Source: Escherichia coli (lineage in GTDB: Bacteria; Pseudomonadota; Gammaproteobacteria; Enterobacterales; Enterobacteriaceae). From it: a DNA stretch of 64,000 bases. The first letter of the stretch is position 1, and every line of letters starts with the position of its first letter. Both the position numbers and the translations under genes were made by a program. Under the pieces are notes generated by a model. It worked only from the letters and a program-made list of their open reading frames with translations. It searched no databases and was not told the origin of the DNA. This document shows positions 1 to 64,000 of the stretch, in pieces. Location of the stretch: the NCBI RefSeq assembly GCF_041248615.1, contig NZ_CP158426.1; one strand, given 5' to 3'.

Positions 1-9360: not shown

Positions 9361-12059
9361 GACGCCGTGATTTTTTTCGTCACCTCAGCGATATCACGCT
9401 CCGCACGCTGCCTCACATCTTTCTCCAGCTGCGTCATTTCGCGGTTAATCTCATTCTCCAGTTGCTCAACTTCAGTGCGCCGTGCAGAGGCATCAATGCG
9501 TTCATTGATCTCCCGTCCCAGATGCGTTTTATTTATCGCCCCCCTGAAAAAATCCAGGTAACCTTCGGCATCATCGCTCGCCCGACCGACGGCCTCCACG
9601 AATGTCGATTTGCCGACTGTGTTCACACTGCGAACGTAAAAATAATAATCATGGCCCGGCTTAATATTCTGGCCGGAGACAAGCCACTGACTTCCGGTAC
9701 CAAGATAACGGGCTGTGGTTTCAACCTGCCTGATATCAGCAATCCGCTTTTCCGAAAACCAGAACTCAAACTGTACCGTCGGATCATAAACCGCAAGATG
9801 CGGCGTGGCGGTTATCTGAAAATAGCCCGGCGTCAGCTCAATCCGCGATGGCGCTGCCGGTGCGGCAATCCGGAACGATACCGACGCCGGATCGCCCTGC
9901 TGCCCCCACGCATTTACCGCCCGGACTGTCAGACTGTAATTTCCCAGAGCCAGCTGCCTGAAGCGGTATGTGGTTTCCGTCGTCCGGGCCGTGCTGACCA
10001 GCCGCTCACTGCCGTCATCCGCTGCCACGGTCAGGCGAAGCATAAAGCTCACGCCCTTCACCACCTTCGGCGTATCCCAGCGTGCCAGCACCTGGTATTC
10101 CCCGCTGTCTGCGGTGACTTCTGCGGTCAGGTGTTGCACTGCTGGCGGCGTGACACCATTCACCGTGCCGCTCTGGTCGCCGTCAAAGTACGCCCCGTTA
10201 TCCACGATGGCCTCTTTTTCCGGTACATGCTGCACGGCGGTGATGGCATACGTGCCGTCGTCGTTCTCACGGATACTCACGCAGCGGAACAGGCGCTGGC
10301 GCAGCGTCGGCAGCTTCAGCCCCCACACGCTGTACTCGGCAACGCCGTCAGGAACCCGGCTCACTTTCACCTTCACGCCGTCGGTGACGGACTGAACCTC
10401 CACGCTGACCGGATTGCCACTTCCGTCAACCAGGCTTATCAGCGTGGTACCGGAGGATGGCAGCGTGATTTCACGGTCTAGCGTCAGCGTCCGGGTCTGG
10501 CTGTTCACCGCCAGCACACGACCACCGGTGCTGATACCGGCATAGTCATCATCACAGATTTCAATGACATCGCCCGGTACATGGCGAAGCCCTTCAGCAC
10601 CCACGCTGAAATCCACGGTCTGCGTCTCCAGCAGTTCTGTTTTAATCAGCCACAGCCCGGCGCGGTGTGCCTGCCCCCGGCTGGTACAGCCAAAGGCATC
10701 CATCTTCGTGACGTTACGACCGTAACGGGCAATGGCCTGCGTGTCCTCCACAAGCTCTGTCGCCGTCTCCTGGCCGTTATCCGGGTCACTCCAGTTCACC
10801 TCAACGGCATTATGGCGGTCCTTCAGGGCGCTGAAGCTGTAGCGGAACGGCGCGCCATCATCCGGCATCACCACATTACTGCGGTTATAGGTCCACACCT
10901 TATCCGACGGTCGGTCCTGCACGAACGTCAGCGTCTGCCCGTTCCATACCGGCATACAGCGCATCGCCGAGCAGAAATCACTGAGCACATCCCACGCCTT
11001 GCGCTGTGTGGTCAGCCAGGCATTACAGGTGATGCGCGGCTCCGTGCCACCAGAGCCGTCCGGCACTGACTGGTCGCAGTACTGGCCGATGACATACAGC
11101 GCCCATTTGTCCACATCCGCCGCACCAAGACGTTTCCCCATGCCGTAGCGCGGGTGGGTCAGCATATCCCACAGACACCAGGCCGGGTTATCGCTGTATG
11201 CCGGTTTAAACGTTCCGTCCCAGATACCGCTGTATTGCCGCGTCTGCGGGTTATAGTTCGACGGCACCTGCAGAATGCGCCCGCGAAGATGATAATTACG
11301 GCTCACCTGCTGGCTGCCGAACTGCTCCGAATCCACCTGCACACCGACCAGTGCCGTGTTCGGGTAGCACTGTTTCACATCGATGATTTCGGTGTATGAC
11401 GACCAGAGCGTTTTGTTCTGCAGCTGGTCTGTGGTGCTGTCCGGCGTCATCCTGCGCATCCGGATACTGAACGGGCGCGGCGGCAGGTTACCCACCACCA
11501 CCGGGGCCAGATACTGCGAGGTGGTTTTTCCCTTAATGGTGATGTCTTTTTCCGTTAACCAGCGACCGTTACGCTGTATCTGAACCAGCAGGCGGACTTC
11601 CGACGGATTCCGGTCCCCCTTTGAGGTGGTTTCCACCAGTGCCTGCACACCGAAGGTCAGGCGCAGACGGTCGATGTTTGCCGACGTGATGGTCCGGGTG
11701 ATCGGCGTGTCGTATTTCACTTCCGTACCCAGCACCGTCTCGGAGCCGGAGGATTCAAACCCCTCCGGCGGTGTCTGCTCCTGCTCACCGGCCCGGAAAA
11801 CCACCGTGACACCGGAGATATTGGTATTCCCCTCACTGTCCAGCACCGGCGTACCGTTCAGCAGCACGCTTTTTAATCCATCCACCGGTCCTTGTATCGG
11901 CCCTTCGCTGATGACATCGATCACACTCAGCAACTGCGTGGATTTCAGATTGTCCTTCGCTTCGCGCGGGGTATGCCCCTTACTGCTGCCTTTACCCATT
12001 CGTCATGCTCCATAAACGACAAAACCGCCCGGAGGCGGTTTCACATAAAATGTTTTGCA

Positions 12060-12707
12060 TCAGCGACCAATCACCACAACCTGACCACCATCCCCTTCGT
12101 CTGCCGTGCTGATCTCCTGAGAAACCACCCGTGACCCCACGCGCATTTCACCGTACAGAACGGGCAGAGCATTCCCCTGGGCAACCATGTTTTCCAGTGA
12201 GGAGAAATAGGTGTTCTGTTTGCCGTTATCCGTGGCTGATACTCCGGGCATTCTGGCTTTCGGTGCCAGCATCTGCGCCACACCACCGAGCACCATACTG
12301 GCCCCTGCCGCATACATGCCCGATAAAGCCGCAGCCCCCAGCCAGCCTGCAGGGTTCCACCATGCCACCGCAATCAGCGCCGCGCCCAGCACTGCCTGAA
12401 ACACACCACCACGTTTGGCTCCCGCCAGACGCGGCACGATGTGGATCACGGCACCATTTGCCAGCGGTTCATTAAGACGGGCTGATAATTCGTTTTCGCC
12501 TGTATCACGCCCGGCAATACGCACCTGATACCAGCCGTCGCTCAGTTTCTGACGAAACGCAGGGAGCTGCGTGGCCAGCGCCCGGATGGCTTCGGCTCCC
12601 GTTTTCACACGAAGGTCGATGCGGCGGCCAAATCGTTGCAAATCCCCGTAAAGGCAGATGCGTGCCATGCCCGGTGACGCCAGAGGGAGTGTGTGCGTCG
12701 CTGCCAT
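12060..12707 (-). CDS. I: tail assembly protein I
   Basis: Near-identical to lambda gpI from MAATHTLPLASPGMARICLYGDLQRFG. Confidence 0.85.
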   Translation of the reverse strand: MAATHTLPLASPGMARICLYGDLQRFGRRIDLRVKTGAEAIRALATQLPAFRQKLSDGWYQVRIAGRDTGENELSARLNEPLANGAVIHIVPRLAGAKRGGVFQAVLGAALIAVAWWNPAGWLGAAALSGMYAAGASMVLGGVAQMLAPKARMPGVSATDNGKQNTYFSSLENMVAQGNALPVLYGEMRVGSRVVSQEISTADEGDGGQVVVIGR

Positions 12708-13348
12708 TTGTCGGTATACCTCTCTCGTTTGCTCAGTTGTTCTGGAATATGGTGCAGCAGCCCGCCGTCGCCGCAGTAAATGGCGGCATGATTCGGCACC
12801 GATGCACCAAAACAGCACAGCAGCACGTCGCCGGGCTGCGCCTCTGTCAGTGCGACACGGTAAAAACCAGTCGCCTCCATATTGTCAAGATAGAGATTCT
12901 GACCGTTACGCCACCAGTCATCCCCGCGATGAAAATCCGGCATCTCAATTCCCGCCAGATGGTAAGCATCCCGGAACAGCGTGTAACAGTCCGTCACCCC
13001 GTGCTCAAAGCACCGCCCGGTGAGATGCGGCACACAGCGGAACTTGTGAATCGCCCCCCGGCAGACCAGCCACCACGGCAAATCACTCTGCACCTGCAGC
13101 CGCCGGTCGGCCTCACTCAGCCAGGGCAGACCACCGGGGTGACTGTGGACCAGTGCCACAATCTCACCCTGCATCTCTGCCTGCAGCCAGTCCTCCGGCG
13201 ACATCCGGAAATACGCCTCCGGCTCACCGGAGATATTCACGCAGGGGAAATATCTTTCCCCCTCCGGCGCTCTCACCACGAAGCCGCACGACTCCGCTGG
13301 CGCACATCGCCGGGCGTGCGCCAGAATCGCTGATTCTGTCTCTGTCAT
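12605..13348 (-). CDS. K: tail assembly protein K (NlpC/P60 plus JAB/MPN)
   Basis: Near-identical to lambda gpK from MTETESAILAHARRCAPAESCGFV. Confidence 0.85.
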   Translation of the reverse strand: MTETESAILAHARRCAPAESCGFVVRAPEGERYFPCVNISGEPEAYFRMSPEDWLQAEMQGEIVALVHSHPGGLPWLSEADRRLQVQSDLPWWLVCRGAIHKFRCVPHLTGRCFEHGVTDCYTLFRDAYHLAGIEMPDFHRGDDWWRNGQNLYLDNMEATGFYRVALTEAQPGDVLLCCFGASVPNHAAIYCGDGGLLHHIPEQLSKRERYTDKWQRRTHSLWRHRAWHASAFTGICNDLAAASTFV

Positions 13349-13352
13349 GGAA

Positions 13353-14051
13353 TTACTGCGAAAGTTTGTGAATGGAAAGAAAACCGCCAAAGTTGCCGAC
13401 GTTATTGCGGAACTTACAGCCGCTCAGGCATTTGCTGCATTTATCCTTCGTGATATCGGACGTCGGCTGATCATATTCATCCGCGACCGCCGGACCGCTA
13501 TAACCGCACTCATCGCCGCGATAGGTCCAGGTGCAGGTGTTGGCCAGCATAATACGTCCCGGAAAAACAGCGCCGTCCGTTTCCGTCGGCGTGGCCAGTA
13601 CAAAGGTCGCGCTGACCGCTGTCAAATCACTGCACTGCTCGATGCGCCAGCGGCTGATCACCTCCTGCTCCGGATCGGCGTCACTGTTTCCGTTGACGAA
13701 GTTCACCGCATCCAGAAAACGGGCATAAACTTTACGCCGGACCACCGTTCCGCCGACCAGACTCTGCATATCTTCCACCATACCGGTGACCATACCGTAC
13801 AGGTTAGAAACCGTCAGCGTGGGGCGCGTACTGGTACCTTTGCCATTCAGTTCAAAACCACTCCCCTGAATGGGATACGGCTGATACTGCCGCTCCTGCC
13901 AGGTGACCGGCTCACCTTTTTCGTTCTGCTCATTACAGAAAAAATAACGTTCGCCACCGACCTCTGTCAGATCAATTTCCCAGAGCACCACGCTGGCCGA
14001 CTGCTCCGCACGGGTGCATTCATTCAGTGTTTCCTGCCGGATATCCTGCAT
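13353..14051 (-). CDS. L: minor tail protein L
   Basis: Lambda gpL homolog, 232 aa. Confidence 0.9.
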   Translation of the reverse strand: MQDIRQETLNECTRAEQSASVVLWEIDLTEVGGERYFFCNEQNEKGEPVTWQERQYQPYPIQGSGFELNGKGTSTRPTLTVSNLYGMVTGMVEDMQSLVGGTVVRRKVYARFLDAVNFVNGNSDADPEQEVISRWRIEQCSDLTAVSATFVLATPTETDGAVFPGRIMLANTCTWTYRGDECGYSGPAVADEYDQPTSDITKDKCSKCLSGCKFRNNVGNFGGFLSIHKLSQ

Positions 14052-14380
14052 CAGTTCACCACCTGTTCAAACTCTGCGCTGAACTCAACACGCAGCATAC
14101 TGACCCGCGACGACCATTTTGCGCAGGTCACCTTTATCTGCCGCCACTCATAAGGCGGCGTCCACAGAAAGGCCTTCCAGCCCCCGTGCTCAGCCAGAAA
14201 CGACTCCAGCGCCGTGGCCTCCCAACGGGGAACAGAAAGCGTCACGCTGTACGTTTTCAGGTCGGCATTCAGCCCGGCAGGCGCTCGCTGGGAATAGCCA
14301 TCACCAAAGCGCACCTTTCTTACAGAAGGGGCCGAAGCCACATCCATACCGGGTTTCACTTTCCAGCGGAAGGTTTTCAT
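14051..14380 (-). CDS. M: minor tail protein M
   Basis: Lambda gpM homolog, 109 aa. Confidence 0.9.
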   Translation of the reverse strand: MKTFRWKVKPGMDVASAPSVRKVRFGDGYSQRAPAGLNADLKTYSVTLSVPRWEATALESFLAEHGGWKAFLWTPPYEWRQIKVTCAKWSSRVSMLRVEFSAEFEQVVN

Positions 14381-16956
14381 CGTCCACCTCCGGAGAACAG
14401 GCCACCATCACGCATCTGTGTCTGAATTTCATCACGGGCACCCTTGCGGGCCATGTCATACACTGCCTTCATCATCTGTGGACCTGGCAGACCATTCGTA
14501 CCGTCGTTCTGAATCACCACGTGATTGTTCTGATTAAAATTAATGCCTTCAGCCCGCCGCATCTGCGCCGGACTTCCGGTGCCACCGACATAACCACCAG
14601 TGGCATAGCCGCGCATCAGCCGGTAGAGATTCCCCACGCCAATCCGGCTGGTTGCCTCCTTCGTGAAGACAAATTCACCACGGTGAACAATCCCCGCTGG
14701 CTCATATTTGCCGCCGGTTCCCGTAAATCCTCCGGTCGCAAAATGGAATTTTGCCGCAGCAGCCTGAATGGCTGTACCGCCTGACACTGATGCGCCACCA
14801 CCGGCAGCACCGCCAATGACGCTGCCGATACTCCCGACAATCCCCACCATTGCCTGCTTAACCAGAATTTCTGTCATCATGGACAGCACGGAACGGGTGA
14901 AGCTGCGCCAGTTCTGTTCACTGCCGGTCAGCATCGCCGCCATATTCTGCGCAATACCATCAAAGGTCTGCGTGGCAGCACTTTTAACCTGCGACATACT
15001 GTCCGTGGCGCTCTCTTCCCACTCACTCCAGCCGGACTTCAGGCCTGCCATCCAGCTCCCGCGAAGCAGGTCTTCAGCCGCCCAGGTCTTTTTCTGCTCT
15101 GACATGACGTTATTCAGCGCCAGCGGATTATCGCCATACTGTTCCTTCAGGCGCTGTTCCGTGGCTTCCCGTTCTGCCTGCCGGTCAGTCAGCCCCCGGC
15201 TTTTCGCATCAATGGCGGCCCGTTTTGCCCGTTGCTGCTGTGCGAATTTATCCGCCTGCTGCGCCAGCGCGTTCAGGCGCTCCTGATACGTAACCTTGTC
15301 GCCAAGTGCAGCCAGCTGGCGTTTGTACTCCAGCGTCTCATCTTTATGCGCCAGCAGGGATTTCTCCTGTGCAGACAGCTGGCGACGTTGCGCCGCCTCC
15401 TCCAGTACCGCGAACTGACTCTCCGCCTTCCACAAATCCCGGCGCTGCTGGCTGATTTTCTCATTTGCTCCGGCATGCTTCTCCAGCGTCCGGAGTTCAG
15501 CCTGAAGCGTCAGCAGGGCAGCATGAGCACTGTCTTCCTGACGATCGCCCGCAGACACCTTCACGCCGGACTGTTTCGGCTTTTTCAGCGTCGCTTCATA
15601 ATCCTTTTTCGCCGCCGCCATCAGCGTGTTGTAATCTGCCTGCAGGATTTTCCCGTCTTTCAGTGCCTTGTTCAGTTCTTCCTGACGGGCGGTATATTTC
15701 TCCAGCGGTGTCTGCAGGCGTTCGTAAGCCTTCTGCGCCTCTTCGGTATATTTCAGCCGTGATGCCTCAGAGTCGGCCCAGTCCTTTGCTGCCATCTCTC
15801 TGGCCTTTTCAAGATCGGCCTGCAACGTGGCGGCTGAAAGCCCAAGTTGCGCATTCGCTCTGTCCTCCCATGCTCCCCGGAGATTGGCAAGAAATGCTGA
15901 GGTTTTACCGCGCCGGTGGCTCCGGCTCTGATACCACTGCCATTTTTTGTCCGCCTCATCAAAAGCCTTTTCTGCTTTCTCCAGCATTTCCCGGGCAGTG
16001 TCCGGGCGACCAATATCCAGCACCGAATCCCACATGGATTTGAATGCCCGCGCTGTCCTGTCTGCCCAGGTCTCCAGCGTGCCCATGTTCTCTTTCAGGC
16101 GGCGGGTCTGGTCATCAAACCCTTTCGTTGCGGCCTCGTTCGCCGCCTGCAATGCCCCTGCCTCATCGCCGGAACGCTGCAACTGAGCAACATACGCAAT
16201 CTGCTCCGCCGTCACGTTATGGAACTGACGCGCCATCGCTGTCAGCCCTGACGTCGGGTCTGTGGTCAGCTTCCCGAAGGCTTCAGCGACCTTGTCCACC
16301 TCCACGCCGGATGCAGAGGAGAAACGCGCCACACTCTGGCTGATGGACGCAATCTGAGCCTCACCGCTTACCCCCGCCTTAACCAGTGCGCTGAGTGACT
16401 CGCTGGTCTGGTTAAACGTCAGCCCTGCCGCCTGCCCGGCTCTGGACAGGACCAGCATACGATCTGCCGTCAGACCCGACTGATTGCCGGAAAGGACCAG
16501 CGTTTTGTTGAAATCGGACAGGGTTGAGTTGCCCTGATACCAGGCATACGCCAGCGCACCGGTCGCCACCGCCAGCGAGGTGGCCCCGACCATCGGCAGG
16601 GTGATCGCACCGGCAAGCCCCCTGAACATGGGGATCATCCCGCCGAAGGAGTCCTTCACCTGCCCCCCCTGTTGCAGCAGGATCAGCCACGGACTTTGCC
16701 CGCCTGCAAGCTGCGTGGCCACGTCGGTGAACTGTGCAGGCAGCATACGCATGGCGGCTTTATACTGCCCGACGGAAATCCCCGCTTTCTGTGCAGCCAG
16801 CGCCTGCCGGTTCATTGACTGTTCAACGACTGCCGCTGTTTTTTTCGCATCACTTTCCGTACCGGAAAAATGACGCCTGACTCTGGCCATCTGCTCGTCA
16901 AATCTGGCCGCATCCAGACTTAAATCAACGACCAGATCGCCTACCGGTTCAGCCAT
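14377..16956 (-). CDS. H: tail tape measure protein H
   Basis: 859 aa, lambda gpH-like. Confidence 0.9.
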   Translation of the reverse strand: MAEPVGDLVVDLSLDAARFDEQMARVRRHFSGTESDAKKTAAVVEQSMNRQALAAQKAGISVGQYKAAMRMLPAQFTDVATQLAGGQSPWLILLQQGGQVKDSFGGMIPMFRGLAGAITLPMVGATSLAVATGALAYAWYQGNSTLSDFNKTLVLSGNQSGLTADRMLVLSRAGQAAGLTFNQTSESLSALVKAGVSGEAQIASISQSVARFSSASGVEVDKVAEAFGKLTTDPTSGLTAMARQFHNVTAEQIAYVAQLQRSGDEAGALQAANEAATKGFDDQTRRLKENMGTLETWADRTARAFKSMWDSVLDIGRPDTAREMLEKAEKAFDEADKKWQWYQSRSHRRGKTSAFLANLRGAWEDRANAQLGLSAATLQADLEKAREMAAKDWADSEASRLKYTEEAQKAYERLQTPLEKYTARQEELNKALKDGKILQADYNTLMAAAKKDYEATLKKPKQSGVKVSAGDRQEDSAHAALLTLQAELRTLEKHAGANEKISQQRRDLWKAESQFAVLEEAAQRRQLSAQEKSLLAHKDETLEYKRQLAALGDKVTYQERLNALAQQADKFAQQQRAKRAAIDAKSRGLTDRQAEREATEQRLKEQYGDNPLALNNVMSEQKKTWAAEDLLRGSWMAGLKSGWSEWEESATDSMSQVKSAATQTFDGIAQNMAAMLTGSEQNWRSFTRSVLSMMTEILVKQAMVGIVGSIGSVIGGAAGGGASVSGGTAIQAAAAKFHFATGGFTGTGGKYEPAGIVHRGEFVFTKEATSRIGVGNLYRLMRGYATGGYVGGTGSPAQMRRAEGINFNQNNHVVIQNDGTNGLPGPQMMKAVYDMARKGARDEIQTQMRDGGLFSGGGR

Positions 16957-17383
16957 ACCGGACTCCTCCTGCGATCCCTTCTGATACTGTCATCAGCATT
17001 ACGTCATCCTCCGTCATGTCCGCCACATCCGGGGAAGCGGGGATAACTTCATTCCCGTCCGGGCCAAAGCGGACACCTCCGGCAAGCCCTGCCGCTTTCT
17101 GCATCAGCACATCATCTTCAGGCTCTTCGTCAGCCTCACGCCGGTTCAGCAAACTGAAATCCAGCGGATGCATATCCGGATCGCTGAAAAACAGGCTGAG
17201 CACGGTGTACGTCAGCCCGGAAAAGTGCATATCCAGCAGAACATCATGAAAATAATGGGTACTGTAAAAGCGGTGCCAGTCGGCATACTCCGTGGATGAC
17301 ATCCCGGCAAGCATGGCACGCCAGTCGGGTCGCCCCATCTCACGCGCCAGTTTCAGGGCAAAACTCAGCTCACCGTCGAACAC
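16949..17383 (-). CDS. T: tail assembly protein T, expected to be made as a G-T fusion by -1 frameshift
   Basis: Lambda gpT-like ORF beginning at the slippery site near the end of G. Confidence 0.85.
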   Translation of the reverse strand: MFDGELSFALKLAREMGRPDWRAMLAGMSSTEYADWHRFYSTHYFHDVLLDMHFSGLTYTVLSLFFSDPDMHPLDFSLLNRREADEEPEDDVLMQKAAGLAGGVRFGPDGNEVIPASPDVADMTEDDVMLMTVSEGIAGGVRYG

Positions 17384-17787
17384 TTTCCCGCAGAAACAGG
17401 CTCTGCAGGCCCGGCGTCATCTGCCTGTTCAGGGGCATTATTCACCACAAACTCATACATACCGGACAGCCGGTACACCACGTTTTCAGCATGATAAATT
17501 GCCTGTGTGGGCCAGGTGGTAAGCACTTCCTGCTCAATCTGTTTAACGGCTTCATTCATGGAAGGCTGCTTTGTCTTCTGCGGATGGTTATGCCACAGGG
17601 ACATCGCCACCAGAAACGCGCCGGTTCTGATGGCGTCTTCCACAGTAAACTTCCGGTTGCTGTCTGACTCCGCCTGTTCTGCCTGCCGTTTCATCAGGGC
17701 GAGATGCTCAATACGCTGCAGGGCTGACAGTTCAGAAAGCGTGACGGTCACGCCGTTATGTTCAAATTGTTCTGTTTTCAGAAACAT
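17365..17787 (-). CDS. G: tail assembly chaperone G
   Basis: 140 aa, near-identical to lambda gpG. Confidence 0.9.
   Translation of the reverse strand: MFLKTEQFEHNGVTVTLSELSALQRIEHLALMKRQAEQAESDSNRKFTVEDAIRTGAFLVAMSLWHNHPQKTKQPSMNEAVKQIEQEVLTTWPTQAIYHAENVVYRLSGMYEFVVNNAPEQADDAGPAEPVSAGKCSTVS
17383..17389 (-). other. programmed -1 frameshift slippery heptamer GGGAAAG (G to G-T)
   Basis: Minus-strand GGGAAAG at the G/T overlap, same motif and position as lambda. Confidence 0.7.
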
Positions 17788-17800
17788 GTATTACCTCCGT

Positions 17801-18553
17801 TTACCCTGCAGCGCCCGCTTCAGTAACGGTGACTTCAGCCACTGCGGCGAACTGACCATTTCCGCTCACCACAGGGATCTGCACCTTACCTGTCGCCACG
17901 CCGTTTACCGTAATTGTCATATCTTTCACACTAATGGTGGCTTTCGACGGATCGGCGGAAACCGCTCTGAACGTCTTGTCGGTTGCACTTTCCGGCTCAA
18001 AAGAAACCGTCAGGGTGGTTGTTTTCCCTTTTGCCACCGTACCGGATGTCGGCGTCACCTTAATCGCACTGACCGGCGTAATTTTGCTGCGTTCTTCCGC
18101 TACAGAAGGTTTACCCACGTTAGTGACTTTCACCGTGCGGGTGATCACTTCTTTCGCCGTCACCGCCTTACCGATGCTGCTGACCCAGCCGCGGAACACA
18201 TCGACCGTGCCGTTCGGGAAGCGGATTTTATAGGCACGGGTATCACCTTCATTAAACCACGCCAGCAGCGCCTGCTGCCCCTGCTCTCCGGGCATCCACG
18301 CCAGCGTGAAGCTGGTATCTCCGGCGGATTTCTGCCCCTGTCCGGTCGCGGCCCAGTCCGCATCTTCATCATCGAGATAACTGTCGTCATAGGACTCAGC
18401 GGTCAGTTCGCCGGGCGTCAGGTCTTTAACTTTAGCCAGACGCGACCAGTCAACGTCTGAAAGCGGGTTCGCATAAGGGTCACCGTTCCCCTTATAAACC
18501 CACAGTGTGGTCCCGGCCCCTTTCACCGGTGCCAGAGGATTTGGTGTTGGCAT
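17801..18553 (-). CDS. V: major tail protein V
   Basis: Lambda gpV-like from [29 protein letters not shown]. Confidence 0.9.
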
Positions 18554-18560
18554 ATCGTCC

Positions 18561-18956
18561 TCACATTTCATAGGTAATGACATAAGTCAGATCGGCTGAA
18601 CTCCACAGGCCCGCATCATCGTCGCGCCGGTAGTCATAGCCACTGGCCACCATACTGGTGATCAAATCTGACAGTGCCGGGATATCACTCATCACCGGAT
18701 AAATCCGGGACTCCATCCACGCATCCAGCTCTGAATCCGGCACCTGAGCAGGCAGGAAAACTTCAATATGCAGCTCCGCCTGCCAGGTATCGCTGTCCAG
18801 CTCTTCGCCCGTGTATTCAGCGCCGGTGAGATAAACGGCAACTGCCGGAAAATCCGCCTCATCAAAAACAGCGGGGCGACCATCAAAAAGCGTCGCCCCG
18901 GTGTCATGCTTCTCCAGTGCATCCAGTACGGCTGTACGGAGTTCAGTATTTTTCAT
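18561..18956 (-). CDS. U: tail terminator protein U
   Basis: 131 aa, near-identical to lambda gpU. Confidence 0.9.
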
Positions 18957-19528
18957 CGCTTTATCACAATCCTCAGTTGTTGTTTCAGCGCATAGCTCAG
19001 TTCTTTTGGCAGACGTTCGCGTCGGATACGGTTAACGTTCTCATCAAAAGCCTGTTTCAGTGGGGCCGACATCGGAATTTTCACCACCTGAATGGGAAGA
19101 CGATTACGCTTTTTCCTTCCCTTATCGTCATTGCCCTTCGCATACCTGGCTTCTGGCAGACGTTGCATAACATGCCAGCGCCCATTATTCAGTCGCTGGA
19201 TGAATGCCCGCTGATAACGATGCTGACCGGCTTTGAGTATGCTGTTCGGGCGACGTCCCAGCATCCTGATCCCCAGCTTAATCACAGGAAGATCGCCGCG
19301 GTTAACGATAATTTTTGCGTTCGGATTTCTGACCGTAGCCCGTTTCAGTCTGGATCGCTGTTTAACCAGTTTTCTCGGCACCCGGGTTTCACGGGCGACC
19401 TGAGACGAAGACTGATTAATCGCCGTTGTGGCCACGCGGTTAATGGCCATTGCTGACGCACCGGGCACCGCCGTTCTGCTGATACGGCTGAGGTTTTCAA
19501 CGGCCTGCTCAAGACCCTGTATGGCCAT
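18953..19528 (-). CDS. Z: tail completion protein Z
   Basis: 191 aa, lambda gpZ-like. Confidence 0.9.
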   Translation of the reverse strand: MAIQGLEQAVENLSRISRTAVPGASAMAINRVATTAINQSSSQVARETRVPRKLVKQRSRLKRATVRNPNAKIIVNRGDLPVIKLGIRMLGRRPNSILKAGQHRYQRAFIQRLNNGRWHVMQRLPEARYAKGNDDKGRKKRNRLPIQVVKIPMSAPLKQAFDENVNRIRRERLPKELSYALKQQLRIVIKR

Positions 19529-19539
19529 ACATCCCCCTT

Positions 19540-19902
19540 TCAGCGGCGACGATTAACGGCAGGCGGTACGCCCCGCCCAAGCCAGAGATGACAGCTTCCG
19601 CCATCATCCGGCGAAACCCGGTCTATCCAGAAGTTTTCCTCACCGATGGTCAGCGTGTCTCCACGCCGCAGTTGCCGCACATCATCAGTCCGGACAAACA
19701 GGGACGGGCTGGAGCCTTCAACGCGCACGCCCTGTCCGGCATAGCTGATATTTTCAGGGTCATCAAAAACACCACGTATTACTGCGCCGGGCTGCTCACC
19801 GGATGTAATGGTGGCTGACGTTCCCATATGCCCGCGTATCGTTTCATCAGCCCGGGCAATGGCTGTATCAAAACCGTTATCCCTGATATTAATAACTTTC
19901 AT
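19540..19902 (-). CDS. FII: head-tail connector protein FII
   Basis: Near-identical to lambda gpFII from the internal Met. Confidence 0.9.
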   Translation of the reverse strand: MKVINIRDNGFDTAIARADETIRGHMGTSATITSGEQPGAVIRGVFDDPENISYAGQGVRVEGSSPSLFVRTDDVRQLRRGDTLTIGEENFWIDRVSPDDGGSCHLWLGRGVPPAVNRRR

Positions 19903-20251
19903 CTGTAACAAGCCCCTCCAGGACAAGTTCCGCAACATTCACTGGATCAACTCTGACAGTCATACCTGTAACAACAATCTCCATATCACTGTCATCATGC
20001 GGATGTTTTCCCGCCACATGCAGGGTTTTGAGTACACGAACAGTGCTCATTTCATCCCCGCCAGTGGAGTAGCTATACGTCATCAAATGCCTTTCGTTCT
20101 CATCACTCGCCTGGTTTTTGTCCTCTGCTTCCTCTTCCCATTCCGCCACCCGCTGCGCTATCTCTGCGGCACTCCCGGATATATCCGGCTCACGCCCCAG
20201 AATCCGGGCCAGTTCATCAAGCCGTTTCAGATTTTGCTCTTTCGTTGCCAT
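19889..20251 (-). CDS. FI: DNA packaging protein FI
   Basis: MATKEQNLKRLDELARILG... resembles lambda gpFI; correct position. Confidence 0.7.
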   Translation of the reverse strand: MATKEQNLKRLDELARILGREPDISGSAAEIAQRVAEWEEEAEDKNQASDENERHLMTYSYSTGGDEMSTVRVLKTLHVAGKHPHDDSDMEIVVTGMTVRVDPVNVAELVLEGLVTDESY

Positions 20252-20302
20252 ATCAGGCCTCTGTGAAAAAAGACACGGGGGCATTTCGCCCCCGCTCACG
20301 GA

Positions 20303-31261: not shown

Positions 31262-31606
31262 TTACCATTTCGGCGGAGTCTTCAGAGAACCAGTAATTCT
31301 TCCCGGTAGCTTTCCTTTGTAGGTTATCCACACATTCTGCGCCTCTAAAATTATGGGGCGCTTTTCCGGCGACTGCTCATCCCCTTCACATAACCCGGCA
31401 GCACCATCCAGGAAGAACTGTCTAATGCTCCTTCTCGCTGCTGCCTCATAAAACTCCAACGCGGCACCTTCAACACGGTCCAGCGAGATGTCCAGGTCAA
31501 AAATTTCACCGTCAAAGCGTTTTTTGTCCCGTAAGGCTACAGTTACCGCCACTTTATTCTCAAAATTGCGGACTCCTTTCACAACCAGTTCATAGTCTTG
31601 TGTCAT
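31262..31606 (-). CDS. hypothetical protein between holin and endolysin
   Basis: ORF in the S-R interval; no recognised motif; start uncertain. Confidence 0.4.
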   Translation of the reverse strand: MTQDYELVVKGVRNFENKVAVTVALRDKKRFDGEIFDLDISLDRVEGAALEFYEAAARRSIRQFFLDGAAGLCEGDEQSPEKRPIILEAQNVWITYKGKLPGRITGSLKTPPKW

Positions 31607-31610
31607 TGGA

Positions 31611-31826
31611 TTACTCTCTTCTCGCAACCTTACGCCTGTCTTCTTTAATCTTGAAATAAAGGTTTGTCAGATACGTCAGCAGGCCAAAAACCAGACTACC
31701 CAGCACACCGATTGCAGCCCACTGTGACGGAGTTACTTTATCGAGTAACTGCAATGCCCAGAAACCAGCATTACCAGCCGATGTGCCATAGGCGATACCT
31801 GTTGTTAACTTATCCATTGATTTCAT
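31611..31826 (-). CDS. S: pinholin (phage 21 S-like class II holin, dual-start MKSM)
   Basis: 71 aa, [28 protein letters not shown]... close to S21 including the Met1/Met4 dual start. Confidence 0.85.
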
Positions 31827-32044
31827 ATCCTCACCCCGATGTACACAGATGGTGCAATATGTTTGAAAAGATCGGAGTCTATGGGTTAGTTTTTATAGCA
31901 AACGTTGTTCTCAACGGCGCTAAAAAACAGACACATTAAAAATGTGGGTAATTATTTTAAAAGAAAATCATATATTAAATAATAATACGAGATATGTTTT
32001 CATATTTAGTGTACTGTATACGGCCATTTATACAGGAAAAGCCT

Positions 32045-32215
32045 ATGTCAGAACGTAAAGACTCAAAATCACGCCGTAATTATCTCGTTAAATGTTCCTG
32101 CCCAAACTGCACCCAAGAGTCAGAACACAGTTTTTCAAGAGTACAAAAAGGTGCCCTTTTGATCTGCCCTCATTGCAACAAAGTATTCCAGACAAATCTT
32201 AAAGCTGTAGCTTGA
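32045..32215 (+). CDS. small zinc-ribbon protein (CxxC ... CxxC)
   Basis: AGGA SD before ATG; CPNC and CPHC pairs. Confidence 0.35.
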   Translation: MSERKDSKSRRNYLVKCSCPNCTQESEHSFSRVQKGALLICPHCNKVFQTNLKAVA

Positions 32216-32277
32216 TTGATTTTATTCGTAACAAGTATTTTTTATATTTTAATAACATATTTAAAGCAGATAATAAA

Positions 32278-32300
32278 AAACCCGCCTGAGCGGGTTTAAT
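32278..32300. terminator. hairpin flanked by A and T runs (possible bidirectional terminator)
   Basis: AAAAAACCCGCCTGAGCGGGTTTAAT. Confidence 0.4.
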
Positions 32301-32578
32301 ATTGTGGTGCTTTTTGTGGGAGTCATCCACTTACGCACTTTGTTTTGCTATGCTAGCAGTTAGCTTCTGCTGTAAAACTATTCATGCAGCAAACCTGCAC
32401 TTCACCACAATGGTTAGCATACTTTTCCTGATTAAGTTATTGCCAAATATGCTGGCCATTGTTTCATGTATTGGATCTCCTTACTATTTATTAAAGAGAT
32501 CCAATATTCACCACTCTGTCTGTATCTCCACTCAGGCATCAGCCTTCTTCGTTATCGTATACAGACAAACTATTAATT

Positions 32579-32794
32579 TTAATCAGTAATTATGACATTT
32601 GCTGCTGCAGGACCTTTAGCACCACTCTCTACAGAGAAGGTAACCTTTTGACCTTCAAATAAGGTTCGATAATTATCATTCTGAATCGCAGAAAAATGCA
32701 CAAACACATCTTTACTACCATCAACAGGAGAAATAAAGCCAAAACCTTTATCAGCGTTAAACCATTTTACTAAACCAGTCATTTTATTTGACAT
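32579..32794 (-). CDS. cold shock protein (CspB-like)
   Basis: [21 protein letters not shown]... canonical CspA-family sequence. Confidence 0.8.
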
Positions 32795-33093
32795 TCTACA
32801 TTCCTTAACTTGAGCCTTTCGGCATAAATGGCTTGTATAACAGAAACGACTTCGTACTTAATTGGAGAGACTCAAAGAAGGAATAAGTGAATAACACCTG
32901 AAATGAGAACTGCTTTAGTAAACTACTTCGTATATCGTCTGTTCTTCAAACCGACGCAATCATTAACGCATAGTTGAACATATGAAGCAATGTTTATTTT
33001 AGACATCCAGCCATCTTCAACCCCATCAAAAAACTATAGCTTTCTTCAGGAACGTGTGTATAGTGCGCCAAGTTATCAGTATTAAGGAATTTT

Positions 33094-33306
33094 TTGTCCC
33101 GTAAAATGACAGGAATTCTCAAAACCTTTGACGGCAAAAGCGGCAAAGGTCTTATAACCCCATCCGATGGTCGTATCGATGTCCAGCTTCATGTTTCAGC
33201 GCTCAATCTCCGCGATGCAGAAGAAATTACCACCGGATTACGCGTGGAATTTTGCCGGATAAATGGTCTGCGTGGACCATCAGCTGCCAATGTTTACCTT
33301 TCATGA
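33094..33306 (+). CDS. cold shock protein paralog (CspF/CspH-like)
   Basis: [26 protein letters not shown]... CspF/H-like. Confidence 0.75.
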
Positions 33307-33598
33307 GCTATATTAAAGCTTTAACTTCAAGCCCCATCGAATCAAACATGGAGAGTTTTCATGAATAAACCCGTCTGTCTTGATGACTGGTTGATTGGCT
33401 TTAAAAGCTTATGCTGTACTTTGACCTTAATAGCTCTGCTAATAATGTAATAAGCAGACTCATTGTATCTATGGACATTGTACTGGAAGAAAACATTTTA
33501 AACATCAGGCAAAAAACAAAGTCACCCGATAAATAATAAGTAAACTAACATGAATCCCGTAATGAGATTCAACATCTCTATTACCCTATTTAAAGCAC

Positions 33599-33622
33599 AA
33601 AAACCCGCTCATCAGCGGGTTT
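33599..33622 (-). terminator. tR-prime-like terminator downstream of Q
   Basis: CCCGCT-CATC-AGCGGG hairpin with flanking T run (on the minus strand). Confidence 0.5.
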
Positions 33623-33668
33623 TCTACTTTTTCTTAACTTCGGGTATACAAAGCCCATCGTTGAAAAA

Positions 33669-33697
33669 ATTTTATCCATATTTTTTGAAAAATGCAA
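33669..33697 (-). promoter_or_regulatory. putative Q-dependent late promoter (pR-prime-like)
   Basis: Minus-strand TTGCAT, 17-bp spacer, TAAAAT, immediately downstream of Q and upstream of the hairpin. Confidence 0.45.
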
Positions 33698-33728
33698 GCA
33701 TCACGTCGCCATCTTCGGCGAAAATCAC

Positions 33729-34481
33729 TTATCTCGTCACCTTTCTCAATTGTGCTTCAGCGTAAGATTCCTCCTGCCAGCACTTTGTAACCAGTTTATC
33801 AATGACATTTGCATATCCTTTATACCACTGATAATCACTCAGGTCCGGTACCAGCTTCTGGACATGATGCCGCGCCAGTGTGGTTGGTAAACGACTAAAC
33901 CGTTTTCCATTGCAACGCCCACAAATCTTATAAACAGGTGTGCCATGAAGCCGGGTCCTTTTTTCATCCAGGACAATACCTTTACCCTTACACCCTCTGC
34001 ACGCTGTGCTGACTTCTCCCTTACCATGGCAATGCTGACATAGTTCCTTCACCCACTCTTCTTTGATAACAGATTCCCCGCTTCTGGAGTGTTTCACCAC
34101 TTCGCGCAATACATTATGAAATCCAGTACCAGCACAATGCTCGCAACGAGCCTTACTTGCCGCAGACCTGGAATAATCAGCAAAGGCAAAATTCACAAGG
34201 TAAGGAATAATCTGTAGCCGGGTTTCTTCACTCAATTTATTCAATGTCGGGTTATCCAGTGCCATCGCGTAATTGAGCAGACCTTCAATCGCAAACTGAG
34301 GATCCTGAACACCAACTTTTGCCAGGAATAAGGCAAACCCAAGCGGTGCTTTCGACTGCACCATCCCCTGCGCAGCCATCACATCCGTAATCGTTAAACC
34401 ACCAGAGCCTGTCGCCGGTGCGTCATCACTCAATTTTGGAGATTTTGGGGAGTAATATTTTGGTAAGGCTTCAAGGTTCAT
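33729..34481 (-). CDS. late-gene antitermination protein Q
   Basis: 250 aa with Cys-rich zinc-binding region (CEHCAGTG ... CQHCHGKG ... CRGCKGKG), Q-family; position upstream of lysis genes. Confidence 0.7.
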   Translation of the reverse strand: MNLEALPKYYSPKSPKLSDDAPATGSGGLTITDVMAAQGMVQSKAPLGFALFLAKVGVQDPQFAIEGLLNYAMALDNPTLNKLSEETRLQIIPYLVNFAFADYSRSAASKARCEHCAGTGFHNVLREVVKHSRSGESVIKEEWVKELCQHCHGKGEVSTACRGCKGKGIVLDEKRTRLHGTPVYKICGRCNGKRFSRLPTTLARHHVQKLVPDLSDYQWYKGYANVIDKLVTKCWQEESYAEAQLRKVTR

Positions 34482-34494
34482 GCTCGTTCTCCAC

Positions 34495-35490
34495 TTACGC
34501 CAGTACGCCTATTGCCAGCGCACGATCGATAAAACGAAATATCAGCTCCAGCTGGGAGCCATACTTCTCTTCAAATGCCACGGTATCCGCATGCAGCTCG
34601 TCGTGATGCTTTCTGCACAAAGGCAACACAAAAAGGTCATGCGCTTTTGTACCCATTCCCCCCTGACCGTGGCCTATCAGGTGGTGGGGATCATCAGCAG
34701 GTTTTCCACAACATGCGCACGGCTGCGTCTTAACCCAGCGCGTGTACTTTTCATTAACCCAGCGGTGACGTTTTGGGCGTAACATAAAAGACTCCGGCGA
34801 CTCCGGATCCACTTTCAGCGCCAGCACCTTTTTCGCCTTATCCTGGATGATGCTGGTGGCAGGAACCGAAGGCACAAGGTCACTTTCCCGGGTAACAGAC
34901 GGCACAACAGGCTTCGGTAATCTCAGTGCCTTACGGGCTGCACTTTCCGGTAAGGCATCCGCCAGATCATTACGAATCAGCCACCAGCACAGTTCCGGCA
35001 TTGTCACAACATGACTGTCATCAAAACCGAGATCCCGACGCACAACAGACAACACCCAGCGGGCACAGTTATCCGTTGCCATTGATTCCAGCCGTTCCGT
35101 GAACTGATCGCGCAGCTGGTTATCGCAGTGCCAGCACAGACGGATTGCGCCCGGAGCGTGTCGCATTGTTGTCATATTCTCGCTGTGCCAGTCGGAATGA
35201 GGCCACTGGCAGCCTTTTTCACGAAGTAACCAGCTTTCAAGACATTCCACCCCACCAGCACGACGGATCACTGCCTCATTGCGGAACACGGCCCGAACGG
35301 CAGGATCATCCGCCAGCGGTTGTGATGCCGCCGGAACGGCACCACTGGCGAAAGATGAATAACGTTCCGGCTCAGGCTCCAGCAGGACACGCCCCTGCAT
35401 AAACAAGGGCATCAGCTCTGAACCTGGTCTGAACAATACGATCCCCATACGCGGGGCAATTTCAGGGGTCAGTAGTGCTCTCACGGTCAC
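34495..35490 (-). CDS. DUF968-family protein with C-terminal HNH-like zinc motif
   Basis: C-terminal CACCGKPADDPHHLIGHGQGGMGTKAHD...CRKHHDELH; common lambdoid early-region gene. Confidence 0.55.
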   Translation of the reverse strand: MTVRALLTPEIAPRMGIVLFRPGSELMPLFMQGRVLLEPEPERYSSFASGAVPAASQPLADDPAVRAVFRNEAVIRRAGGVECLESWLLREKGCQWPHSDWHSENMTTMRHAPGAIRLCWHCDNQLRDQFTERLESMATDNCARWVLSVVRRDLGFDDSHVVTMPELCWWLIRNDLADALPESAARKALRLPKPVVPSVTRESDLVPSVPATSIIQDKAKKVLALKVDPESPESFMLRPKRHRWVNEKYTRWVKTQPCACCGKPADDPHHLIGHGQGGMGTKAHDLFVLPLCRKHHDELHADTVAFEEKYGSQLELIFRFIDRALAIGVLA

Positions 35491-35491
35491 C

Positions 35492-36319
35492 TCAATGAAC
35501 GGTATCGAGCAGCTTTAACAGCTCAGGGAATCGGGATTCGAAGAAATGCGGCTGCGTCTCGCGCGGATTTGCAGGACTGGTGATGTTCTTGCCGAACATG
35601 CAGCCTTTCGCGGTCAGCGACCAGAATTTTTTGATGTTGTTAATCGCGGTACGACTGTATCGTTCGCGTTGTTCAACGATCCCCAGCTTCGCCATCTGGT
35701 GATATGCCTGATTAGCCGTCAGGCGGATACCATACTGCTTCAGCAGTGCACTCAGCGACAGCGTAGGGCGGCTTGAACCATCTGGCGCATCAGCAGGTGC
35801 ATCAATGGCATAGATCGGCATAAGTTCAGGAAGACCAGCTACCTTTGATAATTTCTGGTATGCACCAAGTTTCGAGGAGTTTGACAGATTTAGAGTCTTT
35901 GCTGCTGATTCAAGCAGAATGACCCCGGATTTAATTTTGTCGGATGTGGTTTCTTCTGGTGATGAATTATGAAGCGCATCAAAAGTACGTATCACTTTTA
36001 AGCTGAATGCCGGGCTGATCCACATTGCATATGCATAGACCAGCTCTTTACAGACATACGTCCCACCATTGCGCCCCTGAATGGTGATGACAGGAATACT
36101 ACGGGAATCTCCCGTAGTTTCTTCTTCCAATAATTCCACAAGAGCCTTCGTTTCAGGACGACGCATAAACTCGTGAACTTCCAGCGAACGGGAGGAGCGA
36201 TTCTCACCAGCGGCAAGAAGAGCAGCTTTCTGAAGGTCGTTAAGACAGTAGTTAGATTCGAAGTACTGGCGCACAGAAACGCCATCAATTACAAGCAACT
36301 GATTCATTGGTTTCTCCAC
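35492..36319 (-). CDS. KilA-N domain protein
   Basis: N-terminal region (NGGTYVCKELVYAYAMWISPAFSLKVI) resembles the KilA-N/APSES-type domain. Confidence 0.5.
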   Translation of the reverse strand: MEKPMNQLLVIDGVSVRQYFESNYCLNDLQKAALLAAGENRSSRSLEVHEFMRRPETKALVELLEEETTGDSRSIPVITIQGRNGGTYVCKELVYAYAMWISPAFSLKVIRTFDALHNSSPEETTSDKIKSGVILLESAAKTLNLSNSSKLGAYQKLSKVAGLPELMPIYAIDAPADAPDGSSRPTLSLSALLKQYGIRLTANQAYHQMAKLGIVEQRERYSRTAINNIKKFWSLTAKGCMFGKNITSPANPRETQPHFFESRFPELLKLLDTVH

Positions 36320-36469
36320 AAATTTTTATCCACGAGCGGGACTGCACTCCCTTTTCGTTGATGCAGGATGAACTTACTGCGATTTTTAATAGTTATCAAG
36401 GATACACTGTTCATAAATACAGTATCTTTAACGAGGTAATACCCAAATTTAGGGTGTTGCTCAATTCCG

Positions 36470-36865
36470 TTACCGAGTTGCTAATTTGCAACTCGCTTTT
36501 TCGTACTTACTGATAGTGATCTCGACCTTCCCCTCCGGGATAACCGGTCCCCACTCCACCAGCATTCTTTTCACCTGACTGTCGTCTTCCCACACACCCG
36601 CGTGGGTCAGGGCGTCAAACAGCGCCTTGTTATAGTTGTCCAGATCGCGGATCCGGTTATCCGGAGGAAACAACACGATCTCCACTGAAGCAGGTGCCGA
36701 CGTTGGTTTCGGCAGACGACGTAACTGCTCAACTATTGCTGCGCACGCCGCGCTCTGGAATTTGCGCCCCGCTGCGCTTATCAGACTCTTACCAGCAAAC
36801 GCCCCTTTGTTGGGGTGTCGCCAGTACGTGTTCACGCTGGGCGGGAAAGGCAGGATCAGCTTCAT
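36470..36865 (-). CDS. rusA: RusA-family Holliday junction resolvase
   Basis: RDLDNYNKALFDALTHAGVWEDDSQV matches the RusA catalytic core. Confidence 0.8.
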   Translation of the reverse strand: MKLILPFPPSVNTYWRHPNKGAFAGKSLISAAGRKFQSAACAAIVEQLRRLPKPTSAPASVEIVLFPPDNRIRDLDNYNKALFDALTHAGVWEDDSQVKRMLVEWGPVIPEGKVEITISKYEKASCKLATR

Positions 36866-37188
36866 ACTTTCAGGCCCCTCTCATGTAACCAGTGGGCTGC
36901 ACGCAGCCTGCCGTTTTCCTCACCGGCAAGCAGTGCGCGGATAATCCCGACCGCCTCGCTGTCGTCGTCCTTCACCGCGGTATGAAGCGTTATCCCCCGG
37001 GCCACGCCACGCTTTATCGTGATGACGCCTTTTTTCTCCAGTGCACGAAGATGCTCTACCGCTGCATTCACTGAACGGTATCCCAGCATGGTTGCCACCT
37101 CCTGATTGGTTGGCGGAAAGCCACGCTCTTTCTGGTAAGAAATCAGCATATCCAGCACCTGCTGCTGGCATTGAGTTAACGTCGTCAT
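36862..37188 (-). CDS. LexA N-terminal DNA-binding-domain homolog lacking the S24 peptidase domain
   Basis: MTTLTQCQQQVLDMLISYQKERGFPPTNQEVATMLGYRSVNAAVEHLRALEKKGVI aligns closely with E. coli LexA residues 1-70; ORF ends after about 108 aa. Confidence 0.6.
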   Translation of the reverse strand: MTTLTQCQQQVLDMLISYQKERGFPPTNQEVATMLGYRSVNAAVEHLRALEKKGVITIKRGVARGITLHTAVKDDDSEAVGIIRALLAGEENGRLRAAHWLHERGLKV

Positions 37189-37676
37189 TACGCCCCCACG
37201 TAATTCCCTGACAGATACCACTCATCACTCGATACAGCGCGCTTGCTGCTTTTCCGTAAACACTGCTCACGACGCGCCAGAAAATTGTTTCGTTCTGGCT
37301 GGGAGTGGCTTTCACGGAATGCCGCCATCCACACCGTTGCAGCACGACGGTATAAGCCCCTTGACTCCAGTTCTTCAGCCTGGCGGGTCAGGCACAAAAT
37401 CACCCGGGGATCGTTAGTGCCGACATAGAAATTGCGCACAGGTCTGGTTTCACGAACTGGTTGTGGTTCCGGCTCCTGCGCTCTCTCAGTCAGGCGCGGG
37501 AAATGTCTGCGTGTATCTCCTTCACAACGGTGAGCCACACGCCCACTCTGACGTAACTTGCTTGCTGACTGCAGAACGCGCTGCCGTGAGTAACCTGCAA
37601 AAGCATCCGCAATGTCTCCGGAAGTACACCCCGGATGGGCTTCAATGAATTTCTGAACTTCATTCAAAAGACTCAT
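37188..37676 (-). CDS. PerC/ANR-family transcriptional regulator-like protein
   Basis: C-terminal half (ELESRGLYRRAATVWMAAF...RREQCLRK) resembles PerC; N-terminal half is winged-helix-like. Confidence 0.45.
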   Translation of the reverse strand: MSLLNEVQKFIEAHPGCTSGDIADAFAGYSRQRVLQSASKLRQSGRVAHRCEGDTRRHFPRLTERAQEPEPQPVRETRPVRNFYVGTNDPRVILCLTRQAEELESRGLYRRAATVWMAAFRESHSQPERNNFLARREQCLRKSSKRAVSSDEWYLSGNYVGA

Positions 37677-37678
37677 AA

Positions 37679-38620
37679 TCACCCCCTGAATCCTGCCGGG
37701 ATCTGGCTGTAGTCCACGTTGTCGTAACTGGCTTTGAAGTACGGGTCTTCACGTTTTTCTGTGTGCGTGCTGACGGACGGCGATAAGCGCAGGGAAAGCT
37801 CATCCCATTTTTCCCGCAACTTCGACGGGCTGAGCACGTTACGGCACCAGAACGGATCGCGGCTGACGCGGCTGTACATCTCGCAGATTTGTTTGTGAGT
37901 ACGACCATCCTGCACACACATCAGGCGAATTTCGTTTGCCCAGGCTGTCCAGTTAGGTTCTTTGGGACGAACCACCTCGCCGTCACATTCGGCGGCCTGC
38001 TCGTACAGGGCGATGATTTTTTTCCAGAGCCACTGTGCGCAGGTCAAATCATCCTGCGTTCCCCACTGGCGCTTTTTAGGGCTGAATACAACCGCATCAG
38101 GATGGCGAGTTAAAAAATCCTGTTCATCCATCTGCGTGTCCGGTTGCGAAGCGTCCGGACGAGAAGGTTTTTTATCTGATGGATCATGTTTTGATTTTAC
38201 TGACGGATCCCCGCCAGATTCTGACGGGTGAAAACCCGCTTTTTTGCCAGATTTCGACGCATCAAATTTTGACGGGTCAGATTTTGATGCGTCAGATTTT
38301 GACGGGTCAGAATCTGACAGTTGAGAAAATGCCGCTGCCTGAAGCTTCGCAACGTTAAGCTGATAAACATTCGACGCATTGCGGTTACCCTGGCGACGCG
38401 CCTTACGCGTTAACCAGCCTTCTGCTTCCAGCCGTGCGATAGCCGTTCTGACGGTACTCATCCCCGCGCCAATCTGACGGGCAATGGTTTCAATTGATGG
38501 CCAGCACACACCTTCGTCATTACTGAAATCAGCCAGGCGGGCCATAATTGCCACGCTGGATAACTTCATGCCTGATGCAGCGCAACCATCCCATACATAG
38601 CCGGTTAATTTAGTGCTCAT
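37679..38620 (-). CDS. phage replication initiation protein (replisome-organiser N-domain, DnaT-like C-terminus)
   Basis: N-terminal wHTH (CWPSIETIARQIGAGMSTVRTAIARLEAEGWL); repeat-encoded linker; C-terminus YDNVDYSQIPAGFRG mirrors the DnaT C-terminus [13 protein letters not shown] at 60180-60204. Confidence 0.6.
   Translation of the reverse strand: MSTKLTGYVWDGCAASGMKLSSVAIMARLADFSNDEGVCWPSIETIARQIGAGMSTVRTAIARLEAEGWLTRKARRQGNRNASNVYQLNVAKLQAAAFSQLSDSDPSKSDASKSDPSKFDASKSGKKAGFHPSESGGDPSVKSKHDPSDKKPSRPDASQPDTQMDEQDFLTRHPDAVVFSPKKRQWGTQDDLTCAQWLWKKIIALYEQAAECDGEVVRPKEPNWTAWANEIRLMCVQDGRTHKQICEMYSRVSRDPFWCRNVLSPSKLREKWDELSLRLSPSVSTHTEKREDPYFKASYDNVDYSQIPAGFRG
38185..38330. repeat. iteron-like direct repeats inside the replication gene (putative ori)
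   Basis: About five copies of (C/T)AGAT(T/C)(T/C)TGACGGGT spaced at roughly 18-20 bp, with an adjacent A+T-rich stretch. Confidence 0.5.
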
Positions 38621-38629
38621 GACCGACCT

Positions 38630-38968
38630 CTATTTCCCTGAATTTACGACGAAACTGTTCGAGCGGACTGAAGCATTCATGCTCATAACCTTCGCGGAGG
38701 TAGATAACCCGTTGTGTTTCCGGCTCCCAACGAATGACTCTGACGAGCACTCCGTAGTGATCTTTGAACCAGCGGTTAACTTGTCGCAAAGGACTGTCTC
38801 CTTCTGCCGGTTGAAATCACCCACAGCCCACTCTGCAAAGCTGTGGGTTACAATTTCCCTGTCACCTGGTACATTCACTGCATAGCAATATTCCACCTTC
38901 GCTTTTCCACCCGGTACAGGAAGCGCAATCAGTTGCGAGCGACGGTAGTGTGTTGTTAAACTGTTCAT
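38630..38968 (-). CDS. hypothetical protein; possible frameshift or overlapping small gene
   Basis: First about 55 aa look protein-like, the rest is low complexity; an alternative frame encodes ...[33 protein letters not shown] with an AAGGAG SD. Confidence 0.3.
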
Positions 38969-39555
38969 GCGTTAGTTTCTCCACAACCAGAAGCAATCGA
39001 CGCCACGACGCCCGGAGCTGCACACTCACGGGCGTCATTACTTTCTGAAATGCAAAAAATTTTGTAGACAAGTGCTGCATGCTCCTGCAGCTTCGAAATT
39101 GAGAGATACAGCTCGTCGTTAATTGCTGTCTTCTCATGCGGTTCCACTACGCCGTCTTCGATTGCTGAACGAATCTGTTTTGAATAACTGCCGATCTGTT
39201 CAATGACTTCCAGCAGACGCTGGTTAATATCGGCGTTGTCCACATCCTCGACGTCAGGAAGAGACACAAAGACGCCATTTGCAGACTGCGCCACAGCATC
39301 AGCAATGAAGTGAGTGCCACCAGCACGCTGTAAAACCATTGCCCATCCCAGCGGGAAAATCTGATCGCCATCTGCACGAAGGCGGTTGAATAAAGCGTTC
39401 TCTGTTACATCCAGCCAGTCAGCGGCTTCAGCGTAACCCCCCGGCAACGCCGCGATAGTTTTTCTGACAGCTTTCACGTACCACTCAGGCTGTTTTTCTA
39501 TTTTCCAGTGATGCTTACCCACGGCTATCTCCTTAAAACTGTGGTTACTTTTCAT
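38965..39555 (-). CDS. CII-like phage regulatory protein (Phage_CP76/YdaT-like)
   Basis: Position after cro; weak resemblance to the CP76/YdaT-type family; start uncertain. Confidence 0.35.
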
Positions 39556-39793
39556 CTGATGAATCTTTAATCTTTTGAAAAATATCTGGACGTAATTTTT
39601 CTTTTGATATGCCAGTGGTCTTTTCAATGAATATCGAGAGCTTTGCAGGGGGACGCTTTTCTCTGTTCAACCAGTTCCAGACATGTTGTTGCTTTACTAA
39701 ATGACCGCTGCTGGCTGTGAGCTTCCGAGCCAATTCTGATTGACCACCAGCCAGAGCGATTGCCTCCGATAAGGCTAATTGCTCAGGTGTCAT
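39545..39793 (-). CDS. Cro-like HTH regulator
   Basis: 82-aa HTH protein divergent from the cI-like gene. Confidence 0.55.
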   Translation of the reverse strand: MTPEQLALSEAIALAGGQSELARKLTASSGHLVKQQHVWNWLNREKRPPAKLSIFIEKTTGISKEKLRPDIFQKIKDSSDEK

Positions 39794-39928
39794 AGCTTTC
39801 TCCTTTTTTGGTAGTTAAGTTGTTACGAGCTGCAAGAATACAACATTAACAACTTTTACCACAACTTTTAGGTGTTGGAAAGCTAAAACATAAAGTTGTA
39901 ACCTCATCAAAAAAGAGAGGGATATGTT
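39794..39928. promoter_or_regulatory. immunity-region intergenic segment with repeated operator-like half-sites
   Basis: AAGTTGT / ACAACTT at 39818-24, 39850-56, 39862-68, 39894-39900 between divergent cI and cro. Confidence 0.5.
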
Positions 39929-47878: not shown

Positions 47879-50011
47879 TCAATCTTTAAGACTAATTGTG
47901 ATTGCATCTGGAAATCCAATTTGGCTATAGCACATAGTTTCGGTTATGAATAATTTTCTATCGATAAAATCAAGTACATCTTTTTTCGTGAGCCCCGTTA
48001 ACATCGTCAATTTGTTAATTACATAATCATACCAATCATGGTGAAGCATGTTTATATACATGTTAATATCAACTGCATCTTTCTTCCATGAATTATTCGG
48101 TATCAAATCTTCAGATAAAAATCCTCTTATTAAATCGCTTGCATAGGACATCCTAAGAAAAACAGAAAGAAAAAGCCTTACATTAACATGTGTAAAATTT
48201 GTAGATAGCGTCGAAGGAAACTCGTAAAACCGGTAGATCAACCGACTTACAAAAACAGCAGAGTCTATCGCATTTACAGGCAGTAATGTTCCGATGACAC
48301 TTAATGCACCACTTATAACGAAGCCATTAGCAACAGAGGCATGAGAACCACTTAGGGCAGATGTTAAACATGCACTCAGAATTACGATAGGAGGAATTCT
48401 TGCTATTTTTCTCAAACTCCAAGTGTCCACTTTATCCTCACCTATTATTAACCATCCATGACTCCCATTGCCATCATGGTTTCCATGACAATCCATAACA
48501 AGAATATGACCTTGATATTGATTTAGAGCATCAATAAACTCAGCTTTCGATCTAACATCAATAATCTCGCAATCAAGATCTGGCATCTGTTTTTTAAATA
48601 TCTCAATTGCGTTCTCTAATATGAACTTTAAGTGATCATCAGGCTCAAAAGAACGTATAACTAAAACCTTTCTCAACTCAGATGCTTTTACTAAAACGCG
48701 CGGAAAAGCAGAGGCGCTCTGTAGAAGAACGTTACCAGGCGTAGCATTTATTCTTGATATCTCATGACTGAACATTATAGGTATGTTATTAAACCTAATC
48801 CAATCCAATGGTACATCACAAACAAAGGACAAATCGCTATAGTTTTTACTTATATATGTTCTCAACTTGCAACCAAGGGCTCTTCGAATAACAGTATTGA
48901 ATGCTTTAGATTTAGTGATGAATGCTTCACTATTTATCCCAGAAGAAGTTGCAAGATCTTCAAGATTTTTCAAATAATTGGAGTAATGATTTATTGCATT
49001 TGGCAATCTTATTGCTGGGATTTTTTTATTTATGCTAAATAAAGTAATCGCAGCTGTTGTTAATCGCATTTCAGCGCGTCTTAGTGAGGTGAGGTAACGG
49101 AAAGCAGGACTTTTAAAAAGTTCTTTTCTATCTGAATTTATATCAAGTCTAATTCCAGAATAGCCTGGATTCCTCAACACTCCATCAATAAGGAATTTTT
49201 TCTCAATTGTGGATAAATTTTCCGTTATTAACTCATAAAAGTCATTATTTTTATCATATAAAAAAGAGTGCATACCCGGAGCAAAAAGTAAGACTTCCGT
49301 TGGAAGTGGTATATCTAATTCCTTTAAACATTCGGTGTATGCATCAACGCTATGAAGTATTATTTCTATAAACTCTCTTTTGCTACTACCATCTTTAATT
49401 CTTTTTGGTGGAGATAGCATATAGCCAAGTGATTCAATTAACAACTCATTGGGTAGTGTTGAATTGTTAAGCGTCGATCTCCAAGGTGATTTATTAAATA
49501 AAGCCCCTCTTCGCTTCAACTTCGTTGATATTTTCTTTTCACTGTGATTTTTTCTTATTTTATCCTCAATGAATTTCAACCGAGAGAAGAGCACCTTATC
49601 AAATGAGTATATACTATTAATCTTATTAAGTGGTAGATCAGCGCGTTTAGAATTGCAACAAATTATAGGTGGTATAGCAAAATGTTTTTTTAAAGCACAA
49701 ACATACGAAAAATCTTCTTTAGCACAAAAAATTAAGCAAAATGGCGTTTGATAAATATTTGGTATTTTTTCAAGATTTTCTTTAGATATTAAAAAAATAG
49801 GATTTAGCCCGCTTAGAGTAGGCTGAAAGTTATCATTTTCACTGACAAAAATCTCACTAATTTCTTTTGGTGTTTTGGCCAATAAAAAAAGAATGTTGGA
49901 TATCTCTGGGTTGAGGAGGCCAGTATCGAAACCTTGGATTATGGTTTGTTCCCCAGTAGTAGGCATGATTACAACTTTAAGTATCGCCCCGTGTTCCTGT
50001 AACAGTTCCAT
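47879..50011 (-). CDS. CHAT-domain (caspase-like cysteine protease) protein with an uncharacterised N-terminal region
   Basis: C-terminal GHILVMDCHGNHDG ... PPIVILSACLTSALSGSHASVANGFVISGALSVIG has the His-Gly / Ser-Ala-Cys catalytic signature of CHAT peptidases; AGGA SD before MELLQ; strongly AT-rich. Confidence 0.6.
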   Translation of the reverse strand: MELLQEHGAILKVVIMPTTGEQTIIQGFDTGLLNPEISNILFLLAKTPKEISEIFVSENDNFQPTLSGLNPIFLISKENLEKIPNIYQTPFCLIFCAKEDFSYVCALKKHFAIPPIICCNSKRADLPLNKINSIYSFDKVLFSRLKFIEDKIRKNHSEKKISTKLKRRGALFNKSPWRSTLNNSTLPNELLIESLGYMLSPPKRIKDGSSKREFIEIILHSVDAYTECLKELDIPLPTEVLLFAPGMHSFLYDKNNDFYELITENLSTIEKKFLIDGVLRNPGYSGIRLDINSDRKELFKSPAFRYLTSLRRAEMRLTTAAITLFSINKKIPAIRLPNAINHYSNYLKNLEDLATSSGINSEAFITKSKAFNTVIRRALGCKLRTYISKNYSDLSFVCDVPLDWIRFNNIPIMFSHEISRINATPGNVLLQSASAFPRVLVKASELRKVLVIRSFEPDDHLKFILENAIEIFKKQMPDLDCEIIDVRSKAEFIDALNQYQGHILVMDCHGNHDGNGSHGWLIIGEDKVDTWSLRKIARIPPIVILSACLTSALSGSHASVANGFVISGALSVIGTLLPVNAIDSAVFVSRLIYRFYEFPSTLSTNFTHVNVRLFLSVFLRMSYASDLIRGFLSEDLIPNNSWKKDAVDINMYINMLHHDWYDYVINKLTMLTGLTKKDVLDFIDRKLFITETMCYSQIGFPDAITISLKD

Positions 50012-50144
50012 CAAAAATCCTAATAAACAAATAAGAATGTTATAATCAAAAACTGCAAGGATTAGCAAGCAATTCTTACAGTTTTAAGAAGGGGATTATA
50101 CCGCAATATGCATAATTGCGTTCTGCCTATGCAAAATGTCAGTT

Positions 50145-51362
50145 CTAGTCTGAACAAGTACAAGTAACTATCGATTCAACTCTCTCCCACCATGCCTGGT
50201 AAGCTTTACGCTGTTCATCTAAATAATCGCTCTTGTCATAAACCTGCCATACCCCTGGCAGTTTATGACCGAGCATTATTTCTGCAATATGAGGTGCAGT
50301 AAGATCAGAAAAGTTTGTTCGTGCTGTTCGTCTCAAATCATGAAGAGACCAATGAGGGAATTGATACCCCAAACGCCGCCATGCGTACTGCATTAAATTG
50401 TAAGGCAGCGACTGCAATGATGTCCGGCCAACGGGTTCCCTGCTTCCTTCCTTAGTAAAAAGCATATCGGAACCATTGTTCATAGAGATAACGTACTTTA
50501 TAAGCTCTTCAACCGGTTCAATAATGGGGCGCTTTAGCGGTTCGCCTGTTATATCCCCTGTCTTATGTCGTTCTGGCGGTACAGTCCATACCTTATTAAT
50601 GAAATCAAAATCATTCACCCTAGCGGTAATTAGCTCTGAACTACGGCAGCCAAAATGCAGCAATAGTTTAATGAAGGCCCGGTATTTAGGAACCATTCGA
50701 GAACCATCGATCGCAGCATAAAGGATTTTAATTTCATCATGTGTCAGAAACCGTTTCTTCTGACCTTTACGGATATCCATATCTTTACCCGTGATATCCG
50801 ACAGCGGGCGAGTTTCAATGAGCTTTCTCTTATACGCCCAGACATGGGCCTGCTTTGCGTTAATTAGCAATCGGTCTGCTATTGCTGGAGTCTTAGTGCT
50901 AAGAGGCTCCAGGACTTCTAACCAATCATGCAATGTAGCTGCATCGTGAGGGATATTCCCGATTTTAGAGAACAGGTGCAGCTCAAACGAGCGGAGTATC
51001 TGTTCAGAACCTTTTTTATTTTTTACACAATATGCTTCATACCAGGCACGGATCACAGACTCTACCGTCATGGCTTCAGTAGCTTTTCGTTTTTCAGCCT
51101 GCTTGACTAATCGTGGATTGCGGTTTGACTCGAGTTCACCACGGAGACGGATAACTTCTTCTCTGGCCTCTTTTAATCCAGTTGCCGGGTAAGTTCCGAT
51201 ATCAAGGCGCTCACCTTTCCCTGCCCATTGATAACGATATTGGAACACTACGCGACCTTTCGGTGATACTCTGACAGACAGACCATCACGATCGGATTTA
51301 ACCAAAACCTTATCACGTTCCTTTCCAACGACTGAACGCAACCACGCATCAGACAGCGCCAT
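50145..51362 (-). CDS. tyrosine recombinase / phage integrase (P4-type)
   Basis: 405 aa; N-terminal DGLSVRVSPKGRVVFQYRY; C-terminal HDLRRTART ... LGH ... Y catalytic pattern. Confidence 0.85.
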   Translation of the reverse strand: MALSDAWLRSVVGKERDKVLVKSDRDGLSVRVSPKGRVVFQYRYQWAGKGERLDIGTYPATGLKEAREEVIRLRGELESNRNPRLVKQAEKRKATEAMTVESVIRAWYEAYCVKNKKGSEQILRSFELHLFSKIGNIPHDAATLHDWLEVLEPLSTKTPAIADRLLINAKQAHVWAYKRKLIETRPLSDITGKDMDIRKGQKKRFLTHDEIKILYAAIDGSRMVPKYRAFIKLLLHFGCRSSELITARVNDFDFINKVWTVPPERHKTGDITGEPLKRPIIEPVEELIKYVISMNNGSDMLFTKEGSREPVGRTSLQSLPYNLMQYAWRRLGYQFPHWSLHDLRRTARTNFSDLTAPHIAEIMLGHKLPGVWQVYDKSDYLDEQRKAYQAWWERVESIVTCTCSD

Positions 51363-51591
51363 TACTCACCTTGTACAAATAAAAAAACACCTCTGCTGTT
51401 TTGTACATTATGTACAAGCACATGTACAGATTTTTGATGAAAGCAACCTGATCGATTTAAAGTTACATGAAAGAATTTTCAATTAAAGAAACCACATAAC
51501 ATCATGTTATTAAATGAGTTATATGATTAGCACTCAATTAACTGAAAGGACTTTGAAAGAGTAAAAGAGCTTTAATTTGGGCTTAATTATT

Positions 51592-51657
51592 GGGGTGAGA
51601 AATAATGGCAAAAGTGCGGCGCTTCGCCACCTCTTGCAAATAAGGAGACAACGTCAT
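51592..51657 (-). pseudogene. prfC: prfC (peptide chain release factor 3) first 22 codons, cut off by the prophage
   Basis: Minus strand encodes [22 protein letters not shown], then diverges into AT-rich prophage DNA just before the expected P-loop DAGKT. Confidence 0.7.
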
Positions 51658-51747
51658 AATTCTTTCTTCTTGAGTAAGCGGCATCGCGCCGCGCTTGTTG
51701 AAAACGAAAAATTGCGGCTATTTTACCCATCAACGGGGGGGAGGCAA

Positions 51748-52425
51748 TCAGTGTTTACACAGGAGCTGCTCCAGTTCGTGCAACGAAGAAACGGTCCAGG
51801 TAGGCGCGATGCCTTCTGGTTGCTCGCGATTGTGCGCATTCAGCCAGCAGGTCGCAAGCCCGGCGTTGATGCCACCGAGAATATCGGACTCGGCAGTGTC
51901 GCCAACCATCAGCACGCGTGAACGGTCAGGATTGCCCGCCTGTTCCAGCGCATAATCGAAAATTTTCTTATTCGGTTTGGCTACGCCAACTTCTTCGGAA
52001 ATCACCAACAAATCGAAATAATCACGCAGGCCCGTGCGTTCCAGACGCACTTGCTGCAAGGCGCTAAAGCCGTTGGTGATGATGCCGATTTTGGCGTTGC
52101 CACGAATGGCGTTAAGCAGAGAAACCGCGCCCGGCAGCGGCGTACAGATTTCCGCCATCGCATTAATAAAGGCTTCGTTGAGTTTACCCGGCTCGACGTT
52201 CAGTCGTTCGGCCCAGCTCTCAAACCGCCCGTGCTGAAGCTGTAATGAAGTGATCGCGCCGTTTTGATAATCCACCCACAGTGGCTTGTTAACGGCCTGA
52301 TAGTCCTGAAAATCTTCAGCGGTAAAGGTGACGCTGTAATCAAGAAACATCCGCTGCAGGCCGGTGAATGAGTCAAAGGTAAACAGCGTTTCATCGGCAT
52401 CAAAGAAAATCCAGTCCCACTTCAT
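51748..52425 (-). CDS. yjjG: pyrimidine 5-prime-nucleotidase YjjG (HAD family)
   Basis: 225 aa, matches E. coli YjjG. Confidence 0.9.
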
Positions 52426-52439
52426 TATTCCACCTTGTC

Positions 52440-52886
52440 TTACATACTGATTGGCAACGCCATGATGATGGCGTCTTCGCGACCGTCCGTGGTGGGGTAG
52501 TAATTGCGGCGAATCGTCGCCTCGTTAAAGCCTAAACTTTCGTACAGTGCAATGGCGGCAGCGTTTGAGGCACGGACTTCCAGCCATAGCGTCGCCACGC
52601 CGCGTTTTTCCAGTTCGTCGATCAGATGTTCCAGCAGCGCCCTTCCCAATCCCTGACGCTGATAGTCAGGATCGACCGCAATATTGAACAATGTAGCTTC
52701 ATCCAGCACCACTTGCGTAATCGCAAACGCCGCCATTTTGCCGTTTTGCGTTAACTGAAAGTTGAGATAACGCTCGCCCTGGTTGCTGGCAAAGGTTTTT
52801 TCACTCCACGGAAAGGCGTGGGCGCGTTGTTCAATGTGGTAAGCCGCTGGTAAATCAGTCGTTTCGAGGGAAGAAATCGTGTTCAT
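52440..52886 (-). CDS. rimI: ribosomal protein S18 alanine N-acetyltransferase
   Basis: 148 aa, matches E. coli RimI. Confidence 0.9.
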
Positions 52887-53268
52887 ATGTGCAAATTTGT
52901 TGCCATAACGCGGCGCGTGCCGTTGGGTTTGCCCGTAATTCGGTGAGCGCCGGTGATGCCACCTGAGCGCCTTCCAGTGATAGCGGTTCGTCAGTACCCA
53001 ACCGCCAGCTGTTGCAGCGACTGCCTTGCGGCAGCATCGCGATTTTTTCTGGCGTCAGTTGCAGCACTTGATCGGGGCTGACGGTTAATGCGCGCAGAAC
53101 ATCGCTCACCAGAGGATCGGTCAGGGCGGGAAGATCGTTTGCCACCATCACCAGACGGACGTGTGCCGGGATCGCAATCGCAATCTCCCCCTGCAACGCG
53201 CCAGGGCGACGCAGCGACCACTGGGTAATGCCCAGTTGCTGTAACTGCCAGTCTCGTCGGGATGTCAT
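52855..53268 (-). CDS. holD: DNA polymerase III psi subunit
   Basis: 137 aa, matches E. coli HolD. Confidence 0.9.
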   Translation of the reverse strand: MTSRRDWQLQQLGITQWSLRRPGALQGEIAIAIPAHVRLVMVANDLPALTDPLVSDVLRALTVSPDQVLQLTPEKIAMLPQGSRCNSWRLGTDEPLSLEGAQVASPALTELRANPTARAALWQQICTYEHDFFPRND

Positions 53269-53370
53269 AGCGAATCGCTCCTGTTGTCAGGGGCGCAAAT
53301 ATAGCAAATTCGTCGATACCGCGCCAACATATGGCTATAATCGCCGCCAGTATCAATTGAGGAGCATTCC

Positions 53371-54402
53371 ATGTCTGCATTTACCCCGGCAAGTGAAGTC
53401 TTGCTGCGTCACAGTGATGATTTCGAACAAAGCCGTATTCTTTTTGCCGGAGACTTACAGGATGACCTGCCCGCGCGTTTAGATACCGCGGCCAGCCGTG
53501 CTCATACCCAGCAATTCCACCATTGGCAGGTGTTAAGCCGCCAGATGGGGGATAACGCCCGTTTCAGTCTGGTCGCCACGGCGGATGATGTCGCAGATTG
53601 CAATACGCTGATTTACTACTGGCCGAAGAACAAACCGGAAGCCCAGTTCCAGTTGATGAATTTACTTTCTCTACTGCCGGTGGGCACGGATATTTTTGTC
53701 GTTGGCGAGAACCGCAGCGGCGTGCGCAGCGCCGAACAGATGCTGGCAGATTATGCGCCGTTGAATAAAGTCGACAGCGCCCGTCGCTGTGGCCTCTATT
53801 TTGGTCGTCTGGAAAAACAGCCGGAATTTGATGCCGATAAATTCTGGGGCGAATACAGCGTCGATGGCCTGACAGTCAAAACGCTGCCTGGCGTGTTTAG
53901 CCGCGACGGTCTGGATGTCGGTAGCCAGTTACTGCTCTCGACGTTAACTCCGCACACGAAAGGTAAAGTACTGGATGTCGGCTGTGGCGCGGGCGTGCTT
54001 TCTGTTGCCTTTGCGCGCCATTCACCGAAAATTCGTCTCACTCTGTGCGATGTCTCTGCGCCAGCGGTAGAAGCCAGCCGCGCAACACTTGCGGCCAACG
54101 GTGTTGAAGGTGAAGTCTTTGCCAGTAACGTCTTTTCCGAGGTGAAAGGTCGTTTTGATATGATCATCTCCAACCCGCCGTTCCACGATGGGATGCAAAC
54201 CAGCCTCGATGCGGCGCAAACGCTGATTCGCGGCGCGGTGCGTCATCTTAATAGCGGCGGCGAGCTGCGAATTGTAGCGAACGCCTTCCTGCCTTACCCG
54301 GACGTGCTGGATGAGACATTTGGCTTCCACGAAGTGATCGCGCAAACCGGGCGCTTCAAGGTGTATCGCGCCATTATGACCCGCCAGGCGAAGAAAGGTT
54401 AA
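53371..54402 (+). CDS. rsmC: 16S rRNA (guanine1207-N2)-methyltransferase
   Basis: 343 aa, matches E. coli RsmC. Confidence 0.9.
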
Positions 54403-54404
54403 GT

Positions 54405-54662
<258 letters not shown>

Positions 54663-54711
54663 TCCTGATGGCCATTTTTCCAGCAATTACACCTCCGGCG
54701 ATAATTAACTA

Positions 54712-54739
54712 TTGACGAAAAGCTGAAAACCACTAGAAT
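54712..54739 (+). promoter_or_regulatory. putative promoter of the tRNA-Leu operon
   Basis: TTGACG, 16-bp spacer, TAGAAT, then GC-rich discriminator GCGCCTCC, about 40 bp upstream of the first tRNA. Confidence 0.55.
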
Positions 54740-54780
54740 GCGCCTCCGTGGTAGCAATTCTTTTTAAGAATTGATGGTAT

Positions 54781-54867
54781 GCGAAGGTGGCGGAATTGGT
54801 AGACGCGCTAGCTTCAGGTGTTAGTGTCCTTACGGACGTGGGGGTTCAAGTCCCCCCCCTCGCACCA
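54781..54867 (+). tRNA. leuQ: tRNA-Leu (CAG)
   Basis: 87-nt sequence GCGAAGGTGGCGGAATTGGTAGACGCGCTAGCTTCAGGTG...CTCGCACCA with anticodon loop CTTCAGGT and long variable arm. Confidence 0.9.
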
Positions 54868-54895
54868 AAAACCACGTTGATATTGCTCGCACTGG

Positions 54896-54982
54896 GCGAA
54901 GGTGGCGGAATTGGTAGACGCGCTAGCTTCAGGTGTTAGTGTCCTTACGGACGTGGGGGTTCAAGTCCCCCCCCTCGCACCA
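54896..54982 (+). tRNA. leuP: tRNA-Leu (CAG)
   Basis: Identical second copy. Confidence 0.9.
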
Positions 54983-55016
54983 AACGAGGCGATATCAAAA
55001 AAAGTAAGATGACTGT

Positions 55017-55103
55017 GCGAAGGTGGCGGAATTGGTAGACGCGCTAGCTTCAGGTGTTAGTGTCCTTACGGACGTGGGGGTTCAAGTCCCCCCCCTCGCA
55101 CCA
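55017..55103 (+). tRNA. leuV: tRNA-Leu (CAG)
   Basis: Identical third copy. Confidence 0.9.
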
Positions 55104-55141
55104 ATTATCTTTACTTCCTTTCTTGTTTCTTCCCTGATTTT

Positions 55142-55378
55142 TCATCCCTGATTCAAATTCATTATCATCAGCATGATGCCAGCAATAAGCGCCAGGCACG
55201 ATGGCAGCAAAACGTAATGCCGCAACTGTTTGTGATACAGCATCACCGGCGTCAATATTAATCCCATCAGAATGACAATCCGCCACTGATCCGGCGATAA
55301 ATCCGCATACATCAGCCCTGCAATCAGCAATCCCGGCAGCAACACTCCCCAGCCACTGCCCAGCGTACGTTGCAACAT
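55142..55378 (-). CDS. yjjZ: small membrane protein YjjZ
   Basis: 78 aa from MLQRTLGSGWGVLLPGLLIAG; Fur-box-like sequence upstream. Confidence 0.7.
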   Translation of the reverse strand: MLQRTLGSGWGVLLPGLLIAGLMYADLSPDQWRIVILMGLILTPVMLYHKQLRHYVLLPSCLALIAGIMLMIMNLNQG

Positions 55379-55390
55379 GGTTTCATCTCT

Positions 55391-55500
55391 TTCATTGATA
55401 ATGATAACTAATATCATATGATAATTTTTATCATTTGCAAGCCAGAGAAATCCCTTGCTATCGGGTAAACCTATCGCTAGGATTAGCAATCATTATCATT
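55391..55500. promoter_or_regulatory. Fur-box-like sequences in the divergent yjjZ/fhuF control region
   Basis: TGATAATGATAACTAATATC (about 55396-55415) and GATTAGCAATCATTATCATT (55481-55500) resemble the Fur consensus GATAATGATAATCATTATC. Confidence 0.5.
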
Positions 55501-55518
55501 TAGATTACTATCCCGATT

Positions 55519-56307
55519 ATGGCCTATCGTTCCGCACCGCTCTATGAAGATGTTATCTGGCGAACGCATCTCCAGCCGCAGGATGCTGGGCTTGCACAAG
55601 CCATACGGGCGACGATCGCCGAACATCGTGAACATTTGCTCGAGTTTATCCGCCTGGATGAACCCGCTCCGCTTAACGCCATGACGCTGGCGCAATGGTC
55701 ATCAACGAATGCGCTAAGTTCTCTACTGGCGGTCTATTCCGATCATATCTATCGCAACCAACCAACGATGATCCGCGAGAACAAACCGCTGATCTCACTA
55801 TGGGCGCAATGGTATATCGGCCTGATGGTGCCACCATTAATGTTGGCGCTGCTGACGCAGGAAAAAGCATTAGATGTGTCGCCGGAACATTTCCACGTTG
55901 AGTTTCACGAAACCGGACGCGCCGCCTGTTTCTGGGTCGATGTGTGTGAAGATAAAAACGCAACACTACATTCGCCGCAGCAGCGAATGGAAACGTTAAT
56001 CAGTCAGGCGCTGGTTCCGGTAGTGCAGGCATTAGAAGCAACGGGAGAGATCAACGGCAAACTTATCTGGAGCAATACCGGTTATTTGATCAACTGGTAT
56101 CTGACTGAGATGAAACAGCTGCTTGGCGAGGCGACGGTTGAATCGCTGCGCCATGCCCTCTTTTTTGAGAAAATGCTCACGAACGGTGAAGATAATCCAC
56201 TCTGGCGTACCGTGGTACTGCGCGACGGCCTGCTGGTGCGCCGCACTTGCTGCCAGCGTTATCGCTTACCGGATGTGCAGCAATGTGGCGATTGTATGCT
56301 GAAATGA
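55519..56307 (+). CDS. fhuF: ferric-siderophore reductase FhuF (2Fe-2S)
   Basis: 262 aa with C-terminal CCQRYRLPDVQQCGDC cluster motif. Confidence 0.9.
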   Translation: MAYRSAPLYEDVIWRTHLQPQDAGLAQAIRATIAEHREHLLEFIRLDEPAPLNAMTLAQWSSTNALSSLLAVYSDHIYRNQPTMIRENKPLISLWAQWYIGLMVPPLMLALLTQEKALDVSPEHFHVEFHETGRAACFWVDVCEDKNATLHSPQQRMETLISQALVPVVQALEATGEINGKLIWSNTGYLINWYLTEMKQLLGEATVESLRHALFFEKMLTNGEDNPLWRTVVLRDGLLVRRTCCQRYRLPDVQQCGDCMLK

Positions 56308-56344
56308 AAGCACTGCCGGGGAAGTAAACCCGGCATCATGCGGA

Positions 56345-57022
56345 TTAATAGGGATGCAACACATTACTTGCTTCGCAATGCCGCATACATAACAGAATAT
56401 CTGCGGCCTCCAACAACCCTGCATCAGAACTTACGCCCAGTTTCGACATCACATTAAATTTATGTGCACGGATCGTTTTGATATTGCGTTTAAGCTGCTC
56501 GGCAATTTGTGTCATTGAGTAGCCACGCGACATAAAGCGCAATATTTCTCTCTCCGTCGGGCTTAGCGTTCGGCTTTGATTAATGTACCACTGATTGTTC
56601 AGTCGGTCGGTCGCCTGACGTACACCATTTAATGACAAAAAGAGTTCCTGATGAAAAATCTCCAGCGTTGACGCTTTACTTAATACACCGTCCAGCGGTG
56701 ATGGCGACAATGAGCCGATCAGCCGAGCTTCAATATCATCATCCGCAATAACTAAACGCCGGGTACGCGGAAACTTAATCGCCAGTTCAGTCAGGCAAGA
56801 TAATCCCTCTCTACGCTCACCTCTCATGGCAGAAAAAGAAAAAATGACCGCCGCAAACGAGATCCGCGACATGGCATCCTGAAATGACTCCTGACTGGTA
56901 TAGGTATGGAGCTTATAAGGGTTACCCGCAAACTTTCTGAATAAACTCTCAATACCGATACTACTCATGACGCATTTTTCTATGAGTGCGACATTTCTCT
57001 TCTTAATTCGGCTGTGTTCCAT
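56345..57022 (-). CDS. bglJ: LuxR-family transcriptional activator BglJ
   Basis: 225 aa with C-terminal LuxR-type HTH; matches E. coli BglJ. Confidence 0.85.
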
Positions 57023-57705
57023 TCTGCGGCATCTCCATAAACAGAAGGCAAGTTAAGTTCTCTTGCACCCTGTGCGCTATTTATCCATGCATACATTTCA
57101 GCGTTGCTGTGAATTGCCAGTCGACGCATCGCACTGTTTTTTTGGGCGCTGATAGTTTTATTACTTTTCTTAAGCAATGAAGCTATCTGGTTGATGCCCC
57201 ATCCTTTACCTAATAGCCGCAGTACCTTGCGCTCTGAAAGAGTGAGAATGACGGAGCGATAGCTAAAATCATGAGTTTCAGTCATTGCCGGAGAGGTCAG
57301 CATGGCGCTGATACGCTCTGCGTGCGTATTGCCGGAACGTACGGTCTTGACCAGATTCTCAATGGGTTCAACATCAGACAATAACGTCGCCGTAGGGCAC
57401 ATAAGCAGTTCTACTGCCTGGGAATACCAGGAGCGTGACACCATGAAAACCCAGTGAATTTCCCGATATTGTGAGATTAAAGAATAATAATGTTCACAAA
57501 CAGAACGTGGATCTTCACTTTCACCGGCTAAATCAGCAATGACTAATCCGGAACGACGTAATTGTAATAAGGTAAGGTCCTCCGCAGAGGCGCTGGATAT
57601 TATTTCATATTCAGGGAAGTGAGTCCTCATGACCTCTTTTAACCCTGCTTGCATAACAGGTATTTTACTGATAACAATTCCATTTTTGCAGCATCCTGGC
57701 AACAT
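56980..57705 (-). CDS. yjjQ: LuxR-family transcriptional regulator YjjQ
   Basis: 241 aa; overlaps bglJ as in the yjjQ-bglJ operon. Confidence 0.85.
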
Positions 57706-58323
57706 ATTTCCTCCACATCCACTGTCTAAAAATTATGATGGTTTATTCAGGATATTCATTCCTTAAATGTTTCCAGCAAATTAATAGATTAAGCGAATAA
57801 ATTATCCTTAGCATTCACTTTCATATCAGCATACTCCTGCTGCACAACAACTCCACTGCATGTGTCAGAAGGTTAGCATCAAATGATAACCTGGTGAAAT
57901 AGCCTGGAGACATTTAAAATATCTACATTAAGTTGTTAGAAATACTTAATGAAAAACAGAATTCTCATTCATTTAATTTATAATTAACTGATATCCCTTC
58001 CAGTAGAATGCAAAATCACACAATCAATATTTATTCAATAAAATCTGATAGTTTTAACTTGTAAAAATTAAAAAACGCGCCCAGTTATCTTTTATCCTGA
58101 TTCGTAAAGGCTAAACAATAAATTCATTATAGTGATAATATTCATGTGATAATTTATTTGCGACGAGAGATAATTCGCTTTTTATCACCGAGCTTCTCCC
58201 GATAACCAGGATTAATCAGCGCAATTTTGATCTTAACCTACCGCAAAACAACCGTGCTTCATGATACAAATGGATTCTCATTATCTGAACAATACGCAGC
58301 ACGTCTATGACAAAGGGCGAGTT

Positions 58324-59094
58324 ATGCAAACTGAGCAACAGCGAGCCGTAACACGGCTTTGTATCCAGTGTGGATTATTTCTTTTGCAACATGGTGCGGA
58401 AAGCGCGTTGGTTGATGAGCTTTCCTCACGACTGGGTCGGGCGCTGGGAATGGACAGCGTCGAAAGTTCTATCTCTTCGAACGCCATAGTGCTGACAACT
58501 ATTAAAGATGGGCAATGCCTGACATCGACACGAAAAAATCAAGATCGCGGCATTAATATGCATGTGGTGACTGAAGTCCAGCACATTGTGATTCTGGCGG
58601 AGCATCATCTGCTGGATTACAAAGGTGTAGAGAAACGATTTAGCCAAATTCAGCCATTACGTTACCCGAGATGGCTGGTAGCCTTAATGGTCGGCCTTTC
58701 TTGCGCCTGTTTCTGTAAACTCAATAAAGGTGGCTGGGATGGTGCCGTCATCACCTTCTTTGCCAGTACGGTCGCGATGTATATCCGCCAGCTGCTGGCA
58801 CAACGTCATCTTCATCCACAGATCAACTTTTGCCTCACCGCTTTCGCCGCCACCACCATTTCCGGTTTGCTTTTGCAACTTCCCACTTTCAGCAATACAC
58901 CCACTATCGCGATGGCCGCCAGCGTTCTGCTGCTGGTGCCGGGTTTTCCGTTGATTAATGCCGTCGCCGATATGTTTAAAGGCCACATCAATACCGGACT
59001 GGCACGCTGGGCGATCGCCAGTCTGCTGACACTGGCTACCTGCGTCGGCGTAGTAATGGCACTGACGATTTGGGGGCTACGCGGATGGGTGTGA
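58324..59094 (+). CDS. yjjP: inner membrane protein YjjP (ThrE-like exporter family)
   Basis: 256 aa from MQTEQQRAV; matches E. coli YjjP. Confidence 0.85.

Positions 59095-64000: not shown

Follow-up and report, generated by a model that had tools for sequence, protein, structure and literature searches.

The prophage in prfC and its integrase

The window, that is the whole stretch of 64,000 nucleotides of the Escherichia coli contig NZ_CP158426.1 that was analyzed, contains the integrase gene (int) of a prophage and one junction of this prophage with the host chromosome (Table 1). To the left of int there are a CHAT-domain gene and a copy of IS1414, beyond which lambdoid prophage genes for early functions, lysis, head and tail are found; yjjG, rimI and holD are to the right. 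The element is a lambdoid prophage of the cdtI/Stx type, positioned in the 5' end of prfC. In about 4,700 E. coli genomes that do not carry the element, homology to the window starts at position 51593, inside codon 22 of prfC, and thus the phage has inserted at about this codon. The att core was defined by comparing the window with the empty site of K-12 and with the opposite junction in strain DCE7. On the prfC/int strand the core is ATTATTTCTCACCC, which codes for the residues I-I-S-H-P of RF3. The 5' end of the native gene is orphaned, and prfC at the far junction, in the region L100 24140-24240, has a phage-derived start codon and N-terminus, i.e. a replacement 5' end supplied by the element.

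Table 1. Positions of the features discussed, in the window unless a locus (L006, L100) is given
Feature	Position	Strand	Remarks
Mu-like prophage	1-2900		
Mor gene of the Mu-like prophage	315-701		
yadA-like gene, N-terminal part	2051-2863		
IS1414, second copy	7459-8667		
Xis-like (HTH_17/MerR-type) recombination directionality factor gene	46254-46436	+	Homologue of the int-linked small HTH family
IS1414	46485-47693		
CHAT-domain gene	47879-50011		710 aa
Tyrosine integrase gene (int)	50145-51362	-	405 aa; from its three domains and identity to phage cdtI Int
Shine-Dalgarno of int, AGGTGAG	51365-51371	-	
P' arm site h	51372-51377	-	Proximal inverted site; 15 nt upstream of int ATG
P' arm site g	51402-51407	-	Inverted; overlaps site f, with which it forms the palindrome TTGTACATAATGTACAA
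P' arm site f	51411-51416	-	TTGTACATAAT as read on the int strand; 54 nt before the int ATG
P' arm site e, int-distal	51423-51428	-	CTGTACATG as read on the int strand; 66 nt before the int ATG
Rest of P' arm, core to TGTACA cluster	51429-51592		Four TGAAAG in the same orientation: 51438, 51468, 51543, 51554
att core common to attL, attR and attB	51593-51606		Plus strand GGGTGAGAAATAAT, 14 bp
Orphaned native prfC 5' end	51593-51657	-	Start codon and ~21 codons left at the junction
Native prfC promoter	51747 to 51720		Sigma-70 consensus scan
Far-arm TGTACA, same genome	L100 24222, 24234, 24262, 24331		
cdtI attP, P arm TGTACA	L006 2574, 2643, 2671, 2683		
cdtI attP, phage-borne prfC start codon	L006 2709		
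cdtI attP, core	L006 2757-2770		
cdtI attP, P' arm TGTACA	L006 2935, 2947, 2956, 2986		
cdtI attP, int ATG	L006 3001		

Int consists of a DUF4102-type arm-binding domain (PF13356, Arm-DNA-bind_3; residues 3-90, E=1.9e-16), a Phage_int_M domain and a tyrosine recombinase catalytic domain. Over its first 80 residues, Int can be aligned with the arm-binding domains of known structure 3JTZ/3RMP and 3JU0. The protein shares 99.5% identity with phage cdtI Int and 97% with the Int of Stx1a/Stx2c phages. Phages of both these types have been located at prfC in the literature (PMC10132054). Smyshlyaev et al. placed the cdtI Int in the 'SXT cluster' together with the SXT/R391 integrases, all of which target prfC (PMC8138268); the placement of the Int studied here is that of the cdtI Int in this published phylogeny, carried over by the near identity of the two proteins. 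Int adjoins yjjG in ~699 of 5,426 complete E. coli genomes (~13%). The window is 100% identical to the genome of E. coli NRZ14408 (NZ_LT599825.1) across the 1.7 kb compared.

Several insertions have altered the prophage. A Mu-like prophage splits the lambdoid yadA-like gene and a second copy of IS1414 disrupts the tail gene region, so the lambdoid prophage is defective. The gene for the Xis-like protein has its last 11 codons replaced by 7 others, resulting in a protein of 60 residues compared to 64 in phage cdtI, because the first copy of IS1414 inserted at its 3' end. The prophage is therefore probably impaired for excision. The CHAT-domain gene is positioned between int and xis, which overlap tail to tail in relatives. 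This gene is also found in phage cdtI and in strain DCE7, has a low GC content of 33-35% and looks like inserted cargo.

TGTACA repeats on the two att arms

Four copies of the hexamer TGTACA occur within 57 bp in the region that is 10 - 66 bp upstream of the int ATG (51362, minus strand). An initial annotation had described four such hexamers in about 60 bp between the integrase start and the junction, and this description is exact in the number and in the placement of the copies. The hexamer is not enriched in the window as a whole, in which there are 11 copies compared to 10.5 in shuffled sequences, 7 of the 11 being outside the cluster. With these 7 copies per 64 kb as the background, the chance of finding at least four in 57 bp is ~6e-11 per position and ~4e-6 window-wide. 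When 11 sites were placed at random in 200,000 trials, none of the trials gave a comparable cluster.

The int-distal copy, site e, is still 165 bp from the att core. It is the first of a direct pair at 12-bp spacing and corresponds to conserved block A in an alignment of homologues (alignment A2). The second member of the pair, site f, is the best conserved of the sites and has the consensus TGTACATAAT. Site g is present only in the lineages of E. coli, Salmonella, Pantoea and Trabulsiella. Site h, whose last base changes together with the first base of site f from lineage to lineage, directly adjoins the Shine-Dalgarno sequence of int.

The int gene is oriented away from the adjacent att core, and 230 bp separate the core from the int ATG; the published mean gap for int genes that are predicted to be autoregulated is 208-228 bp (PMC2951348). 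Because the sites abut the Shine-Dalgarno sequence, any int promoter must be upstream of them or across them. The sole consensus promoter between 51200 and 51800 is that of native prfC. This promoter-like site and the first 21 codons of prfC now read through attL into int, and no terminator-like site was found between the two. A scan of 13 homologues with a sigma-70 position weight matrix gave int promoter candidates that are weak and are not conserved in position. An Rfam search of 51000-52000 at E<=1 gave no structured RNA.

A comparison with the other att arm had been set beforehand as the test for candidate arm-type sites. The far end of the prophage is outside the window, 37 kb to the left, because the Mu-like prophage split the yadA-like gene. 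In the same genome, the far arm contains four copies of TGTACA in 115 bp, which stand between the prfC gene with the phage-derived N-terminus and a dinI-like gene. The far arm of strain DCE7 likewise has four copies and, in the circular record of phage cdtI, where both arms are contiguous, there are four on each side of the core. The copies of the P arm are 69-183 bp and those of the P' arm 165-221 bp from the core, giving an attP of at least 418 bp in which the P' set ends at the int ribosome-binding site. Each arm holds one pair of copies with a start-to-start spacing of exactly 12 bp, and the pattern TGTACA-N6-TGTACA is confined to att arms among the 100 loci scanned. The crossover core is thus flanked on both arms by a repeated motif that is distinct from the core sequence.

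Two sequences resembling LexA boxes (CTGT-N8-ACAG) are located upstream of the dinI-like gene and adjoin the outermost far-arm TGTACA (L100 24360-24410; L005 5998-6050). A LexA box across the int-proximal cluster was also considered and was rejected on the by-eye misfit to the CTGT-N8-ACAG spacing, the genuine boxes being those in the other arm before the dinI-like gene.

Conservation and covariation among integrase homologues

Homologues were obtained from a protein search and the encoding contigs, from phage and plasmid records, and from a scan of one genome per species. A scan of IMG/VR with the integrase alignment gave E. coli copies alone, which are 97-100% identical, mostly end at the int start and carry no divergence information. 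In Salmonella (85% Int identity), Pantoea (83%), Xenorhabdus (65%) and Serratia (61%), TGTACA is found at or near positions -66, -54, -45 and -15 from the int ATG and the remainder of the 230-bp arm has diverged. In 13 homologue lineages, 33 copies fall within 100 bp before the int start, compared to 5 in the other 63 kb, a 320-fold density that does not translate into a clean P-value because the lineages are related. Alignment A2 has just three conserved blocks: site A, site B (the consensus of site f) 12 bp later, and ATGTACA immediately before the Shine-Dalgarno sequence.

The same architecture was found in 61 further loci with Int identities of 33-99%, ranging over Enterobacterales, Pseudomonas, Acinetobacter, Vibrio, Shewanella, Halomonas, Methylobacter, Burkholderiales and Micavibrio, and many of these loci have a prfC-type core 211-250 bp upstream of int. 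In all, about 60 homologues from many genera, with identities of 33-85%, were compared, and little is kept in front of their int genes beyond an NGTACA pair at a spacing of exactly 12 bp and an inverted copy that adjoins the ribosome-binding site. These sites keep fixed positions in homologues with as little as about 40% Int identity. The oriented site is approximately NGTACA(T/A)A(A/T). An alphaproteobacterial homologue has GGTGTAAA/TTTACACC in an equivalent layout. In a Moraxella phage, a 'plate protein' gene beside int is the sole cue to morphology.

In 35 of 40 loci, the second site begins with the base found at the matching position of the inverted proximal site; lineages with C/C, A/A and G/G combinations are among them. 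Site B begins with a base other than T in 20 loci, and such a base is present in 16 of the 35 loci that agree. The variant CGTACA is found in Pseudomonas and Micavibrio, AGTACA in Pantoea septica, Methylobacter, Halomonas and Ectothiorhodospira, and GGTACA in Salinicola. Since the first bases match at the paired sites, a single protein seems to recognize an oriented site that is at least 7 bp long. TGTACA is palindromic, which is unusual for oriented arm sites, and the orientation was taken from the flanking bases and from the non-palindromic variants that relatives have. The palindromy in E. coli is incidental.

A sister clade, in which Int is ~45% identical, includes Klebsiella phage 5 LV-2017 and elements of Kluyvera, Citrobacter, Edwardsiella, Franconibacter and Enterobacter. 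It has TGTCCA-N6-YGTCCA and two inverted TGGACA at the equivalent places and a TGTCCA-N6-TGTCCA pair on the far arm, as found in the contiguous attP of two circular records. The arm-binding domain of this clade contains GLWVR, TFFYR and DKMTIG, compared to GLSVR, (V/T)FQ(Y/L)R and R(L/V)D(L/I)G elsewhere. The changes, S to W, FQ to FF and R-x-D to K-M-T, are predicted, by analogy with other arm-binding domains, to fall in the three β-strands of the domain. The switch to TGTCCAT occurred in a single clade and represents one evolutionary event, so its agreement with the residue changes is suggestive rather than statistical. A site for a host factor was considered and rejected, since the motif changes with the integrase clade inside Enterobacterales, and does so within the same host family.

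The peptide MK(N/H)IRNFSIIAHID, which we take to be the N-terminus of LepA/EF4, is encoded 228 bp upstream of the sister-clade int (loci L007, L135, L138-L141, L143, L145, L150, L153, L168 and L169). This suggests that the target of the sister clade is the 5' end of lepA, and that the codons used there are paralogous to those of the prfC core (IIAHID compared to IISHP). In the circular records L168 and L169 the element itself carries a replacement LepA-like 5' end.

One family of small HTH proteins is encoded convergently with int in 38 of 65 loci, in the TGTACA and TGTCCAT groups alike. Its members give weak HTH_17/MerR matches and some records annotate them as excisionases. As this Xis family is inherited with int, co-inheritance alone cannot separate Int from Xis as the binder of the motif. 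A separate array of 3-4 GACA units with an exact 10-bp period directly precedes the NGTACA pair, at about -110 to -190 relative to int. By a strict pattern, the array is present in 12 of the 65 loci (L097, L107, L108, L111, L114, L116, L156, L165, L135, L141, L095 and L124), compared to one match in 454 kb of background, and it is unchanged between clades that differ in the NGTACA/TGTCCA motif. It fits the conserved Xis family better than it does Int, making Xis the better candidate for its reader. In the E. coli lineage, the equivalent stretch is occupied by the TGAAAG repeats (CTTTCA on the int strand), which are also found in the arms of Salmonella, Pantoea and Trabulsiella. These repeats are candidate sites for Xis or for a host bending protein.

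Probable arm-type sites and the alternatives

The TGTACA repeats are very probably functional sites of the recombination module, and the sequence comparisons point to the arm-binding domain of Int as their likely reader. We consider, with good confidence, that they are the arm-type sites of a P4-like integrase of the SXT cluster; the int-proximal set may also repress int, in the manner of IntS of KplE1. The suggestion in the initial annotation that these are candidate arm-type sites is supported by the presence of the motif on both arms, by the arm-binding domain in Int, and by conservation and covariation with the integrase lineage. The regulatory role that was offered beside it may apply to the cluster as well.

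The N-terminal domains of Int (residues ~1-90) would occupy the eight arm sites and the C-terminal domains the core. The arms would then be bridged to the core, as in lambda, P4 and KplE1, forming an intasome for integration or, together with Xis, for excision. Int could also repress int, since the P' set reaches the ribosome-binding site of this gene and is downstream of, or across, any promoter: bound between the promoter and the start codon, Int would block its own synthesis. In a lysogen, the bound P' set would shield int from the native prfC promoter that now points into attL. Such a gate would matter in the lysogen, since the prfC promoter is directed into int with no terminator-like site between them. 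Given that the promoter scans gave no strong conserved match upstream of int, autoregulation is a step that we infer, and the chances that the P' set does serve it are roughly balanced.

In an alternative explanation, TGTACA is bound not by Int but by the Xis-like directionality factor, which would oligomerize on the tandem copies, bend the arm and repress int. Sites of directionality factors are typically short tandem repeats, TorI represses intS via sites in attL (PMC2951348), and the homologous HTH family accompanies int in both motif groups. Nevertheless, this explanation is unlikely. Several copies of a motif on both arms are a hallmark of Int arm sites, whereas the characterized directionality factors work on one arm, where sites in the same orientation would be expected; TGTACA is found on both arms and in both orientations. 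Furthermore, the motif is kept in Pseudomonas, Moraxella phage Mcat15 and Methylobacter, where no adjacent xis was called, and the GACA array, with its 10-bp period and its constancy across clades that differ in the motif, is better suited to a conserved Xis.

It is still less probable that the repeats are operators or promoter elements, used by RNA polymerase, a phage repressor or a host regulator for int expression alone, and have no role in recombination. The position of the cluster immediately upstream of int, adjoining the ribosome-binding site, fits such a function, as does the resemblance of TTGTACA to a -35 hexamer and of CATAAT within TGTACATAAT to a -10 element. However, the same motif clusters on the far arm, beside prfC and away from int, and it is kept in elements that share the int/xis module alone (lambdoid phages, a Moraxella phage, Pseudomonas/Vibrio islands). 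The promoter predictions are weak and vary in position. A chance cluster of a short palindrome in AT-rich intergenic DNA, for which the lack of window-wide enrichment could be cited, is refuted by the comparative data and has a negligible probability: the density upstream of int and the low window-wide probability of the cluster argue against it, as do positions that are kept at 61-85% integrase identity despite diverged flanks.

The assignment of the repeats as Int arm-type sites might be extended, very tentatively, to one arm-site code for the whole SXT cluster, the SXT/R391 ICEs included, with an int gate and a core that retargets between prfC and lepA; we regard this extension as rather doubtful. 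The code would consist of a direct pair of NGTACA(T/A)AA at 12 bp and an inverted copy where int begins, with this set present again on the far arm. The int-proximal copies would constitute an Int-operated gate insulating int from the captured host promoter (that of prfC, or of lepA in the sister clade). A change in core specificity would allow the family to switch its target from one paralogous translational-GTPase gene to another, and the arm sites would co-evolve with the arm-binding domain.

The arrangement resembles that of the IntS-TorI system of KplE1 (CPS-53)/HK620 in E. coli, where int is likewise transcribed away from the adjacent att site, a ~220-bp gap upstream of int is filled by attL with P' arm-type and directionality-factor sites, the P' sites overlap the int expression signals, and xis is uncoupled from int (Panis et al. 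2010, PMC2951348). In KplE1 both IntS and TorI repress intS, the P' sites overlapping the -10 element and the TorI sites flanking the -35 element (PMC2951348). The two systems differ in that IntS belongs to another integrase branch and targets the argW tRNA gene rather than the 5' end of prfC. The P' sites of KplE1 share TAAA and the TorI sites are GTTCG-like, in contrast to TGTACA here, and for the present int the promoter and its repression are predicted by analogy.

The satellite phage P4 also has an integrase with a DUF4102-type arm-binding domain, and a long attP, adjoined by int, in which arm repeats flank the core on either side, but its target is the leuX tRNA gene, its arm repeats are different, and Vis is reported to act differently on int expression. 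In P4, Int and Vis reportedly regulate Pint negatively, findings attributed to Pierson and Kahn (1987) and Piazzolla et al. (2006). The attP of lambda, like the one proposed here, is bound by a heterobivalent Int, has arm sites on both arms (P1, P2 and P'1-P'3), including tandem copies spaced by about one helical turn and copies in either orientation, and contains Xis/IHF sites between the arms and the core. Unlike the present int, that of lambda is expressed from pI/pL and not from the att side; furthermore, the lambda arm consensus is unrelated (CAGTCACTAT type), its attP is shorter (~240 bp) and the N-terminal domain of its Int belongs to another Pfam family.

The facts on SXT int and prfC are said to go back to Hochhut and Waldor (1999) and Burrus and Waldor (2003). 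As described in three publications, IntSXT of SXT/R391 belongs to the same integrase cluster and targets the 5' end of prfC (PMC8138268, PMC5812530, PMC4344509), and the element gives prfC a new 5' end and has xis convergent with int (PMC5812530, PMC4344509, PMC8138268). According to the same publications, SXT differs in that its int is transcribed from the SetCD-dependent promoter Ps003 and does not itself adjoin the att arm (PMC5812530, PMC4344509, PMC8138268).

A literature search for the motif together with integrase and attP returned only Gateway and serine-integrase papers, and no description of arm sites for this integrase cluster was found in the searchable literature. Thus a known arrangement, arm-type sites and a Pint that overlaps attL, is proposed here for an integrase cluster whose motif is apparently unrecorded, and since the mechanism is a textbook one, the gain is incremental. 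Arm-type sites set whether, and in which direction, a prophage or an ICE recombines. The integrase cluster covers the cdtI and Stx1a/Stx2c phages at prfC and, by published phylogeny, the SXT/R391 resistance ICEs. With the motif and its layout defined, the attP, attL and attR of such elements can be delimited in genomes, and there are mutational targets with which the stability of toxin-converting prophages can be examined. The alternation of TGTACA and TGTCCAT, with matching changes in the arm-binding domain, offers a natural specificity switch with which to study DNA reading by DUF4102 domains.

What the first reader, a model, noticed from the sequence alone, without database searches (positions are those of the whole stretch)
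55391..55500. Fur-box-like sequences between yjjZ and fhuF
Two matches to the Fur consensus are consistent with iron regulation of both genes. This is expected chromosomal biology.
Basis: partly seen in the sequence, partly recalled or inferred. Interest (0 to 1): 0.1.

Follow-up and report, generated by a model that had tools for sequence, protein, structure and literature searches.

The report
Known Fur operators between yjjZ and fhuF
The short gap between the E. coli genes yjjZ and fhuF holds two binding regions for the iron-sensing repressor Fur that were already mapped experimentally, so this is ordinary, well-documented iron regulation.

Summary
Confirmed, and already known. The window is E. 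coli NRZ14408. yjjZ (55142-55378, minus) and fhuF (55519-56307, plus) diverge from a 140-bp spacer.

The best Fur-consensus matches in the whole 64 kb lie here: 55397-55415 (16 of 19 positions) and 55419-55433 (14 of 15). A weaker match sits at 55484-55498.

Transferred to window coordinates, the published DNase I footprints (Chen et al. 2007) are a high-affinity region at 55390-55442 and a low-affinity region at 55472-55525.

- **Cluster 1** covers the yjjZ promoter (TTGCAA-16-TATGAT, published start site at 55405).
- **Cluster 2** covers the fhuF -10 and start site (55488/9).

Published work places both genes in the core Fur regulon.

One addition from this work: in 42 of 52 related Enterobacteriaceae loci a 354-aa GGDEF diguanylate cyclase gene separates yjjZ from fhuF. 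There cluster 1 stays with yjjZ and cluster 2 with fhuF, each nearly invariant. So the E. coli "double" operator is two separate ancestral operators brought together by loss of that gene, with the junction near 55443-48. Each cluster therefore probably serves mainly its own gene.

Interest is low.

The parts
55142..55378 (-). yjjZ coding sequence (78 aa, DUF1435 small membrane protein)
   Evidence: Annotation of the identical record and of H1. Pfam DUF1435, E=1e-36.
55390..55442 (.). Fur cluster 1, the high-affinity operator (published footprint fhuF1). It holds overlapping Fur boxes at 55396-55410, 55397-55415, 55402-55416, 55419-55433 and 55420-55438.
   Evidence: Motif scans. Footprint NC_000913 4603763-4603815, transferred using (no indels versus K-12). 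The strongest published site, 4603779, maps to window 55426, the centre of the 55419-33 hit. Core 55397-55441 is identical to the window base in 86% of non-Escherichia sequences on average.
55435..55440 (-). yjjZ promoter -35 hexamer TTGCAA
   Evidence: Promoter scan. The same promoter is named by Shimada 2014 and by the ROSE paper. Conserved as TTGCAA/CTGACA across genera.
55413..55418 (-). yjjZ promoter -10 hexamer TATGAT, inside the palindrome ATCATATGAT
   Evidence: Invariant across genera.
55405..55405 (-). yjjZ transcription start (published for MG1655 at 4,605,777)
   Evidence: transferred (yjjZ ATG 4605804 = window 55378).
55443..55448 (.). Junction between the two ancestral blocks, left by loss of the diguanylate cyclase gene. 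Unconstrained spacer.
   Evidence: yjjZ-anchored homology ends at about 55442 and fhuF-anchored homology starts at about 55449. This stretch varies even within Escherichia.
55455..55460 (+). fhuF promoter -35 hexamer TTGCTA
   Evidence: Lies 17 nt upstream of the -10 that fits the published start site. TTGC is conserved in more than 90% of genera. The assignment of the hexamer is my inference.
55478..55483 (+). fhuF promoter -10 hexamer TAGGAT (TATGAT in K-12)
   Evidence: Position relative to the published start site. TAGGAT is invariant in other genera. K-12 difference at 55480.
55488..55489 (+). fhuF transcription starts (published, NC_000913 4603717/4603716)
   Evidence: transferred.
55472..55525 (.). 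Fur cluster 2, the low-affinity operator (published footprint fhuF2). Best motif match is TAGCAATCATTATCA at 55484-55498. The conserved block is 55478-55507.
   Evidence: Footprint 4603680-4603733. Motif match with 3 mismatches. AATCATTATCATTTAGATT is nearly invariant in 47 non-Escherichia sequences, mean 0.89.
55519..56307 (+). fhuF coding sequence (262 aa ferric-siderophore reductase)
   Evidence: Annotation. Pfam FhuF and FhuF_C.

Best explanation
The 140-bp yjjZ-fhuF spacer carries two separate operators for the iron-loaded Fur repressor.

Cluster 1 (55390-55442, several overlapping Fur boxes, high affinity) lies on the -35, the -10 and the start site of the yjjZ promoter. When iron is sufficient, Fur bound there excludes RNA polymerase and keeps yjjZ essentially silent.

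Cluster 2 (55472-55525, one degenerate box, low affinity) lies on the -10 and start site of the fhuF promoter and represses fhuF less tightly.

When iron falls, Fur leaves and both genes are transcribed divergently.

Shown by published experiment: Fur binding at both regions, the two start sites, and Fur/iron dependence of both genes. Shown here: the motif statistics, the overlap of the operators with promoter elements, and deep conservation of both blocks. Also shown here: the blocks are physically separate, about 1.3 kb apart and flanking a diguanylate cyclase gene, in most Enterobacteriaceae.

Inferred: each cluster mainly serves its adjacent gene, and the Escherichia arrangement arose by deletion of the cyclase gene.
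For: - **Motifs.** The top-ranked Fur matches of the whole 64 kb fall here, and they are rare even in composition-matched shuffles.
- **Binding.** Published DNase I footprints fhuF1 and fhuF2 plus a gel shift map to 55390-55442 and 55472-55525. The window has no indel versus K-12 in this spacer.
- **yjjZ promoter.** TTGCAA-16-TATGAT lies inside cluster 1. Its start site is absent in wild type, present in a fur knockout and strong in vitro.
- **fhuF.** The start site at 55488/9 lies inside cluster 2. fhuF is derepressed in a fur deletion.
- **Regulon.** Both genes are in the core Fur regulon of nine strains by ChIP-exo plus expression. Salmonella yjjZ is repressed by iron.
- **Conservation.** Mean identity to the window base is 0.86 for the cluster 1 core and 0.89 for box 2, against 0.19-0.35 for the unrelated flanks, in 42-47 non-Escherichia sequences. 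Both are near-invariant within Escherichia while the junction varies.
- **Synteny.** In 42 of 52 loci a GGDEF gene separates the two blocks. Cluster 1 stays 17-24 nt from the yjjZ ATG and box 2 stays 32-41 nt from the fhuF ATG.
Against: - Nothing contradicts Fur control.
- No published or computed test separates the contribution of each cluster to each gene in E. coli.
- Cluster 1 lies only 46-98 bp upstream of the fhuF start site, so it could still influence fhuF.
- A plus-strand promoter-like site (TTGATA-16-TATGAT, 10/12; TTGATA-19-GATAAT) lies inside cluster 1 and points at fhuF.
- Cluster 2 is not convincing by motif score alone (794/5000 shuffles reach it with the 19-mer).
- OxyR is also reported to repress fhuF, so the proximal region is probably not a pure Fur operator.
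Confidence: 0.93

Rival explanations
1. The two clusters act together on fhuF. Cluster 1 would be an upstream auxiliary operator, either through Fur polymerising or looping toward cluster 2, or by controlling a second upstream fhuF promoter inside cluster 1. The pair would then be one functional unit for fhuF, as implied by the published name 'fhuF promoter' for both footprints.
For: - Both footprints were described as parts of the fhuF promoter.
- A plus-strand sigma-70-like site (TTGATA-16-TATGAT, 10/12) lies inside cluster 1, and RNA polymerase holoenzyme binds the spacer in vitro with a predicted fhuF-directed promoter there.
- Fur is known to extend along DNA at higher concentration.
Against: - In 42 of 52 related loci the clusters are about 1.3 kb apart, yet both are conserved, so each works without the other.
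- Where they are adjacent, the spacing is not held. The first box lies 82 bp from box 2 in Escherichia and 95-105 bp in Leclercia/Silvania.
- The TT of the plus-strand -35 is poorly conserved, 0.3-0.4.
- The only mapped fhuF start sites are at 55488/9.
Confidence: 0.25
2. The proximal region (55460-55500) is mainly an OxyR operator, and its Fur-box resemblance is secondary.
For: - OxyR is reported to repress fhuF.
- The best OxyR-consensus match in the spacer, 55460-55496, scores 13/20 and is among the top 8 positions of the window.
Against: - Fur protects 55472-55525 in vitro.
- The most conserved stretch is AATCATTATCATTTAGATT, which is the Fur half-site rather than the ATAG/CTAT elements.
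- The OxyR match is weak.
- I could not read the paper that mapped the OxyR site.
Confidence: 0.1
3. The matches are chance products of an AT-rich promoter spacer and have no regulatory role.
For: The spacer is 32% GC and cluster 1 is 21% GC. Cluster 2 alone is reached by 16% of 19-mer shuffles.
Against: - Cluster 1 is reached in under 0.3% of composition-matched shuffles.
- Both blocks are near-invariant across many genera while their flanks are scrambled.
- Direct footprints and regulon data exist.
Confidence: 0.01

Closest known systems
The published Fur sites fhuF1 and fhuF2 of E. coli K-12 (Chen et al. 2007, NAR 35:6762)
   Same: This is the same locus. The spacer differs from K-12 at 4 of 140 positions with no indels. 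After coordinate transfer the footprints are 55390-55442 and 55472-55525. The strongest published site is centred exactly on the best motif hit found here.
   Different: Only strain-level differences. 55409 is T versus C inside cluster 1, giving 16/19 rather than 17/19 to the consensus. 55480 is G versus T in the fhuF -10. The paper treats both clusters as 'the fhuF promoter'. The synteny data here assign cluster 1 to yjjZ.
Divergent Fur-controlled promoter regions of the enterobactin cluster (fepA-fes, fepB-entC, fepD-entS)
   Same: A short bidirectional spacer in which Fur operators overlap the core promoters of two divergently transcribed, iron-repressed genes (cited).
   Different: From my own knowledge, those regions use overlapping or compact operator arrangements that evolved in place. 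Here there are two separable blocks of unequal affinity. They are about 1.3 kb apart in most relatives and became neighbours only after a gene loss.
Extended Fur operator of the aerobactin (iucA) promoter and the hexamer-array / 7-1-7 models of the Fur box
   Same: Cluster 1 is an array of overlapping boxes (three strong sites; four overlapping 7-1-7 or 19-mer hits), as in extended operators.
   Different: Cluster 1 is about 50 bp, against about 100 bp for iucA (Table 3). It serves a small gene of unknown function rather than a siderophore operon.

Membership tests
E. coli Fur operator (Fur box) | Match to the 19-bp consensus GATAATGATAATCATTATC or 7-1-7 TGATAATNATTATCA: distal cluster | tested here: met
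   16/19 at 55397-55415, the only hit with 3 or fewer mismatches in 64 kb (0.01 expected). 14/15 specified positions at 55419-33, the best in the window. Reached in 12-14 of 5000 composition-matched shuffles.
E. coli Fur operator (Fur box) | Match to the consensus: proximal cluster | tested here: inconclusive
   The best match is 3 mismatches in the 7-1-7 form (55484-98) and 7 mismatches in the 19-mer. Shuffles reach these in 84/5000 and 794/5000. In most other genera the same box has 1-2 mismatches.
E. coli Fur operator (Fur box) | Operator overlaps core promoter elements or the transcription start of the repressed gene | tested here: met
   Cluster 1 covers the yjjZ -35, -10 and start site at 55405. 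Cluster 2 covers the fhuF -10 and start sites at 55488/9. The start sites are taken from papers, not measured here.
E. coli Fur operator (Fur box) | [quoted passage not shown] | not testable with these tools
   Published: DNase I footprints of both regions and a gel shift of the strong cluster. ChIP-exo in nine strains.
E. coli Fur operator (Fur box) | Fur- and iron-dependent expression of the adjacent genes | not testable with these tools
   Published: yjjZ start site seen only in a fur knockout or in vitro. fhuF derepressed in a fur deletion. Both genes in the core regulon. Salmonella yjjZ repressed by iron.
E. coli Fur operator (Fur box) | Conservation of the site upstream of orthologous genes (phylogenetic footprint) | tested here: met
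   Cluster 1 core 0.86 and box 2 0.89 mean identity to the window base in 42-47 non-Escherichia sequences, against 0.19-0.35 for non-homologous flanks. Invariant within Escherichia.
Single shared operator for a bidirectional promoter pair | One contiguous operator that overlaps both divergent promoters | tested here: not met
   There are two blocks separated by an unconserved spacer (55443-48 plus the weakly conserved 55449-54). They are about 1.3 kb apart, with a GGDEF gene between them, in 42 of 52 loci.
OxyR binding site | Match to ATAGnTnnnAnCTAT-N7-ATAGnTnnnAnCTAT | tested here: inconclusive
   Best match in the spacer is 55460-55496, 13 of 20 specified positions, tied in the top 8 of the window. 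The mapping paper is not held. OxyR repression of fhuF is cited.

The most novel reading that the evidence does not exclude
Loss of the intervening diguanylate cyclase gene in the Escherichia ancestor, and independently in Leclercia/Silvania, fused two formerly separate Fur operators into one 140-bp spacer. This placed the high-affinity yjjZ operator 46-98 bp upstream of the fhuF start site. It may now add to fhuF repression, or provide a second Fur-controlled fhuF promoter. That would be regulatory rewiring by gene deletion. The deletion history itself is well supported here (about 0.85). The probability given below is for a measurable functional consequence for fhuF.
Probability: 0.25. Interest if true: 0.3.

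Novelty: already known. Interest (0 to 1): 0.1.

Why it matters
As a finding it matters little. The Fur sites of this spacer were footprinted in 2007, and both genes are textbook members of the Fur regulon. The fhuF promoter is even the reporter of the classical Fur titration assay.

The comparative result adds a small piece of understanding. It explains why the 'fhuF promoter' has two footprints of different affinity. It predicts that the strong one is really the yjjZ operator. It also shows that a GGDEF signalling gene was cleanly excised, apparently in two lineages, without damaging either operator.

That is useful for anyone who uses fhuF or yjjZ reporters as iron sensors, or who transfers Fur-regulon annotations between enterobacterial genera.

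Tried and rejected
1. I first placed the other weak Fur-like hits of the window (27733-57, 29898-916, 4820-83) in robA, the slt/trpR spacer and IS421, by assuming collinearity with strain 300709. This was wrong. Those loci share nothing with the window. The window is from strain NRZ14408 and carries a prophage there.

2. I looked for the site list of Chen et al. 2007 to build an independent weight matrix. No supplement is held, so I used the consensus and 7-1-7 forms only.

3. Zheng et al. 2001, which mapped the OxyR site and fhuF start sites, is not held. The OxyR site is therefore only a weak motif match.

4. Literature searches linking the Salmonella cyclase I recall as STM4551 to Fur or iron found nothing relevant. 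I did not verify that the intervening gene is STM4551.

5. An Rfam scan of 54600-55700 found only the three tRNA-Leu genes and a sub-threshold REP-type hit. Nothing lies in the spacer.

6. I considered the plus-strand promoter-like site in cluster 1 as the ancestral promoter of the cyclase gene. Its -35 TT is poorly conserved (0.3-0.4), so this is not supported.

7. I considered chance AT-rich matches and rejected this.

Full report
**Identity of the region**

The window is 100% identical to E. coli NRZ14408 chromosome NZ_LT599825.1, positions 4579546-4643545. That record annotates yjjZ at window 55142-55378 (minus strand) and fhuF at 55519-56307 (plus strand). Three tRNA-Leu genes and rsmC lie upstream, and bglJ-yjjQ lie downstream (same order).

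Pfam confirms DUF1435 for YjjZ and FhuF plus FhuF_C for FhuF. The 501 bases around the finding occur in 5424 of 5426 complete E. coli genomes. The divergent spacer is 55379-55518, 140 bp and 32% GC.

Yes.
- The 19-bp Fur consensus at 3 or fewer mismatches hits the 64-kb window once, at 55397-55415 (GATAATGATAACTAATATC). The expectation is 0.01.
- A scan of every position shows that the best 19-mer and 7-1-7 matches of the whole window all lie in this spacer. They are 55397-55415 (3 mismatches), 55420-55438 (4), 55419-55433 (TGATAATTTTTATCA, 1 mismatch) and 55402-55416 (2).
- A separate weaker match, TAGCAATCATTATCA, lies at 55484-55498 (3 mismatches).
- I also shuffled the AT-rich region itself, which is the harsher control. 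The distal cluster is reached in 12-14 of 5000 shuffles. The proximal one is reached in 84 (7-1-7) or 794 (19-mer) of 5000.

The distal cluster is therefore significant on sequence alone, and the proximal match is not.

**What is already known**

Chen et al. 2007 (PMC2189734) footprinted exactly this spacer with purified Fur. They found a high-affinity region fhuF1 (NC_000913 4603763-4603815) and a low-affinity region fhuF2 (4603680-4603733). They placed the fhuF start sites at 4603717/6, the fhuF ATG at 4603686 and the yjjZ ATG at 4603827.

I fetched the K-12 spacer and aligned it to the window. There are no indels and four substitutions, at 55380, 55409, 55447 and 55480, so coordinates transfer exactly:
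- fhuF1 = 55390-55442
- fhuF2 = 55472-55525
- fhuF start sites = 55488/55489

Their strongest predicted site (4603779) maps to 55426, the centre of my best hit.

Other published evidence:
- yjjZ and fhuF are in the core Fur regulon, by ChIP-exo plus expression, in nine E. coli strains.
- The yjjZ start site (MG1655 4,605,777 = window 55405, minus strand) is undetectable in wild type, appears in a fur knockout and is strong in vitro.
- fhuF is derepressed in a fur deletion.
- Salmonella yjjZ is an iron-repressed member of the Fur regulon.

**Anatomy and mechanism**

The yjjZ promoter is TTGCAA (55440-55435), a 16-nt spacer, then TATGAT (55418-55413). The consensus scan finds it, and two papers name the same promoter. 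It lies wholly inside cluster 1, as does its start site.

The fhuF start sites at 55488/9 fit a -10 of TAGGAT (55478-83) and a -35 of TTGCTA (55455-60) with a 17-nt spacer. This hexamer assignment is my inference. The -10 and the start sites lie inside cluster 2.

The mechanism is classical promoter occlusion by iron-loaded Fur at each promoter. The affinities differ: yjjZ is tightly shut, and fhuF is more easily released. The easier release of fhuF fits its use as the reporter of the Fur titration assay, but that link is my inference.

**Comparative evidence generated here**

A scan of one genome per species with FhuF gave 52 loci across Enterobacteriaceae.
- In Escherichia (5 loci), yjjZ is adjacent to fhuF and divergent from it, 140 bp away. 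In Leclercia/Silvania (5 loci) the same arrangement holds at 155-166 bp.
- In the other 42 loci, a 354-aa membrane protein gene with a GGDEF domain lies between them on the fhuF strand. The Pfam hit is E=4e-47 and the protein carries the RFGGEEF motif. The yjjZ-fhuF distance there, measured in the 37 of these loci where the yjjZ start lies within the fetched DNA, is about 1400-1444 bp.
- These 42 loci include Citrobacter, Salmonella, Klebsiella, Raoultella, Enterobacter, Lelliottia, Kosakonia, Trabulsiella, Siccibacter, Kluyvera and others.

In those genomes the block GATAATGATAACCAATATCATATGATA...CATTTGTCAGC stays 17-24 nt from the yjjZ ATG. The block TTGC...TAGGATTGGCAATCATTATCATTTAGATT stays 32-41 nt from the fhuF ATG.

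Measured as the fraction of non-Escherichia sequences identical to the window base:

| Region | Mean identity |
|---|---|
| Cluster 1 core, 55397-55441 | 0.86 |
| Sequence after cluster 1 | 0.35 |
| fhuF-anchored alignment, 55399-55448 | 0.19 |
| fhuF promoter, 55455-83 | 0.70 |
| Box 2, 55484-55507 | 0.89 |

Within Escherichia, including E. albertii, E. whittamii and the most divergent E. coli hit, both clusters are invariant apart from one or two positions each (window 55408/55409, 55433 and 55437 in cluster 1; the fhuF -10 and two bases 5' of it, 55476-55481, in cluster 2), and the few bases between them vary.

The two clusters are thus two phylogenetic footprints of independent ancestry. 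The Escherichia spacer is their fusion after clean loss of the cyclase gene, with the junction at about 55443-55448. No remnant of that gene is found in the window.

Citrobacter and Salmonella have FhuF closer to the E. coli protein than Leclercia does, yet they keep the cyclase gene. The Leclercia/Silvania junction also differs. Two independent losses are therefore the parsimonious reading, and this is inference.

The spacing between the first box and box 2 differs between the two deletion lineages, 82 bp versus 95-105 bp. This argues against a required geometry between the clusters.

**Rivals**

- *Joint action of both clusters on fhuF, or a second fhuF promoter inside cluster 1.* This is not excluded. 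A plus-strand promoter-like site scores 10/12 there. However, its -35 is poorly conserved, and only the proximal start sites have been mapped.
- *OxyR.* OxyR is also reported to repress fhuF. The best OxyR-like match (55460-55496, 13/20) overlaps the fhuF promoter but is weak, and I could not read the mapping paper.
- *Chance.* This is excluded by conservation and by the footprints.
- *A known RNA family.* No Rfam family matches in the spacer.

**Comparison with what is known, and verdict**

This is the published fhuF1/fhuF2 locus itself, so the novelty class is 'already known'. It resembles the divergent Fur-controlled enterobactin promoters. It fails the test of a single shared operator: it is two operators placed side by side by a gene loss.

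The only new element is the evolutionary explanation of the two-cluster architecture, with the resulting prediction that the strong cluster belongs to yjjZ. I found no paper stating this in the held library, which is not proof that it is unpublished.

Noticed in passing
L006-L053 (e.g. L009:316-1377; L040:348-1391); absent from window 55379-55518: In 42 of 52 related Enterobacteriaceae loci, a 354-aa membrane GGDEF diguanylate cyclase gene lies between yjjZ and fhuF. It is missing only in Escherichia and in Leclercia/Silvania, with different junctions, which suggests two independent clean deletions. From memory this is probably STM4551 in Salmonella; I did not verify that. Whether it is Fur-regulated is unknown.
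   Followed up: partly
window 55480: The fhuF -10 hexamer is TAGGAT in this strain, in other E. coli and in other genera (TAGTAT in E. albertii and E. whittamii). In K-12 MG1655 it is TATGAT, closer to the consensus. K-12 may therefore have a slightly stronger fhuF promoter than is typical.
   Followed up: partly
window 27733-27757: A second Fur-box-like site (CGAGAATAATTATCA, 2 mismatches to 7-1-7) lies 238-262 bp upstream of a prophage terminase small-subunit gene, right beside the cos site. It aligns with the K-12 Qin prophage nohA upstream sequence TGATAATCATTATCA, which is the published gel-shifted nohA Fur site. The copy in this window is more degenerate.
   Followed up: partly
window ~1-51400: A lambdoid prophage lies next to yjjG (51748-52425). 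Its integrase is at 50145-51362, and it carries tail, capsid, portal, terminase and lysis genes. It also carries two IS1414 copies (7459-8667, 46485-47693), an IS1B (43045-43742), a low-GC CHAT-domain protein gene (47879-50068) and a small 'TonB family protein' gene (28467-28793). Only 1 of 5426 complete E. coli genomes has this whole arrangement.
   Followed up: partly
window 55460-55496: The best match in the spacer to the OxyR binding consensus (13 of 20 specified positions, top 8 of the window) overlaps the fhuF -35/-10 and Fur box 2. This is consistent with reported OxyR repression of fhuF but is weak on its own.
   Followed up: partly
window 54781-55103: Three tandem tRNA-Leu genes lie just downstream of the yjjZ stop codon (the third ends at 55103). 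All three give the same Rfam score.
   Followed up: no
window 54400-54680: Repeated REP-type palindromic units lie between rsmC and the first tRNA-Leu. They show up as a spurious 217-aa ORF with repeated TCRFGRSDKAFTPHPTR peptides and a sub-threshold Rfam naRNA4 hit at 54609-54641. This stretch is 180 bp longer than in strain 300709.
   Followed up: no
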